Source: a virus
Taxonomy: Duplodnaviria; Caudoviricetes
Reading direction: 5' to 3' (one strand)
IMG/VR virus record: IMGVR_UViG_3300010352_000625
Location: 142,670 to 206,669 of that record
Length of the DNA stretch: 64,000 bases
Shown here piece by piece: positions 1-64,000 of the stretch. Position 1 is the stretch's first letter; the number at the start of each line of letters is the position of its first letter. Below the pieces are notes generated by a model. The model was not told the origin of the DNA. It saw only the letters and a list, made by a program, of their open reading frames with translations, and made no database searches. The position numbers were made by a program, and so were the translations under genes.

Positions 1-96
1 AACAAACTTATTGTTTTCATCTCTAAAATTAAATCTGTAATTCATATCAAATTCCTCCTCATTTCGATTTTTTGTTTGTTCTTGCTTGATATAAAG

Positions 97-327
97 AGTA
101 TATCATGATATTGTTGGTTTGTCAAGTATTAATTTAAAAATTAATTAAAAAATATTTTTTAATTAACTGAGAGTTTTAGTTGTTCTCAGCAACAAACATA
201 TTATATCATGTTTTTACTGTTTTGTCAAGTGTTAATTTTTGTTTATTTTTAATCTTTTTTCGTTTGAGAGTTTTAGTTGTTCTCAGCAACAAACATAGTA
301 TATCATAGTTTATATAATTTGTCAAGC
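97..327 (-). promoter_or_regulatory. Three tandem sigma70/A-type promoters; the two right-hand ones are each followed by the same ~32-nt sequence
   Basis: Plus strand shows TATATCAT...TTGTCAAG three times (~97-127, ~201-229, ~298-327), i.e. TTGACA ... TG-N-TATA(A/C)T on minus. GAGAGTTTTAGTTGTTCTCAGCAACAAACATA occurs twice (~169-200, ~266-297). Confidence 0.7.
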
Positions 328-349
328 ACTTTATTTTTGTAGAGTTTTA

Positions 350-1123
350 TTAATTTTTTAAACTAAATTTAATATTCTTTTTTGCTTCTTCAATTCTATT
401 TTGTGCTATATTAAAATAATTTTCATCTAATTCAATACCTATAAAATTTCTGTTAGTATTAACGCAAGCTACGCCAGTTGTGCCAGAACCCATACAATTA
501 TCTAAAACCAAATCTTCTTCATTGGTATAGGTCTTAATTAGATATTCCATTAGTGCTACGGGTTTTTGTGTTGGATGAATGGTACTGCCCAATTTTTCTC
601 TATTTATATTTAATATATCACAAGGGTATCTATATCCAGTGTCTTCATAGGGCTTAATTGACAAAATAGGAGAATTAGATGCAACCACAGATTTAAACTT
701 GGCATTTTTTTCACTTGGTTTATTTGTTACCTTTTTACCATTATGTTTAACCATTTGCGGATTATAAGTACATTGCTTTTTATAAAACACACATATATTT
801 TCAGTTAGTTTTCCCACTCTCTTTTTTACTTGCATAAAATTAGTAGGTTTTTCTTTTACCCAATATATGTCATATTTGTAATCAGATTTATTACTTAATC
901 TTAGTTCACTACTAAATGGCTCTGTTCCAAAAAGAATGATTGCACCTTTATCTTTAATCACTCTGTTGTATTGCTCCCATAACGGCTCAAAAGGAATTAT
1001 GATATCCCATTTACATGCTGTAGTTCCGTATGGTAAATCACATAAAATCATATCTATTGATTCATCAGAAATATCTTTCATTTTCTCTAGACAATCACCA
1101 TGCATTAATCTAATCTCAGACAT
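350..1123 (-). CDS. Site-specific DNA methyltransferase (N4-C/N6-A, beta class)
   Basis: DLPY motif IV, HPTQKP, VLDNCMGSGTT motif I. Confidence 0.92.
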   Translation of the reverse strand: MSEIRLMHGDCLEKMKDISDESIDMILCDLPYGTTACKWDIIIPFEPLWEQYNRVIKDKGAIILFGTEPFSSELRLSNKSDYKYDIYWVKEKPTNFMQVKKRVGKLTENICVFYKKQCTYNPQMVKHNGKKVTNKPSEKNAKFKSVVASNSPILSIKPYEDTGYRYPCDILNINREKLGSTIHPTQKPVALMEYLIKTYTNEEDLVLDNCMGSGTTGVACVNTNRNFIGIELDENYFNIAQNRIEEAKKNIKFSLKN

Positions 1124-1131
1124 TACTTACC

Positions 1132-1884
1132 TCACTTAAATTTAATATTCTTTTTTGCTTCTTCAATTCTATCTTTAGCTATATTAAAATACTTTTCATC
1201 TAATTCAATACCGATAAAATTTCTGTTAGTATTAACACAAGCTACCCCTGTACTACCTGAACCCATTGTAAAATCAAGAACTAGTTCATTTTCGTTAGTA
1301 TAGATTTTTATTAGATATTCCATTAGTGTCACTGGTTTTTGTGTTGGATGTAAATGACCCTTTCCACTTGGGTTTGAAAAGTTCAACAGACTATCTTGCC
1401 AACCAGTATGTGTGGTTTTATGTTCTGTTTTCCCTGCAACTCCTAGTCTGTGTTGTTCATCATTTCTTAATCTTGCTCTACCAGATTTTATTGGAGTATC
1501 AAGTTCTATAAGATTTTGTTGATTAAAAGTTGGTTGTTTTTCATAGAAAACAAGAATTTCCTCGTGTTTTCTCATGGGCATTTTTTTAGCGTTTTGAAAA
1601 CCGCTTGATTTTGTTTTTATCCAAGAATAATCATACTTAAACATCTTAATATTACTCATAATCAAAGCACTTGTAAAAGGCTGTGAACCGAATAAAACTA
1701 TAGCCCCGTTAGGTTTAATAACTCTTTTCAACTGCTCCCACATCGACTCAAAAGGAATAACACTATCCCATTTACACGCAGTTGTGCCATAAGGTGGGTC
1801 TGTTATAATGGCGTCAATTGATACATCAGGGATATCTTTCATCTTATCAAGACAATCACCTTGTATCAATCTAACCTCAGACAT
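1132..1884 (-). CDS. Site-specific DNA methyltransferase (N4-C/N6-A, beta class), tandem paralog
   Basis: DPPY, HPTQKP, VLDFTMGSGST; termini nearly identical to 350-1123, central region different. Confidence 0.92.
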   Translation of the reverse strand: MSEVRLIQGDCLDKMKDIPDVSIDAIITDPPYGTTACKWDSVIPFESMWEQLKRVIKPNGAIVLFGSQPFTSALIMSNIKMFKYDYSWIKTKSSGFQNAKKMPMRKHEEILVFYEKQPTFNQQNLIELDTPIKSGRARLRNDEQHRLGVAGKTEHKTTHTGWQDSLLNFSNPSGKGHLHPTQKPVTLMEYLIKIYTNENELVLDFTMGSGSTGVACVNTNRNFIGIELDEKYFNIAKDRIEEAKKNIKFK

Positions 1885-1915
1885 TACTTATCTACCTCAC
1901 TATTAAATTTAATAT

Positions 1916-1990
1916 TGGAGCACCTTCCCCGAATTGAACGGGGATCTAATCCTTACCATGGATTTGTAATAACCTTTATACGAAAGATGC
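1916..1990 (-). tRNA. tRNA-Thr(GGT)
   Basis: Cloverleaf; AATCC-ATGGTAA-GGATT anticodon arm; encoded CCA. Confidence 0.9.
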
Positions 1991-1994
1991 TTAT

Positions 1995-2069
1995 CGGATC
2001 TGCATAGCTGATTCGAACAGCTGACTAATACTTACGAGGTATTTGTTTTTCCAGTTAAACTAATGCAGA
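1995..2069 (-). tRNA. tRNA-Thr(CGT), 3' end CCG rather than CCA
   Basis: TCTGCAT/ATGCAGA acceptor; AATAC-CTCGTAA-GTATT; TTCGAAT T-loop. Confidence 0.85.
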
Positions 2070-2081
2070 ACATTAACTTAA

Positions 2082-2155
2082 TGGAGCCACTTGGAGGAAT
2101 CAAACCCCCATCCGAGGTGTACAAAACCCCTATAATGTCATTATACGAAAGTGGC
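2082..2155 (-). tRNA. tRNA-Thr(TGT)
   Basis: GCCACTT/AAGTGGC acceptor; loop TTTGTAC; CCA. Confidence 0.9.
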
Positions 2156-2166
2156 AAAAATTTTAA

Positions 2167-2242
2167 TGGCACCAGAGGCTGGATTCAAACCAACATTTCT
2201 CAAATTTGGAGTTTGATAGTTTTTCATTTAACTTACTCTGGC
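2167..2242 (-). tRNA. tRNA-Trp(CCA)
   Basis: TCAAA-CTCCAAA-TTTGA; G73; CCA. Confidence 0.9.
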
Positions 2243-2260
2243 ACATAATTTGAATACATT

Positions 2261-2335
2261 TGGAGAGGATAACCAGAATCGAACTGGCACTCATAATTTG
2301 GAAGAATATGCGACTACCGATTATCTTATATCCTC
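2261..2335 (-). tRNA. tRNA-Gly(TCC)
   Basis: Loop CTTCCAA; U73; CCA. Confidence 0.88.
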
Positions 2336-2500
2336 ATCATAAACAATTCTATCTAAATCTATTTTTTCTCTATGATTTTTTAGCATATCTCGGTATAATT
2401 CTTGTTGTCTTTCATCTAAATCTAACATTTTGTGATTTAAAAAATAAAATGTATTATTCTCATTCATTTAATATTTCACTCTCTTTTATTTAACCCAATT

Positions 2501-2674
2501 TTAAACACTTACGCCTATATATTCTATAGTGCTAAAAATAACCATTATGATACGCAAAGCGTTTATCTTTAATATTTACCTAGGATAGTTATTTTATCAT
2601 TGTACGCCAGTATTTAGGAATCGAACCTCAATAAGTGCATTGCTCTATAAAAATACATAGGCGTAAATATTTAA
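2501..2674 (-). ncRNA. Candidate structured ncRNA: long terminal helix enclosing a T-arm-like hairpin
   Basis: ~30-bp 5'/3' pairing whose imperfections are mostly G-U on the minus strand; internal AGG-TTCGATT-CCT; AAAATAACTAT/ATGGTTATTTT stem. Confidence 0.5.
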
Positions 2675-2677
2675 TTA

Positions 2678-2751
2678 TGGAGCGGGTAGAGAGAATCAAA
2701 CTCTCATCTACTGACAGGCAATCAGTCATAATATCATTATACTATACCCGC
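2678..2751 (-). tRNA. tRNA-Gly(GCC)
   Basis: GCGGGTA/TACCCGC; ACTGA-TTGCCTG-TCAGT; U73; CCA. Confidence 0.88.
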
Positions 2752-2758
2752 ATAAAAT

Positions 2759-2835
2759 TGGGAGCGGTGGTCAGACTTGAACTGACAATCAAATGGGTAT
2801 GAGCCATTTCGCATTAACCATTAGCGTACACCGCA
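2759..2835 (-). tRNA. tRNA with CAT anticodon (Met, fMet or Ile2 undetermined)
   Basis: AATGG-CTCATAC-CCATT; U1-U72 mismatch; CCA. Confidence 0.82.
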
Positions 2836-2873
2836 ATAATTAATTATAATTTATATACATTAATATTACTTTC

Positions 2874-3098
2874 TTAATTATAAAATGATATTAACGCATA
2901 AAAAAATGTTGAAAATATAAAAATAAAAATTGCAATTATAAATTTATACCATATTAAAACGGTTGGTTCAAATAACAATAAAATACATGTTATAAATAAT
3001 ACACTAGATATTATAATAAATGCTAGCATTAAAAGTATTTTACCCCATGATATAAATATATCTTTCCATAATTTAAAAAACTTAATTATATCATTCAT
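2874..3098 (-). CDS. Small two-TM membrane protein
   Basis: AGGAG RBS; two hydrophobic stretches. Confidence 0.7.
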   Translation of the reverse strand: MNDIIKFFKLWKDIFISWGKILLMLAFIIISSVLFITCILLLFEPTVLIWYKFIIAIFIFIFSTFFYALISFYN

Positions 3099-3138
3099 TA
3101 AAATTTATTTCTCCTTAGTTGAATGAATTATTAAAAAA

Positions 3139-3329
3139 TGGGGTGAAGTGAACTAATTACAGTCTAAAGGCTGTAATCTTCCTGATTCATCGACTACAGA
3201 TTTCATAGTCTCCACAGGCTTGAATTCCCTAGGTTCCCTAGGTATCTGTCTTAATATTAGTAAGGGAATTAAACCCTCGCCGTTCTGGTTCACAGCCAGA
3301 CTGTACTTGTCAATTATACGAACAACACC
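3139..3329 (-). tRNA. tRNA-His(GTG) interrupted by a 112-bp IS605-derived mini-element
   Basis: G-1; TCTGG-CTGTGAA-CCAGA; T-arm ending CCCTTAC | insertion 3148-3259 | TTCAC-C-CCA (C73). Confidence 0.85.
3148..3259 (-). mobile_element. Non-autonomous mini-element (left-end tip + right end/omega-RNA region) of the tnpB element
   Basis: Near-identical to ~38374-38471; ends TTCAC; inserted directly 3' of TTAC. Confidence 0.9.
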
Positions 3330-3340
3330 ATGTATTAAAT

Positions 3341-3414
3341 TGGCAGAGCTATGGGGAATCAAACCCCAGCCTAGTGATAGAAAGTCACTTGTGCTATCAT
3401 TACACAATAGCTCC
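3341..3414 (-). tRNA. tRNA-Glu(TTC), U37
   Basis: AGTGA-CTTTCTA-TCACT; CCA. Confidence 0.82.
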
Positions 3415-3615
3415 ATAATAAATTTTTATTCTTCTATACTAAGTTTATAACGATATTGTTCTATATCTATAGATTCATTCAAAACAAACGAATCAGCTTT
3501 ATTATTATCAAAACTTTTAAAATCAATAAACATATCCATATTCATTATATATACCTCAATATTTATTCTTCTATAACTCTAATTACATTAGTTAAATATA
3601 TATTTTTCCTACAGG

Positions 3616-3894
3616 TTATTCTTTTGGATCAGTTAATGAAAAATCATCATTATCTATAAAATGATCGATAACCATTTTACATCTTTTTAAATCATTCACA
3701 ACACTTTCTATCTCTTTGTATTCATAAGATGAGTTATCAACTCTAGGTTTTAAATCAATATCAAGAAAATGTCTTAAGCAATCTAATTGATTAACATACT
3801 CGCTAAGAACCTTTTTAACAAACTCAATTTGGCCTTCACTATCATATTCAGCTGAACTTAATATCACATCTAAGTCATTTGGTCCAATACTCAT
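3616..3894 (-). CDS. Hypothetical protein with PNDLD tag; paralog of 22459-22800 and of the 31364-33397 C-terminus
   Basis: MSIGPNDLDVIL; shared PRVD.SSYEY.E motif. Confidence 0.7.
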   Translation of the reverse strand: MSIGPNDLDVILSSAEYDSEGQIEFVKKVLSEYVNQLDCLRHFLDIDLKPRVDNSSYEYKEIESVVNDLKRCKMVIDHFIDNDDFSLTDPKE

Positions 3895-4015
3895 GTTATC
3901 ATCTCTTTATTTTAAACAAGTTCCACAATACTCACTTCCAAATGGCAATTTCACCATATTTCCATTTTCACGCAAAACTTTACCATTAACTTTAACACAT
4001 ACTGCTAACATTTCG

Positions 4016-4360
4016 TTATACCTCCCTTAAATTCCCCATAGAATATTTGTTAGTTATATTCATATTTATATTATATTTTTCTGAATTATAAGGTAATTCT
4101 GTAACTAACTGATTATTCTCAATATTATCAATAACAAATTCAACATCTTTAATATCGTTTATATTTTTAATATAATCACTTAATGATTCAATATCAGCAA
4201 ATATATCATCCGAATATTCAGATTCATTATCAGATATATAACTCAATGTATCCGATAAACTATTAATTATACTAGTAGCTTCTGTGATATTACTTAAACT
4301 ATTAATATGAGATTTAATTATATCTAACTGTTTCTGGCTTATCAAATATACTTTATCCAT
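4016..4360 (-). CDS. Hypothetical protein
   Basis: ORF with AAGGA RBS. Confidence 0.65.
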   Translation of the reverse strand: MDKVYLISQKQLDIIKSHINSLSNITEATSIINSLSDTLSYISDNESEYSDDIFADIESLSDYIKNINDIKDVEFVIDNIENNQLVTELPYNSEKYNINMNITNKYSMGNLREV

Positions 4361-4388
4361 TCTTTCGTTCCTTCTTTCAACATATTAA

Positions 4389-4460
4389 TGGAGGGAAGTG
4401 AGAGAATTTAACTCTCCTTGTACCCTTTGCAGGGGTATTACATCAACAGATGAACTTCCC
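4389..4460 (-). tRNA. tRNA-Cys(GCA) with minimal D-loop
   Basis: TACCC-CTGCAAA-GGGTA; U73; D arm CATC-TGTT-GATG; T-loop TTAAATT. Confidence 0.8.
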
Positions 4461-4505
4461 ATTAATACTAGTATATCATATTATATATAATTTGTCAAGT
4501 GTTAA

Positions 4506-4541
4506 TTCTAACTTGTGCTTAGGTTGAAGCACAAGTTAGAA
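4506..4541. terminator. Perfect 15-bp hairpin (terminator or other structure)
   Basis: TTCTAACTTGTGCTT-aggttg-AAGCACAAGTTAGAA, followed by a second hairpin at ~4547-4568. Confidence 0.55.
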
Positions 4542-4599
4542 ATATCAATTTTGTGACATCACGAAATTAACGTTAAGAGATATCATAAAGGTGTATCAA

Positions 4600-5226
4600 T
4601 TATTTCATATCAAATAAATAATAACCCTTTGCTTTAAAATATACTGCTGAAGCATAATTAGAAACTATAGGAGCATATACACAAGAAAAAATAAAATTCT
4701 TATTTTTAATTTTAGAATATATTTCTTCAAATTCTTTATATGTTACATGTACAGCATTACCAATACTAAATTCTTCATCCTTTGATACAACATAAATCTC
4801 CTTACCATCACCATAAAGAATTGATTCTTGATTATACTTATCTCTTAATTCAATCCCTAACTGTTTAAATTGTTCATTGTCTAAACTTTTACCATCCCAA
4901 GTTTTGTTAGGAATAAAATAAGAAATTTCTACAACTTTAAGTTCATCTGGAGTACCAGCGTTTTCTGTCCAATGCCCTTCTAATTGAATAGCACCTAGAT
5001 TATTTTCTTTAATATCAGATAGTAATTGTTTGTTTCTGATAATATTCTTATTTTTAGAATATTCTCCTCTAAATGCTGTTATTATAATAAAACTTATTCC
5101 ACTTTGTACATGACTTATAATTCTAGATAAACCAGCACTAGCTTCAATAACTTTAAAATTGTTACTATCAGATATGTTTGGTGAAGTTTGTTCAATGATA
5201 CTATCAAATTTTTTAAATATATTCAT
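4600..5226 (-). CDS. Phage protein, DUF3293-like; paralog of 6287-7162
   Basis: LSRI..H / ITAFR / G.W.E / E.S.FI / KYNQES pattern. Confidence 0.6.
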   Translation of the reverse strand: MNIFKKFDSIIEQTSPNISDSNNFKVIEASAGLSRIISHVQSGISFIIITAFRGEYSKNKNIIRNKQLLSDIKENNLGAIQLEGHWTENAGTPDELKVVEISYFIPNKTWDGKSLDNEQFKQLGIELRDKYNQESILYGDGKEIYVVSKDEEFSIGNAVHVTYKEFEEIYSKIKNKNFIFSCVYAPIVSNYASAVYFKAKGYYLFDMK

Positions 5227-5227
5227 T

Positions 5228-5491
5228 TTAAAATCTCCTTATCTCTATTATATAATGTAAAAATCTTTTATTACTTTTATTAATTTCAATATTCAATATC
5301 TTATTATTATTTAATCGATTAATCATATCTTTGTATTCTTCAGTATCTTCGACAACTATCCTATGTCTACCATTAGTCATAGTATATTTAATACCATTAT
5401 ATTCTGGTGTATTAACAATTACAGATAAATTATCTATGTTATCTAAAAATAATTCATAAAAATCTTTAAATAGTATAATATTATTCATCAT
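5228..5491 (-). CDS. Hypothetical protein
   Basis: ORF within a minus-strand operon. Confidence 0.55.
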   Translation of the reverse strand: MMNNIILFKDFYELFLDNIDNLSVIVNTPEYNGIKYTMTNGRHRIVVEDTEEYKDMINRLNNNKILNIEINKSNKRFLHYIIEIRRF

Positions 5492-5497
5492 TATTAT

Positions 5498-5929
5498 TTA
5501 CTTTAATATAAAAAACCCAGCATCTTTTTTCCACTCAGGCCAGGAATCTATTTCATTTTGTATTTCTTTAAATCTACGTTCAGCTTCTTCTATTTCTTTT
5601 TTTCGTTCTTCTTTTATTTTATTAACTTTGTATAAATATTGTATTCTATCTAATTCATCATTAGTACTAAAAGCAACTGTCCATTCATTTTCTTCATCTG
5701 TAGGTAATTCATCAAATTCATATTTAGGAGTTTCTATTTTATTATATTTAATAGTTGTGTTAACTATCTCTCTTACTCTACCGAGACCATCACAAAAATC
5801 ACACTTAATAAAACGATAATCAACAAAACCACTAAATGTTGATTCAGCTTTTTCCATTTTTAAATATCCTCTACCCTTACATTTAGGGCAAATTATAATT
5901 TCATCTGTGTTTTTGATTTTTTCATCCAT
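5498..5929 (-). CDS. DnaJ-type zinc-finger protein
   Basis: CPKCKGRG and CDFCDGLG. Confidence 0.7.
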   Translation of the reverse strand: MDEKIKNTDEIIICPKCKGRGYLKMEKAESTFSGFVDYRFIKCDFCDGLGRVREIVNTTIKYNKIETPKYEFDELPTDEENEWTVAFSTNDELDRIQYLYKVNKIKEERKKEIEEAERRFKEIQNEIDSWPEWKKDAGFFILK

Positions 5930-5985
5930 TTCTCATTCTTCCTTATCTTCTACATATATAAATTTATGATATATAAATTTATGAA

Positions 5986-6263
5986 TTAAATACACACAAA
6001 AACAATAAAAAAATCTTGAATAAAAAGTATCATCAATATTAAAATAATTAAATATGGGTGCATATGTGAACTAATTACAGTCTAAAGACTGTAATCTTCC
6101 TGATTCATCAACTACAAATTTCATAGTCTCCACAGGCTTGAATTCCCTAGGTTCCCTAGGTATTTGATTTTTAATTATTTTTGACATTCATATTACCACC
6201 TAAAGACAGTAATCTTTCTGTCTATTTTTGTAAAATAACAAACCAATCTAAAAATATTTTCAT
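5986..6263 (-). pseudogene. 37-aa hydrophobic ORF interrupted by a mini-element
   Basis: AGGAG RBS; removing 6066-6229 restores MKIFLDWFVILHMHPYLIILILMILFIQDFFIVFVCI*. Confidence 0.65.
6066..6229 (-). mobile_element. Non-autonomous IS605-type mini-element (complete left end + right end, 164 bp)
   Basis: Left-end hairpin as at ~37081-37122 fused to the last ~115 bp of the tnpB element; preceded by TTAC; ends TTCAC. Confidence 0.92.
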
Positions 6264-6286
6264 ATAATTTTATCTCCTAATTTAAA

Positions 6287-7162
6287 TTAATCATCTAATC
6301 TATACATTCCAGTTAAATTTTTAAACCATTTTTCAGATTTATCATAGTATATATTATAATTACTTTCAATTGTTTTATTTTTAAATAATGTATCGATAAA
6401 TTCTGATTTATCTTTATTATTCATCACAAAAGCACTGTTTGATTTTTTATTTTTCTGACTATAACCAAATCCATAATTATCTTCATCAGCTATCTTTTTA
6501 TATGCTACATATTTATCATGCACATTTTTAATATTATCAGGAGTGCTAAAATGAATCTGTATAAAAGTATCAGCTAGACTTACATTAGAATCACCATCAT
6601 TTATATATAATTCAAATTTTACACTACCATCAGTTGTTTTTTCTACAGCTTTACCAACAATTACTGCCATTTGATTATATTTAATACACCACTCAAAAGC
6701 TAATTTTTTAAATTCATCATAATTCATTATTTTATTGCCATGTCTGTTATAACCAAGTATCATAAAACTTATTTCTTCTGAAGCTGGTTCATAACCTATA
6801 TCATTCTGTTTCTTATCTGACCAACTACCAGCTATTTTAACAAAAGATAAATCATTATTAATAATATCAACGACTAATCTTTTTCTCTGCAACTCATTCT
6901 GATTTCTGGTATTCTCACTTCGTTCAGCACTAATAAACATAACAGGTACACCAGAATAAATATGTTCAGCAATTCTAGACATATTAGCAGATAACAAAGA
7001 TTTTTTAGCTATATAAATATTATCATCTTTAGTATCAGCAGTTATATTGTTAATAATAGTAAATCTAGAGTTATTAGCTAAATCGTCATTAAGTGATTTC
7101 AACTCTTTATATATATTTGCTGTTGCTATAGTAACATTTAAATTTTTAATGATATCACTCAT
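6287..7162 (-). CDS. Phage protein, DUF3293-like
   Basis: MSRIAEH / ISAER / GSW / EEISF / KYNQ; similar to 4600-5226. Confidence 0.6.
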   Translation of the reverse strand: MSDIIKNLNVTIATANIYKELKSLNDDLANNSRFTIINNITADTKDDNIYIAKKSLLSANMSRIAEHIYSGVPVMFISAERSENTRNQNELQRKRLVVDIINNDLSFVKIAGSWSDKKQNDIGYEPASEEISFMILGYNRHGNKIMNYDEFKKLAFEWCIKYNQMAVIVGKAVEKTTDGSVKFELYINDGDSNVSLADTFIQIHFSTPDNIKNVHDKYVAYKKIADEDNYGFGYSQKNKKSNSAFVMNNKDKSEFIDTLFKNKTIESNYNIYYDKSEKWFKNLTGMYRLDD

Positions 7163-7190
7163 TGAACAATCAACTCTCTATTTAAATTAT

Positions 7191-7277
7191 TGGTGGGCGT
7201 GACAGGACTTGAACCTGCAAGACCTTTCGGTCAGTAGCTTCTAAGACTACCGTGTATTCCAGTTCCACCACACACCC
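7191..7277 (-). tRNA. tRNA-Leu(TAG)
   Basis: Loop CTTAGAA; long variable arm; A73; CCA. Confidence 0.92.
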
Positions 7278-7283
7278 ACATCA

Positions 7284-7805
7284 TTATTTCTTTTCCCAAA
7301 AATTAATTATATCATCATAAGCTTCAATCATATGTTCCCACATAATACCATTATTAGGGTCTGTCTGAATAAATCTACATGGAAAAAATTCGATAATATT
7401 ACTAGGAGTATCATCAAATATAATAAAATCTGAATATTTTTCCCCATATTTATCCATGTAATCTTTTATTTCATTACCACGTTCCATATAATTTTTAGAT
7501 TCATTGATATCATTAGTCTTCCAAGGATTAGCAAATTTACCTCTAAATCCTGAATTAGCAAAAGCACTATTAACCCAGTGATATGCTGTCATATCAGTTT
7601 CTTTCACAAAATTTTTCCAACTTGATGTAATTATAAATTCAACATCATACTCATCATGTATCTTATTAAAAAAATCTATTGCAACAGGGTCAAATCTAGC
7701 CCACATTTTATAACTCGCATTATGAGCAAAATGTACTCTCCAACTTGTCAGCACACCATCAATATCAACAAAGATAGCATATTTCTTTTTATATTCTTTA
7801 TCCAT
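7284..7805 (-). CDS. HAD-family phosphatase (HAD_SAK_2 / RNA-repair type)
   Basis: FVDIDGVL, ITSSW, RG.EI, IFDD. Confidence 0.8.
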   Translation of the reverse strand: MDKEYKKKYAIFVDIDGVLTSWRVHFAHNASYKMWARFDPVAIDFFNKIHDEYDVEFIITSSWKNFVKETDMTAYHWVNSAFANSGFRGKFANPWKTNDINESKNYMERGNEIKDYMDKYGEKYSDFIIFDDTPSNIIEFFPCRFIQTDPNNGIMWEHMIEAYDDIINFWEKK

Positions 7806-7850
7806 TTCGTTTTCATTCCTTCATATTATAATATTATTTATATTTTATTA

Positions 7851-8111
7851 TTAATCATAACACTTCAAATAAGGAATGTCTTCATTTACATGTTCTATAT
7901 CATAATCTGGCATTGGAAGCATTTCAGCTACTATTTCACATAATATTAAATCACATTCTTTAGGATTATATACATTATCTGTACTTCCATACTCACTAAT
8001 ATCTTCATTAATTCCATTTATTATTTCTTCAACAAATTCTAATGCTGAATTTTTATCATTAAAATAGTCATTAATACCCATATCATAGCTATAAACAAAA
8101 TATTTACTCAT
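7851..8111 (-). CDS. Hypothetical acidic protein
   Basis: ORF with GAGG RBS. Confidence 0.6.
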   Translation of the reverse strand: MSKYFVYSYDMGINDYFNDKNSALEFVEEIINGINEDISEYGSTDNVYNPKECDLILCEIVAEMLPMPDYDIEHVNEDIPYLKCYD

Positions 8112-8121
8112 AAAAATAGCC

Positions 8122-9165
8122 TCATTTCATTGGTTTAATCTTTTCTTCGATGCAACTGATTTCTTCTTCAGTCAAGCCGTATTTTGCATAAAACTGACTG
8201 TCGATTTCAGAAATGCTCTTGCTCCAGTCGATGTCGGATTTTGTGGTTAAGTCTTGTAACGGTACGAACTGGTACACATTCTGGTACACATTCTGGGACA
8301 CTTTTAATATACCTACCATAAATCTAAAGAATTTTCCGCTCATGTATTTTTGAAGATTTTCGGCTTCTAATTGCGTGTCAAATGCACCTATAGGAATTAA
8401 TGAATCTGTACATACGGATTGAGGATATCCAATATACGCTTTCCCAAGAATAGCAACCGGTTTATCATTGCTCAAAATACCGGCACCACCATTGCCTTTC
8501 GAAGTAAATACTTTGTATTTATCAATTACATCTATATTTTTTGTGATATTTTCTCTCTTTGTATAACGGATTTTTTCATATGCACAACGAACTTCAATTG
8601 CACAATCAAAAGGTTTTTCTGTTGTGATTTTATCGAGTTCTGACTTTTTACCTACTATTCCAAATGCATTACGTCCAGAGGTTATAGTGGTCATCGATAC
8701 AAATCCATTGGCAGTGCGAACTTTATCTAATATACTAACCAAACAATTCATAGAGATAATAATATCCAATCCCTCTTCAAATAAAGGCCTTGTTGCTATA
8801 TTTCTGCTGTCAGCATAGCACTCTGTGAAAACGACATTGCCAATGTGACTTTTATCAAACAGATAATAATTAACACCACCTGCAATTTCAACCCCCTTAA
8901 ACAACAGTTTATTGTCGGGATAATTAAAAATTTTCGAAAAATGATTATTGTCCTTGATAAACTCTCTAAGTTTGATAAAGGATTTATCTTGCGCATCTGC
9001 AGTAAACCATCTTGAAGGTGTAATGAGAGATGTGTAAACTGCGTTTAATTTAATAGTATTTTGAATAAACATAGGAAACAATTGCTTTGATAACGCAGTA
9101 TTCTCTCCTGTATTGCTAATATTTTCCTGATATGGAGGATTTCCCACTACAGCGTTAAACTTCAT
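8122..9165 (-). CDS. Eco57I-like adenine MTase C-terminal module (NPPY + target recognition domain), no motif I
   Basis: VVGNPPYQ, ITPSRWF; visibly higher GC; in-frame upstream remnant EPSYWEKGEVKK suggests truncation from a larger type IIG gene. Confidence 0.8.
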   Translation of the reverse strand: MKFNAVVGNPPYQENISNTGENTALSKQLFPMFIQNTIKLNAVYTSLITPSRWFTADAQDKSFIKLREFIKDNNHFSKIFNYPDNKLLFKGVEIAGGVNYYLFDKSHIGNVVFTECYADSRNIATRPLFEEGLDIIISMNCLVSILDKVRTANGFVSMTTITSGRNAFGIVGKKSELDKITTEKPFDCAIEVRCAYEKIRYTKRENITKNIDVIDKYKVFTSKGNGGAGILSNDKPVAILGKAYIGYPQSVCTDSLIPIGAFDTQLEAENLQKYMSGKFFRFMVGILKVSQNVYQNVYQFVPLQDLTTKSDIDWSKSISEIDSQFYAKYGLTEEEISCIEEKIKPMK

Positions 9166-9367
9166 TTTCTTAACTTCTCCTTTTTCCCAATAGCTTGGCT
9201 CCAGACCAGACGCATTTGCCTTTATGCTACATTCCGATATTTACAAATTAAAAAATATGTTAGATGAAAAGCATATATTGAATTTTCTTCAAAGAGATAA
9301 TCAATATATAACGCCCCAACATCTTTTATAATACTATTATATCACAACTTACTAATGTTGTCAAGTA

Positions 9368-9748
9368 TCAAATTTTATTTCTAAGTATCGTAACTATATC
9401 TTCAGTTTTCATTTTATTTTGTGCTACACTCATTCCTATATTTACTAATTCGTCTGTTTCAAATTTAACATTATAGTTATTAATTTTAAGTAATACCAAC
9501 ATTATATGTATACCAATTCTTTTGTTACCATCAGTGAAAGGATGATTAGTAATAAAAGAATAACACGCTCTAGCTATTTTTTCAATATCACTTTTGTATA
9601 TTTCTTCATTGAAAGCACCAGCATAAGGCGAAAAATAAGCTGTCCAAAAAGACATGTTATCTCTAACTTTACCGCTGAACCCACCCGTTTTAGCAGTAAT
9701 TACTTTATTAAGATTAACAACTTGTTCTTGTGTTAAATATTTCATCAC
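9368..9748 (-). CDS. doc: Death-on-curing (Doc/Fic) family protein
   Basis: HPFTDGNKR motif. Confidence 0.88.
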   Translation of the reverse strand: MMKYLTQEQVVNLNKVITAKTGGFSGKVRDNMSFWTAYFSPYAGAFNEEIYKSDIEKIARACYSFITNHPFTDGNKRIGIHIMLVLLKINNYNVKFETDELVNIGMSVAQNKMKTEDIVTILRNKI

Positions 9749-9807
9749 TATTCTCCCAATATAGTATAAGCTTCTATATTATCATCCTTGAGTTTCTAGT
9801 CTTTTGT

Positions 9808-10977
9808 TTATTCAAAGGATTTAATTCTGGATTCGATATAATCTATTTCATCTTGATCCAAATCGTATTTCGCATAAAGTTGCGTGTCTATATCTGTAAT
9901 CGTTTTTCCCCAGTCAATATCTGAGTTAGATCTGAAATTCTGCTGTGGGACAAAGGAATAAATATTACTTGTTATCACTTGGGCAATTTTTTTGATTCCA
10001 AGCATAAATCTGAAGAACTTTGTATTCATATATTTGTTAAGATTCTCTGCCTCTAATCGGTTGTCAAAATCACCAACAGCGATAAGTGTGTTTGAACAAA
10101 TCGAATTTGGCCTCATAAGAAAAGTTCTTCCCAAAATCGCTACAGCCTTATCATCAAGCAGGGTTCCTGCGCCGCCATTCATTTTTGATGTAAAAACCTT
10201 CCAATGTTTTGACAGTTCTCTATTTCGCTTAATTTCATCACTTGATATATATTTCATTTCCCCATAAGCGCAAAGAATCATTGTGTTATGCGTCACATCT
10301 GGTGAGGTTGTAGTAATTCTATCTAAAGATGCATCTATTGCAGGAATACCGAATGGGTTACGTCCAGTCACAATTTTTTCCATTGACTTAAAGTTTTCAG
10401 CGGTAACTTTATGTAGAATACTTATCATTCTATTCATTGGGAGGACAACATCTAAACCTTTTTCAAAAAGAGGTCTTTCAACAACTGTTTCATTCTTGTT
10501 AGAAATCTCAGTAAAAATAATATCTCCTGAATACCCATTGTGGTACAGGAAGTAATTTACGCCACCAGGAACACTAACATCACCAAATACATCACTACTG
10601 TTTAAATAGTTTACAATGTGGGAAAAATGGTTGTTATTTCTTAAAAAATTCCTAAGTGTCACAAAAGAACGGTCCTGAGCGTTTCCAGTAAACCACCTTG
10701 ATGGCGTAATTAATGATAAATATCTGGGTTGCATCTTAATTACAAGGGTAATAAATGAAGGGTATAGTTGCTTGCTTAGTGACTTATTTTCTTGACCCCC
10801 AATATTTTCTTGATATGGTGGATTGCCAACAATGGCATCGAATTTTAGCATGTTTTCTTCATCTCTTAGGACTACTTCGTCCTCCATAGTAATTTCATTA
10901 AACGACTTATTTTGATTCAACAATAATCTGATTTTTTTATAATTAATTTCGTTATCATCGGTTTTGATATTGAGCAA
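9808..10977 (-). CDS. Eco57I-like adenine MTase module (NPPY + TRD)
   Basis: IVGNPPYQ, ITPSRWF; paralog of 8122-9165. Confidence 0.82.
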   Translation of the reverse strand: MLNIKTDDNEINYKKIRLLLNQNKSFNEITMEDEVVLRDEENMLKFDAIVGNPPYQENIGGQENKSLSKQLYPSFITLVIKMQPRYLSLITPSRWFTGNAQDRSFVTLRNFLRNNNHFSHIVNYLNSSDVFGDVSVPGGVNYFLYHNGYSGDIIFTEISNKNETVVERPLFEKGLDVVLPMNRMISILHKVTAENFKSMEKIVTGRNPFGIPAIDASLDRITTTSPDVTHNTMILCAYGEMKYISSDEIKRNRELSKHWKVFTSKMNGGAGTLLDDKAVAILGRTFLMRPNSICSNTLIAVGDFDNRLEAENLNKYMNTKFFRFMLGIKKIAQVITSNIYSFVPQQNFRSNSDIDWGKTITDIDTQLYAKYDLDQDEIDYIESRIKSFE

Positions 10978-11020
10978 ATAGATTATCGAGTAATTCTAAA
11001 TTTCTCATGAGATCCTTCAT

Positions 11021-12010
11021 TTATTTTTTATTGAGTAAAGAAACAAATTTAATTTCTTTACTTACACCCCAATCCATAACCTTGCAATAAATCCCTGAAT
11101 GAAGGAGCGGGTCGTTTTTTGCACATCCCTCACAAGGCGTGTTCTCTATGGGTGCATCGAAAAGACTCAATTGAACAAAATTACTGTTTTTATTTTTACA
11201 ACTATTTGGGACTACAAATTTTAATCCGTCCATTTGCCAGATGTTCCACGAAATGACAAAGGCAATATTTAATAGTAGTTCTTCACATGGCTCATAATGG
11301 AATTTATTTATATAATAGTCGATAAATGTACACAATAAATTTTCTCTTGCTAATAGAACATTATCTCCCTGCCAGTCATAGCCATAAATACTTTTATACG
11401 CCTTGTATGCCCAATTTAGCCATTCTTCTTTATCACTTACATTTTCAGATAACACACGCAATTTTCTATCAAGAAGGCCTATTCGTTCAGATATTTCAAT
11501 ATATTGTCCGATTACAGTATCATAGCGACTAACCAAATACGGTGCTTCTCCACAACATATTTCAAGCCGTGACTCGAGTACATAATCTTTCCAAGTCTTC
11601 CCGCTTTTGGTTGGAAATTTAATTGGCTCATGTATCGAATCCCAAGAATTTTCTTTCCCGATATTAAAAACATGCTTTTGTCCAAACCACTCATAATCTA
11701 TAAGATTATTCTGTTTGTTACATACCCAAGAAGGTGTAAAGACTTCGGCTTTTTCACGAATACGCATAATTTGGTTTTCTTTCGTTTTTTCAGTCCTCGG
11801 TTTCACTATGTCACGATAGAATCCAGTTACAGAGTCAATTGTGATTTGATCATCGAAATTAAATTGATTACCATGAACAGAATAATTATTTGTAGCCCAA
11901 ATAATGTTCTTTTTTGTGGTCTCATCTTTAAGGAGAATTTCCAGTACGTTTGGACTGAATTCTTTATTCTTTTCTTCAATAAAATTCATTGTATAATTCA
12001 GCATTTTCAA
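11021..12010 (-). CDS. R-M methyltransferase N-terminal (SAM-binding) subunit of a split MTase
   Basis: AEVFTP (motif X), LEICCGEAPY (motif I-like), YGYDWQGDN; no NPPY. Confidence 0.75.
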   Translation of the reverse strand: MKMLNYTMNFIEEKNKEFSPNVLEILLKDETTKKNIIWATNNYSVHGNQFNFDDQITIDSVTGFYRDIVKPRTEKTKENQIMRIREKAEVFTPSWVCNKQNNLIDYEWFGQKHVFNIGKENSWDSIHEPIKFPTKSGKTWKDYVLESRLEICCGEAPYLVSRYDTVIGQYIEISERIGLLDRKLRVLSENVSDKEEWLNWAYKAYKSIYGYDWQGDNVLLARENLLCTFIDYYINKFHYEPCEELLLNIAFVISWNIWQMDGLKFVVPNSCKNKNSNFVQLSLFDAPIENTPCEGCAKNDPLLHSGIYCKVMDWGVSKEIKFVSLLNKK

Positions 12011-12053
12011 TCCTCCAGCTTTATCTGAATCAAAAGTTGCTCACATAGGTGAA

Positions 12054-12113
12054 TATGAAATCTGTAGTCGATGAATCAGGAAGATTACAGTCTAAAGACT
12101 GTAATTAGTTCAC
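12054..12113 (+). mobile_element. Isolated right end of the tnpB element
   Basis: TATGAAATCTGTAGTCGATGAATCAGGAAGATTACAGTCTAAAGACTGTAATTAGTTCAC matches ~38412-38471 and the 3148 copy. Confidence 0.88.
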
Positions 12114-12250
12114 TATTCTCCCAATATAATATAGACTTCTATGTTATTATCAATTATTTCATTAGATATAATATCAATTTTTATATCATCTAAGAATTCT
12201 GTTTCATAAGCTACTATCAAATGCATTTCCATATCATTTACAGATACCAT
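12113..12250 (-). CDS. 45-aa acidic protein, possible Doc antitoxin
   Basis: Ends DNNIEVYIILGE*; a diverged copy of this 3' end (DDNIEAYTILGE*) abuts the doc start at 9748-9787. Confidence 0.45.
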   Translation of the reverse strand: MVSVNDMEMHLIVAYETEFLDDIKIDIISNEIIDNNIEVYIILGE

Positions 12251-12278
12251 TTTTTTATACCTACTTTATATTTATTAT

Positions 12279-12352
12279 TGGAAGGGATAATTGGAATCTA
12301 ACCAATAACTAAAGTGTCAGAAACTTTTGTTTTAACATTAAACTATATCCCT
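12279..12352 (-). tRNA. tRNA-Gln(CTG)
   Basis: AAAGT-TTCTGAC-ACTTT; T-loop TTAGATT; CCA. Confidence 0.85.
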
Positions 12353-12367
12353 ATATTATAAATAAAA

Positions 12368-12895
12368 TTACTCCCACATTAAATCTAATGTTTTATAAAT
12401 TTCATCTATCTGTTTATCAGTAAATTTCCATCTTTTATTAATTGTTTTTTTAGCCCAATCATAAGGTGTATTTTTACCTAGTTCTTCAGACATTGCACAC
12501 CAATCAGCACCCATTTCATGAATTGCAAGTGTTGGCATTTTAGAAGCATCAACTAACATGTTATCTAGTTCATTATCTCTAGTAAAATTTTTAATGTTTT
12601 TATCCCAATATTCAGGATGATGTACATTATTTTTAATATGTTTAAACGTAGCTTCATCAATCAATTTAGAATCAAAAGGATACTCATATTCTGGATTAGC
12701 ATATTTCCATGTTAAAAATATATACCAAGTGTTAATATCAGTATCTTCCAATTTATCTAAATCATGATATGTGTAATCTTTATTCATTTTTTTACCATAT
12801 TTATTAACTAAGCTAATATGTTTATTAGTTCTACGATAAAAAAATGATATCATATCATTCATTAATTTTGTTGGTAATACACTATTTATATTCAA
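12368..12895 (-). CDS. HD-like protein (DUF5662-like)
   Basis: HDLDK, HHPEYW, EMGADW. Confidence 0.7.
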   Translation of the reverse strand: MNINSVLPTKLMNDMISFFYRRTNKHISLVNKYGKKMNKDYTYHDLDKLEDTDINTWYIFLTWKYANPEYEYPFDSKLIDEATFKHIKNNVHHPEYWDKNIKNFTRDNELDNMLVDASKMPTLAIHEMGADWCAMSEELGKNTPYDWAKKTINKRWKFTDKQIDEIYKTLDLMWE

Positions 12896-12907
12896 TTAAA
12901 CATCTCT

Positions 12908-13099
12908 TTAGGCTGGTTCATAATTAGAACCATTATTATGAAGACAAACAGTCATAGAAAACCAACAATTCTGCTGTCCACAAGGACCAGCTATATAACC
13001 GCTAGATTTTGCTGGGTCTTGCTCTATATTATATTCACATGAATCACAATCATGTTCATCACGACAATTACAGTTACAGTCTTTACATATATCTTCCAT
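12908..13099 (-). CDS. Cys-rich small protein
   Basis: Multiple Cys; AAGGA RBS. Confidence 0.6.
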   Translation of the reverse strand: MEDICKDCNCNCRDEHDCDSCEYNIEQDPAKSSGYIAGPCGQQNCWFSMTVCLHNNGSNYEPA

Positions 13100-13115
13100 T
13101 TTAATTTCCTTCTTT

Positions 13116-13463
13116 CTAAAAGAAATCCTTCATGTCTACTCTTTTTATGGTTCTAAGATAGTTACCCAAATCTATTACTGAACTTTTGTTAAAGAAGAAA
13201 TTATATTTTAACATAATATCATCTTTAGTAATAATATCAAAATTAACTATATTATCATGCTCATAAACTGTAATGATTGCAACAAACTTAGGTGTATCAA
13301 CATATGTTGTTTCGCCATCTGTTGCTACTGCTGTTGCTTTATAAAGATCAGAATAAAATTTTTCTCTAAGTTCTTCCTCACCACCGCAAGCCCCGTTAAT
13401 AGGTGTAGAGTCCATAAACAGTTTTGCTAACATCAAAGAATTAAATTTACTCATTGTATACAT
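13116..13463 (-). CDS. Hypothetical protein
   Basis: GAGG RBS; upstream -10 element. Confidence 0.6.
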   Translation of the reverse strand: MYTMSKFNSLMLAKLFMDSTPINGACGGEEELREKFYSDLYKATAVATDGETTYVDTPKFVAIITVYEHDNIVNFDIITKDDIMLKYNFFFNKSSVIDLGNYLRTIKRVDMKDFF

Positions 13464-13673
13464 CCTCTCTCAATCAAGTGTTTTTCATTCACTATATATA
13501 TTATAACACAGAATTAAGATGTTGTATAGTATCTAAAAGTATACAATGTAAAATAGATGTAAACTAAGTCTATAATTAATTTACTTTGTAATAATTATAA
13601 TTAAACTTAGTTTCATTTTTTATTAAATATTAAATTGTTGTAATAATTAAATAATAAACTTTAATATATTTTA

Positions 13674-13734
13674 TGCGGACCCACTGAACTCGAAGCAGAC
13701 CTTTTTCGTTTCGTCAATTTAAACTACAGTCCCG
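13674..13734 (-). pseudogene. tRNA-like remnant lacking the anticodon arm
   Basis: GGGACTG-TA-GTTT...AAAC D arm followed almost directly by a TTCGAGT T-loop. Confidence 0.45.
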
Positions 13735-13757
13735 ATGTGTTAATTTTTAAACATAAT

Positions 13758-13792
13758 TGGCTCCGACGGAGAGAATCGAACTCCCATATGAT
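13758..13792 (-). pseudogene. Orphan 3' half of a tRNA (Asn-like)
   Basis: CATATGGGAGTTCGATTCTCTCCGTCGGAGCCA resembles the 3' half of tRNA-Asn 15047-15125. Confidence 0.75.
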
Positions 13793-13800
13793 GTTTTTAT

Positions 13801-14949
13801 TCAATCAAGTAACCAAGGAGCCCATCTTTTTAACCAAGGTCTACTACCATTACTTGTTATATCAACTATATTAGCAACTTTCTTAACCCAACCAAATTCG
13901 TTGGTATCAATATTAGCATCAATTACTTTATTTACTTTAATAGCTATTTCGTGTAATTTATCTATTTCTTTCTGTTTAGCTATTATTTTTCTTTCTTCTA
14001 TTATATTACCACGTTTAAATGTATTCTCTAATAACCAAGGACACCATCTTTTTACCCATCTTCTACCATTAGATTGCCCTGTAATCTTATTCACTTGTTC
14101 CGACCAACCAAACTTAGTAAAATTAATATTAGCATCAATTACTTTATTTACTTTAATAGCTATTTCGTGTAATTTATCAATTACATCTAATTCTTGTTGT
14201 TTTTTGATTCTTTCTAATTCTTTTATTTCGTCATAATATTTTTTTAAATTATCTTCTAAATGTTCAATATCATTATCTATAAAATCTTTAGCTATATTAA
14301 TATATCTCTGAGTGTCATTAAATATATCTTTCCATCTAATTCTAAGTACTTGCCAGTCTCTTTGTTTTAATAAATTATCTTTTCTAATATCTCTTTCATG
14401 ATAATCTTCAAATCTATAATGCTGTTCACCATCTATTTCTATACATTTTTTAAGATGCACCCAAGCAAAATCTAATTTATATGTACTGAACTGATATTGA
14501 TAAACATAATTTTTATCATCAAATTCATTCTCTATAACTTTTGTAAAGAACTTTTCGGGATAAGAAGGTTCCTCTATATGATTATTATATCCAATGTTAT
14601 ATGCTCTACCTTCTCTATGAGCTTTTTTTAATTTTTTTGATATTTTCTCTTTGTGTTCATCAGATAAAGATTTACCTTGACACCAAATAGTTAATTCACC
14701 ATTAGCAAATTTTTCTTTCATTAATTTTGATTGTTTTTTTATTGATTCGCAATTTTCTTTTGTTTTACCCTTTTTATTTGATGTTTTTCCTATAAGTAAA
14801 CTAATATATCCAAAATGATACTTTAAATGATTACCTATTCCGTAAACACTATATTCTTTATTACAAATAGGGCATTTATATAATCCATTACTTTGTAACC
14901 AAGTTCTCCAATTCTTTTTACATTCTAAATATTTTTCTTCGTCAAACAT
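13801..14949 (-). CDS. Free-standing homing endonuclease (C2H2 finger + NUMOD3-like + DUF559/Vsr-like nuclease + duplicated C-terminal repeat)
   Basis: CPIC..H..H; GKSLSDEHKEKIS; LDFAW..IEIDGEQH..D..L..W.VLRI; two copies of IDKLHEIAIKVNKVIDANI..FGW..KRW.PWLL. Confidence 0.82.
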   Translation of the reverse strand: MFDEEKYLECKKNWRTWLQSNGLYKCPICNKEYSVYGIGNHLKYHFGYISLLIGKTSNKKGKTKENCESIKKQSKLMKEKFANGELTIWCQGKSLSDEHKEKISKKLKKAHREGRAYNIGYNNHIEEPSYPEKFFTKVIENEFDDKNYVYQYQFSTYKLDFAWVHLKKCIEIDGEQHYRFEDYHERDIRKDNLLKQRDWQVLRIRWKDIFNDTQRYINIAKDFIDNDIEHLEDNLKKYYDEIKELERIKKQQELDVIDKLHEIAIKVNKVIDANINFTKFGWSEQVNKITGQSNGRRWVKRWCPWLLENTFKRGNIIEERKIIAKQKEIDKLHEIAIKVNKVIDANIDTNEFGWVKKVANIVDITSNGSRPWLKRWAPWLLD

Positions 14950-15046
14950 AATAATCTCACCTTATTAATAGTATAAAATTACAGTCTACTATTAATTTGG
15001 CTTTTCATATGAAATTTAAACCTTTACCACGGTCAAATATAAAGTC

Positions 15047-15125
15047 TGGCTCCGAGGGTGGGGGTCGAACCCACATATGACACTGTTTAACAGACAGCCG
15101 GCTTGCCTAGTTAGCCTACCTCGGA
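15047..15125 (-). tRNA. tRNA-Asn(GTT)
   Basis: TCCGAGG/CCTCGGA; loop CTGTTAA; G73; CCA. Confidence 0.9.
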
Positions 15126-15167
15126 ATAAAATAAACTTTATTTTATAAATTGAATTAACATTATCTG

Positions 15168-15205
15168 TGTCAAAGCCAGTCGTTCTGCCTTTGAACTACA
15201 CCGGA
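15168..15205 (-). pseudogene. Orphan 5' half of tRNA-Gln(TTG)
   Basis: TCCGGTG-TA-GTTC-AAAGGCA-GAAC-G-ACTGG-CTTTGAC, then no 3' half. Confidence 0.65.
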
Positions 15206-15222
15206 ATAATAAATAACTTTAA

Positions 15223-15432
15223 TTACTTTTCACTAAATTTTTTACATCTACCTCTTTTATTATACCACTCACAAAGCGAAAACTGCTTTACTTCTGCTAT
15301 ATAATCTATATGTATTCTTGATTCATATGTACAAACATTAATATCTAAGAATTTTTTTTGATATTTACAATTGACACATAAATGTTTTTCTCGTTTAAAA
15401 TAATTAATTATTTTCTTATATATGTTATACAT
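15223..15432 (-). CDS. Small Cys-rich protein
   Basis: CVNC...C...C...C. Confidence 0.6.
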   Translation of the reverse strand: MYNIYKKIINYFKREKHLCVNCKYQKKFLDINVCTYESRIHIDYIAEVKQFSLCEWYNKRGRCKKFSEK

Positions 15433-15462
15433 AATTATGCACCCTTAAACAATATTTTTAAA

Positions 15463-15540
15463 TGGTCGGGAATCCCAGATTTGAACTGGGGTCCAATGCT
15501 CCCAAAGCACCGATGCTAGGCCAGACTACAACAATTCCCG
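15463..15540 (-). tRNA. tRNA-Pro(TGG)
   Basis: CGGGAAT/ATTCCCG; loop TTTGGGA; CCA. Confidence 0.9.
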
Positions 15541-15559
15541 ACATAAATACTACATTAAT

Positions 15560-15633
15560 TGGTAGAGATACGAGGAATCAAACCCCGGACTAGTGGTAGA
15601 AAGCCACTCGTGTTATCATTACATCATATCTCC
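15560..15633 (-). tRNA. tRNA-Glu(TTC), U37, second copy
   Basis: AGTGG-CTTTCTA-CCACT; CCA. Confidence 0.82.
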
Positions 15634-15635
15634 GT

Positions 15636-15712
15636 TGGCAGGGATAGCTAGAATCGAACTAAACTTTTTTCGGGTCAAAGCCGAATGTAATAAGCCATTA
15701 TACGATATCCCC
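15636..15712 (-). tRNA. tRNA-Gln(TTG)
   Basis: TTCGG-CTTTGAC-CCGAA; CCA. Confidence 0.88.
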
Positions 15713-15726
15713 GTTTTAAAAAATAA

Positions 15727-15945
15727 TGTCGTGAAGGATTGTTTGACCTGTACTACAAATAACATCCGATTCATTATTGTAGTTTTTTGCTCCAGCATCT
15801 TACTGGTTCGTTAGCATTTCAGCTAATCTGTACAGGACTATCCCCATGTTTAATAATTAAACAAGTCGTTCACTTGGGCTCTCTGTTACATTAACAATCT
15901 GGCTTCACTTGAACTAATTGAGCTACACCTTATTTCTTCACAACA
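15727..15945 (-). ncRNA. ~220-nt structured ncRNA, raiA-motif-like candidate
   Basis: Own TTGACA/TG-TATAAT promoter at ~15950-15979; terminal helix TGTTGTGAAG/CTTCACGACA; CCTGTAC/GTACAGG closing three hairpins; no credible ORF. Confidence 0.65.
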
Positions 15946-15998
15946 TAAATATTATATCACATATTTTATAACTTGTCAAGTATCAATTTTTTATATAA

Positions 15999-16082
15999 TG
16001 GCGGAGGATAATTGAGTTTAACAATCACCATTGCTGGGGGCTGGTTTTCAAGACCAGTTATGCCACGGGCATCCTATCCTCC
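15999..16082 (-). tRNA. tRNA-Ser(TGA), non-canonical D arm
   Basis: CTGGT-CTTGAAA-ACCAG; variable arm; G73; D arm ATGCC-CGT-GGCAT; T-loop TTAAACT. Confidence 0.8.
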
Positions 16083-16098
16083 AAATTAATAAAAATAA

Positions 16099-16174
16099 TG
16101 GCCGCTTCAAGGAGAATTGAACTTCTACCTTATCCGTGACAGAGATATATTCTTAACCATTAAACTATGAAGCG
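16099..16174 (-). tRNA. tRNA-Asp(GTC)
   Basis: Loop CTGTCAC; G73; CCA. Confidence 0.88.
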
Positions 16175-16177
16175 GTA

Positions 16178-16254
16178 TGGCCTGCCTGAGAGGATTTGAA
16201 CCCCTAACCTGGTGGGTAGAAACCACCTGCTCTTGTCCATTGAGCTACAGGCAG
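16178..16254 (-). tRNA. tRNA-Arg(TCT)
   Basis: GGTGG-TTTCTAC-CCACC; CCA. Confidence 0.92.
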
Positions 16255-16261
16255 AAAATTT

Positions 16262-16335
16262 TGGTGACTATAAAAAGAATCGAACTTTTATAAATCGCCT
16301 ATGAAACGATTGCTTTACCATTAAGCTATATAGTC
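16262..16335 (-). tRNA. tRNA with CAT anticodon (Met or Ile2)
   Basis: GACTATA/TATAGTC; loop TTCATAG; A73; CCA. Confidence 0.85.
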
Positions 16336-16368
16336 TAAAAAAATTACTATTACTACATGAGCGATATT

Positions 16369-16554
16369 CTATTCCTTTTTAGGTCTTGGACCATCCAAAT
16401 CTTCCCACTCATATAATTTATTATATTTATCTTCATATTCTTTACGGTAACAATCTCTACAACAGTATTTACCAGATAACCAGCGCATTTCACCATAATA
16501 CTCTAAGTTACCACAATATTTGCATTTTACTATTTCTTTCATTTCTGAATTCAT
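16369..16554 (-). CDS. Small zinc-finger protein
   Basis: CKYC...CCRDC; AGGAG RBS. Confidence 0.65.
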   Translation of the reverse strand: MNSEMKEIVKCKYCGNLEYYGEMRWLSGKYCCRDCYRKEYEDKYNKLYEWEDLDGPRPKKE

Positions 16555-16604
16555 AGTACTATCAACTCCTGAATTAATATCAATCCATATAATAATTTAT
16601 GAAT

Positions 16605-16680
16605 TGGTGTCCACGAAAGGATTTGAACCTATGTCTGTGGCTTATCGGGCCACTGCTCTAGCCTATTGAGCTACGTTTCG
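16605..16680 (-). pseudogene. tRNA-Ile(GAT) with damaged 5' acceptor strand
   Basis: GTGGC-CCGATAA-GCCAC and intact T arm/CCA, but 5' CGAAACG pairs only 3 bp with CGTGGAC. Confidence 0.7.
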
Positions 16681-16923
16681 TTATTGTTCAGAAAAATATG
16701 TTTCAATACCTGCTTGATTAAGAATACGACACATAAATATTTTTTCATTATCATTGTTGCAAATATCATGTAAATCATCGTCATCCATACGTTCAATTTC
16801 TTCTTTAAATTCTTTGACCGCCTTATTATAATAGTCTTTTGCTTCTTTTTCAGAATCAAATACTTCAAAAATACTACCGCAAACACTTAAATTACAAACA
16901 ACCAGATATCTTTCCTTTTCCAT
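16681..16923 (-). CDS. Hypothetical acidic protein
   Basis: ORF with GGGGA RBS. Confidence 0.6.
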   Translation of the reverse strand: MEKERYLVVCNLSVCGSIFEVFDSEKEAKDYYNKAVKEFKEEIERMDDDDLHDICNNDNEKIFMCRILNQAGIETYFSEQ

Positions 16924-16952
16924 TATTATAATCCCCTTTATAATTTAATAAA

Positions 16953-17039
16953 TGGCGGAGGGTACAGGAATCGAACCTGCAAGGGCTATTAACCCGCTGG
17001 TTTAGCAAACCAGTGTCTTATCAATTAGACTAACCCTCC
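16953..17039 (-). tRNA. tRNA-Ser(GCT)
   Basis: Loop TTGCTAA; variable arm; G73; CCA. Confidence 0.92.
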
Positions 17040-17087
17040 ATATTAATAGAATTTCTCTCTAAATTTATAATTTGTCAAATGTTTTAT

Positions 17088-17477
17088 TTAATTTTCTCTA
17101 ATTCTTTTATGAATTATCAATTTTTCTTTTGGTATAATATCATGATACTCAAAAGAATATCCGCTGTTATCAATAATATTAGAATCTAGAAATAATTTAG
17201 ATTTATCTAAATCTTTTATATCTATTTTTAAGATAGTAATATCATCAAACAATTCGTCATTAATATCTTCATTATCTATACTCATAATAAAATCGTAAGC
17301 CATTTCAGCATCAATTGTTAAATACACTCTGTCATTTAGTGAATCTGACCAATTCAATTGGTTAGTTTTTCCACCTAGCCCATATTTTTTGATATTTTTC
17401 AAATTAGCTGTGAATGTGGCATGATATAAATATTCAACAATATTATCTAAATATAAATCTAATTCGCTTGGATTCAT
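17088..17477 (-). CDS. ADP-ribosyltransferase/Tpt1-like fold protein with PSELD tag
   Basis: LYHAT..NL..I...GL, VYLT, ILKID, IIP. Confidence 0.6.
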   Translation of the reverse strand: MNPSELDLYLDNIVEYLYHATFTANLKNIKKYGLGGKTNQLNWSDSLNDRVYLTIDAEMAYDFIMSIDNEDINDELFDDITILKIDIKDLDKSKLFLDSNIIDNSGYSFEYHDIIPKEKLIIHKRIREN

Positions 17478-17496
17478 TTATTGAACTCCTTAATTT

Positions 17497-17904
17497 TTAT
17501 TTGATGTCGAAATACATAACAAATTGATCTTCAAATTTCTTTTTATATTTACTCCAACATTTTTCACGCCATTCATTGGCATATTCAGAATCTGTAGCAG
17601 TCAAGGTTTTTAGTATTTTTTTCGGACAATCTATCGCATTAGGTCCATCTTCCTCACCAAGTGTTTTTACCATTAGTTCTCCATCAATTAAATGAAATAA
17701 ACTCACTACTGCTATTACTTTACCAGTTTCTTTCTCTCTCGCTGATATATACAAAACATTCTTTTTTATAGCATAATCATCTATGTTAAATCTTCCTGTT
17801 TCGTCACCATTTACTCGTACTACATAATCTTTAGCATAAGATTTAATTTTACCATACATTGTTCTTTCATTAGTATACATATTGCCTTCACCATACCAAC
17901 CCAT
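17497..17904 (-). CDS. Hypothetical early protein (DUF6927-like)
   Basis: MGW start; E..GP...DCP..IL..LT...YA.EWR..C. Confidence 0.6.
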   Translation of the reverse strand: MGWYGEGNMYTNERTMYGKIKSYAKDYVVRVNGDETGRFNIDDYAIKKNVLYISAREKETGKVIAVVSLFHLIDGELMVKTLGEEDGPNAIDCPKKILKTLTATDSEYANEWREKCWSKYKKKFEDQFVMYFDIK

Positions 17905-18003
17905 CTAAATACCCTCTTTCAATCTTTGATATATATATTATAACATGATTTAGAGATAAATACAAGTAGGCAGAAAGTATGAATTTTAAATTAAATATTA
18001 AAT

Positions 18004-18075
18004 TGGTGGAACTACAGGGAATCGAACCTATATCATTACAATTAACATTTGTGATAACGAACTATCATCGACCCA
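18004..18075 (-). pseudogene. Degenerate tRNA-like remnant
   Basis: T arm GGTTCGATTCC and 3' ACCA present; 5' part does not form a cloverleaf. Confidence 0.4.
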
Positions 18076-18101
18076 CTTATTATTAAATATTAAATATCTA
18101 T

Positions 18102-18182
18102 TGGACTCCTTGATGAGATTTGAACTCATATTTACATCCAGTTACCTTACTCATGGTTCGTAGCCATGGGGGATACAAGGAG
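18102..18182 (-). tRNA. tRNA-Arg(ACG)-like RNA lacking a conventional D arm
   Basis: CTCCTTG/CAAGGAG acceptor; 7-nt link to CATGG-CTACGAA-CCATG; long variable region; perfect T arm; CCA. Confidence 0.75.
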
Positions 18183-18192
18183 ATTTTTACAT

Positions 18193-18267
18193 TGGTAGGT
18201 CTAATTAGAATCGAACTGATATCTTCTGTTTAAGAGACAGATTTTCTATCCATTGAATTATAGGTCC
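18193..18267 (-). tRNA. tRNA-Lys(CTT), copy 1
   Basis: TCTGT-CTCTTAA-ACAGA; acceptor has two mismatches. Confidence 0.82.
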
Positions 18268-18287
18268 ATTTTCTAACTAAAATTTAA

Positions 18288-18617
18288 TTAATCTTTTATT
18301 TCATACAATTTTACACAATCATTTTTATCATCATTAATTACATAATAAGTTCTCATTTTAATCCAATCATTATGTATCAATATATAATCAACAAATTCAT
18401 CATCAATTTTAATTGCTGGGTCTGGCTTAGCCAAATCCGATAGATAAATTACATCATTCTCATAAATTTTATTAATATTTGTTGGATAAAATCTAGGCAT
18501 TAAAATATAAGCTTCGTCAAAAGCATTTTTATATATATGACTAGGTTTTGGAACTTCAAGTGTGTAATCAGTTATAACTTCTGATATATGATTTTTTATT
18601 TTTACAACTTTCAGCAT
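18288..18617 (-). CDS. Hypothetical protein
   Basis: AGGAG RBS; upstream promoter. Confidence 0.65.
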   Translation of the reverse strand: MLKVVKIKNHISEVITDYTLEVPKPSHIYKNAFDEAYILMPRFYPTNINKIYENDVIYLSDLAKPDPAIKIDDEFVDYILIHNDWIKMRTYYVINDDKNDCVKLYEIKD

Positions 18618-18746
18618 TTTATTCTATCTCCTTATATTTATTATTTTGTTTCAATAAATATATTATATCATATTCCAGAGATAATACAAGTCTTTTATTT
18701 GTCAACTTAAAATATATATGTTATCAGATTGTAATTATTAATTTAT

Positions 18747-18820
18747 TGGTAGGTCTAATTAGAATCGAACTGATATCTCCTGTTTAAGAGACAGATTTTC
18801 TCCCATTGAATTATAGGTCC
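18747..18820 (-). tRNA. tRNA-Lys(CTT), copy 2
   Basis: Near-identical to 18193-18267. Confidence 0.82.
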
Positions 18821-18826
18821 ATATAT

Positions 18827-19423
18827 TTATAACATTTTATTAATACATTTAATTTGATTATTATTAAATACTACATAAGATTTATTTTTATATTCAATAT
18901 CTCTATTTATAATTATACCATCGTACCCATCATATTTAATATTATTAACAAATTTATTCGCTATTTTTTTACATTGATTTGCAGTGAAACTTGAAGAAAC
19001 ATTAATTTCTTCAATATCAAAACCAATTTGGGCTCCAATATATGTTAATTCATCTGCTAAATCATTATTGTCTTGAAAATAATAAGGATTTTCAATTTTT
19101 AAAAAACAATATTTAGCAAAATCACCCCAAATTAATTCATCATTAAACCAATAACCAATATATGCTGTACTAGCATATCCTATAGAATTAGCATTATCAA
19201 TAGTATTTAAACCAAGTTTTTTTCTATTAAACTTTTTAAAATCATTATCACTGCTATGACATACTAATAATGGATTATTATTAGTATCAATTACTTTAGA
19301 ATTATTAAACCAAACTTTAAATTGTTTAGTATTTATTATTTTTTTAATATTATCATTATTATAATAATTATAATTTGATAGTATTATATCACAATCATTA
19401 GGTTTAAACATATTGTACACCAC
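18827..19423 (-). CDS. ART-PolyVal-like ADP-ribosyltransferase domain protein with KPNDCD tag
   Basis: FKVWF..SKV.D...PL...H; GYDGII; YVVF...QIK. Confidence 0.65.
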   Translation of the reverse strand: MVYNMFKPNDCDIILSNYNYYNNDNIKKIINTKQFKVWFNNSKVIDTNNNPLLVCHSSDNDFKKFNRKKLGLNTIDNANSIGYASTAYIGYWFNDELIWGDFAKYCFLKIENPYYFQDNNDLADELTYIGAQIGFDIEEINVSSSFTANQCKKIANKFVNNIKYDGYDGIIINRDIEYKNKSYVVFNNNQIKCINKML

Positions 19424-19454
19424 CGTAAAAATTAATTACTAATTTGTATATTTT

Positions 19455-19901
19455 TTAATCTACTTTTTCAAACATTTCTTCTGGACCAGAAAATTTATTA
19501 AAAAATACATGTGGAACTAGATATTCGTCAACCTCGAAATCATATCCCATTATTCTGTTAGGACCTGCATATGTAAAAACAGTTCCTTCTGGAAAAAATA
19601 ACCATAATGCATTATCAATAATTTTAAAATATTTTGATATTAAATTTACATAATCCCATATTTCAGGGCTATAACTAGGACATTCATCAATTATATCACT
19701 AAACCGACCAAACGCCAAATCTTCCTTCAATGCATATTTATGCCCAAACTGCATAAATTGTTTTTTATGTGATGATGTTATAGTCAAATTTTTACTATTA
19801 TTATCATTATCTTTTTTAATACTATTAGACCAATTCTCTTTAGTAGTTTCGGCTAATAAAAAATCAATATCACTTGATTTTATATTTTTCATTATTATCA
19901 A
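19455..19901 (-). CDS. Hypothetical protein with KSSDID tag
   Basis: MKNIKSSDIDFLLAE. Confidence 0.6.
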   Translation of the reverse strand: MIIMKNIKSSDIDFLLAETTKENWSNSIKKDNDNNSKNLTITSSHKKQFMQFGHKYALKEDLAFGRFSDIIDECPSYSPEIWDYVNLISKYFKIIDNALWLFFPEGTVFTYAGPNRIMGYDFEVDEYLVPHVFFNKFSGPEEMFEKVD

Positions 19902-19946
19902 TCCTTATTATATAATTTAATTCATATAATTAAGTTTATTTTTTAA

Positions 19947-20144
19947 TTAATAATCATGTCTTATTCGTTCAGATAATATTTCTATTTGTGCTTGGAGACT
20001 GCCGCACATAAAAGCATATTTACCTTCAGGATTGTTATTTTTCGTTTTTTCTAGATTCTCAGCACGTTCGTACATTACATCTAGTTCTTCCAATATTTTC
20101 TTTTTAGTCATAAGTTTTGCCATAATATACACACTCTCTTTCAA
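19947..20144 (-). CDS. Hypothetical protein
   Basis: ORF downstream of a consensus promoter (~20158-20187). Confidence 0.55.
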   Translation of the reverse strand: MKESVYIMAKLMTKKKILEELDVMYERAENLEKTKNNNPEGKYAFMCGSLQAQIEILSERIRHDY

Positions 20145-20338
20145 TTGAGATTATATATATTATATCATGATATTATTAAGTTGTCAAGTACTAAATTTAA
20201 GCTTAATTTTCATCTAAAAATTTAATATAGTTTCCAACATATCTAATATATTCAATATGTTCCTTATTTTCTCTAACTATTTGTTCAATTTCAATTTCGT
20301 CAATTAACATTAGTTCACTTGACCAATCGAATTTAAGT

Positions 20339-20818
20339 TCAAACATTCTCATTTTTATTATCCCAATTCATATATTTAACTGTATTAATTAACAAATTTT
20401 TAATATCATCACTATAATTAAATCTATTTTGATTTATTTCAATTGATTTTATAATATCACCATCTTTAACTCTAGAACAAGAGGCTTTCCAGTCAGCTAA
20501 CATTTCCAACATTTGCAACATATTCATATCTTGTATTCCATTATCAAAATGTTCTGGATGATGGTCATTAAGTTTATAATGATGTATTAAAGCTGGTTGT
20601 AACTCTTTAAGCAACTGTTTGTATTCTTCACTATTATATTCAGCATCATGTAATCTATTAATACATTTATCAAACACTGAAGCTTGGTTATAATTTAATT
20701 TAGAAGCATCATGATTAATACCTCTATTCAATAAATCATGTATATATTTATTTATATTCTCACAGACAGATAGAATATGCTTTCTTGTTTCATTATTAGT
20801 ATTAGGGAAATCTTCCAT
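20339..20818 (-). CDS. HD-like protein (DUF5662-like)
   Basis: HDASK, HHPEHF, EMLADW. Confidence 0.75.
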   Translation of the reverse strand: MEDFPNTNNETRKHILSVCENINKYIHDLLNRGINHDASKLNYNQASVFDKCINRLHDAEYNSEEYKQLLKELQPALIHHYKLNDHHPEHFDNGIQDMNMLQMLEMLADWKASCSRVKDGDIIKSIEINQNRFNYSDDIKNLLINTVKYMNWDNKNENV

Positions 20819-20824
20819 TATATA

Positions 20825-21214
20825 TTATCTTTCTATCTTATTTGGGTATACATTTTCATTTGTTATTTCTGCCCATGTTCTTTTAACCTTATCTACATTA
20901 TCTTCAGTGTCAGTTTTCTTTTTATATATAATTATTTTTTTATAAAATGTAGTCATATCTATATCTCTATTATATTTATTAGATTCCATAAACACAATTC
21001 TCAAATCCTCATCTTGCTTATCTTCTAAATAGGATATTAATTGCAAACCCAATCTTACATCTAATCTTTCTTTAAGATTTTTAATATAATCTTCAGATTC
21101 ACTTAAATTATTACGATAAAAACTTTGAGTAGGTATATCAACATGACCAACTAGAGTATCTAATTCATCATATTTTTCTTTTATTCTTTCATAAAAATAA
21201 TAATCTTTATTCAT
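20825..21214 (-). CDS. Hypothetical protein
   Basis: AGGAG RBS. Confidence 0.65.
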   Translation of the reverse strand: MNKDYYFYERIKEKYDELDTLVGHVDIPTQSFYRNNLSESEDYIKNLKERLDVRLGLQLISYLEDKQDEDLRIVFMESNKYNRDIDMTTFYKKIIIYKKKTDTEDNVDKVKRTWAEITNENVYPNKIER

Positions 21215-21398
21215 TTATTCTGCTCCTTTATTTAAACATCTAACAATTGTTTTTAATTTATTTTTAAGTTCTAGTGCATCATCACTTAATTTAGTATCAT
21301 CTTCTTCACATATAAAAAATACTTCATTAAATGCATGATTGAAATCTGTTTGATTCTTTATCCAATCAACATCAAATCTAATAGTAACATTCATAATT

Positions 21399-21596
21399 TT
21401 ATTTACCTAACCATACCAATATAATAGCACTTATAATAACAATAACTATAACAAACAAAATAGAAATCCATATTGGTGATAATACCCACCACCAAGACCA
21501 GGTTATTTTACCCAGTAATTTAAGCACTATAAATACTATAGTTAAAAGACCAGCAAAACCTATACCACTACTACTGTTATTATTAATTATATTCAT
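21399..21596 (-). CDS. Small two-TM protein (common phage family)
   Basis: GIGF.GLLTIVFIVLKL.G.I.WSWWWVLSPIW. Confidence 0.8.
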   Translation of the reverse strand: MNIINNNSSSGIGFAGLLTIVFIVLKLLGKITWSWWWVLSPIWISILFVIVIVIISAIILVWLGK

Positions 21597-21609
21597 TTCT
21601 TAGTCTCCT

Positions 21610-22323
21610 TTAATATTCTCCTAATTTTACAATATCACGAAATAAAAATCTAATGTTAGCTTTACTATTTATCTTATCTCCATGAAAATGACCACAATAC
21701 CACTTGTCAAAATTCACTTTATTATATATATGTTGTAGCCAATGCTCAGTTGAATTGTCAACTCTATTTTGATTAATCATAGGCAGAAACTATTCAGTAG
21801 GTCTAAAATCATAAGGGCATGTATGAGATATAACATAATCTATATTCCAATTGTTATCTTCTAGTTGCTTCTCTACATAATTTTTAATTTCTTCTGATGG
21901 TTGTTCATTCTCCCACCAGTTATAACCTCGTTCTAATCTATAATATTTATCAACACTATATGCCCCACCTATAGCAATACATCTTTTATTAGTAGTATCA
22001 GTTATCGGTAGATTATATATTTCACCATCAATAGCAAATATTATATTAGGATACTCATCTTCTGCTAATGCTGTACCACCATAAAACTCAATCTCTTTAT
22101 AAGTATTGATATTAGTTGCTCTTGCTTCGTGATTACCATGTATATTAAATATCTTAATATTCAAACTATTTAATTTAGTTTTACATTCTTTAGTAAACTG
22201 ATGATTATTATCAAAGTAATTTATACCTGAATCCCCAGCAATTATCATCATATCATTTTTATTGAATTTTGATTTATATAATCTATGAAAATCACCATGT
22301 GTATCTCCAGTAATGTATATCAT
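21610..22323 (-). pseudogene. Calcineurin-like metallophosphoesterase with in-frame TAG at 21790-21792
   Basis: GDTHG, AGD, GNHE, SHTCP before the stop; frame continues FLPMINQ..WYCGHFH (motif V) after it. Confidence 0.85.
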
Positions 22324-22387
22324 ATACTCACTCCTTTTAACTGTATAATTATATCATACTTTTATATTTATGTCAATAGACAAAAAA

Positions 22388-22412
22388 AATACACCCAGTG
22401 AAGGGTGTATTT
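22388..22412. terminator. Intrinsic terminator
   Basis: AATACACCC-loop-GGGTGTATT hairpin with adjacent A/T run. Confidence 0.7.
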
Positions 22413-22458
22413 ATGTATATACAATTCTCATTTACTACTGAGAAACATCTTTATATAT

Positions 22459-22800
22459 TTATTTTTCTCTATCAACTATTAAATTTAAAGTATTTTCATT
22501 TTCTATCAACTTATTAATAGTCTCAGCAGATACTCTCAAATTACTTATAATATCTTTTAACTCTCTATATTCATAAGATGAAGAATCAACTCTAGGTATT
22601 AAATATTTATTTATATATATATAACAACTATTAAGATATCCTATGCACTCCTTATATTTTTCAATTCTAATTTCTTTTTCCATTTCTTTCGCTTTTTCTT
22701 CTAATACTCTTGTAAATTCTTTTTTATTTTCGTCATCTGAGATATCTTTTACATAATTACTAATAATACTATTTAAATCATTTGGTTTAATATTTTTCAT
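22459..22800 (-). CDS. Hypothetical protein with KPNDLN tag
   Basis: MKNIKPNDLNSII; IPRVDSSSYEYRE. Confidence 0.7.
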   Translation of the reverse strand: MKNIKPNDLNSIISNYVKDISDDENKKEFTRVLEEKAKEMEKEIRIEKYKECIGYLNSCYIYINKYLIPRVDSSSYEYRELKDIISNLRVSAETINKLIENENTLNLIVDREK

Positions 22801-22990
22801 TAATTATCACTAACTCCTCTATTATGTTTTTTATTAAATCTAGCTAATGCAACTCGTTCTATAACTTCTAATATTTCAGCATTTATTTGGTTTAATATTT
22901 TTCATTAATTATCACTAACTCCTCTATTATGTTTTTTATTAAATCTAGCTAATGCAACTCGTTCTATAACTTCTAATATTTCAGCATTTA
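22781..22990. repeat. Exact 105-bp tandem duplication
   Basis: 22781-22885 = 22886-22990; spans a gene junction. Confidence 0.9.
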
Positions 22991-23177
22991 ATAGATAAAC
23001 AGGTCTATTTCTTTCAACACAAAATTCTTCAATTAATCCTTTTATATCTTCTTCTTTTTCTGCTCTTGATCCAGCATAATGAGATATAATTCTGATATCA
23101 GAATTTATTTTATGATAATCTCTAGGATGAATATCTTTCAAGCTTTCAAGTTCACTAATATCTTCAAACTGTCTCAT
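22905..23177 (-). CDS. Hypothetical protein
   Basis: ORF in operon. Confidence 0.6.
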   Translation of the reverse strand: MRQFEDISELESLKDIHPRDYHKINSDIRIISHYAGSRAEKEEDIKGLIEEFCVERNRPVYLLNAEILEVIERVALARFNKKHNRGVSDN

Positions 23178-23183
23178 TATTTA

Positions 23184-23624
23184 TTATATCTTCTCTTTAA
23201 TTAAAGTATACAGTATTGTAAAAGATATTTGTCTCATGAAATAATTAAGTTCTCTTACAATAAAAGGAGGTTCTATATTAGCATCTGTACTAGAAAATTC
23301 AAGTTTATCTAATTTAAAATTAGATGAAAAAATACACGTAGTAACAAAATTCCAACAATATTTATCATCTTTAGATCCTAAGAATTTATTTATTACTGCT
23401 GTAGCTTCATCTTCAAAACTTAATTCAATATATTTATCTAAACTATTTACTTCTTCTTTATAATACTCAGATTCATTTTCATAGCTATCTTCAATATTTT
23501 CTTCTATTTCTACTTTCATATTCTTAACTAGATTTATTATATCAGTGTCATTAAAACTTGAATTCATAGTTTGTTCACTAAGTATACTGTTTAACCTCTT
23601 AATTATATCATCTTCTTTTTTCAT
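23184..23624 (-). CDS. Hypothetical protein
   Basis: AGGAG RBS. Confidence 0.65.
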   Translation of the reverse strand: MKKEDDIIKRLNSILSEQTMNSSFNDTDIINLVKNMKVEIEENIEDSYENESEYYKEEVNSLDKYIELSFEDEATAVINKFLGSKDDKYCWNFVTTCIFSSNFKLDKLEFSSTDANIEPPFIVRELNYFMRQISFTILYTLIKEKI

Positions 23625-23652
23625 AAATTATATCTCCTTTTATTTAATTATT

Positions 23653-24120
23653 TTAAATTTTTATGTAGTCTACATGTTTAAATGGTTTTAACATTTCTTC
23701 TGATATGTGAACTGTATAATTATCATTTTGATCATATATAAAAGTTCTATCTAAAATATCTTTAATTGAAGAATAACGTTTTAACAATATATCTTTTAAC
23801 TCATGGTCTCCAATTAATTGTCTAAATTCATCGTATGATATATTCCAATCTTTAATATAAAAACCAAAAGTTACATCATCAATTTGACCATTATAATAAA
23901 TTTTAACTGTATCTTTAATTGGAATAGTGGTACCATCTTTAAATTGACCAACTATTTGTATTTTAGTTGAATCCCATATTTCATCATTAAATTGTCTGAT
24001 AATTTTAAAATATTTAGGTTTATTATCATAACTTTTGATATTTTTAACATAATCTATTAATCCTGCTTCTACACTAATAAATTTATCTAAATCATTTGGT
24101 TTAACCATGTATAATATCAT
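23653..24120 (-). CDS. Hypothetical protein with KPNDLD tag
   Basis: MVKPNDLDKFISVE. Confidence 0.65.
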   Translation of the reverse strand: MILYMVKPNDLDKFISVEAGLIDYVKNIKSYDNKPKYFKIIRQFNDEIWDSTKIQIVGQFKDGTTIPIKDTVKIYYNGQIDDVTFGFYIKDWNISYDEFRQLIGDHELKDILLKRYSSIKDILDRTFIYDQNDNYTVHISEEMLKPFKHVDYIKI

Positions 24121-24142
24121 ATCCCTTTAATATATATTAAAT

Positions 24143-24513
24143 TGGTGGAGTTAGGGGGAATCGAACCCCCGTCCAGATAAAATTTGTTCAGATTATCTAC
24201 AAGTTTAGTTATTGTTAATTATTTTTAAAGTATATAGCAATAACAAATATACTTATGATATATACAGTCTAAGTGAACTAATTACAGTCTAAAGGCAGTA
24301 ATCTTTCTGTCTAAGTATAACTGTAACAATACTATAAGCGTTGCTGAACTGTATTATACTGACTTCTAAACTAGTTTACAGCTTATCATTTAGGTCAGTA
24401 CGGTTATGCCGCTAAAGCAAATTCGTTATTTGTTTTTTGTTGACAACTTTAAGGTGATTGTCTTCCCACTTGCAAATCTGTTTTAGTTTTATCGGTCGAA
24501 ACCAATTAACCCC
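24143..24513 (-). ncRNA. ssrA: tmRNA
   Basis: 5' GGGGTTAATTGGTTTCGAC; 3' GACGGGGGTTCGATTCCCCCTAACTCCACCA; tag frame ...TNNEFALAA*. Confidence 0.95.
24273..24314 (-). mobile_element. 42-bp left-end/right-end fusion of the tnpB element inside tmRNA
   Basis: TTAGACAGAAAGATTACTGCC (left end) joined in the hairpin loop to TTTAGACTGTAATTAGTTCAC (right end). Confidence 0.85.
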
Positions 24514-24543
24514 ATATATATTAATTTGTTAATTAACTTCATT

Positions 24544-25023
24544 TTATTTAGGCCAAATATACTCTAAATTATCAGATTCAGACCAACCGTATTGACTATA
24601 AAATAAATAATTTTTTCTTAATAAATTACTTCTATGTGAAGCATGAAATTTAATATCTCCAAACCAATAAGGTTTAGAATAATTAGTTTTATATAATACA
24701 TCTTCAGTTATGATTTTATTTTCTAATTCTGATATTAGATTTAATATTTTATTTTTACATGTATCTTTATATCCTCTATTTATCCACTCATTACATGTAA
24801 TAATAGCATATTCAGCTAAAGACCCTATATTATTTCTCCACATCAATCTAGCTGGGTGATTAGTCCAACCTTTCTTTTTATAACTAGGTAAAAAAGTAGA
24901 TATTAACTGCATCGCTTCAACTCTTTGTTTACCGAGCCTTCTATAATCTAGTACTCTAGCGGATAATTTAAAATCAGCATAAGGTAAAAAAGTTTGTATT
25001 TTAATACCACCTTTCGATTTCAT
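24544..25023 (-). CDS. Pyrimidine-dimer DNA glycosylase-like (MSMEG_6728/DenV-like)
   Basis: QTFLPY.DF..SA..LD.RRLGKQRVE; HPA..MW; SHRSNLLRK. Confidence 0.82.
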   Translation of the reverse strand: MKSKGGIKIQTFLPYADFKLSARVLDYRRLGKQRVEAMQLISTFLPSYKKKGWTNHPARLMWRNNIGSLAEYAIITCNEWINRGYKDTCKNKILNLISELENKIITEDVLYKTNYSKPYWFGDIKFHASHRSNLLRKNYLFYSQYGWSESDNLEYIWPK

Positions 25024-25107
25024 TCATAATAATATTACTTTCGTTTATATATATTAATATTATATCATATTTTAGAAATAAATGCAAGTCTTTTATTTGT
25101 AACAATA

Positions 25108-25141
25108 CAAAAAGATGTAAACTTATTGTCTACATCTTTTT
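25108..25141. terminator. Intrinsic terminator (related copy at ~38965-38999)
   Basis: AAAGATGTAAAC-loop-GTCTACATCTTT. Confidence 0.7.
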
Positions 25142-25176
25142 ATTGAACTATAGTTTAATTATTAGTATATAATATA

Positions 25177-25380
25177 TTAATTTAAAGCTGTACCACCATT
25201 AGTGATAGACCAGATTTTATCACAACCATCACCATCCCAAAAAACAGTAACAGGTTCATGTTCAGTATCAATTACAATATTAAAACTGCGGTCATCATTA
25301 CTTTTATTGTTGATAGCAGATAGAATTTCTATCATTTTATCCGGTTCATATTCATTAGTAGAATATGTTATTATTAACAT
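25177..25380 (-). CDS. Hypothetical protein
   Basis: ORF; FWDGDG.DKI motif. Confidence 0.55.
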   Translation of the reverse strand: MLIITYSTNEYEPDKMIEILSAINNKSNDDRSFNIVIDTEHEPVTVFWDGDGCDKIWSITNGGTALN

Positions 25381-25394
25381 CTTTTTTGTCTCAT

Positions 25395-25652
25395 TTATTT
25401 AACATCTTTATATTTCTGAAGTTCTTTTTGTAGTTCGATTATTTCATGTCTTAATGCGCCAGTTTCATTGACTAAAGATTTATACACTAAACAAATTTGT
25501 TTAGGTGTGCAATCTGGGTCATATATTTCTCCATGCTCAAAACAATCATCGCAATTCAGTATATCTCTAGCCTCATCAATATCTTTAGCTTCAATATAAC
25601 CTTCATCTGGCACTTCTGGACATACATAAAGTTTTATTATTTCATTATTCAA
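25395..25652 (-). CDS. Hypothetical protein
   Basis: ORF in operon. Confidence 0.55.
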   Translation of the reverse strand: MNNEIIKLYVCPEVPDEGYIEAKDIDEARDILNCDDCFEHGEIYDPDCTPKQICLVYKSLVNETGALRHEIIELQKELQKYKDVK

Positions 25653-25720
25653 TTACTATCACATCACTTTAATTCTTCTAATATTTTAGATTCATAAATT
25701 GCTAATCTGTTTATTACTAC

Positions 25721-25966
25721 TTATTCCTTCGCTTCCTTTAGTAATTCTTCTGCATTTTCTTTCATATATTTAGATACTTTAATATAACCTTGCGTATTGT
25801 TGTTATCATCGAAACCTCTAAATTTAACTCTAGCTGGGTATGCTTCTAATATTTTATCATCTTTCATAACAACAACTATAGACCAACCAAATATATGCAA
25901 TTGCTGATTAATCCACCATAACAAACCTGAATTTCTAAATTCTTCTCATGTTTTTCTATTTATCAT
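25721..25966 (-). pseudogene. Phage protein with in-frame TGA at codon 7 (25946-25948)
   Basis: GAGG RBS then MINRKT*EEFRNSGLLWWINQQLH...RVKFRGF in a single frame. Confidence 0.75.
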
Positions 25967-26179
25967 ATTATTACCTCTAAATAAATCTGAAATTATTTCT
26001 GTAACATTTGGTCATATTCATATTCAATTATTTCTTGTTCAGTTGGAGCTAAATATCTAAGTTCTCCGCAATATCTACATTTCCAACTTCGGTGACAAAG
26101 TTCTGTACTATAAGGAATCATATCTTTAGAGCCACATTTTAGACATTTAAATTCTTCATTTTTCATTCTTCACACCTTC

Positions 26180-26629
26180 TTATTTATTCTTTCCTATGTA
26201 ATGAGCATATGTATTATATGAATCATATGTATTTCCTATAACTTCTGTTATATAACACTGTGATAACATTTTTGCATCTATATTTGCACTATCTTCACCT
26301 TTTCGTGGAAAATGTACATTCCAACAATTAGTCCATCGGCAATATGTAACTACTCCAATATTATACGTTTGAGTTTCAAAATTATATGATTTAATAATAT
26401 CTCTATTAAATATTTTAATTCCATTCATATCTACTCTACCAGAGCATCTAACTATTGTATTTGGGTCTACATGTAAAAATTGATAATATTTAAAAGGGTC
26501 ATCAATATGTGTTATTATTAGGTCAGGCGTAGAAGTACCATCGATATTTCTAGTTAATATAAAAAATCCTTCCACCCATTTACCATCTTTTGTTTTTGCT
26601 TTACATAAATGTTCTATATATTCATTCAT
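26180..26629 (-). CDS. YopX family protein
   Basis: KAKT.DGKWVEG; G..D.NG.KIF..DI; EVIGN.YD. Confidence 0.8.
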   Translation of the reverse strand: MNEYIEHLCKAKTKDGKWVEGFFILTRNIDGTSTPDLIITHIDDPFKYYQFLHVDPNTIVRCSGRVDMNGIKIFNRDIIKSYNFETQTYNIGVVTYCRWTNCWNVHFPRKGEDSANIDAKMLSQCYITEVIGNTYDSYNTYAHYIGKNK

Positions 26630-26640
26630 TTTAAAAATCT

Positions 26641-27681
26641 CTAATTAAACACTCTATCAATTACTGTTGACAAGTAAGTTGAATCATATGAAAATTCTTC
26701 ACCTTTACTCTTTTTTTCTTCCATCATTTTTCTTAGACATTCGATAGTATGCAGAAAATATAGACTATCAACTCCAACTAGTTGATCTTCTAGTACATTA
26801 ATATCTTGCAAATTCAGTTCGCTAATCTGAAATGCCATTTTTAATATCTGACCAGCATTAATTTTCCACCCACGATTAATAAATTTTCTCATTCTCATTA
26901 CTGAACAAATAGGATATTTACTACCAACATATTTTAGTTCCTTATTCAATATTGCATCCAAGGCATCAACTGTATAATGTACTTTTTTATCCCATGAAGT
27001 CCAATAACACATACAATGTACATAATCAAATGTTTCATGTATCTGAGTGGGTGAACCATAAAAACGTATAACCAATTGTATTTTATCAGATAGTGTGATT
27101 GCATTAGTTGACAAAAATACAGGCATATATCTTTTCTCTGTGTCATTCAATTTATCAATTTCACGACTTGAAATTTCGTCAGACTCTTTGATTGTATTCA
27201 TATAAACTTCAGTGCCAAGTTCACTATTACTACTGGCAATTCCATCTGAATTAACAATAACTTTAATTCTATCTGTTGTAGTATTCGTTATCATACCTGA
27301 AGGAATATCATCATCATTGTAATATCCATAAGCAAATGAGGTTAATTTTTTATTATTAGCTTTATATTCTTCTACATCTTTACCATCTAATACCCATGCA
27401 TGAAGAACTTTTCCTAATTTATTTTCTCGATTTTGATTATTATCATTAAAAATATTACAGTAATATTGTGCCACCCTTTTTGTAATATCTTTATTTCTAA
27501 AATATATATCAAAATCATTTGGTGTTTCATTATTAATTAGTGATACTATACAACCACCAGTTACTATAATATTATCTTTAATATCTCTTGCTAGATCTAT
27601 ATCTGTAATTGATGTTACCCAATCGTTTATTTTATTATCAATTACTTTACTTACTTTAGTTTTTCTCATTCTGTATACCAT
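26641..27681 (-). CDS. Phage nucleotidyltransferase-fold protein
   Basis: GGCI.S....E..NDFDIYF; NAITLS.KIQ; FD.VHC; R.RKF..RGW. Confidence 0.65.
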   Translation of the reverse strand: MVYRMRKTKVSKVIDNKINDWVTSITDIDLARDIKDNIIVTGGCIVSLINNETPNDFDIYFRNKDITKRVAQYYCNIFNDNNQNRENKLGKVLHAWVLDGKDVEEYKANNKKLTSFAYGYYNDDDIPSGMITNTTTDRIKVIVNSDGIASSNSELGTEVYMNTIKESDEISSREIDKLNDTEKRYMPVFLSTNAITLSDKIQLVIRFYGSPTQIHETFDYVHCMCYWTSWDKKVHYTVDALDAILNKELKYVGSKYPICSVMRMRKFINRGWKINAGQILKMAFQISELNLQDINVLEDQLVGVDSLYFLHTIECLRKMMEEKKSKGEEFSYDSTYLSTVIDRVFN

Positions 27682-27964
27682 CCTTTTAATATTTATTTTA
27701 ATTATAACATGTTATATATGATTAATTACACTATATCATGTATAATTTAAAGTATTTAATTATAATTCTTAAATACTCCATTATTACTCTTATAGTTTAG
27801 ATAATCATTTTTAAGTTCTAGCATAGCTTCTCTGCGTACTTCATGTCTATACATAAGTTTTTCCCCTGTATACTTATCAATCATATCTTCAGGTTCAAAA
27901 GCCAGTTTAAGCAAACTCATCAGTTCTACTACCATATCTTTATTCTTCATTTTTATATTCCCCT

Positions 27965-28324
27965 TTATTCTTCTATGTTTTCTATATAATTTTTTATTTT
28001 TTTATTATATCTTTTTATTTCTTGTCTATGCTTAAATTTATTGAAAACTTTTTTATCTACTAATTTTTTACCTCTACATGTAATACTATTCTTTTGTTGT
28101 TTATTTCTTCTGTGAGTTTCTTTAGTATATACATCTTGGCCGACATTTGCTTTATTAAAATTATTTTTAGGACTAATTCCACCGGAAATTTTTTTATATA
28201 ATGAACCATCTGGAAGTATTATACAATCACTTATATTTCTTCTTAAATTTCTATTAGTCATTTTTCGTATAGTTTTATTCATATACTGTCTACGTTTATA
28301 GTTAGTATAAAAACTTCTAGACAT
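27965..28324 (-). CDS. Basic hypothetical protein
   Basis: MSRS.. start, K/R-rich; GAGG RBS. Confidence 0.6.
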   Translation of the reverse strand: MSRSFYTNYKRRQYMNKTIRKMTNRNLRRNISDCIILPDGSLYKKISGGISPKNNFNKANVGQDVYTKETHRRNKQQKNSITCRGKKLVDKKVFNKFKHRQEIKRYNKKIKNYIENIEE

Positions 28325-28564
28325 TAGTAGTAATCACCTCAATCAGTAGTATCTTCTGTTATATCACTATTTATATTTCTAGATGGATAACTTTCAAATG
28401 TTCTAGTTATTTGTACATCTGCACCTATATCATTTTTATTTAACAATTTAACTAACTTTTCTACTACTCTATCAACTATCTTATTATTTGTTGTAAACAC
28501 TGAAAATTTAATAGTCACATCATTTGTATATCTAAATTTTTCCGTCATTTTATATTCTCCTTAT

Positions 28565-29089
28565 TTAAACAAGTATTCCTTCAAAATCACTATTCAATCT
28601 ATGATATTTCTTAATCTCAGGACTATCAGACCCATATTTCTCAGCTATAGTTGAATATCCTTCATATATCATATCTGGTTTTCTAAGTTTAATTTTAACT
28701 GTGCCATCATCGTTGTGTGTCGGCAAACCTTTCTTTTCAAATATTTCAATCTGATTCAATGCACCATCAATCACAGCCTGTTTTTCTAAATCAGTAATAT
28801 CTTCCCAATATTCAGTATCAAGCTGTATTTCAATATCAATTTTTTTAAGCAGTCTGTCTTTTGCGTTATTATATTTTACTTTATAAGGAAGATTCTTAAA
28901 TGTTGGCAATACTGCACCACTCTTATCATCTTCTGTAGTTACATATATCAAAGCAAATCTGATATTATAACCATTAAGATTCTGATAATCTTCTGTTTGC
29001 AACATTTCATTCAATATTTCCCTGTCTTCTGTACTTGCATATTCATATCTAATATTTGTACTCAATTTATCTCCTCCATTAATATTCAT
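28565..29089 (-). CDS. Phage metallopeptidase-like domain, probably inactive
   Basis: W..I....KQAVID and LRKPD...Y..I.EKYG pattern, but HExxH replaced by GALNQ. Confidence 0.5.
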   Translation of the reverse strand: MNINGGDKLSTNIRYEYASTEDREILNEMLQTEDYQNLNGYNIRFALIYVTTEDDKSGAVLPTFKNLPYKVKYNNAKDRLLKKIDIEIQLDTEYWEDITDLEKQAVIDGALNQIEIFEKKGLPTHNDDGTVKIKLRKPDMIYEGYSTIAEKYGSDSPEIKKYHRLNSDFEGILV

Positions 29090-29513
29090 TTCTTAATATG
29101 TCTATTATATCACAATCATTGACTTTTGTCAAGACTTTAATATATAGTTTATTTATTTTTTAAATATAAAAATAGGTTCATATTTAACACCTTTATCTGA
29201 TACAGTTATTATTATACAACAATTTAGATTCATCAAATTTGATAAGTTTATTCAATTCTTTTTTGATATCATAGCTATCCTTAGTATAATTAGGAAATCC
29301 TACTATTTTATAATACTGAAATATTTTATCTAATTCTTCATCTATATTATTATCACTAACTATATAATTATTAATATCTATCAAATAATTTATGCACCTC
29401 TATTCTTTTATATAATCATTTTATTAATTATTAATTATATTATAATTAATAAAATTAATAATATAAGTTAAATCAATAATTAATATTACATATATTCTAA
29501 GGAGTGTCTAACA

Positions 29514-29852
29514 ATGTCTTCTATTGCATGGGATAATTTTTTAAAACCAAATTTTAAAACTGAATTTTTTCTGAGAAACATTCGTTCATTTGACCTCGAC
29601 ACAAAATACAACTATGAAGAATTTTTAGACAATCCTAAATCTTATTCTATGGTTTTTGCTGATACATACGATAGTAACTATATTGATGATGATATTGATA
29701 TTGATGCTATAACACTAATTAATATGAGAGAACAACAGAACATTATCAATAATATCGATACTAATTTAGAACAACAATTTAATGACCAAATGGTCAGTAC
29801 TAATGATGAATATTATATCGAAGATGATGAATATGAAGAAGATGAATATTAA
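29514..29852 (+). CDS. Highly acidic protein on the opposite strand
   Basis: AGGAG RBS; D/E-rich C-terminus. Confidence 0.7.
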   Translation: MSSIAWDNFLKPNFKTEFFLRNIRSFDLDTKYNYEEFLDNPKSYSMVFADTYDSNYIDDDIDIDAITLINMREQQNIINNIDTNLEQQFNDQMVSTNDEYYIEDDEYEEDEY

Positions 29853-30544
29853 TCTCTCGCTTCATATTTATAATAATCATCCACAATACTAGTTAGAAAC
29901 TTGACATCTAAATTATCTGGCAAATTAGATTCAGCAATTCTATACAAATTTTCTTTACATAAATAATTTGAATATTCAAGCAACATCTCAAAATCGATGT
30001 ATCCATTTTTGATATCAGTTGGTTTGTAAGCCCCTTCTAATGGAAACTCAATTCTACCGATATCAATTAGCTGTCTAATCTCTAAGTTTAATCTATAAGC
30101 ATTAGCTAGATATTTACAAGCTTTATTAAAATCAGTTAAATTAAGAATTTGCTTTAAATTGCTTTCAGCACAATACACAAAAGAAGTGATTCTTTTGCTG
30201 ATAAATCTATAATTATTGAATAATACTCTTTCCTTAAAGAATCTACTCTCATTAATTCTAACAGATTCTTTATTAACAAACAACATTTCAGTACAAGCAA
30301 TATCACCTTTAGCTAACATGTTAAAAAATTTACATAGTGAATAATAGCCATATTCAATTGTATCTTTATCTGATTTTTCATTATTATTTTTATTTCTGAA
30401 ATTTTTAGTATCAATAGCTAGTTCTGTACCATTCAATACATTACGTTTCTCTGGAGCATAAACACCTTTAATATCTAAATCACTTTCTGGGGTATGCGTA
30501 CCGTATAATCTAGACCCATGTACTACTTCATATAATACATACAT
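29849..30544 (-). CDS. DNA polymerase beta-superfamily nucleotidyltransferase
   Basis: GSRLYGT..PESDLD.KG. Confidence 0.85.
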   Translation of the reverse strand: MYVLYEVVHGSRLYGTHTPESDLDIKGVYAPEKRNVLNGTELAIDTKNFRNKNNNEKSDKDTIEYGYYSLCKFFNMLAKGDIACTEMLFVNKESVRINESRFFKERVLFNNYRFISKRITSFVYCAESNLKQILNLTDFNKACKYLANAYRLNLEIRQLIDIGRIEFPLEGAYKPTDIKNGYIDFEMLLEYSNYLCKENLYRIAESNLPDNLDVKFLTSIVDDYYKYEARD

Positions 30545-30581
30545 TGTTTTATATCTTCCTTCATTTTTAAAATTTACATTA

Positions 30582-30998
30582 TTATATGCTATCTTTACTC
30601 ATTTGATGTAAAAGTTCTGTAATATCTTTTATTATTGCATAATTCAAATCATGTGTTGTAGCTACTGTAACAATATACATACCATCATCATCTTTATATC
30701 TTTCAGCTAAACCTCTCAATTTAGCTTGCATACCTTCTCTGTCAAAATCAGTTCCATATTTAATTAATGAAGGTATATCACGTATAATTATTTGTCTTTT
30801 ATTATCAACATTGTCATAAAATATATTTTTATTGTTTATATCATCTGCTTCATTGATTATTATATGTAAAACAGTCAAACAATTATAAAGAATTGAATTT
30901 CTGTTTTTATTAAATTCAACATGCATTTTATCAGCTATAATTTGTGCTAACCAACTTGTATCTGTAAGTTCTCTAGTTTTTATTTTCAGTTTAATCAT
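30582..30998 (-). CDS. Hypothetical protein
   Basis: Downstream of a consensus promoter (~31017-31046). Confidence 0.6.
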   Translation of the reverse strand: MIKLKIKTRELTDTSWLAQIIADKMHVEFNKNRNSILYNCLTVLHIIINEADDINNKNIFYDNVDNKRQIIIRDIPSLIKYGTDFDREGMQAKLRGLAERYKDDDGMYIVTVATTHDLNYAIIKDITELLHQMSKDSI

Positions 30999-31114
30999 TC
31001 CTTTCTATTTAATATATATTATATCATATATATAATGATTTGTCAATCAAAGATCATAAAAAAATGAATATACGAGTATATTCATTTTAAATTTTATTAA
31101 TTATTATTTAATTT

Positions 31115-31333
31115 TTAGAAATTCGAATTTGGTAATGGATATTTACCTTTAATAAACTTACTAAAATATGAACCTTTACTTGGTGCATTTTTAAATGCCA
31201 ACCAAACTTCTTCATTTACATTATAATAAGTATAAGTTTTACCCGTAGCAAATGTTACTTGAAGTTCTTTTTTATCTTTATCATAACTAGCTTTTGTCAT
31301 TCTTGTGCTACTAACAATATTAATATCTTCCAT
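31115..31333 (-). CDS. KTSC domain protein
   Basis: V.S......YD....L.V.F..G..Y.Y.NV...W..F..A.SKGSYF...IKG.Y. Confidence 0.9.
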   Translation of the reverse strand: MEDINIVSSTRMTKASYDKDKKELQVTFATGKTYTYYNVNEEVWLAFKNAPSKGSYFSKFIKGKYPLPNSNF

Positions 31334-31363
31334 TCTCTCATTCTCCTTTATTGAATATTATAT

Positions 31364-33397
31364 TTATCTTTTTTCTATATTATTGACAAAATATTTGTAA
31401 TAAACTTGTTTATTTTCTTCTAAATCATCAGTTAATTTAATCAATTCCAGATATTCATTAGATGTTTTGTCATATCTTGGTATCATTTCTTTTTTTATAA
31501 AATTTATAATATTACAAAAATATATTGCATGATCACGTAAGTCACTAGAATACTTTACTTCATTATTCATTATATTATCCATATCCATCATTTTCTGTAA
31601 TTTAGATATCATATCTTCATATTCCGCACCAATAGAATCAAAATCTAACCCAATATCAGACATATTTTTTCTTATTTCTTGTTCTAATTTATTATGTTTC
31701 TGTAATGCATTATTATCATGATATTCTTCAGATTTCCACCATAATTCATTTAATATTTTTAATTTATCAATAATATCTTTTATTTTTCCTTCTCTATCAT
31801 CATTATCAATTATATTAGATTCTTCTAGTGCATTGTTATTACTTAATAGTTTTTCGGCAACTTTGTCTAAAGCAGAATTAATTTCATCTACTGATAAATA
31901 TTTTTTCCATTTATTATATAATCTCAATTTCAGTCCATCAGGAAGTAATTTAAATATTTTTAACCCACTACCATCAAAAGTTTTATTTTTATTGCCTTTA
32001 TTCATGTATTTATAAAAATATTTTTCATCAATTTTCTTTTTTTCATTATTAACTGCATTATATAATTCTTGAAAATCTACATCAGACATTTTCATATTAT
32101 CATTATCAATTATATTAGATTCTTCTACTGCTATTTCTTTTTTGTTGGGGTTATATAATTTATCTGCTCCAGATTCTCTAACTATAACAGCATCACCAGA
32201 CGGATTTATATGAATCATATAAGACATACTATTACTTATTCCCTTGTAGCCGTGGTATTCAATACCATCAATAACTTCAGGAGTATTTAATCTCATAACT
32301 TCATCTAAATATATTCTATGTTTAAAATAATCAACATAAGGTCTAGTTTCATCACTATCTGAATCTTCGACATATTCATATTCTATAGGTATATAATAAT
32401 CTTCAATATCTTCTGGTACAGTATTACTTACTATAGTACTTTCTTCTAGTACATTTCTGATAATTTCATCTAACAACGCACTCACGCCCTCACTATATGC
32501 GTTAATCTCCTCATCTATGGCGATTTCTTTTATAGTTTGAAAAATAGAAGGAAATTCGTTGATTAAAATTTCATATGTTGTTGCTCCCAACATGTGTTTT
32601 TCTTTTTCCTCCTTTATCCGCATCTTTAAGGTTTTCTTTTGATCCCCTGCATAGTCCAATGCGAGGCTGTCGAGGTCTTGAACGCAATCTGTCCAGTCCC
32701 ACGCCGAAAACGTGGTGATGCAGAGGTCAGTACCGTTCCACGTGGATTCAGGTTCACTGTAATTTCCCACATATGTCCAAGTGTACAATTTTCCGCTTGG
32801 CTCAATCGCTAGTCCCTTGTGTACGTTCTGGTTAGTGCCTTCACACTCCCGATATAAGTCAACCATTTTTTCTTCTATTGCATCGCGGTTATCTTCCAAA
32901 ACTTTTTTCCAGTTTGTTTCATCATCATTATCAATTATATTAGATTCTTCCAATATATTGTCCATATCAGAAGGTTCTATTTCTATATTATCTTCAGGTT
33001 CAATTATTCCAGTAACTTTAAATTTTTTAACTAATGCAAAAAATTCTCTAGTAAGCAAATTCCAATATAATTTATCAACTTGTTCATCTGAATACTTTGA
33101 AGATTCTTCACTACTCTGGTCAAACCAATATTCTATTTTTGCTCTCATATCAAAATAAGAATAATCAAACTGTAAAGGCAGTCCTTTTAACCATTCTATA
33201 AATGCATTATATTCTCCAATTTGTCTAATCTTCCAACTAAATTGGTCTTTAAATTCAGCATAAACACAATTAAGTGCAGAAGCTGTATCAGTATAATTTT
33301 CTATCTCATATTCTTCTGCATATTGTTGTGCCGCTTCTATAATTTCTTTTCTGATTCTTTCTTTTACTTCTCTTTGCATTGATATTTTAATACCCAT
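31364..33397 (-). CDS. Modular polyprotein with repeated (L/V)EESNIIDND linkers
   Basis: Three exact 27-bp repeats and one diverged copy separate unrelated modules; internal EPSDMDNILEE tag. Confidence 0.75.
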   Translation of the reverse strand: MGIKISMQREVKERIRKEIIEAAQQYAEEYEIENYTDTASALNCVYAEFKDQFSWKIRQIGEYNAFIEWLKGLPLQFDYSYFDMRAKIEYWFDQSSEESSKYSDEQVDKLYWNLLTREFFALVKKFKVTGIIEPEDNIEIEPSDMDNILEESNIIDNDDETNWKKVLEDNRDAIEEKMVDLYRECEGTNQNVHKGLAIEPSGKLYTWTYVGNYSEPESTWNGTDLCITTFSAWDWTDCVQDLDSLALDYAGDQKKTLKMRIKEEKEKHMLGATTYEILINEFPSIFQTIKEIAIDEEINAYSEGVSALLDEIIRNVLEESTIVSNTVPEDIEDYYIPIEYEYVEDSDSDETRPYVDYFKHRIYLDEVMRLNTPEVIDGIEYHGYKGISNSMSYMIHINPSGDAVIVRESGADKLYNPNKKEIAVEESNIIDNDNMKMSDVDFQELYNAVNNEKKKIDEKYFYKYMNKGNKNKTFDGSGLKIFKLLPDGLKLRLYNKWKKYLSVDEINSALDKVAEKLLSNNNALEESNIIDNDDREGKIKDIIDKLKILNELWWKSEEYHDNNALQKHNKLEQEIRKNMSDIGLDFDSIGAEYEDMISKLQKMMDMDNIMNNEVKYSSDLRDHAIYFCNIINFIKKEMIPRYDKTSNEYLELIKLTDDLEENKQVYYKYFVNNIEKR
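31799..32950. repeat. 27-bp direct repeat ATCATTATCAATTATATTAGATTCTTC
   Basis: Copies at 31799-31825, 32099-32125, 32924-32950, and 40974-41000; diverged copy near 32423-32449. Confidence 0.9.
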
Positions 33398-33428
33398 ATT
33401 TTATTAACTCCTTTGAATATATTATAAT

Positions 33429-33773
33429 TTAATAACCTTCTAAATTAATAACTTTATAAATTGCTTTACCTAAATTTACATAATTTTTTTCCCAATAATC
33501 GGTTATTTTACTTAACAATTCTGATGCTTCTTGTGTCTGTAAAATATAAGAATTATCAGTGTTAAAATCTATAGCAATAAATGGTGTACTCCAATTAATA
33601 GTAATTTCACCTACTATATTATTATCTTTATCTTTATAAATATAGATTTCGTCTTTCCCTTGTTTTTTAATTTCATATTTTAATTTTGAATTTATATTTG
33701 ACCCATCTACTAAAAAAGTATTCATATCCATTGGTTTTATATTTCTATTCATTATATCAACTCCAATATTCAA
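33429..33773 (-). CDS. Hypothetical protein with KPMDMN tag
   Basis: MNRNIKPMDMNTFL. Confidence 0.65.
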   Translation of the reverse strand: MNIGVDIMNRNIKPMDMNTFLVDGSNINSKLKYEIKKQGKDEIYIYKDKDNNIVGEITINWSTPFIAIDFNTDNSYILQTQEASELLSKITDYWEKNYVNLGKAIYKVINLEGY

Positions 33774-33823
33774 TTAGTTATTATAATCTCATATTAATTT
33801 GATTTTTTAATACTAATATTTAA

Positions 33824-34096
33824 TTAATCATCAACAAAAACGTCAGCTAAATCAATATTCCCACCATATTTAATAAACTTCTTAAAAAAATCATTACTGA
33901 GTTCTTTATATTTTTCATAATTGTCAGATGATATAATAGTCTGTTCATCATCTTTATCGAATTTAAGATACATCATAAATCTACCTGACACTTTATTTTC
34001 AATTATTTCTGCACCTGTTTTATGACTAAGTTTAGCTAAAGCTTTAATTTCATTATCGGAAATAACAATATCTTCAATATCCAACATATTAATCAC
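33824..34096 (-). CDS. Hypothetical protein
   Basis: ORF. Confidence 0.55.
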   Translation of the reverse strand: MINMLDIEDIVISDNEIKALAKLSHKTGAEIIENKVSGRFMMYLKFDKDDEQTIISSDNYEKYKELSNDFFKKFIKYGGNIDLADVFVDD

Positions 34097-34135
34097 TCTT
34101 TTTCATATTGATTTATAACACTTCTTACAACAACC

Positions 34136-34348
34136 TTATTTAAATATTTTATCGTAACAATCACCACATATACTAGAGATAAGAAGTTCCCTATCATCAG
34201 CTGAAAATTCTGGTAGAGCTTCTTGTATATTCATTTTACCAGCTTTCCATTGCACAAGTCTCTGATATTGTTCCTCAGTAAACTTAATTTTATGCATAAC
34301 ACCACATGATGCACATTTTATATTAATATAATATTGCGACATTTTCAT
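34136..34348 (-). CDS. Small zinc-binding protein
   Basis: CASCG...IQ.A.P.....RELLIS.IC..C. Confidence 0.7.
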   Translation of the reverse strand: MKMSQYYINIKCASCGVMHKIKFTEEQYQRLVQWKAGKMNIQEALPEFSADDRELLISSICGDCYDKIFK

Positions 34349-34431
34349 TTCCCCTTTTATTAACTTATTTAAAATAGTTGAGTTTAAATGAAATATATTT
34401 AATCAAATAAACTCAACTATTAATCAAAAAT

Positions 34432-35433
34432 CTAATTTACTGCAAATTCTACATCCATTACTTCATCATCTTCTGTTACTGTAAGCTTGTTCTTTTTCTT
34501 TAGGTCAGATACAAGGTCATCAATACTAGATTCCCAGTAAAACTTTGTAGCAAACATCTTAGTAATGCCAGCACCCAAATCTATCTTCTTCGTGTCAGCG
34601 TTAATAGCTCTAGTAGGAGTATAATCATGAGTTATAGCTTCAGTGCAGGCATTGTAAAAACCCCACTTCGTATAATCAAAATTATTATCAAGTCTGTTAG
34701 CAATCATCTTACTAACTCTCTTAGGAATATAATTCAACAAAAGTTCAACCCTATCTTCTGTTACGGATTGAGTTGTCCAATTTCTCCAATTAAGAGAGTA
34801 GCTACGAAAACCATTGATAAGTTGATGAGCATTATGACTAAATTCATTAAGATTAAATTTACTACCAAAATGCTTATAAGACATTGACATAAACTGTCTA
34901 GTAGCAATCATTCCATTAGTACAAACAAGTCTAACAGCATCAATATAAAATCCTACTGCCTGACTTCCATCATAGCTATTTACTATACGTATCATAGGTG
35001 AAATTTCATCGCCGGGTCTTACTTCAACACTATAATCTTTAATAGTATACAGACGTGTCATTAGGGAACCATCTTTTGAAAGTATAGTCTGAATATCAGT
35101 ATTGTTAAAAGACATACCTTCTTCTATCTTCTGAACAATATCCCCATGCTTAATCACAGGATATGAACTGGAAACTGTAGCAAGATACACGGGTTTACCG
35201 GAATTATCTTCTCTGAACAATGCTTTCTTGTCTGGTATTTCAATGCCATCAAAAGAAAGTTTGCGTTCCATTACATCAAAATTTAGCTTTGACCTATCAG
35301 GACCTGACCAACTATCTGTTACAAACATACCATACTTTGCTCTCCTTGCAATTTCTGTTCGATTATTTCTTACGCCACTATCATTAAATTTTACCGTCAT
35401 TTTAATATCCCCCTTTAATTTTGTGTTGCTCAT
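34432..35433 (-). CDS. DUF932/DUF945 family protein
   Basis: VS..Y.V..H; NSYDGS; RLVCTNG; W..YNA.TE. Confidence 0.85.
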   Translation of the reverse strand: MSNTKLKGDIKMTVKFNDSGVRNNRTEIARRAKYGMFVTDSWSGPDRSKLNFDVMERKLSFDGIEIPDKKALFREDNSGKPVYLATVSSSYPVIKHGDIVQKIEEGMSFNNTDIQTILSKDGSLMTRLYTIKDYSVEVRPGDEISPMIRIVNSYDGSQAVGFYIDAVRLVCTNGMIATRQFMSMSYKHFGSKFNLNEFSHNAHQLINGFRSYSLNWRNWTTQSVTEDRVELLLNYIPKRVSKMIANRLDNNFDYTKWGFYNACTEAITHDYTPTRAINADTKKIDLGAGITKMFATKFYWESSIDDLVSDLKKKNKLTVTEDDEVMDVEFAVN

Positions 35434-35511
35434 TCAATAAATATATTATATCATTATTTAGAGATAAAAGCAAGTTGTCCTAAAGTATACAAATTTTATT
35501 TTGTTTAATAT

Positions 35512-35847
35512 TTAAAAAAATCTATCTGCTATCTGTTGTTTATTGAAAACTTCACCAGTCATTTGGTAAATAAATTCTTTAATATGTCTTAGTGTTGTAT
35601 TACTATAAAACTCATTAACTGTTATTTTTTCTTTTATTCTATCATATTTAGCAACAATTGTTGAATAACTCATAAGTTCAATTATATTATCATCGGTGTA
35701 TATCAATTTAGCTTTTTCATAAAAACTCTTTCTTTTATCAAGTTGCGTATTCATATTTGATGTTATTATCATTATCTTATTCTTCTTTGATTTATAATTA
35801 TTCAGAATAATATAGCACGCCGTTTGATACTTCGTAATAGTTACCAT
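35512..35847 (-). CDS. Hypothetical protein (true start probably downstream of the listed one)
   Basis: RKSFY.KA..L.SY.T.VA..YS.TT.RHIKEF. Confidence 0.6.
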   Translation of the reverse strand: MVTITKYQTACYIILNNYKSKKNKIMIITSNMNTQLDKRKSFYEKAKLIYTDDNIIELMSYSTIVAKYDRIKEKITVNEFYSNTTLRHIKEFIYQMTGEVFNKQQIADRFF

Positions 35848-36319
35848 CTAACATCATATCTCTACCCATATTATCAAAATCTATATAATACTTAATTGAA
35901 TCAGGAATATCAAAACATTCATCTACATATTCTTTGGCAACTTGTGCCATAGACATACCTGAATAAAGAGTCCATTTATCAACTGTATTATCATTAATCA
36001 TTTCAATAATATCATTAACACTGTTTATAGTGTAATAATCTGATTCAAGTATAGAATCTAATACTTCCTGCTTATAGCCATCCATAAAATTATAAGCATC
36101 CTGTAATTCTACATAATCTTCTATTGTATCATCTTCATCAAAAAAATCTACTTCTATTGTATCAAAATCAGCTCTTAAAATAGTATAATTAACATCTTCT
36201 ATATCTTCTTCAGTGATACCAATTTCATTTAGTTTAATATAATCTTCTCGATAAAGGTCAACACTTACCCAACACTGCTCATCATTAGTGTTATTTTTAA
36301 TCAAAACTTGAATTTCCAT
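35798..36319 (-). CDS. ardA: ArdA-like antirestriction (DNA-mimic) protein
   Basis: Very acidic; C-terminal IP..I.YYIDF...GRD motif. Confidence 0.7.
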   Translation of the reverse strand: MEIQVLIKNNTNDEQCWVSVDLYREDYIKLNEIGITEEDIEDVNYTILRADFDTIEVDFFDEDDTIEDYVELQDAYNFMDGYKQEVLDSILESDYYTINSVNDIIEMINDNTVDKWTLYSGMSMAQVAKEYVDECFDIPDSIKYYIDFDNMGRDMMLDGNYYEVSNGVLYYSE

Positions 36320-36343
36320 TATTTTAATCTCCTTTAAATTGTT

Positions 36344-36619
36344 TTAAATAAATGGCATATAAATTTCATCTTTGAACTCATCGACAATCTTTTTTGCAAG
36401 TTTACAGGTCTGTTCGTTTCTCAGGTCATACCAACCTTTATCGTACATTTCAGCCCAAAGCTTCATACACTCCATCATTACTGCCATAGAACTCTGCTGA
36501 AGTGTTCTATGTGTATTATAACAGATCTTTTCAGCAAATTCCTTGTGTCTACTAGTATCAAAACTATTTACAAAATCTGAAAAAGTATTTGCCATTTCTT
36601 CGCCTGTCATTTTAGCCAT
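36344..36619 (-). CDS. Hypothetical early protein
   Basis: HRTLQQS...D.RNE; AGGAG RBS. Confidence 0.65.
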   Translation of the reverse strand: MAKMTGEEMANTFSDFVNSFDTSRHKEFAEKICYNTHRTLQQSSMAVMMECMKLWAEMYDKGWYDLRNEQTCKLAKKIVDEFKDEIYMPFI

Positions 36620-37075
36620 TTTGTTTTTTATCTCCTTCAGTTGTAATCAGTATTGTTATCTCTCTCAATCAATAAATATATTATATCACATTTTAGAGAT
36701 AAACACAAGTCTTTTTATTTGTAACAATATTAATAAATATATACATAAAGTTTATATTTATTTAATTGGTTTTCTAGCTTTTCTATTTTGTGTATGATAA
36801 TAATTTCTATAATAACTAATACTACGAAGATTGAATATCACCAAAAAAAAAACAGTTATTAACATGCATATAATTATAATAAACATTTATTCACCAAATT
36901 TCTCAATACATTCAGGAAGTCTCTGATAAGCATGTATGTAACGATTAAACAAAGTACATATATAATCCAAATGTTCTAGTTCAAAATAATGACAATTAGT
37001 ACATTTTTTACCACAAGGAATTTTAACTTTAACATATATAAATTTATCAGACATTAAAAAATCACACTTTTTTAC

Positions 37076-38471
37076 TAAAATAGACAGAAAGATTACTGCC
37101 TTTAGGTGGTAATATGAATGTCTATAAATTTTAACTTCATATAAGTTAAAAATATATAAACAAAATGTAATTTAATAATAAAGAAGGTGAATCTATTTTG
37201 ACTGCAAGTACTGTTTCTAAAAATCAAAATATTAAAAAAACTATGAAAGAAACTATGACTAGAAGAACTAGCCAGTCTTGTGGTGTTTATAAAGTCAAAA
37301 TAGACGAATCTAGACTTTCTAAAAAACAAAAAGAGCAAATTAAAATGATATTTGTTGAAGCAAAATGGTTTTATAATAATATTTTAAGTTGGTCTGAAAA
37401 TCACGATATTAATGATTTTGATACTAAAACTAAATTTGTTAATATTTTAAATAAAAATAAAGAAATTGAAACTAGAGAATTAAAAAATATTGGTTCTCAA
37501 ATGAAACAAGCAATACATACTGGCGTTATATCTGCTATTAAAACTTTGTCAACTTTAAAGAAAAAGGGGCATAAAGTTGGAAAACTTAAATATTTGTCGG
37601 ATTATAAATCTATTAATTTAAAACAGTTTGGAACTACATATCAAATACTTAATACTAAATATATGAAGATTCAAAACATATCTGGTAAAGTCAAAGTCAA
37701 CGGTTTGGATCAATTTATTAATGACCCTGATATTGAATTTGCTAATGCTAAGATTCTAAATACTCCGTCTGGATATTATGTTGCAATAACTACTTATCGA
37801 TATAATGACGATTTGGCACTTAAATCATATTTAGGTTCTGAAATTGGTATTGATATGGGAATCAAAGATTCAATCATTCTTTCTAATGGTGAAAAATTTA
37901 AAGCATCTATTGAAGAAACTGAACATTTAAAATGTTTGCAAAGAAAACTAGCGAGACAGAAAAAAGGTTCTAACAATAGAAGAAAAACTATTTTCAAGAT
38001 TCAGAAAGAATATCAAAAAATATCAAATCGAAAAAATGATATTTCAAATAAAATCACAAGTCATATTTTATCATATGAGCATATCTATATGCAAGACGAG
38101 ATGATATCTGGTTGGCATAAAGGATTATTTGGAAAACAGGTTCAACATTCTATTTTAGGCCGAGTAAAAGCTAAATTAATAAATCATTCTAGAGTTGAAG
38201 TGTTAGATCGTTCAGTTCCAACAACTAAATATTGTCCTTGTTGTGGCAACATCAATAAAAATATCACCTTGGCTGACAGAACTTATATTTGCCCAACATG
38301 CGGTTATCAAGAAGACCGAGATATTCATTCTGCTAAAAATATGATATTGATGACTAAAATAATTAAAAATCAAATACCTAGGGAACCTAGGGAATTCAAG
38401 CCTGTGGAGACTATGAACCTTGTAGCCGTTGAAGCAGGAAGATTACAGTCTTTAGACTGTAATTAGTTCAC
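37076..38471 (+). mobile_element. IS200/IS605-family element carrying tnpB only
   Basis: TTAC at 37072-37075; AAAG then hairpin ATTACTGCC-TTTA-GGTGGTAAT (left end); GAAG then hairpin ATTACAGTC-TTTA-GACTGTAAT and terminal TTCAC (right end). Confidence 0.9.
37198..38466 (+). CDS. tnpB: RNA-guided endonuclease TnpB
   Basis: GIDMGIK (RuvC-I), MQDE (atypical RuvC-II), CPCC..CPTC zinc finger, DRDIHSAKN (RuvC-III). Confidence 0.93.
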   Translation: MTASTVSKNQNIKKTMKETMTRRTSQSCGVYKVKIDESRLSKKQKEQIKMIFVEAKWFYNNILSWSENHDINDFDTKTKFVNILNKNKEIETRELKNIGSQMKQAIHTGVISAIKTLSTLKKKGHKVGKLKYLSDYKSINLKQFGTTYQILNTKYMKIQNISGKVKVNGLDQFINDPDIEFANAKILNTPSGYYVAITTYRYNDDLALKSYLGSEIGIDMGIKDSIILSNGEKFKASIEETEHLKCLQRKLARQKKGSNNRRKTIFKIQKEYQKISNRKNDISNKITSHILSYEHIYMQDEMISGWHKGLFGKQVQHSILGRVKAKLINHSRVEVLDRSVPTTKYCPCCGNINKNITLADRTYICPTCGYQEDRDIHSAKNMILMTKIIKNQIPREPREFKPVETMNLVAVEAGRLQSLDCN

Positions 38472-38488
38472 TTATTATATTTTAATTA

Positions 38489-38863
38489 TTAATGCTCACT
38501 CGGAAGAAGTATTACACCATTTTCTACCCAAAGTGTTATACCTTCTTCAAGAGGAAAATCAGTATAATAAATTTTCTGTGATACTAATTTGTTATCATTA
38601 CCATCTGTACAAATAACTTTGGCACCGTTTCCATTTTTATTCATTTTTAATGACCACACCTGAAAATTTTGGTTTCTAAATTTTTTCTCACATTGATATG
38701 AAACAATAATATCAACTAACCAATTTGCTTCACATAAACTAACCATCATTTTAACTCCATCAGTGCATACCATACCAAACCATCCCAAAGAATAATAATG
38801 TTCAGTACCAGTCATACATCTAAGATTTGTTCTAATTTCATCAGCAGTATAAGTTTTAAGCAT
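38489..38863 (-). CDS. Hypothetical protein (DUF6876-like)
   Basis: TGTE.YY; TDGV; WL.D.I.S.Q; DGN...Q.I.YTDFP; LLPSE. Confidence 0.7.
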   Translation of the reverse strand: MLKTYTADEIRTNLRCMTGTEHYYSLGWFGMVCTDGVKMMVSLCEANWLVDIIVSYQCEKKFRNQNFQVWSLKMNKNGNGAKVICTDGNDNKLVSQKIYYTDFPLEEGITLWVENGVILLPSEH

Positions 38864-39027
38864 TGTAATTCCCCCTAATTTTTATGTTGTGTATTATGTT
38901 TCACTCACTATATATATTATATCACAACTTAGAGATAAATACAAGTCTTTTATTTGTAACAATAAAAAAAAGATGTAAACTCTATGTTTACATCTTTTTG
39001 CTGAATTATCAGTATCATTTGTCCCAC

Positions 39028-40131
39028 TTATTCATTTTTTAAAAGAAACTTATTAGATATTGATTTAAAACTTATTCTAACTTTATTATTTTCTGGTTTA
39101 GCAAGTCTCCAGACTATACCTTCACGTTCAATATTACTGTTGTTGACTACACTCTTACCTTCAGCTAATTTAAGTATTTCATTAATATCATTAGGTAATA
39201 TAAAATCTCTATAAATAATTGGTACAGATTTCAACCCAATTTCTTTAGTAATTCTTTCTACTTCATATTGACTATAATATTCTTGTGTATCAATATCAAA
39301 AATATCAAATATATATATATCTATACCTTTTATCTTATATTTATTACCTTGAATACCTTCACCACATAATTCACCTTGTAGTGCTATGTTTTTGTTTTTA
39401 AAGTATTTTCTCATTTTACTTTCTATATCTTGTTCTTTAATTACTTGCCAGTATTTACCACCATCATCTTCATCAAGTTGGTTATTTCTTGAACAAACAT
39501 AAAATTTATTATCTTTAAGAAATATTGTCTCAGAAGAACCATCTATTTTTTCAGTACCAACAACTTTCATACCAGCAATTTCGTTAATCAAATTTCTAAG
39601 ATTCTGTACACGTTCTTCATCTGTCTTATATATAAAAACAGGGAAACCTTTTTTAATAATAGTATTAGTAAACAATATCTTAGCTAATTTGTTAAAATAT
39701 CTAAACATAAAGCTAAGTACAACATCAGGTATATATTTTTTAACCCATTTCTTATTGGTAATTACTTTTCTCTTAGCATTATTATCTTCATCTGGTTCAT
39801 ATTTAGTTATACCAATGATTTCAGTAACATCATCATCAATATTATAATTACCTTTAGGAAGATAACTAATCGGCAATACCAGTCCCTGACTTATTTGACC
39901 ACGTAGCTTAATTGTTCTAACTCTATATTTTCTATCTTTAAGAAATTCAAACTCTGGTGCAGGTGGTAAAATACTATCTATTTCACAATAGATAATCTTA
40001 TCCCCAGCTTTAAAATTATCTTTCTTAGCTACAACACATTGCCAACCATTAATAATAGCTAATTCTATTGCATCAGCATTTTCAATTGGTTTAATTTCTA
40101 ATATTTCTTGTATACTTGCTAGTTTTCTCAT
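39028..40131 (-). CDS. ATP-dependent RNA ligase (Rnl2/DRB0094 family)
   Basis: MRKLASIQ OB-like N-terminus; EKIDGS; QGE; EGIV; FKSIS..FLLK. Confidence 0.9.
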   Translation of the reverse strand: MRKLASIQEILEIKPIENADAIELAIINGWQCVVAKKDNFKAGDKIIYCEIDSILPPAPEFEFLKDRKYRVRTIKLRGQISQGLVLPISYLPKGNYNIDDDVTEIIGITKYEPDEDNNAKRKVITNKKWVKKYIPDVVLSFMFRYFNKLAKILFTNTIIKKGFPVFIYKTDEERVQNLRNLINEIAGMKVVGTEKIDGSSETIFLKDNKFYVCSRNNQLDEDDGGKYWQVIKEQDIESKMRKYFKNKNIALQGELCGEGIQGNKYKIKGIDIYIFDIFDIDTQEYYSQYEVERITKEIGLKSVPIIYRDFILPNDINEILKLAEGKSVVNNSNIEREGIVWRLAKPENNKVRISFKSISNKFLLKNE

Positions 40132-40262
40132 TTTTCATTTCTCCTAACTAACCACGAATTGATTTTATCATCTAATAGACAATATATTACTATAATCATA
40201 AAAATTAACATAGGCAACCAATAAGATGATAATATTGTTTACACATCTTGACAATTCAATAT

Positions 40263-40892
40263 CTATACCTTTTTATTTGTTACCTTATTTACAGGTGCAC
40301 GAAGCGTACATTTCCCCTTTTCATTTAAAAGATTTTCCAAACAAACATATGTTTGTTTCATATCATTTTTGTTTTTGGGATAGATGTCAGTACTGTATCC
40401 ATCATATTTTCTTTCATTCTGAATCAAATACGATAACAATTGACCACAATAACCGGCATCTATCGTATAGTTTCTATAATTTTTCGCACAGTTGTTATTA
40501 AGGGCCACTTCTAATTCTTTTATAGTTTCATCGTCGGTGTCAAAATAATAGCCTTCATCTGGCAAATCTGTAGGATCAATTTCTGCAAAATCTACCTCTT
40601 TATATTTCATTCCACTTTTTTCATCGGTGTATTCAACAGAATACACCTTTTTATCTGTTTTAAATGCATCATACATGGGTATTTTACCCTTACACATATT
40701 AAGTATTGTTGTCGATTGAACGCATGAAACAATTGTCCAATGTGCTTTCTTTCTAATTTCACTACACAGACATAAATATAAATTATTGCTATCATCGCAA
40801 CAAACAAATACAATAGGTATATACTCAAATTCATCAATGGTGTATAAAAAATAAACTTTTTTATCCCCCAAACGAATAAATTCTTTTAGCAT
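40263..40892 (-). CDS. Hypothetical protein of apparently foreign origin
   Basis: GAGGAGG RBS; visibly higher GC than its neighbours. Confidence 0.65.
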   Translation of the reverse strand: MLKEFIRLGDKKVYFLYTIDEFEYIPIVFVCCDDSNNLYLCLCSEIRKKAHWTIVSCVQSTTILNMCKGKIPMYDAFKTDKKVYSVEYTDEKSGMKYKEVDFAEIDPTDLPDEGYYFDTDDETIKELEVALNNNCAKNYRNYTIDAGYCGQLLSYLIQNERKYDGYSTDIYPKNKNDMKQTYVCLENLLNEKGKCTLRAPVNKVTNKKV

Positions 40893-40920
40893 GGTATTTC
40901 CTCCTCAATTTCCGTAAAAC

Positions 40921-41053
40921 TCATTTAATATTTTTAATTTATCAATAATATCTTTTATTTTTCCTTCTCTATCATCATTATCAATTATATTAGATTCTTC
41001 TAGTGCATTGTTATTACTTAATAGTTTTTCGGCAACTTTGTCTAAAGCAGAAT
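40921..41053. repeat. 133-bp exact copy of 31746-31878
   Basis: Direct sequence identity; forms the chimeric ORF 40905-41090. Confidence 0.9.
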
Positions 41054-41094
41054 GACATAAAGATATTAACTCGTGTATATTATTAGACATAATA

Positions 41095-41382
41095 TCACTT
41101 CTTTTTCTTATTGTTTTTCTTTTTTTCTTTTTTATTCTCTGTTTCCATATATCTCAAATATAGATTACCACTATTTATGTTATTAATAAAGTAAACGTTA
41201 TTGTGTTCATCTGTAATATCAATATAGTTGAAATCATTCAAATCATATTCATTTTTATTGTGAAAATATTTTATAATTGCAATTAGTTCATTCTCTTTTA
41301 TATAAACATAATCTTTAGAATTCTTTATAAAATTAGATTCTACTTTATATTCTTTGTCATTTAGTTTAAAATTCAACTTCAT
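41095..41382 (-). CDS. Hypothetical protein
   Basis: ORF with Lys-rich tail. Confidence 0.55.
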   Translation of the reverse strand: MKLNFKLNDKEYKVESNFIKNSKDYVYIKENELIAIIKYFHNKNEYDLNDFNYIDITDEHNNVYFINNINSGNLYLRYMETENKKEKKKNNKKKK

Positions 41383-41387
41383 TATAG

Positions 41388-42059
41388 TTAAACCAAACTT
41401 TCCACTTTAAAATTTGAATTTTTACATTTATTGCAGGTACATCTTGAAATAATATCAAGAGTTTTACATTTGCGATAAAAATAACTCTTAGTCCCACAGG
41501 TTTCACATGTAACTATATATTTGGGTGTCTTAGGAACTACTTCAGAATCTTCTACACTCTCATCAACTTTATAGTAAGTAGATATATTATATTTAGGATA
41601 ATGTTTATTGATTAGCCCAGCATATCTCTTGAAGTTAGGACCATGATTATTACAGCCTGGGATTGTATGTATAAGTTCGTGAGCCATAGTCTTTTCTATT
41701 TCAGAATTATCTCCAACCAACTTTTTATTAATAGCTACATAATTAATTTTAGAGACATTTCTATCAGCAAGAAACGTACTCATGGGATTAATAAAAGTGT
41801 AAGTAACTCCTCTTACTCTCTTAGATCTAGTCTTCAGTTCCCCAACTTTTGTAATATCTTTTATTGGGATAGGGACACCTATTTTAATAAGTTCTTTACT
41901 TACTGTATTAAATATCTCAGTAATTGAACTATCCTTAATTATATTCTTTTCTATATTTTCTTTAGATTTTTTAACTTTAGCCATATTTTTTACCCCCAAA
42001 AAATAATTTGTAATATCAACTAAATATATTATATCACTATTTGGAGATAAAGTCAACAA
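41388..42059 (-). CDS. SprT-like zinc metalloprotease (probable start at MAKV, ~41984)
   Basis: HELIH....NHG..F; C-terminal CxxC..CxxC. Confidence 0.85.
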   Translation of the reverse strand: MLTLSPNSDIIYLVDITNYFLGVKNMAKVKKSKENIEKNIIKDSSITEIFNTVSKELIKIGVPIPIKDITKVGELKTRSKRVRGVTYTFINPMSTFLADRNVSKINYVAINKKLVGDNSEIEKTMAHELIHTIPGCNNHGPNFKRYAGLINKHYPKYNISTYYKVDESVEDSEVVPKTPKYIVTCETCGTKSYFYRKCKTLDIISRCTCNKCKNSNFKVESLV

Positions 42060-42543
42060 AAATATTTATTATTTTTAAAATTTAATTTTTTGATTTATAA
42101 TCTGGGCAACCAATTAATACTGCATGAGGTAGAGATTCAACTTTACATTTATTAATACAATTCTTACATTTATCTAATATCACTAGAGTTGTTGATGCTT
42201 CTATATTACTTTTTTCTTTTTTAATAATCTTTTTACGACCCAACATTATCACTCCATAACTGATATAAATTTACAATCTATTTTATGAGGTTTAACTGTA
42301 GATTTAAACTCAGATAAACTCATACTTTTTGAATAAGTATCAGATTCAACTATAACTTGTTTATCTAAATCCCAACTATAGGTAAATTTAAATATTACTG
42401 GACTACCATTAGATTCTCCAGCAAACCAATCGTATATTCTAGTTTTCTCTTTTTTTGTTGATTTATCATTTTTCATTATAATCACCCCTAAAATTATAAT
42501 TACTTGATGAGTATATTATAATACTAATTAACCTAATTGTCAA

Positions 42544-43764
42544 CTACCCATTTGATTTAAAATTGTATACAGGCTTGATAATATTGACTACATCAACAGT
42601 ATCAACGATTGACTCCTGTATCTCAGCTAAACCTCTGTACGCCATTGGAGCCTCGTCTACAGTGTGATTATTAACTGATGTAGTGTATACATCTTTCATT
42701 GACTTAATATATTCTATCATGTTAATTGTTTCTTTTGCCTCGGTTCTTGACATAATTCTTCCAGCCCCATGTGGTGCTGAACAATTCCAATCTTCGTTGC
42801 CTTTACCTATACCAATTATTGAACCAGTAGCCATATTTATTGGTATTACTACTCTTTCACCTTTTTTAGCTGATATAGCACCTTTGCGTACTATTTTAGA
42901 TTCAATATCGATATAATTATGTATTGACTCAAACTGCTCCAATACATATCCAGACAATTTAAACTCTGATATTATTTTGTTAGCTATAGCATGTCGATTA
43001 CCTACTGCATATTCCTGGGCTATAGCTATATCATGTAAATAATCATTAAAATCATCGTCAGTAATATACTTTGATTTTAAAGCTATTTTGTTATACTTAG
43101 CTTTTATTTTCTCTAATTCTGATGATATCATTGAATAATTATTTTCTTTTTTAAGTTTATCTACAGTTTTATTTATTTCCTTAATCATTCTATCTTTCAT
43201 TTTATCCATATTACCATTAATCATTATATTATAATAATGTTTAGCAATCTGAACCCCTAAGTTTCTGGAGCCAGTATGTATAACTAAATACTTATAATTA
43301 TCCTCATCAACAGCTATTTCTATAAAATGATTACCGCCGCCTAAAGTACCTAAAGATTTTACTATTCTATCTATATTATCTATTTTATCAAAACATTTTA
43401 AATTAGACAACATTGACATAACTTTATTTTTTATTTCATTTTCAACTTTAGTATATGTTCCATTACCATTTGGTATGCAATTGCGTATAAACTCGTCTAT
43501 ATCATGATAATTCAATTCTATAGACTTATCTATTTTAGTTACATTAACGCCACAACCCAAATCAACACCAACTATATTTGGGTCAATTTTATTCTCAATT
43601 TCACCAGTAAAGCCTATGACACAACCTATACCAATATGTACATCGGGCATGATACGAACTTTCTTATCATCAAATATCCCAGTATCAAGCATGTTTTCTA
43701 TCTGCTCTATTACTTTATAATCATAAGTTTTTGCAAATATTTTTACGTCATAATCTTTAAACAT
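42544..43764 (-). CDS. rtcB: RtcB 3'-phosphate RNA ligase
   Basis: MPDVH; VGVDLGCG; GTLGGGNHFIE; HNY; HGAGR; DEAP.AY. Confidence 0.95.
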   Translation of the reverse strand: MFKDYDVKIFAKTYDYKVIEQIENMLDTGIFDDKKVRIMPDVHIGIGCVIGFTGEIENKIDPNIVGVDLGCGVNVTKIDKSIELNYHDIDEFIRNCIPNGNGTYTKVENEIKNKVMSMLSNLKCFDKIDNIDRIVKSLGTLGGGNHFIEIAVDEDNYKYLVIHTGSRNLGVQIAKHYYNIMINGNMDKMKDRMIKEINKTVDKLKKENNYSMISSELEKIKAKYNKIALKSKYITDDDFNDYLHDIAIAQEYAVGNRHAIANKIISEFKLSGYVLEQFESIHNYIDIESKIVRKGAISAKKGERVVIPINMATGSIIGIGKGNEDWNCSAPHGAGRIMSRTEAKETINMIEYIKSMKDVYTTSVNNHTVDEAPMAYRGLAEIQESIVDTVDVVNIIKPVYNFKSNG

Positions 43765-43837
43765 GTAACCACCTGTTTTCTTTCTTGAATATGACTATTA
43801 TATCATACTTTTTGATTATTGTCAAATAATAATAAAA

Positions 43838-43872
43838 AAATAACTGTAAACATTAAGTCTACAGTTATTTTA
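43838..43872. terminator. Intrinsic terminator
   Basis: AAATAACTGTA...TACAGTTATTT inverted repeat. Confidence 0.65.
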
Positions 43873-43893
43873 TATGCTTACTCTAAATATACA

Positions 43894-44151
43894 TTAAATT
43901 AATTCATCTAAATCGTCAGGTTTAAAATCATCTCCAGACTTTTCTAATTCAGCTTCCATAGCATCTAATCCTATATAATAATTAGAAAACTCATCTAGAT
44001 GATCTTTAGCAATTATCTTAGCTATATTTTCGTTTTTACTATGTTCTTTTTCTACTTCTATACCTATTTTTAATTGTTCCTCATCATAATCATCATCAGG
44101 TCTAGTGTCTTCACCTTCTAGAATATACTTATAACCATGTTTATTTTCCAA
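43894..44151 (-). CDS. DUF5661-like protein with C-terminal KPDDLD tag
   Basis: QL..G..VE.EH...IA.DHL.E...YY..L; ends FKPDDLDELI. Confidence 0.7.
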   Translation of the reverse strand: MENKHGYKYILEGEDTRPDDDYDEEQLKIGIEVEKEHSKNENIAKIIAKDHLDEFSNYYIGLDAMEAELEKSGDDFKPDDLDELI

Positions 44152-44167
44152 TTATATCACCAATCTT

Positions 44168-45175
44168 TTAAATTTTATCTCCTACAATATTACCATTATT
44201 ATTAAGTTTATATCTGGGGTCATTTAATTGTCTGTCTATATTTAATTTCCTTTTTTGATTATAAACTGCATATAACAATTTATACACATCGTCACTATTA
44301 TTTTCATTTAGTTTTTTACCTAACAATTCACTTAAAGCAACTAGATTATAACTGATACCTTGTAAACAATAATAATACATATCACGATTTATATTAGATA
44401 ATTTTGCAAATTTAACTGGGTCAAAATAATTATTTGGATATTGTTTCCAATCTTTAAAATTGGTTTCTCGAATAAATTCACGATTTAATCTCTGTAAAGT
44501 TCTAAGTGTTTGTTTTCCACAATTAACAAAACCAGTATCCATATATAAAGATGTTTGTATAAATTGCGGAAATATCATCGGTGTCTTTGAATTCATTTCT
44601 TCTGCAATATGCCAACCTTCAGCTAATATTAAATATTTAACATCGTCTGAGAAATCATTTTCTTCTGTAAAATAATATTCTAATAAATCTCGTGTAGATT
44701 TTATTTTATCAGGTTGCAATGTCATTAAAAAATGTTCTTTTAGTGTACCAGTTAATTCCGTGATAAAATGATATGCATCAATCCATTCTTCTAATATTAA
44801 TAATTTAACCATCATTATTTTTTCATCATCAGAATTTAATGGTAATTTTTCATATTTTTCATATGCATCCAATACTTCATATAATTCATCTTCCATGCCA
44901 ACGTGATTATGCATATAAATATGTTGATACATTGTATCCAATAATTCATATCCGGAGATATTATCTGTTAAATATCTTTTATTAATCATATTAATATTAA
45001 GATAATTTCTTTTCATTTCATAATGTTTTACTGCACAATCACTAATAACATATCCTGATAAATAACTTTTTTCATCATTAACTGATATTGGTGGACATAT
45101 TGCTGATATTACATTAATATCGTCTAAATATTTCTTTACTATATCTCTATTAGTATATACTGATACTAAGCTCAT
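44168..45175 (-). CDS. All-alpha dimeric dUTPase-like protein
   Basis: EEWIDAYHF; KDWKQY; K...N..RQ. Confidence 0.55.
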   Translation of the reverse strand: MSLVSVYTNRDIVKKYLDDINVISAICPPISVNDEKSYLSGYVISDCAVKHYEMKRNYLNINMINKRYLTDNISGYELLDTMYQHIYMHNHVGMEDELYEVLDAYEKYEKLPLNSDDEKIMMVKLLILEEWIDAYHFITELTGTLKEHFLMTLQPDKIKSTRDLLEYYFTEENDFSDDVKYLILAEGWHIAEEMNSKTPMIFPQFIQTSLYMDTGFVNCGKQTLRTLQRLNREFIRETNFKDWKQYPNNYFDPVKFAKLSNINRDMYYYCLQGISYNLVALSELLGKKLNENNSDDVYKLLYAVYNQKRKLNIDRQLNDPRYKLNNNGNIVGDKI

Positions 45176-46371
45176 TTCGATTTCACCTTCTTTGTAACTT
45201 TTTCATCTTTTTCTAAAGAATCTTCTTCATCACTAAATTCATTTTCTACTTCAGATAATTTCTTTAATTCATGTTCAATATTGATTTCGCTATCTAACAT
45301 TATCTTAGATACCATTGAAATATTTTTATTTACATATTCTTCAGAATCATGTAACATTTGTTTATAATATTCTTCATCTTCCATTAATCGTAAACTAAAA
45401 TCTTTTAGATAAAACTTTTTAACTTCTTTCTTAGCATCTTCTTCTGACATTCCATCAGCTATCATTTTATCAACTTCTGTCTGTAAGAAACACCAAGCAC
45501 CTGATTGTCCTAATATACCAATTTCTTTTATAAACTCACAGAATGATTTAATAATATTTTCTTTTGTGAAACCTAATGCATAGTTAAATTGTACAACTGT
45601 ACTCTGAAATGGATTAAACAATCTATTCTTTGATGGTGTAGATATTTTAATGCCCTGTTCTGTTTCGTTTGGTTTAAGTTTATTAACTCTTAATATAATA
45701 TCACAACTATGCATCAATGCTTTACCACCAGGCATCTTATATAAATCACCAAATCTATCTTGATTCTCTCTGGCTTGATTTATAAACACTAATCCAGTGG
45801 TTTTACATCTATGCACATAAGGTTTAATTCTTCTGAGACCTCTAGTTAATACAGCTGATTGACTACCAATTTCTTTATCAAATGCTGTACGATTCATTTC
45901 ATCTGATGTAGCTGTCTGAGCAATTGAATCCCATACAATAATTAAATGTCTATCATCATTTTCTTTGATTTTATATCTACATACTCTTTCAATAATGTCA
46001 AACACTTGTTCCATATTGTCAGGCACTATATAATTTAATTCATCTATATTAACTCCAAATTGTTTAAGTCTAGGTCTAGTGACACTACATTCTGAATCAA
46101 TATAGACAATATCATAATCTTTTTTTTGTGCTATTGATATTAGATGATTAACATAACTTGTCTTGCCGCATCCCTCCGGGCCATACATACATACCATTTT
46201 ACCACTTAATGGAATTCCACCTGTTAAAGGTCTACCAGATAACACGTAATTCATAGTTGGTATACCAGTATCTAAATATTCAACCTCACTTATTATTTCA
46301 CTATCGATATTATCTGGGTATTCTTTTTTTAACATTGAACTTAAATTTTTTGCCATTATATTCTGATGCAC
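45172..46371 (-). CDS. recA: RecA/UvsX recombinase
   Basis: GPEGCGKT; YIDSE; WDSIA; FINQ.R; PGG.AL. Confidence 0.92.
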   Translation of the reverse strand: MHQNIMAKNLSSMLKKEYPDNIDSEIISEVEYLDTGIPTMNYVLSGRPLTGGIPLSGKMVCMYGPEGCGKTSYVNHLISIAQKKDYDIVYIDSECSVTRPRLKQFGVNIDELNYIVPDNMEQVFDIIERVCRYKIKENDDRHLIIVWDSIAQTATSDEMNRTAFDKEIGSQSAVLTRGLRRIKPYVHRCKTTGLVFINQARENQDRFGDLYKMPGGKALMHSCDIILRVNKLKPNETEQGIKISTPSKNRLFNPFQSTVVQFNYALGFTKENIIKSFCEFIKEIGILGQSGAWCFLQTEVDKMIADGMSEEDAKKEVKKFYLKDFSLRLMEDEEYYKQMLHDSEEYVNKNISMVSKIMLDSEINIEHELKKLSEVENEFSDEEDSLEKDEKVTKKVKSK

Positions 46372-46489
46372 TCCTTATATTTTTAGTTCTATTTAATGTA
46401 TATATTATATCATGAAGTAAACATCTTGTCAACATGTAATTTAATATCATCAATAAGAAAATTAAGAATGTAATTATAGTGGGGAAGAG

Positions 46490-47281
46490 GTGCTACTGCA
46501 TATGGATTTATGGAACCTACTTACCAAGATATTAGGTAAGAAATTGTCTGATGGTAAAAATTATCTAATAATGCTAATAGTTTTAGTAGTTATAAGTTTA
46601 AATTTATTAGGTTTTGATATTGCTAAATTATCAAACACACCATATATAATTATAATATTGTTTTTACTTAATTACATTATTAATATATTAACAGATACAT
46701 ATACAATGAATAAATTAAGTGATATACAAAGATCCTTAGATGAAAACAATGAAATAATTGAGTTAATAGAAAATAATATAGAAAAAACTGATATAATTAA
46801 TGCTAATATTAATAAAATAAAAGAAAATAATACTGAATTAGCAATTAAAATAAAAGATGTATTAGTTGAAGTAAGTGGTAAACCTAGTCTACCAACAATA
46901 TTAATTATAACAAAAGCTGATACTAGAACCTTATTACATGACTTATTTAATGAATGTTTAAATTATACTTTAATTTGTAATGAAAATAATGTTAATATTG
47001 CCAATGAAAATTTAAAAAATAATTTAGAAGAATATATAAACGATTACTTAAATACTATGCATAGAACTCTGAGTATATATGATAACAAAGAATTATTAAC
47101 AAGTGAATTAAAAAACAAATTAAACAGTGTAATTGAAATCATTTTAAAAGAGATTCAAACAAATAAAAATGTCAATGAAAAATTGTATATACTATCAGTT
47201 ATATTAAAAAATAATAAGATTGAAATAGACCAAATGATAACTGATTATTTAAGAACTATGCAAACAAAATACATTGATTAA
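46490..47281 (+). CDS. Two-TM membrane protein with coiled-coil/helical soluble domain
   Basis: Two N-terminal hydrophobic helices followed by a heptad-rich region. Confidence 0.7.
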   Translation: MLLHMDLWNLLTKILGKKLSDGKNYLIMLIVLVVISLNLLGFDIAKLSNTPYIIIILFLLNYIINILTDTYTMNKLSDIQRSLDENNEIIELIENNIEKTDIINANINKIKENNTELAIKIKDVLVEVSGKPSLPTILIITKADTRTLLHDLFNECLNYTLICNENNVNIANENLKNNLEEYINDYLNTMHRTLSIYDNKELLTSELKNKLNSVIEIILKEIQTNKNVNEKLYILSVILKNNKIEIDQMITDYLRTMQTKYID

Positions 47282-47300
47282 AGAAGGGTAGTTAATTTGA

Positions 47301-48791
47301 ATGTACACTTTTATTGATGTTTTAAAAATTGAAAATATAGTTATATTAACTTTATTAACTCTAACTATGATTTATTTATTATTATCATTAATCAAAAATT
47401 ATCAATGTAAATATAAAATAATCATAGATAAATTATTAGAGTTACCAATACCACTATGCATAATTAATCTGTCTAATAATAAAATAGTAGACGGTAATCA
47501 ACCACTTAAAGATATTTTCAATATTAATAAAATTAAAAACACTGATATATCTGGGTTGAATATATTTAGTAAATTTGAAACTTATCTAGACATTAAAAAC
47601 ATATGTAAACATAGTGAAAGTAAAAATCATTCTAGAATAATATCGATAGATAATAATAATAGTAGATTATTTTTTAGAGTTGATTTTACTTATATTACTA
47701 TAGGGTATAAGAAATTTATGTTATTAACTTTAATTAATAACACAGATATGATTAATTATATTAAAAAATTAGGTGTATTAGCTAATGTTGTTGATAAATC
47801 ATCTGAAGGTATTATTATTTCAAGATATGAGAATGAAGCAGATGAGTATCCTAAAATTTTATATGCTAACAGTACATTAAAAGATATTACTGGTTATAAT
47901 GCAGATGAAGCAATAAATAAATCTATATCAGTATTGTTTGAAACTAATATAGATGAAAATACACTTATACAATTAAAAACAAATTTAAGAGAATTAAAGC
48001 CAACAACTTTAGAATATCAATATACAAAAAAGAATGGTCAAATTTGTTGGATAATTTCTGAAATAGTACCAATAACAAAAAGAAATATTTTTAGTTCTTT
48101 AGTGTGTTTAGATGATAATAGATGTCTAGATAATTTATATGAAGATGATATATCAGACATAGATATTTACATTACACTATATCAAAAAGACATCACAATA
48201 ATGAAAGATATGGGTTCTATACCTAAAGTATATTCTGAAAAATTAATTAACATGTTAAAATGCAAAGAAACATATGTTGAAATGATAGGTAGTATATTAA
48301 ATTTATATAATGAATATTTTAAATATATTCCAACTAGTAGAGACGATGTTTTAGAAATGTTAACTCCTCTTTTAGGTAAAGCTTTAAATTCAGATAGATG
48401 TTATATATCCAGCATTTATGATAAAGATGATAAAAAATATATACATAATTTAAGTGTTTGGTATAAAGATGAAAACATGAAAAATAAATTAGAGAGTAAT
48501 TTTAAATTAATGGATAACACTACATTTGAAGATATATCAGCATATCAGACTTATTCTCATATGATATCAAATAAAGTTTATAAACTCAATACAAAAAAGA
48601 TAAAAGTAGGTAGTTCTTTACAATTACTCGAAGCAAATGGGATTAAATCCAGTTTAAGATGTCCTATATATAAAGATAATAATTTAATTGGTATGATAAG
48701 TGCAGATGATTTTAATGATAATAACAGAGAATGGAATAATTCGGAAAAGTTAATTAGAACAGTAGCAGATAATATAACTAACATAATTTAG
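47301..48791 (+). CDS. Membrane-anchored PAS-PAS-GAF protein with no output domain
   Basis: N-terminal TM; ILYAN.....TGY...E.I and KKNG...W (PAS/PAC); LGKAL..DR.YI and GIKS.L..PI......G.I..D....REW (GAF); protein ends right after GAF. Confidence 0.78.
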   Translation: MYTFIDVLKIENIVILTLLTLTMIYLLLSLIKNYQCKYKIIIDKLLELPIPLCIINLSNNKIVDGNQPLKDIFNINKIKNTDISGLNIFSKFETYLDIKNICKHSESKNHSRIISIDNNNSRLFFRVDFTYITIGYKKFMLLTLINNTDMINYIKKLGVLANVVDKSSEGIIISRYENEADEYPKILYANSTLKDITGYNADEAINKSISVLFETNIDENTLIQLKTNLRELKPTTLEYQYTKKNGQICWIISEIVPITKRNIFSSLVCLDDNRCLDNLYEDDISDIDIYITLYQKDITIMKDMGSIPKVYSEKLINMLKCKETYVEMIGSILNLYNEYFKYIPTSRDDVLEMLTPLLGKALNSDRCYISSIYDKDDKKYIHNLSVWYKDENMKNKLESNFKLMDNTTFEDISAYQTYSHMISNKVYKLNTKKIKVGSSLQLLEANGIKSSLRCPIYKDNNLIGMISADDFNDNNREWNNSEKLIRTVADNITNII

Positions 48792-48804
48792 CAGTTTGTG
48801 TAAT

Positions 48805-48842
48805 AAAAAGAGATATTCTAATTAATAGATATCTCTTTTTTT
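48805..48842. terminator. Bidirectional terminator
   Basis: AAAAAGAGATAT...ATATCTCTTTTTT. Confidence 0.7.
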
Positions 48843-49326
48843 GTAATATATTAAACATTATTTAAAATCGTTGCTTATAGCAACGATTAATTGATGCAAA
48901 GCATCAATTTTCTATATATTAGAATGTATTGACCCACTCTCTTAAACTCAACTTTATTTATCTTATATTATATATTTTCAAATCTTTTTATATTTCTATA
49001 AACTTTATAAATTTATATTTTTATTATTGATCTAACTGATCTTTAATTTATCAACTTTTAAAATTTTCATAAAACAATCGGTGAACAAAAGTAATCAAAA
49101 TTAAGTCTAGGGACTCATTTTTAATAGAATCTCTAGACTTAGTTATATTATATATATTTTAATTCAGTAATAAATCTTACTGCTTTTGTTCGAACTCAGT
49201 AATATATTTTTCTAGTTCATTTTTTAATTTAATATTTTCTTCTTCTAACTCTTTATTTCTTTGCATCAATTCACAATCAGAGCATAAATCTACTAAATTA
49301 AAAAACATTTATTTAATCCCCAATCT

Positions 49327-49824
49327 TCACCAATCTAGAAACACAATACTAGCACCTATGGTACCAACAGCTACCTTTGCTGAAGAATCTTCTATATTAC
49401 TTATAGCATATGCTGTTAATCCAGTCACCAATATCTTTTCTATTAAACTCATGGTCTTTAATTTATTTACTTTCTTATGTTCTATATTATATATTTTTTC
49501 CCAGTTTTTAATATTATCGTCTTTATATCCAATTACTTGGTCTTTTAATGATATAGTATCTTTTAACACTAATATTCTTTGTTCCTGTATACTATCACCT
49601 TGTTTATGTAAATTTTTAAGTTCTTCAATAGATTTTTTTAAATAATCAACTTCTTCTTTATATACTTCCATTTTTTTATCATTTGTAACTAATTGATTAA
49701 ATACTTCTTCATCGACACTTATTCTACCATTTGATAATTTATAAGCAGGTGCTTCATCAGCAAATACAATAGTTGGTAATAATATTAAAAGTGCTATTAC
49801 CAAAATAAATATTTTTTTATTCAT
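49327..49824 (-). CDS. Secreted coiled-coil protein with hydrophobic C-terminus (spanin-like position)
   Basis: Signal peptide ending VFA-D; coiled coil; no lipobox Cys. Confidence 0.55.
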   Translation of the reverse strand: MNKKIFILVIALLILLPTIVFADEAPAYKLSNGRISVDEEVFNQLVTNDKKMEVYKEEVDYLKKSIEELKNLHKQGDSIQEQRILVLKDTISLKDQVIGYKDDNIKNWEKIYNIEHKKVNKLKTMSLIEKILVTGLTAYAISNIEDSSAKVAVGTIGASIVFLDW

Positions 49825-49840
49825 TTTTCTTTCTCCTTAT

Positions 49841-50398
49841 TTAACTTCTAGCATTATATGTATAAATTGGGTCTATAGGAAATTTTTCTTTTTCATAATC
49901 ATAAAATTTAGCTTCTCTTTGTGATATAAATTTAGCATTTAACATTTCTGATGTTAAATTAGAACTTCTTAATCTTTCTGGAATTATATGTACTGTTATT
50001 GCTGTAGGTACTCTATAATCTATTGCAGTTTCTTTATATAATTTTCTTAAAGCCATAACTCTTCCTCTACCTTCATGACTTTCAACTAACCACATATTAT
50101 ATTTTTTAAGCCATGATACAAATAATGTAGGAGAAGCAATTTTTTCACCATTAATTAATCTTTCAAAAATAATATCAACTACTTCTAATTCAGAATTTCT
50201 TGGTGGAACTAATAACTCAAAAATAATTAAATCCATTTTAACAGTAAATCCAAGATAATCTATATCACGATTAACTCCCATACAACCCATACCATGAGTA
50301 TTATCTAATAATTCATCTAAATCTTTAATATTAAGTTTATAAAATTGGTTATAACAATTAGATAATAATATTTTATCTAAATCACTAGGTTTAAACAT
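49841..50398 (-). CDS. ParB/Srx-like protein with KPSDLD tag
   Basis: MFKPSDLDKIL; I..P.L; HEGRGR. Confidence 0.55.
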   Translation of the reverse strand: MFKPSDLDKILLSNCYNQFYKLNIKDLDELLDNTHGMGCMGVNRDIDYLGFTVKMDLIIFELLVPPRNSELEVVDIIFERLINGEKIASPTLFVSWLKKYNMWLVESHEGRGRVMALRKLYKETAIDYRVPTAITVHIIPERLRSSNLTSEMLNAKFISQREAKFYDYEKEKFPIDPIYTYNARS

Positions 50399-50401
50399 AA
50401 T

Positions 50402-50776
50402 TTATATCTTTTTCTTTTTATATTTATTATTAATATAATTTAAATTATTGTCAGTATTATCTTTTTCTTTATCTATTTTTTCTATTTTTTTATCATAATC
50501 ATCTGTTTTTTGTTGTATTTCCTGTTCTTTATCATTTATTTTTTCTTTAATTGCTTCATGTTCTTTTTCTAAATTTTGTTCTGTTTTAATATTTTCATCT
50601 ACTTTATTTTCAATTACATCTATTTTTTCATTATTTTCTTTTATATTTTCTTTTATTCTATTTTCATTTTCATCTTTATTGAAAAAATATAAGTAAACAA
50701 TAGTACCTACTAATATTAAAGCACCAATTATCCAACCAATTATTCTTTTAATATTTTCCCATATTGTTTTAAGCAT
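50402..50776 (-). CDS. TM + coiled-coil protein (i-spanin-like)
   Basis: Single N-terminal TM and charged coiled coil, directly after the endolysin. Confidence 0.6.
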   Translation of the reverse strand: MLKTIWENIKRIIGWIIGALILVGTIVYLYFFNKDENENRIKENIKENNEKIDVIENKVDENIKTEQNLEKEHEAIKEKINDKEQEIQQKTDDYDKKIEKIDKEKDNTDNNLNYINNKYKKKKI

Positions 50777-50793
50777 ATAATATCACCTCTTAT

Positions 50794-51393
50794 TTAATTT
50801 TCTGTAAATTTACGCACACTATTTAATCTATTTAACCAACCTTTAAGAAACACTTTATAGTTCGGTTTTGAATTAGCTAATGCAATATAAAATTGTTCCC
50901 TTATATTATTATATTGTTTAACAAATACTGATATATCAGTGCTAACCAATACTTTATTTAAAGCAGATAAAGTTTGATTACCTATACTACCATCTATAGT
51001 TATTTTAGCATCACTAAATTTATTAATAGTAGTTTGCAAAAATTTACTTGCTCTACCTATACCACCATTAACAGCGATATCAAAATGAGCAAATGCTAAT
51101 GGATGAGGTAATTTATCACAACTACTTCTAATATAATAATTAACTTCATAAATTTTTTTAACTGAATCTAAATCAGTAGTTAATGATTCTATTGTAACTG
51201 TTTTAGCTACTAAACCTTCTGATTGAGCTTTAATTAATGCTCCAATTGTTATACCTCTGTTAGTACCATATAATTTACCACCATACCAATTACCAGTATC
51301 TTTAGGATTTTTAGTTAATCCACCTTCATAATTTAATACTAATTTTAAATAGATTTCTGGTAATTCATTATATTTTTTATTTTTTTCCAACAT
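50794..51393 (-). CDS. Endolysin, glycoside hydrolase family 108 with peptidoglycan-binding domain
   Basis: EGG....P.D.G; T.RGIT; FD.AVN.G; DG.IG..T; F.KGWLNR. Confidence 0.9.
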   Translation of the reverse strand: MLEKNKKYNELPEIYLKLVLNYEGGLTKNPKDTGNWYGGKLYGTNRGITIGALIKAQSEGLVAKTVTIESLTTDLDSVKKIYEVNYYIRSSCDKLPHPLAFAHFDIAVNGGIGRASKFLQTTINKFSDAKITIDGSIGNQTLSALNKVLVSTDISVFVKQYNNIREQFYIALANSKPNYKVFLKGWLNRLNSVRKFTEN

Positions 51394-51907
51394 TATTATT
51401 CATCTCTTTTAGTATATTATCTTCTTCTGATTCAATAATATCTGGATTTTTAATTTCTTCGGTTATATCATCTTCAGGTCCTAAATTTTCATCACAATCA
51501 TTAACACCATTATTATTTCTATCTATCCATTGTTGTTGCAAAGCTCTTCTATTTTCATTATCCATTTCTTTAACCCTTGACGTTGTATAAAAAGTTATAA
51601 ATAATGTAAGCATAGCAGTATAAGCAGTAGCATATATTACCCATTGCATATCAACCTTACCAGTAGTTTTATACATAAAAACAGTAACTTTATGTATATC
51701 AAAACATAAATAAAGTATAAAAAATAAAATTAAACGCCTTATTAACTTATATTTTTCTATAGAATCAATTAAAACAGTACCAGATTTTCTTGATATATTA
51801 GCTAATCTTCTTTGTGTATTATCAACAAATGTTTTAATGATAACAATTTTAGACATAAAAGGCTTAATTCTATTTCTTATTTTATCACTTATCAAAATTA
51901 TCAGCAC
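51377..51907 (-). CDS. Putative holin (two TM, acidic tail)
   Basis: Two hydrophobic segments; overlaps the endolysin start. Confidence 0.55.
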   Translation of the reverse strand: MLIILISDKIRNRIKPFMSKIVIIKTFVDNTQRRLANISRKSGTVLIDSIEKYKLIRRLILFFILYLCFDIHKVTVFMYKTTGKVDMQWVIYATAYTAMLTLFITFYTTSRVKEMDNENRRALQQQWIDRNNNGVNDCDENLGPEDDITEEIKNPDIIESEEDNILKEMNNNVGKK

Positions 51908-51969
51908 CTATCTAAATAAAATATCAGACTTATAGTCTGGTATTAATTTTAATATTAAGTTGATAATTG

Positions 51970-52554
51970 TTAAATAATGATTCTTTTATCACCATAGAAA
52001 TTGATAAAACCGTATGCTTTTAATATTGATTCAAGCTTATCTGTTTTATTATTAAACGGATAACAATAATCAATAGGTTTAATATTTAAATATTTATCAA
52101 ACCACTCTAACAATTTTTCTGTATCATTTTTTATATAATTCTCATCTTTAATAGATAAAAAACTTCTTGATATATCTATATTTTTATAATTTAATTTTCG
52201 TTTTAATTTATATTTAACATTTTCATGATAAAAAGAGTGTGCCCCTATAATATAACCTTTATCTATTAAAATTTTAATATGTTCTAATTTCATATAATAT
52301 TCATTACTATTATAATAAAAATGTCTAGACATAGCAATGTAAGTAGTAACATCTTCATCGTTAATTTCTTTAGTATTAACAAGACTTGGGCAAATAAAAT
52401 ATATTCTATTTTTATTATTTATTTTATCTTTATATTTAAACTGACTATAAAGACCATCATCAAATGTTAGTAATACATTTTTATCATACTTATTGATTAT
52501 ATTTATTATATTTTCATTTAATTCATGTATACATAAACATTTATCCTCTAACAT
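51970..52554 (-). CDS. Polysaccharide deacetylase (NodB-like)
   Basis: LTFDDG; IGAHSFYH; YCYPF. Confidence 0.85.
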   Translation of the reverse strand: MLEDKCLCIHELNENIINIINKYDKNVLLTFDDGLYSQFKYKDKINNKNRIYFICPSLVNTKEINDEDVTTYIAMSRHFYYNSNEYYMKLEHIKILIDKGYIIGAHSFYHENVKYKLKRKLNYKNIDISRSFLSIKDENYIKNDTEKLLEWFDKYLNIKPIDYCYPFNNKTDKLESILKAYGFINFYGDKRIII

Positions 52555-53491
52555 AATTTATATACTTATCAATGCCTTCGTACATATTAGTTATAATTTT
52601 AAATCCTAATTTTTCTTTAGCTTTACTATTATCCATATATATTGAATCTATATCGCCAAATTCTTTTTCTGGAAATATAGTATAATTAATTCTTTTACCT
52701 AATTTATTATATATGTAATCGCATACTTCTAATAATTTAATAGGTTCTTCATCTACAGTGATATTAAAAGTTTCACCACTTATCATATTATTTTCAATAG
52801 CCAACATGTTGGCTTCTACGATATTATCTATAAATATATACTGTCTTTTGCTCTGACCACAATTATATAAACCTATTTCTTCATTATTCATCATTTTATC
52901 AACCATTAATGGTACAAAACCTTTATAACCATAATATTTAATATCTGCTACAACATTAGCATATCTAAGTATAACAGTATTTATACCAAAATATTTATTA
53001 TAATAATTGATATATCTTTCACTATTGGCTTTAGTAATACCATACATTGCAATAGGGTCTAATTTATCTGTTTCAACTAATTTTTTATTTTGATTCCCGT
53101 AAACTGAAGAACTACTGGCAAATATAAATTTAGGTATTTTATATTCAACACAATAATTCAATAACGTAACAGTAAATTCTTCATTATGTATAAAATAATA
53201 AACATTTCGACTTGTACTATTATTCATTGAACCAATCAAACCCGCTAAATGTAAAATACAATCTATTTTATAAAAATCAAATAAAGGTAGAGTAGCAGAA
53301 TTTCTAGAATCCCATATCTCATTAAAATATTCAAATCTGTTATCAGTATTATTTATTTCGTTGATTCTTTCATATGGATTACTGATACAATTATCTACAC
53401 CAATTATTTTATAATCAGTATTAGCTAATAAATAATTAATTGTTTTAATTCCTATAGTGCCTAAGCACCCAGTTATCATTATTGTTTTCAT
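52541..53491 (-). CDS. NAD-dependent nucleotide-sugar epimerase/dehydratase
   Basis: TGCLGTIG; HLAG; ASSSSVYG; YGITK; LRYANV. Confidence 0.92.
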   Translation of the reverse strand: MKTIMITGCLGTIGIKTINYLLANTDYKIIGVDNCISNPYERINEINNTDNRFEYFNEIWDSRNSATLPLFDFYKIDCILHLAGLIGSMNNSTSRNVYYFIHNEEFTVTLLNYCVEYKIPKFIFASSSSVYGNQNKKLVETDKLDPIAMYGITKANSERYINYYNKYFGINTVILRYANVVADIKYYGYKGFVPLMVDKMMNNEEIGLYNCGQSKRQYIFIDNIVEANMLAIENNMISGETFNITVDEEPIKLLEVCDYIYNKLGKRINYTIFPEKEFGDIDSIYMDNSKAKEKLGFKIITNMYEGIDKYINYVRG

Positions 53492-53554
53492 TTCTTCATT
53501 ACCTCGATTTATTCTTTTTATATAGGGCCATTTAGCAAATATATAATATCTATA

Positions 53555-55189
53555 TTATTTTTTAACATAATTATATACTAAATTGTCTAATTTAGAATTT
53601 TTATCTTCTATCAAATTTTTATATACATAAGAACTGACTGCTAATGAATTTATTAAATTATTAGATTTTATTATATTCTTATTAATTAAATTTAAATATG
53701 GTTTTAATTTATATAATAATTTATATTTTTCATTAACTAAACTCTGTCTATCATAATCTTGTCTATAATAAATAATAGGGATATTATGTAGTTCATTATT
53801 AATAGCATTAAATTTTTTATCAATATTATTATAATTATAAAAATCTATTCCATATTTATTCGCATTAATATATAAATCAGATGAAAATTCTAATCTAAAA
53901 TCTTCATATATATTTATGTTATAGCTCAATTTAAATATTTCTATAAAATCATTATTATTTATTATTTTAAAATTAGGTATATTAGCCACCATATATATTT
54001 TATTGATATTAATATTATTATTCATTAATTTTTTATATATAAGTTTAAAATTATTAACAATATCTATTTTGTTTGAAGTATCTAAATAATCAGCACTAAC
54101 ATTTAATTTTAAATTTTTATATTGTTTTATTAATTGTATATCATCATCCGTTATCATTTTTAAATCTAAAAATATAGTTATTGGATTATTCATATCTAAG
54201 TTTAATATATAATTCATAAATTTTGCAAAATAACCTTCAGTATGATTTATTTCGTTATCAAATATATTAATATTAGTATAAGGATAATTATTTGCAAGAT
54301 AATTAAAATATGGTTTATACATGTCAATATCATCAATAATATCAAATCTACTTATATTATGTCCTATGCAAAATGGACAATTATTAATACAGCCATTAGA
54401 AAAAGATATACCAAAATTATTATTAAGTATGGAAGACATTTCATATTCTGTTATATTTAAGTCTAATACTTTGTTTTTATTCATGCCATAAACATAATTA
54501 TAATTGCAATTATTAATATAATTATGCACAACTGGTCCTATATCACCAATACAATATTCTATTTGTTTATCTGCATAATTTAAACCAATCGAATTTATTA
54601 AATTAACAATTGGATTATTAATTGTATTATTTCTACCACCGCCTATAATTATTTTGCTATTTTTATATTTTCTATGTAAGTAAAACATTAAAGATAATTG
54701 TATTGTTAGTAATGCCGAATTACAAGCTCCGTTTCTTTCACTTAATAAATATAAATCAGCATAAGGAATATTATTATATTGTTGTTCAAATACAATATTA
54801 TTTTCGTATTTATTAAATTTAATTGATGTTAAATATTCGCCTGTATTAATATTAGATAATAAATATTTTTCTTTATTTAAATAGTTTTCAATTACTATTA
54901 ATGCTGATGGTATAAATATTGTTCTAGCTATGGCATAACCAAAAGATTTATTAATTTTATAATAATCATAATAATATTTTGATAATATTTCATCTTCGCC
55001 TTCAAAAGCATCAGTTAATGATTTATTCATGTTATAATAATTGTTACTATCAAATTTTATATCATCTATATTTGCATCTATATAATAATAACTTAAATTT
55101 ACATTGCTATTTAAATTATATAAATAATTTTTAAGCTCTAAATATGTTTTATAACCACTACTATCTGTTATTATAAATAATATGTTCAT
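53555..55189 (-). CDS. Radical SAM protein with a possible B12-binding-like N-terminal domain
   Basis: IIIGG; SNGCINNCPFC; D.EIN. Confidence 0.72.
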   Translation of the reverse strand: MNILFIITDSSGYKTYLELKNYLYNLNSNVNLSYYYIDANIDDIKFDSNNYYNMNKSLTDAFEGEDEILSKYYYDYYKINKSFGYAIARTIFIPSALIVIENYLNKEKYLLSNINTGEYLTSIKFNKYENNIVFEQQYNNIPYADLYLLSERNGACNSALLTIQLSLMFYLHRKYKNSKIIIGGGRNNTINNPIVNLINSIGLNYADKQIEYCIGDIGPVVHNYINNCNYNYVYGMNKNKVLDLNITEYEMSSILNNNFGISFSNGCINNCPFCIGHNISRFDIIDDIDMYKPYFNYLANNYPYTNINIFDNEINHTEGYFAKFMNYILNLDMNNPITIFLDLKMITDDDIQLIKQYKNLKLNVSADYLDTSNKIDIVNNFKLIYKKLMNNNININKIYMVANIPNFKIINNNDFIEIFKLSYNINIYEDFRLEFSSDLYINANKYGIDFYNYNNIDKKFNAINNELHNIPIIYYRQDYDRQSLVNEKYKLLYKLKPYLNLINKNIIKSNNLINSLAVSSYVYKNLIEDKNSKLDNLVYNYVKK

Positions 55190-55206
55190 AATTTTTATAT
55201 TGATGC

Positions 55207-56160
55207 CTACTTATCAGTTAATTTAATAATTCTAATTTTTGGTATATCTATTTCACAACAATAATAACATTTACATATTTGTTTTTTATTTTTTAATATT
55301 TCTTTTATATTTTTATCATTAATTATATTAGCTAACGGTTTAGGTGTTGGATTTAATTCTGAGCATTGTTGACACGGATATATATTACCGTGACTAGTAA
55401 TAAACATTAGGTGTTTAGGTGTTTCGCATAAAAAATATTTAAAATTTCTAAGCATATATAAATCTAATTCAGATTCACTTATATATATTTCATTATTATT
55501 AATATCTTTTATACAATAATTTTTATTATAGTAATTTAAACTACTATCTAAGTTTGCTATTCTTTCAAATACATTATAATCTTCTTCTACCCATATATTA
55601 TTAATATTATCTTTAACTCTTTTAATCATAGAGTTTTTATATTTATTTTTTTGTAATTCAAATATATCATTAATATATTTCTTTTCCATCATTAAGATAT
55701 TATTAATATTATAATTATTCATATTATTAACTAAATATAAATAATTATTATAGAATGAATCTTCATCTATTATATTATAATGATAAGAAGGTTGATATTC
55801 ATTAATTTTATTAGTATTAACTATTTGTTTAAGATAATTAATATCGTAATTAAGATTAGTATCTAATCTTATATATAACCTATTATCAAGTCTATTAAGT
55901 ATATCTATAAAATTAGGATGTTGTGTACATTCTCCACCAAATAATGTTAATCGAACAATATCATAGTCATCTATTAAACTGTTAATAAAATCTATTATCT
56001 TATTATATTCTTCTTTATTTGAATATTCTTCTTTATGATGTAATGAGCAATAATTACATTTTAAATCACAATTATATGTAACAACCCATCTTATATAAAG
56101 AATATTGTTATCTAAATAATCTTTATGACAAAAATTTTTGATATTACTCATATTAAGCAT
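55207..56160 (-). CDS. Radical SAM protein (twitch/SPASM-like C-terminus)
   Basis: CDLKCNYC; FGGE; DTN; C..G.IYPC..C. Confidence 0.9.
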   Translation of the reverse strand: MLNMSNIKNFCHKDYLDNNILYIRWVVTYNCDLKCNYCSLHHKEEYSNKEEYNKIIDFINSLIDDYDIVRLTLFGGECTQHPNFIDILNRLDNRLYIRLDTNLNYDINYLKQIVNTNKINEYQPSYHYNIIDEDSFYNNYLYLVNNMNNYNINNILMMEKKYINDIFELQKNKYKNSMIKRVKDNINNIWVEEDYNVFERIANLDSSLNYYNKNYCIKDINNNEIYISESELDLYMLRNFKYFLCETPKHLMFITSHGNIYPCQQCSELNPTPKPLANIINDKNIKEILKNKKQICKCYYCCEIDIPKIRIIKLTDK

Positions 56161-56167
56161 ATTTTAA

Positions 56168-57226
56168 TTATATAGCCTCAATCTTAAATCTAAAATATAT
56201 ATCCTTACAGTTATAATTATCTTTAAAATAGACAGTGTGATTATTTTTATTATAATAAGTATCTCTAATATATTCAAACATATCTTCACTATTAATAATA
56301 GTGTACTTATTACTTATTTTTTCTGTATTATATAAATATAATATTGACCACTTTATTTTATTAATATCATTTATTTTTAACTTTATATCATTAATAGATA
56401 AATTAGAACAAGCATAATATTCTAATATTGGTATAGGTGTATTCCATTCTAATTTTGACATCATATTAATACTTGTACTACTACCCATTTTATGCGGATT
56501 AATTTCAGAAAGATAAATTTTATCATCATCTGTTATCATTAAATCTAAACCAATTATACCTAATATATTCATACTAATTAGTTTATTTGCAATATTAGTA
56601 ATAATCTCATCTGAATATTTATTTTCTTCTTCAGTTAGATTATTAGGATAAAAATTACCTCTAAACAAAACATTCTTATATATATATTGATTAGTTTTAT
56701 CTGATATTATATAACCATCTTTAAATAATATTAAATGAACAGATATATTCTTAATTATATTTAAATAAGGTGTTACTCTGGCATTAGTATTATTATTTTT
56801 AATTATATTATAAGTATTATAAATATTATTTTTATAAATTATAAAAGAACTATTACCGCCATAACCTTTATCTAATGTAACATATAATTTATTATTTCTT
56901 TTAAGCATATCTATACAAACTTTAAAAATATTATTACTATCTATAATAATACTATCAGGGAAAAACTCTTTAAAATCTATATATTGTTGTATCTTATCAA
57001 AATATTTATTAGCTTTAGGGTCTCTACCTATAATATGACTAGATAATGGTTTATTATTATATTCAAAATAATAATACATATAATCTTCATCTTTAACATT
57101 TAAATTATCAACATTACTAATATCTTTATATACTAAATCTTTATTTTCTTTTTTAAGATAATTATATAATACTTTACCTGAATATTTATATCTATTTCCA
57201 TGATTAACATAATTATAAAATATCAT
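56168..57226 (-). CDS. ATP-grasp protein
   Basis: GYGG; GIIGLD; YLSEINP. Confidence 0.75.
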   Translation of the reverse strand: MIFYNYVNHGNRYKYSGKVLYNYLKKENKDLVYKDISNVDNLNVKDEDYMYYYFEYNNKPLSSHIIGRDPKANKYFDKIQQYIDFKEFFPDSIIIDSNNIFKVCIDMLKRNNKLYVTLDKGYGGNSSFIIYKNNIYNTYNIIKNNNTNARVTPYLNIIKNISVHLILFKDGYIISDKTNQYIYKNVLFRGNFYPNNLTEEENKYSDEIITNIANKLISMNILGIIGLDLMITDDDKIYLSEINPHKMGSSTSINMMSKLEWNTPIPILEYYACSNLSINDIKLKINDINKIKWSILYLYNTEKISNKYTIINSEDMFEYIRDTYYNKNNHTVYFKDNYNCKDIYFRFKIEAI

Positions 57227-57227
57227 T

Positions 57228-58259
57228 TTATTTATTTAATCTATTCATCAAAGAAGATAATTTATCTGGTGATTTTTTACTTTCAAGTTTAATTATATCA
57301 GAACATATATTATCAATATCTTCCTTAGTTAAATTATAACTTTGAGGAAGTTCTATATATCTTTCATATATATAATTTGAATTAGGCATATTATTCTGAG
57401 AAGGATAAAATTTATATCTAGTTTCTATTTTTTTAAGCTTTAAATTATTATATATAAGTTCGGCTTTATCAGAAATATATGCAACAGCATGAATACTATC
57501 ATTACTATTCTCATGATATATAATATTTAAATTATTTTTATATAATTGTTGTATCCTATTTCTATTTTCAAGTATAATATTAATATCCATTAATTGTAAA
57601 GATAATAAAGTAGCAGATAATGGTGATAATATATAATTACCAATACCCATATTAATATAGTTTTTTATTTTATCATAATATTCTTTAACATTAGTGATTA
57701 AACAACCACCTTCACCACTTCTTAACAATTTAGCACCACTGAATGAATATATACCAATATCACCAATAGTTCCAGACATACAATTATTATATATTTGACT
57801 TAAACCTTGTGCCGAATCTTCTAATAATAAAAGTCCATATCTATTACATATTTCTTTAACTTTAAATAAATCATCACCTATATAACCTAAATGGTCTATA
57901 AATGCTACAGCTTTAGTGTTATTAGTTATTAATTCCTCTAGTTTATATGAATCCATACATAAAGTATTAATATTAATATCACAATATTTAATATTTAGTT
58001 TTAATTGTTGGCAACATATTTTAACAGAAGGATAACTATAACTTGGTATTATTATTTCATCACCTTCAGATAATCCCATAGCAATTAAAGACATTAAAAT
58101 AGCTGTAGTACCATTACAAGTAGCTACACAATATCTCATTCCAGTATAATTAGCTAACATTTCTTCAAATTTATATATATTATTTTCATCTACAATATTA
58201 GTATTTTTAATTTCATCTAGCCATTCTGGAATTAATAATAAACCATTATCTCTTAACAT
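57228..58259 (-). CDS. DegT/DnrJ/EryC1/StrS sugar aminotransferase
   Basis: NGTTA; EDSAQ; YSFSGAKLLRSGEGG. Confidence 0.92.
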   Translation of the reverse strand: MLRDNGLLLIPEWLDEIKNTNIVDENNIYKFEEMLANYTGMRYCVATCNGTTAILMSLIAMGLSEGDEIIIPSYSYPSVKICCQQLKLNIKYCDININTLCMDSYKLEELITNNTKAVAFIDHLGYIGDDLFKVKEICNRYGLLLLEDSAQGLSQIYNNCMSGTIGDIGIYSFSGAKLLRSGEGGCLITNVKEYYDKIKNYINMGIGNYILSPLSATLLSLQLMDINIILENRNRIQQLYKNNLNIIYHENSNDSIHAVAYISDKAELIYNNLKLKKIETRYKFYPSQNNMPNSNYIYERYIELPQSYNLTKEDIDNICSDIIKLESKKSPDKLSSLMNRLNK

Positions 58260-58274
58260 TATAATAAACCTTCT

Positions 58275-59225
58275 TTAATCATCTTCAATAATATTATAAA
58301 ATTCTGGAGTATATTTATATCTATCTAATAATATATTAATAGAATCTGTGTTAAATTTGATACAGTTATTGCAACAATTAGTTGAATCATTTAAATTAAA
58401 TAATAAACCTTTAATAGTTTTAATAATATTATTACTATTAATATCTAAAAATTCGCTTTTATCAATATCCATACTGCATTGACCTATTTTTTTATTATCT
58501 AAATCTATAAATTGCATAGAACTAATCTTACTACATACATTTTTAATATTAATATTTTGTTTTTTATTTATAAAAAAGTAATCATTAAATATATTATTAG
58601 TTCTATCTTTATATATATCTTTTAATTTATCGTAAAATATAGTGTATTTATTAATCAATTCATCATTTATAATAATAGTTTTGGGTGTTATGATTTTAAA
58701 ATATATGTTATTAGTATTAAATAAACCAAGTTCTTCATAATAATCAAAATAATTAATTAAACTATTAATAGTAATTTCATCTAATACTAATACCTGCGTA
58801 ACATTATCATATTTATTATTAAAAAAAGTAATATCATTATAAAAATAATTAATAGTTTTATTATTAATATTTAAACAAGAATGTTCGATACAAGTCAATA
58901 ATTTATATTCATTTAATAATAAACTATGATTCTTTCTAATTAATCCGTTGCTTAATATGTCAACCTTCTTGATATACTTTAAACTATAAAGCATTTCTAT
59001 TAATTCATGAATATTACTAATTAAACCAGGTTCTCCACCAGAAATTTCGATATATAAATTATTAATTCCATTTTTATTGAATAAATCTAAAGAATATTTT
59101 AAATAATCTAAGTCAATATTAATAATATCATTACTGTTATAATTAATATCGTAGTTATTACAGTAATAACATTGTTGATTGCATTTATGTGTTGATATTA
59201 TTCCTAATTTATAATATTTAGTCAT
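58275..59225 (-). CDS. Radical SAM protein
   Basis: CNQQCYYC; SGGEPG; SNG. Confidence 0.88.
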   Translation of the reverse strand: MTKYYKLGIISTHKCNQQCYYCNNYDINYNSNDIINIDLDYLKYSLDLFNKNGINNLYIEISGGEPGLISNIHELIEMLYSLKYIKKVDILSNGLIRKNHSLLLNEYKLLTCIEHSCLNINNKTINYFYNDITFFNNKYDNVTQVLVLDEITINSLINYFDYYEELGLFNTNNIYFKIITPKTIIINDELINKYTIFYDKLKDIYKDRTNNIFNDYFFINKKQNINIKNVCSKISSMQFIDLDNKKIGQCSMDIDKSEFLDINSNNIIKTIKGLLFNLNDSTNCCNNCIKFNTDSINILLDRYKYTPEFYNIIEDD

Positions 59226-59227
59226 GA

Positions 59228-60205
59228 TTAATTTTTATGTTTATAAACATCAATTAAACAATCCACAATACAAGAATCTAAATTACACACAATGCCATTT
59301 TTATAATTATTATAATCATTAATAAATGATTTAATACCATTAGGTAATAGATTACAATATTTTTTTGTATTACATAATGATGAAATATAATTATTAGATA
59401 TAATCCATTGATTATCATATATATGACATTTCATATTTTTAAATATATTAATATTATTTGAATTATAATATGCAATATCTTCATATGGAATTATTAATTC
59501 TTTAGTTTCAAATACTAATTTATAATTTAAGCTTTCATTTTCATTTTTAACATTATGAATTATATCTTTAAATATATTATATTTAGTATTAACATAATCA
59601 ACACCAAATAATAATATAAAATATATATTTCCATTAATATTATTAGCTCTGCTAATAAATTCAACTATTTTATCATAATATTCATATACTAATAATATAT
59701 TAATAATATAATATATATTATTAGGATTATTGTTTTTAAACATGTATATCATATCAATATATTTATCTATATTCGAATATTTAGGATGAAATGACATATC
59801 TATTTTTATATTTTTATATTTATTAATTAGTGATTCATAATAATTAATAGATTGAGAGCCATTTGTAAATATTTTTATCATATTATTAGGATAACTATTA
59901 CTAATACATTCAATAATATAATTTAAATCTTTATGCAATGTTGGTTCTCCACCTAAAATATTAACTCTAAAATTTCTATTAAAATTTATTTTATGCAAAT
60001 AACTGAATAAAAATTTTATATATTCTTTTTCAATAAAATATTTATGTTTAATATTTGGAACATTAGCTACACAATATTCACAGTTCTGATTGCAATTATT
60101 AGTTATAGCTATATTTATTTTTAATAAATTATCATCATTAATTCTTTTACATGATAATAAATTTCCATATATTTTATTTATAAATAAATCTTCGTAGCTA
60201 TACAT
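59228..60205 (-). CDS. Radical SAM protein
   Basis: CNQNCEYC; LGGEPTLH; TNG; SFH. Confidence 0.9.
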   Translation of the reverse strand: MYSYEDLFINKIYGNLLSCKRINDDNLLKINIAITNNCNQNCEYCVANVPNIKHKYFIEKEYIKFLFSYLHKINFNRNFRVNILGGEPTLHKDLNYIIECISNSYPNNMIKIFTNGSQSINYYESLINKYKNIKIDMSFHPKYSNIDKYIDMIYMFKNNNPNNIYYIINILLVYEYYDKIVEFISRANNINGNIYFILLFGVDYVNTKYNIFKDIIHNVKNENESLNYKLVFETKELIIPYEDIAYYNSNNINIFKNMKCHIYDNQWIISNNYISSLCNTKKYCNLLPNGIKSFINDYNNYKNGIVCNLDSCIVDCLIDVYKHKN

Positions 60206-61154
60206 TAGGTATAATATCCTCCATCAATCTTAATAATAAATCATTGTCATTAAACAATAACTTTTCTTTTATTATTTCAGTATATCCAATTAAACCTATA
60301 TTATTAACTTTATCATCCAATCCTATTAATTTCATATAATAATGAATACCATCATCACCAACACGATTATAATTATAGTAATCAAGATTTCTATTTAGAT
60401 ATAAGTATTCAAATATAAGCTTACCTATATTTTCCATGTACAATTGAGTACCATTAAAATATGTACCAATTCTGCAAAAAGCATGTCTTTTGAATTTTAA
60501 GGTATTAATATATTCTAATCTACTATTATATAAATAATGTTCTTTATATTTATCGATTAACATCTCATGTCTGATTAATGTTCTATTATCTATATCATCT
60601 TTATTACTCATTTTATCTAATCTTTCTTTAGATAATTTTATATAGTATTCAATATAGTCTATATTTTTATAATTATATTTATTAAGTACCTTTATATTCA
60701 TAGGGTTAGCCATTATATATACATGTTTAAAATTTTTAGACAATGCAGATAATACATCATTTAATTTATTATCTAATTCTAATAAATATATATCTAAACT
60801 TTCCAGAATTATTAAGTTATCACCTTTAAATGATTCTAAATTTAGATTTTTTAATACCCAACTGACAGTTACTGTTGTGCCATTTAAATAAGCATTTTCT
60901 ATAAATTTATCGGCTTTGCTTGTTATCATATATTCTTTCATGTTTTCATATTGTTTGATTAAATATCTAGTATCATCGGTTGTCGTTTGATTATAATATT
61001 TAAAATATAATTTAGTATCATAATATCTACTTACATCAATATAGCAGTCATTTAATGTTACTAATGAACCGTGCATAAAATTAGGTATGTAATTTATAAA
61101 ATTAATATTTGTTATGTTCATTTTAATCAATCTCTGACCAGTTAGCAAACTCAT
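60198..61154 (-). CDS. Hypothetical protein, possibly glycosyltransferase-like
   Basis: ENIGKLIFEY resembles a degenerate GT-B motif; cluster context. Confidence 0.4.
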   Translation of the reverse strand: MSLLTGQRLIKMNITNINFINYIPNFMHGSLVTLNDCYIDVSRYYDTKLYFKYYNQTTTDDTRYLIKQYENMKEYMITSKADKFIENAYLNGTTVTVSWVLKNLNLESFKGDNLIILESLDIYLLELDNKLNDVLSALSKNFKHVYIMANPMNIKVLNKYNYKNIDYIEYYIKLSKERLDKMSNKDDIDNRTLIRHEMLIDKYKEHYLYNSRLEYINTLKFKRHAFCRIGTYFNGTQLYMENIGKLIFEYLYLNRNLDYYNYNRVGDDGIHYYMKLIGLDDKVNNIGLIGYTEIIKEKLLFNDNDLLLRLMEDIIPNV

Positions 61155-61965
61155 AGCAGATCTTAATATAACATTTAAATTTTAATTTACATATATTTTT
61201 ATATTTATTGATAATATTTTCTCTTTCATTTAAATTTAATCTGAAACTAGATTTATATTGAAAACATCTATTTAAAATACCATCAGAAGATATAAAAGCA
61301 TTTGTTATATAGCTATCACAATAACTATTATATCTAGTATTAATTGTATTTTTATCTATATGTAATTGTACTTCTTTATTTTTATTTTCTATAATATTAT
61401 CATAGCTAGGTTCTACATTATCATATACATTAGATTGTAATATAGGAAATAAAGATATTTTAAAATTTTTATTATTAATAAATTGTGAAAATATATTAAT
61501 ATAATCATCTTCTGTATATCTGTTATTAGCTAACATACAATTAGCCTTAACTATAACATTATAATTATTTAACAGATAATCTATTTTATTTATAAATTCT
61601 TTGGTGCTACAATGATTATAATGATATGAAACAGATATATTATGAATTTTATTATTTGCTATTTCACAAAATTGTTTATAAATATTCAAATCAGATGATA
61701 AATTAGTAAACAATATAAATTTAATCTTATTAAGTTTAGATAGTTCTTCAATTATATAAATAAAATTAGGATGTAATGTACATTCTCCACCAAATAATTG
61801 TATCTCTATATAATCAGTAGTACCTAAATCATTAAGTTGTTTAAAAAAATATATAATATTGTTTATAGTATTTAAATCAGAATATTGTTCATCTTTATAT
61901 GCACAACAATAATCACATTTATAATTACAATTACTTGTTATTTCATATGTAAATCTATATTTCAA
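61123..61965 (-). CDS. Radical SAM protein
   Basis: CNYKCDYC; FGGECTLHP; TNL; SYH. Confidence 0.9.
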   Translation of the reverse strand: MKYRFTYEITSNCNYKCDYCCAYKDEQYSDLNTINNIIYFFKQLNDLGTTDYIEIQLFGGECTLHPNFIYIIEELSKLNKIKFILFTNLSSDLNIYKQFCEIANNKIHNISVSYHYNHCSTKEFINKIDYLLNNYNVIVKANCMLANNRYTEDDYINIFSQFINNKNFKISLFPILQSNVYDNVEPSYDNIIENKNKEVQLHIDKNTINTRYNSYCDSYITNAFISSDGILNRCFQYKSSFRLNLNERENIINKYKNICKLKFKCYIKICYEFANWSEID

Positions 61966-62804
61966 TTAATCATCACCTGAATTACTTCATCATTTATATC
62001 CAAATATCTATCATTTAAACCATTATTTTTTAAATCTAATATTCTGTAATAAGCCCCGTCATAATTTTCAACTTTTATATTTCTAGTAATATCATTAATG
62101 TTAATTCCATGAAAAACACATTCGTGAAACATTCTAGGTCTTGGGTCAAAATAATTAATATTATTATATATATATTTATTAAACTTAGAATGAAAATCTT
62201 CTACTGGCCATATTAATTCTTTATGTTCATTAGTTTTATTATTAATTAATATCATTTGATGTTTAAATTCAAAAGGTAATAATTCTTTATATGATATTAA
62301 TGTATTATCTTCAAGTTCATTATATTTCTTATATATATTAAAAGCAAATTTGAATTTATAATTAATAGGTGCAGGAAAAAAAGGCATTTCATTAAAAGTA
62401 TATACATTAGGTAAAGTATTATATTTAAAATAATTTTTTATTATTGGCATATAAGGGTCAGCCAATATTATATACTTATTAGCACTATAAATAGGAATTT
62501 TACTTATACTATCAGCATCAATAAACAATAAAGATTTATATTTATTTCTATCTATTTTAATATTATCAATAATTTCAATATCAAAATTCATACTCGCAGT
62601 ATATTTTTTATGTATAATATCTAATATAATAAGTTTTATTTGATTAATACTATATTTTTTATTGTTGCGATATAGTATTAGTTTAGTTTTATCTATTAAA
62701 TTTAAAGTATATGCGAATTCTATAGCATCGTATGTTCCACCATTGATGCCATTAAATGCATGTAATACCCCAAATTTATAATCTTCTACCATAATTCTAA
62801 CCAA
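61962..62804 (-). CDS. Hypothetical protein, possibly glycosyltransferase-like
   Basis: GINGG; FDPRPRMFHEC. Confidence 0.45.
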   Translation of the reverse strand: MVRIMVEDYKFGVLHAFNGINGGTYDAIEFAYTLNLIDKTKLILYRNNKKYSINQIKLIILDIIHKKYTASMNFDIEIIDNIKIDRNKYKSLLFIDADSISKIPIYSANKYIILADPYMPIIKNYFKYNTLPNVYTFNEMPFFPAPINYKFKFAFNIYKKYNELEDNTLISYKELLPFEFKHQMILINNKTNEHKELIWPVEDFHSKFNKYIYNNINYFDPRPRMFHECVFHGININDITRNIKVENYDGAYYRILDLKNNGLNDRYLDINDEVIQVMIN

Positions 62805-63664
62805 TCTGACATGTTATTATATTTAATTCTATCAAAATTATATTCAAAATTGTTATTAATAACATATCTATAAAATTTATCATAGTTCCATTTATTTAAT
62901 ATACTATTGCTGTTATCGTATATATCAGTATTTAGTTCAGTATGATACTGTATACATGATTCAATATCTGTTATGCCATCTTTAAAATTTCTATTCTGTT
63001 TAAGTATAATTATTTGCTTGTTGCAATTAACTGCTTCATGCAATGTAGTAGGATAAGGATCAAATATATTAGATTCAGAATAAACATAGTGAGTTATATT
63101 ATCAAAAAATATATTATTATCTTTTGTATATACCACTTTCTTAACTTTATCATATTTAGTAAAAGGATAAATAAATGACCCCATAACATATAAAGTAATA
63201 TCATATTTAATATTACTTAAAAAACCACAGAACATTTTAAAATCATCAGGTCTGTATTGTGGTCTAATATAATAACCTAATATTATTTCGTCATTGATAT
63301 TTTCTTTAATATTAAATGTTGGCATCATCATAGGAGCATAATTTACGAATAATGGGTAATCCAAATACATGGAAAACCCATTAGTAGTCTTATATTTATA
63401 AATAGTATCAATATTATATCGAATATATTGAATATCTTTATTATAATATTTGATATTCATTACTTTTTTATTCCTTAAATTATTAGGATTCTGATAAGTA
63501 AATATAATTCTGTCATAATTATTCCTAATATTATTTATATTAATATTAGTATTAGCGTCAAAAGCAGTAATATTATTCGGGTATAAATTTTCTAAATATT
63601 TAGATTCTGTATATGCACCTCTTTTATTAGTTGAATCATTCCAACCTATAAGAGCATATTTCAT
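62786..63664 (-). CDS. Putative GT-B glycosyltransferase
   Basis: YVY.ES..DPYPTTLHEAVNCNKQII resembles the GT4 E-x7-E motif. Confidence 0.55.
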   Translation of the reverse strand: MKYALIGWNDSTNKRGAYTESKYLENLYPNNITAFDANTNININNIRNNYDRIIFTYQNPNNLRNKKVMNIKYYNKDIQYIRYNIDTIYKYKTTNGFSMYLDYPLFVNYAPMMMPTFNIKENINDEIILGYYIRPQYRPDDFKMFCGFLSNIKYDITLYVMGSFIYPFTKYDKVKKVVYTKDNNIFFDNITHYVYSESNIFDPYPTTLHEAVNCNKQIIILKQNRNFKDGITDIESCIQYHTELNTDIYDNSNSILNKWNYDKFYRYVINNNFEYNFDRIKYNNMSDWLELW

Positions 63665-63672
63665 AATATTAT

Positions 63673-63939
63673 TTAAACAAACTGAGCCATATAGGTATCA
63701 TATAACACAGTAACTTCTTCTGTTGTACTAGCATTTAAAATATCATTAACAACATTATCCATTGATGTAACTAATGATTCACTGGTTGCTAATTTATCTT
63801 TTAGATTTAAATACTGTTCTAATTTAGATATTATAATTTCAGCTTCAGTTTCATCTTCCAATTCACTAGCATTAGTAATAATCTCTAAATATTTTTCTTC
63901 TCTGTTTTCATCAGTTATAGTAAATCCTCTAGATATCAT
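63673..63939 (-). CDS. Small acidic helical protein (possible tail-fibre chaperone-like)
   Basis: I.NA.T.EEV C-terminal pattern; weak support. Confidence 0.4.
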   Translation of the reverse strand: MISRGFTITDENREEKYLEIITNASELEDETEAEIIISKLEQYLNLKDKLATSESLVTSMDNVVNDILNASTTEEVTVLYDTYMAQFV

Positions 63940-64000
63940 CCAATCATTTAATAATATAAATCTATAAATATCAAATATAGAATCTTTAGATAATCTTGAA

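Follow-up and report, generated by a model that had tools for sequence, protein, structure and literature searches.

Polyvalent proteins, described by Iyer, Burroughs, Anand, de Souza and Aravind in 2017, are encoded by phages, prophages and conjugative elements and hold two to fifteen distinct domains; cassette-like recombinational variability and release of domains by a peptidase have already been suspected for them, and an analogy with polymorphic toxins has also been drawn (PMC5512222). A second point of reference is phage T4, in which the internal proteins and Alt are injected after targeting by short N-terminal propeptides of 10-19 residues that end in L/I-x-E; the protease gp21 cleaves after L/I-x-E, and the SPN3US and phiKZ-type enzymes after A/S/G-x-E (PMC9026906, PMC5694885). 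The T4 internal protein IPI is an injected anti-restriction protein (PMC9026906).

The locus studied here lies in a 64,000-nucleotide stretch (the window) of a 206,669-bp virus record from an uncultured T4-like phage (~207 kb; 25% GC). The phage genome has genes for a Gp23 capsid protein (E 1.6e-52) and, at genome positions 38091-38786, for a gp21-type protease belonging to Peptidase_S77 (E 1.5e-17; 60.5 bits, cut-off 27), all homologs of which carry PF03420. The polyprotein, P0001, which is recorded on three contigs, is a chain of five or six small modules that are unrelated to one another, as a sequence-only reading of the window had held (best pairwise BLASTP between modules, E = 0.13). Like polyvalent proteins, it unites several unrelated domains (six, when its last segment is divided in two) in a single chain encoded by an invasive element, in combinatorial architectures, and genes for ART-PolyVal, ArdA, SprT-like and PhageMetallopep proteins lie in its neighbourhood. 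Unlike them, it is a small chain (677 aa) with no embedded peptidase, and its modules appear to fall outside the published domain vocabulary (ART-PolyVal, MPTase, ArdC-N, methylases), which occurs only in genes neighbouring the chain. A repeated standard connector is likewise not described in PMC5512222, from whose text the word "linker" is absent, and shuffling at the population level is here seen directly at one syntenic locus. With moderate confidence, we propose that P0001 is a polyvalent-type multi-effector protein in a counter-defence gene cluster, with cassette shuffling at the connector (Table 1).

Table 1. Features of the polyprotein gene and related loci (positions in the window)
Feature	Residues	Position	Strand	Remarks
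Shine-Dalgarno AAGGAG		33408..33413	(-)	10 nt before polyprotein ATG; upstream sequence read directly
Polyprotein ORF (P0001)	677 aa	31364..33397	(-)	starts ATG; 78 kDa
M1	1-135	32993..33397	(-)	conserved N-terminal anchor; six-helix bundle; phrog_11100; predicted model pLDDT 93
Internal tag copy PSDMDNIL	142-149	32951..32974	(-)	orthologs have TPYDMDDYL here
Connector 1, exact 27-bp repeat, EESNIIDND	150-158	32924..32950	(-)	
M2	159-315	32453..32923	(-)	alpha+beta module; predicted model pLDDT 95.9; closest stand-alone homologs P0014, P0011, P0013
Connector 2, diverged, LEESTIVSN	317-325	32423..32449	(-)	Ser is AGT, not TCT
M3	326-423	32129..32422	(-)	stand-alone homologs P0012, P0032, P0060
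Connector 3, exact 27-bp repeat		32099..32125	(-)	
M4	434-523	31829..32098	(-)	begins NMKMSDVDF; homolog P0022 (74 aa, 83%)
Connector 4, exact 27-bp repeat		31799..31825	(-)	
M5a	534-602	31592..31798	(-)	helical module; stand-alone homologs 74-77 aa
Tag-like junction KMMDMDNIM	603-611	31565..31591	(-)	aligns with N-terminal tags of genes 3616-3894 and 22459-22800
M5b	612-677	31367..31564	(-)	paralog of stand-alone tagged genes 3616-3894 and 22459-22800
Orphan ORF	61 aa	40905..41090	(-)	holds 136-bp junction copy including fourth repeat
SprT-like protein		41388-42059		intact HELIH motif; adjoins orphan junction copy
PhageMetallopep homolog		28565-29089		own perfect promoter
Tagged ART-PolyVal protein		18827-19423		

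The modules, which the sequence-only reading had advised searching one by one, all proved to have stand-alone homologs, with about 90 representatives for M1 and about 16 for M2 (~160 aa, 53-69% identity). One MAFFT alignment that combined the entire chain and every match was dropped because it placed stand-alone modules wrongly on M1. M1 and M2, folded as separate modules, are predicted to be independently folding domains (pLDDT 93-96). M2 is compositionally foreign: its GC content of 0.41 and GC3 of 0.446, against a GC3 of 0.13-0.15 in the other modules, bear out the earlier remark that the segment at about 32460-32915 is richer in GC. Two further remarks held in part. M4 does possess a methionine of its own, in NMKMSD, but no SD-like motif precedes it, nor any other module methionine in the ORF; and the resemblance claimed between the last module and genes 3616-3894 and 22459-22800 is true of M5b (E = 9e-6 to the former, through which the likeness to the latter runs), whereas the supposed last module is in fact two, M5a and M5b.

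Pfam gave no match on the chain and only sub-threshold matches on 20 module homologs, and PHROGs matched M1 only (phrog_11100, function unknown). Neither M3 nor M5a matched any PDB sequence in profile searches. In fold searches nothing rose above noise: M1 yielded a best Foldseek PDB E of 1.8, a best VIA Z of 4.3 and, in BFVD, uncharacterised phage proteins only, and M2 a best Foldseek E of 0.28 and a best VIA Z of 4.6; the ESM Atlas offered no usable lead (the Atlas's own model has pLDDT 0.49). Judging from the gene neighbourhood, the modules probably act in counter-defence.

Three of the module junctions carry a 27-bp repeat, GAAGAATCTAATATAATTGATAATGAT, encoding EESNIIDND. As first noticed from the sequence, it is identical at the DNA level at 31799, 32099 and 32924 on the minus strand (no chance match in 100 shuffles at up to three mismatches), its first copy in the chain follows directly on a PSDMD tag, and the diverged LEESTIVSN copy is present where it had been placed, near 32430. 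Given the genome's codon usage, the probability that another EESNIIDND copy would use the same nine codons is 0.029, and that two more would do so 8e-4; the DNA identity therefore exceeds what codon bias predicts, though not overwhelmingly. The identity reaches 37-41 nt at 88-95%. Codons compared in 11 genes define a connector core, [A/V/I]-[L/V]-E-E-[S/N], which is near-invariant in DNA (GCA/GTA/ATA, CTA/GTA/TTG, GAA GAA) and is followed by module-specific leaders: SN(I/M)IDND, STIVSNT before M3, STALVSD before DUF7249 and NISVSD before M8. In orthologs, the connector 2 flavour always stands ahead of M3. Off-frame stops are frequent in the connector (89th-95th percentile within the gene), though unremarkably so for N/D codons in AT-rich DNA.

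Conservation of the core could stem partly from recombinational homogenisation, not from selection on the peptide, and the near-invariance of the core codons GAA GAA and GCA CTA is what homogenisation predicts. Such a pattern would suit an unprocessed, beads-on-a-string multidomain protein whose connectors are flexible spacers, conserved through shared ancestry and ongoing recombination; many polyvalent proteins need no cutting for delivery or activity (PMC5512222), and the M1 model, unstructured after residue 125, is consistent with a spacer. A spacer, however, needs no fixed LEES, and across four connector flavours the core Leu (CTA/TTG) and Ser (TCT/AGT/TCA) are kept through non-identical codons, which points to selection on the peptide. 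We regard the unprocessed chain as possible but, on balance, not probable. The same codon pattern suggests that the connector probably matters as a peptide too, its likeliest role being that of a site where processing sets the modules free; whether any protease cuts it at all we consider evenly poised.

Turning to relatives of the locus, a syntenic arrangement (ArdA-DUF932-...-[polyprotein]-KTSC) was found on ten metagenome contigs, with flanking proteins 79-97% identical in amino acid sequence (ArdA, DUF932, o70, o90, tag114, KTSC and PhageMetallopep; RlaP, 45%). On all ten the ORF at this locus runs without interruption, over 232-575 aa, and in seven it has M1 from its start; M1 is always the first module in orthologs. 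Together with database proteins, these contigs display no fewer than 11 module architectures, whose joints fall mostly at the same [A/V/I][L/V]EE-[S/N] connector; DUF7249 is added in orthologs, and M2, M4 and M5b are missing from all orthologous loci compared. Collinearity and fixed content, against which the sequence-only reading had staked its proposal of an expandable array whose cassettes are exchanged at the connector, are clearly not what these positional orthologs with conserved flanks display; the number of architectures, the concentration of junctions at the connector, the stand-alone homologs and the foreign M2 all support that array. Across orthologous loci, M1 is 82-91% identical in nucleotide sequence, against 94-99.5% for shared modules: M3 is 94-97% identical to M3 in L008, L012, L015, L016 and L017, and M5a 96-99.5% identical across loci, with 99.5% to M5a of L015. 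By this measure, module ages are discordant. Discordant architectures and identities at a syntenic locus therefore support the reading of the connector as a recombination joint for gene capture. Whole-chain tblastn against phage and plasmid collections gave no match, IMG/VR scans with the M1 protein, the M1 alignment and the connector DNA pattern gave none beyond the source genome, and a GTDB genome scan with the M1 alignment found no relative.

Some ortholog junctions lie away from connectors, namely M3-head/M10 (L010, L011), M9-head/M10 and M10/M13 (L014, L016), which argues that illegitimate fusion contributes as well. The ortholog class joining truncated M3 heads to M10 resembles deletion scars, as might be expected if the long ORF were an artefact or a decaying gene fusion without function of its own. 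Such decay is very improbable in view of the uninterrupted ORFs on ten independent contigs, the identical protein on three contigs, the confidently predicted folds of M1 and M2 and the canonical Shine-Dalgarno sequence.

A fourth exact copy of the 27-bp repeat, absent from the sequence-only reading, lies at 40974-41000 on the minus strand, within a 136-bp duplicate (40918-41053) of positions 31743-31878 that is 99.3% identical and spans the M4 tail, the connector and the M5a head. Polymorphic toxin loci (CdiA VENN, Rhs) have conserved junction motifs and orphan cassettes. Here, too, conserved junction peptide and DNA bound swappable modules, and 40918-41053 is a displaced orphan fragment with junction homology. 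The present chain differs in having several junctions rather than one, in lacking a secretion domain and in belonging to a lytic-type phage genome; neither the chain nor the sequence immediately downstream gave a match to a toxin, immunity or secretion family, and the likeness is one of mechanism only.

The tag, with consensus P-x-D-(L/M/I)-D-x-x-(L/I), occurs at residues 3-14 in at least nine proteins and is internal or C-terminal in several. The alignment of M5b with both of its tagged stand-alone paralogs takes in the tag. Probably, stand-alone genes bearing the tag were fused in frame as the array grew, their N-terminal leaders thereby turning internal, and the M5a/M5b junction would be one such internalised leader. 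The connector identity of 27-41 bp would then act as a homology patch for the phage's homologous recombination, by which cassettes could be swapped, deleted, duplicated and captured with the frame kept; M2 would be the latest module to be captured, its source being richer in GC.

Genes in the neighbourhood encode ArdA, DUF932, KTSC, RlaP, SprT-like, ART-PolyVal, PhageMetallopep, RNA ligase and RtcB domains. The polyprotein locus is ringed by anti-restriction and RNA-repair genes. About 30 perfect TTGACA-N17-(TG)-TATAAT promoters are co-oriented with clusters of small genes, and two of them, at 31046 and 29132, lie just downstream of the polyprotein ORF; no strong promoter was found directly upstream of the ORF, and no sigma-70-type consensus promoter in the head module. 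From the cluster-wide promoter distribution, the polyprotein gene looks early rather than late, and host RNA polymerase would transcribe it before the late genes, together with ArdA, DUF932 and KTSC. For the T4 late motif TATAAATA the count is 127, with 150-218 in controls of the same composition, which is uninformative in a 25% GC genome, and none of four head-module genes (MCP, protease, 82-aa ORF and acidic 473-aa gene) has the motif within the 90 nt read upstream.

This timing bears on whether the chain is a capsid-targeted precursor, as the sequence-only reading had it. In a fuller form of that model, a PSDMD-type tag would lead the chain to the prohead core, the S77 protease would cut after Glu in (L/V)-E-E↓S, and the effectors would be injected with the DNA, in a multi-cargo version of the T4 internal proteins. 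As in T4, head genes including the S77 protease and the Gp23 capsid protein are present in the genome, and many small unrelated accessory proteins have a common short leader. The connector contains A-L-E and L-E-E, and [A/V/I][L/V]EE-S agrees with the L/I-x-E and A-x-E motifs of the literature (PMC9026906, PMC5694885); V-L-E39 falls at the expected maturation cut of the phage's own capsid protein, as deduced by alignment to mature T4 gp23*, and the tagged ART-PolyVal protein is reminiscent of packaged Alt. Motifs of the x-x-E type are, however, too common to be diagnostic, and the polyprotein gene and nearly all tagged genes sit in sigma-70-promoter clusters typical of pre-late genes. Whereas the T4 internal proteins come from separate genes with an N-terminal CTS (PMC9026906), here there is a chain, its packaging and cleavage putative, and the leader, KPxDxDxxL, may be internal or C-terminal among genes with consensus early-type promoters. 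The polyprotein's own N-terminus (MGIKISMQREVKE) is tag-free, and stand-alone homologs of M2 and M5a have neither tag nor connector. In the chain, V-K-E13 falls in a predicted helix, and the L-E-E and A-L-E motifs are internal. A complex prediction of the S77 protease with residues 126-172 (tag and connector) scored 0.00 and was counted neither for nor against. Cleavage of the connector by the S77 prohead protease thus seems to us rather unlikely, and the packaged precursor as a whole unlikely. We would likewise give little credence to a dual connector, serving in DNA as an in-frame swap patch between co-infecting phages and in the peptide, [A/V]-L-E-E↓S, as a gp21-type cut site, so that a changeable anti-defence set is packaged for injection.

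Cleavage could instead take place in the cytoplasm while infection is at an early stage, the enzyme being either a metallopeptidase of the phage itself or a protease of the host. Iyer et al. predicted domain release by a peptidase for polyvalent proteins with MPTase domains (PMC5512222), and two candidates lie close by: the SprT-like protein, with its intact HELIH beside the orphan junction copy, and the PhageMetallopep homolog, with its perfect promoter. The latter is probably inactive, because HExxH is absent from its whole sequence, which was read directly; neither peptidase is part of the chain, and the SprT-like protein is a candidate enzyme for the connector. We consider cytoplasmic cleavage quite unlikely.

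A chain cut at its connectors would recall the polyproteins made by eukaryotic RNA viruses, in which one translation product likewise holds several functional units split by short recognisable sites, although the modules here are accessory and interchangeable instead of a fixed replicative set, and cleavage is putative. The reading that we favour, a polyvalent-type protein shuffled at its connector, would make this locus a natural, population-level case of a phage assembling proteins in frame, in "plug-and-play" fashion, with at least 12 interchangeable modules borne by a single fixed anchor and a single standard connector. It would also offer a concrete model for the diversification of polyvalent proteins, together with a list of counter-defence candidates (M1-M5b, M7-M13 and DUF7249). 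If the connector is cut by the prohead protease, the paradigm of the T4 internal proteins would come to include precursors with several cargoes, and such a "poly-internal-protein" would be a format of delivery with no described precedent among phages.

The polyprotein gene (P0001), which lies in a window formed by the final 64 kb of a 206,669-bp IMG/VR virus record of 25% GC and has AAGGAG 10 nt upstream of its ATG, contains a 27-bp repeat encoding EESNIIDND that the sequence-only reading had described as exact. The copies at 31799, 32099 and 32924 are indeed identical, and no match arose in 100 dinucleotide shuffles with up to 3 mismatches allowed. Under the genome's own codon usage, reuse of all nine codons has P = 0.029 for one further copy and P = 8e-4 for two, and identity extends to 37-41 nt; the DNA-level identity is therefore real, and the peptide is likewise under constraint. 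A fourth exact copy (40974-41000) lies outside the ORF, within a 136-bp duplicate (40918-41053; 99.3% identical) of the M4-tail/connector/M5a-head junction that forms a 61-aa orphan ORF.

The modules joined by these connectors are unrelated, as had been claimed: BLASTP among them gave no module-to-module similarity (best E-value 0.13). The module singled out as GC-richer is M2, with a GC3 of 0.446 versus 0.13-0.15 in all others. HMMER, run exhaustively against 1.8 billion representatives, returned separate stand-alone homologs for every part of the chain: ~90 proteins of 110-170 aa for M1, ~16 proteins of ~160 aa (53-69% identity) for M2, and homologs of 71-158, 74 and 74-77 aa for M3, M4 and M5a, respectively. 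The last module was said to resemble genes 3616-3894 and 22459-22800; this holds for M5b, which matches the former directly (E 9e-6) and the latter through it (E 4e-11 between the two genes). In a three-way alignment, KMMDMDNIM of the polyprotein aligns with segments at the N-termini of these genes, IGPNDLDVIL and IKPNDLNSII, which argues that M5b is a fused paralog with its leader retained.

Features of the polyprotein and its surroundings (window coordinates unless stated)
Feature	Position	Strand	Sequence or remark
Polyprotein ORF P0001	31364..33397	minus	677 residues
M1	residues 1-135
Tag	residues 142-149		PSDMDNIL, then connector 1
M2	residues 159-315		after connector 1
Diverged connector	between M2 and M3		LEESTIVSN
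M3	residues 326-423		then connector 3
M4	residues 434-523		then connector 4
M5a	residues 534-602; 31592-31798
Tag-like segment	between M5a and M5b		KMMDMDNIM
M5b	residues 612-677
Generic leader	after core		TCT AAT ATR ATT GAT AAT GAT
M3 leader	always precedes M3		AGT ACT ATA GTA AGT AAT ACT
DUF7249 leader	always precedes DUF7249		TCA ACA GCA CTA GTA TCT GAT
M8 leader	precedes M8		AAC ATT AGT GTG AGT GAT
N-terminal tag genes	3616-3894, 17088-17477, 18827-19423, 19455-19901, 22459-22800, 23653-24120, 33429-33773, 49841-50398
C-terminal tag	43894-44151
Further tag sites	genome 56704-57309 and 25802-25942
Perfect promoters	46432, 43825, 42543, 31046, 29132, 22376, 20187, 15979, 9364, 228	minus
Second promoter-like element	~35440-35480, ~36680-36720	minus	~40 nt, ...CTTG(C/T)(T/G)TTTATCTCTAAA..TGATATAATATATTTATTGA

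M1 occurs at 75-86% identity in database proteins P0002-P0010 and in ten metagenome contigs (L008-L017), each from a different dataset. The locus flanks are syntenic and 79-97% identical, comprising ArdA, DUF932, a 70-aa gene, a 90-aa gene and a tagged 114-aa gene upstream, and KTSC, the more diverged RlaP (45%) and a PhageMetallopep homolog downstream; these chains are positional orthologs of the polyprotein. Far from being collinear with fixed content, they display at least 11 module architectures among ~20 sequences: M1-DUF7249, M1-M8-DUF7249, M1-M3-DUF7249, M1-M7-M3-DUF7249, M1-M3-M9', M1-M3-M5a-M9', M1-M9, M1-(M3 head)-M10, M1-M3-(M9 head)-M10-M13, M1-M12-M5a-(M9 head)-M10-M13 and the window's own M1-M2-M3-M4-M5a-M5b. 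This comparison strongly supports the earlier proposal of a cassette array with the repeat as recombination joint. The same connector stands at most ortholog junctions, and some orthologs carry abutting connectors (AVEESNMIDND-NALEES...), as expected from loss of the cassette between them. None of the ten orthologous loci contains M2, M4 or M5b. Nucleotide identity across these loci is discordant by module (M1 82-91%, M3 94-97%, M5a up to 99.5%), the signature of recent cassette exchange inside a phage population. A minority of junctions are connector-less (M3-head/M10, M9-head/M10, M10/M13), so illegitimate fusion occurs besides connector joining. The longest orthologs, L014:6001-7728 (575 aa) and L016:1765-3288 (507 aa), end in a Cys-rich M10 (CCNCICKNC) joined to M13 with no connector between them, evidence that fusions lacking a linker persist as well.

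A survey of 11 genes counted 25 connector-motif sites; the site inside the window's M5b, LEENKQ, is a chance match. The core codons, (GCA/GTA/ATA)(CTA/GTA/TTG) GAA GAA, encode [A/V/I][L/V]EE, and a module-specific leader comes after the core. Leu is encoded by CTA or TTG and Ser by TCT, AGT or TCA; the LEES peptide is thus kept beyond DNA identity, which argues that the connector is recognized at protein level in addition to acting as a homology patch. The tag pattern, P-x-(D/E)-(L/I/M/C)-(D/N)-x-(F/I/L/V/Y)-(L/I/V), occurs 14 times in 593 scanned ORFs, nine of these within residues 3-14 of proteins that are otherwise unrelated. An ART-PolyVal ADP-ribosyltransferase is among the tagged proteins, and a DUF5661 protein and the distant M1 homolog P0015 carry the tag at the C-terminus. 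N-terminal tags typically read (I/F)KP(S/N)D(L/M/I)Dxx(I/L), and their codons vary; the tag is therefore best read as a protein-level signal, candidates being a packaging tag, docking motif or degron. In the polyprotein it is internal, ahead of connector 1, where orthologs read TPYDMDDYL-DNDNALEES, and a degenerate tag recurs at the M5a/M5b junction. The arrangement suggests that small tagged genes fused head to tail to give the chain and that their leaders would have become joints.

The phage possesses T4-type head genes, with matches to Gp23 (E 1.6e-52) and, above the cut-off, Peptidase_S77 (E 1.5e-17; genome 38091-38786). The published cleavage motif of T4 gp21 is L/I-x-E and that of SPN3US gp245 is A-x-E (PMC9026906, PMC5694885); A-L-E and L-E-E are both present in the connector. 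The capsid protein (genome 40607-42076; L007:1327-2796), aligned to mature T4 gp23*, has its expected maturation cut near V-L-E39↓N, and a scaffold-like acidic protein beside the protease (genome 39068-40546) contains N-V-V-E-E-S, resembling the polyprotein connector. These observations are compatible with the S77 prohead protease cutting connectors in proheads; however, x-x-E-type tripeptides are frequent, making the motifs weak indicators, and the polyprotein gene looks early, and we regard such cleavage as unlikely.

Perfect TTGACA-N17-(TG)n-TATAAT promoters number ~30 genome-wide, mostly with the TG extension and co-oriented with small-gene clusters, and a genome-wide scan located no perfect TTGACA-N17-TATAAT promoter in the head module; they presumably drive early transcription of the phage. 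Another conserved element, which has an extended -10 (TGATATAAT), lies upstream of DUF932 and gene 36344-36619, and the TGCTTTTA-like box above this -10 is reminiscent of MotA-dependent middle promoters in T4. In this genome the late motif of T4, TATAAATA, is uninformative for timing. Given the early-type promoter distribution, the ArdA-to-KTSC unit, including the polyprotein, looks to be transcribed by host RNA polymerase ahead of the late genes. The proposal that the prohead protease releases packaged effectors is plausible, with a prior lowered by this early-type context. Cutting of the connectors by another protease, SprT-like or host, seems quite improbable; the nearby SprT-like protein, whose HELIH motif is intact, is the only intact co-encoded alternative peptidase. 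The PhageMetallopep (PF18894) homolog (28565-29089, minus strand), which has its own perfect promoter, contains no HExxH motif anywhere in its sequence and may lack catalytic activity as a peptidase. That the chain stays uncut is a tentative possibility.

Fold and profile searches assigned a function to none of the modules. M1 is modeled (pLDDT 93) as a bundle of six helices, unstructured beyond residue 125, with no PDB counterpart found; its fold look-alikes are only uncharacterised phage proteins, one of them from Bacillus phage PBC2. The M2 model (pLDDT 95.9) is alpha+beta, ending in a long helix that reaches the next connector, and fold searches gave no convincing match. Profiles of M3 and M5a had no matches in the PDB. 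The only hits of M5a homologs were below the cut-off: P0023 and P0024 matched PF22470, the N-terminal oligomerisation domain of H-NS (E 6e-4 and 4e-3), which hints weakly that M5a could act against silencers of the H-NS kind.

Around the polyprotein lie ArdA, DUF932, KTSC, RlaP, RNA ligase, RtcB and DUF6876, and from this neighborhood alone we infer a counter-defense role for the modules. An RNA-repair set (29849-30544, 39028-40131 and 42544-43764, minus strand: RlaP nucleotidyltransferase, PHA02142-OB/RNA ligase and RtcB), interspersed with anti-restriction genes, probably counters anticodon-nuclease defenses. A TnpB-type gene (37198-38466, plus strand; OrfB_IS605 and a Cas12f1-like TNB domain) is inserted in opposite orientation among the early genes of the minus strand, upstream of the unit that holds ArdA and the polyprotein. 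The neighborhood is the gene vocabulary of anti-restriction/RNA-repair islands and of polyvalent proteins (PMC5512222). Polyvalent proteins were already likened to polyproteins, and cassette recombination suspected, by Iyer et al. (2017; PMC5512222), where a repeated connector is not described. By defining features the locus is not demonstrably a member of the polyvalent-protein, polymorphic-toxin or T4-internal-protein systems; in the way it works it is like a polyvalent protein, while its junction logic resembles that of polymorphic toxins and its leader that of T4 internal proteins.
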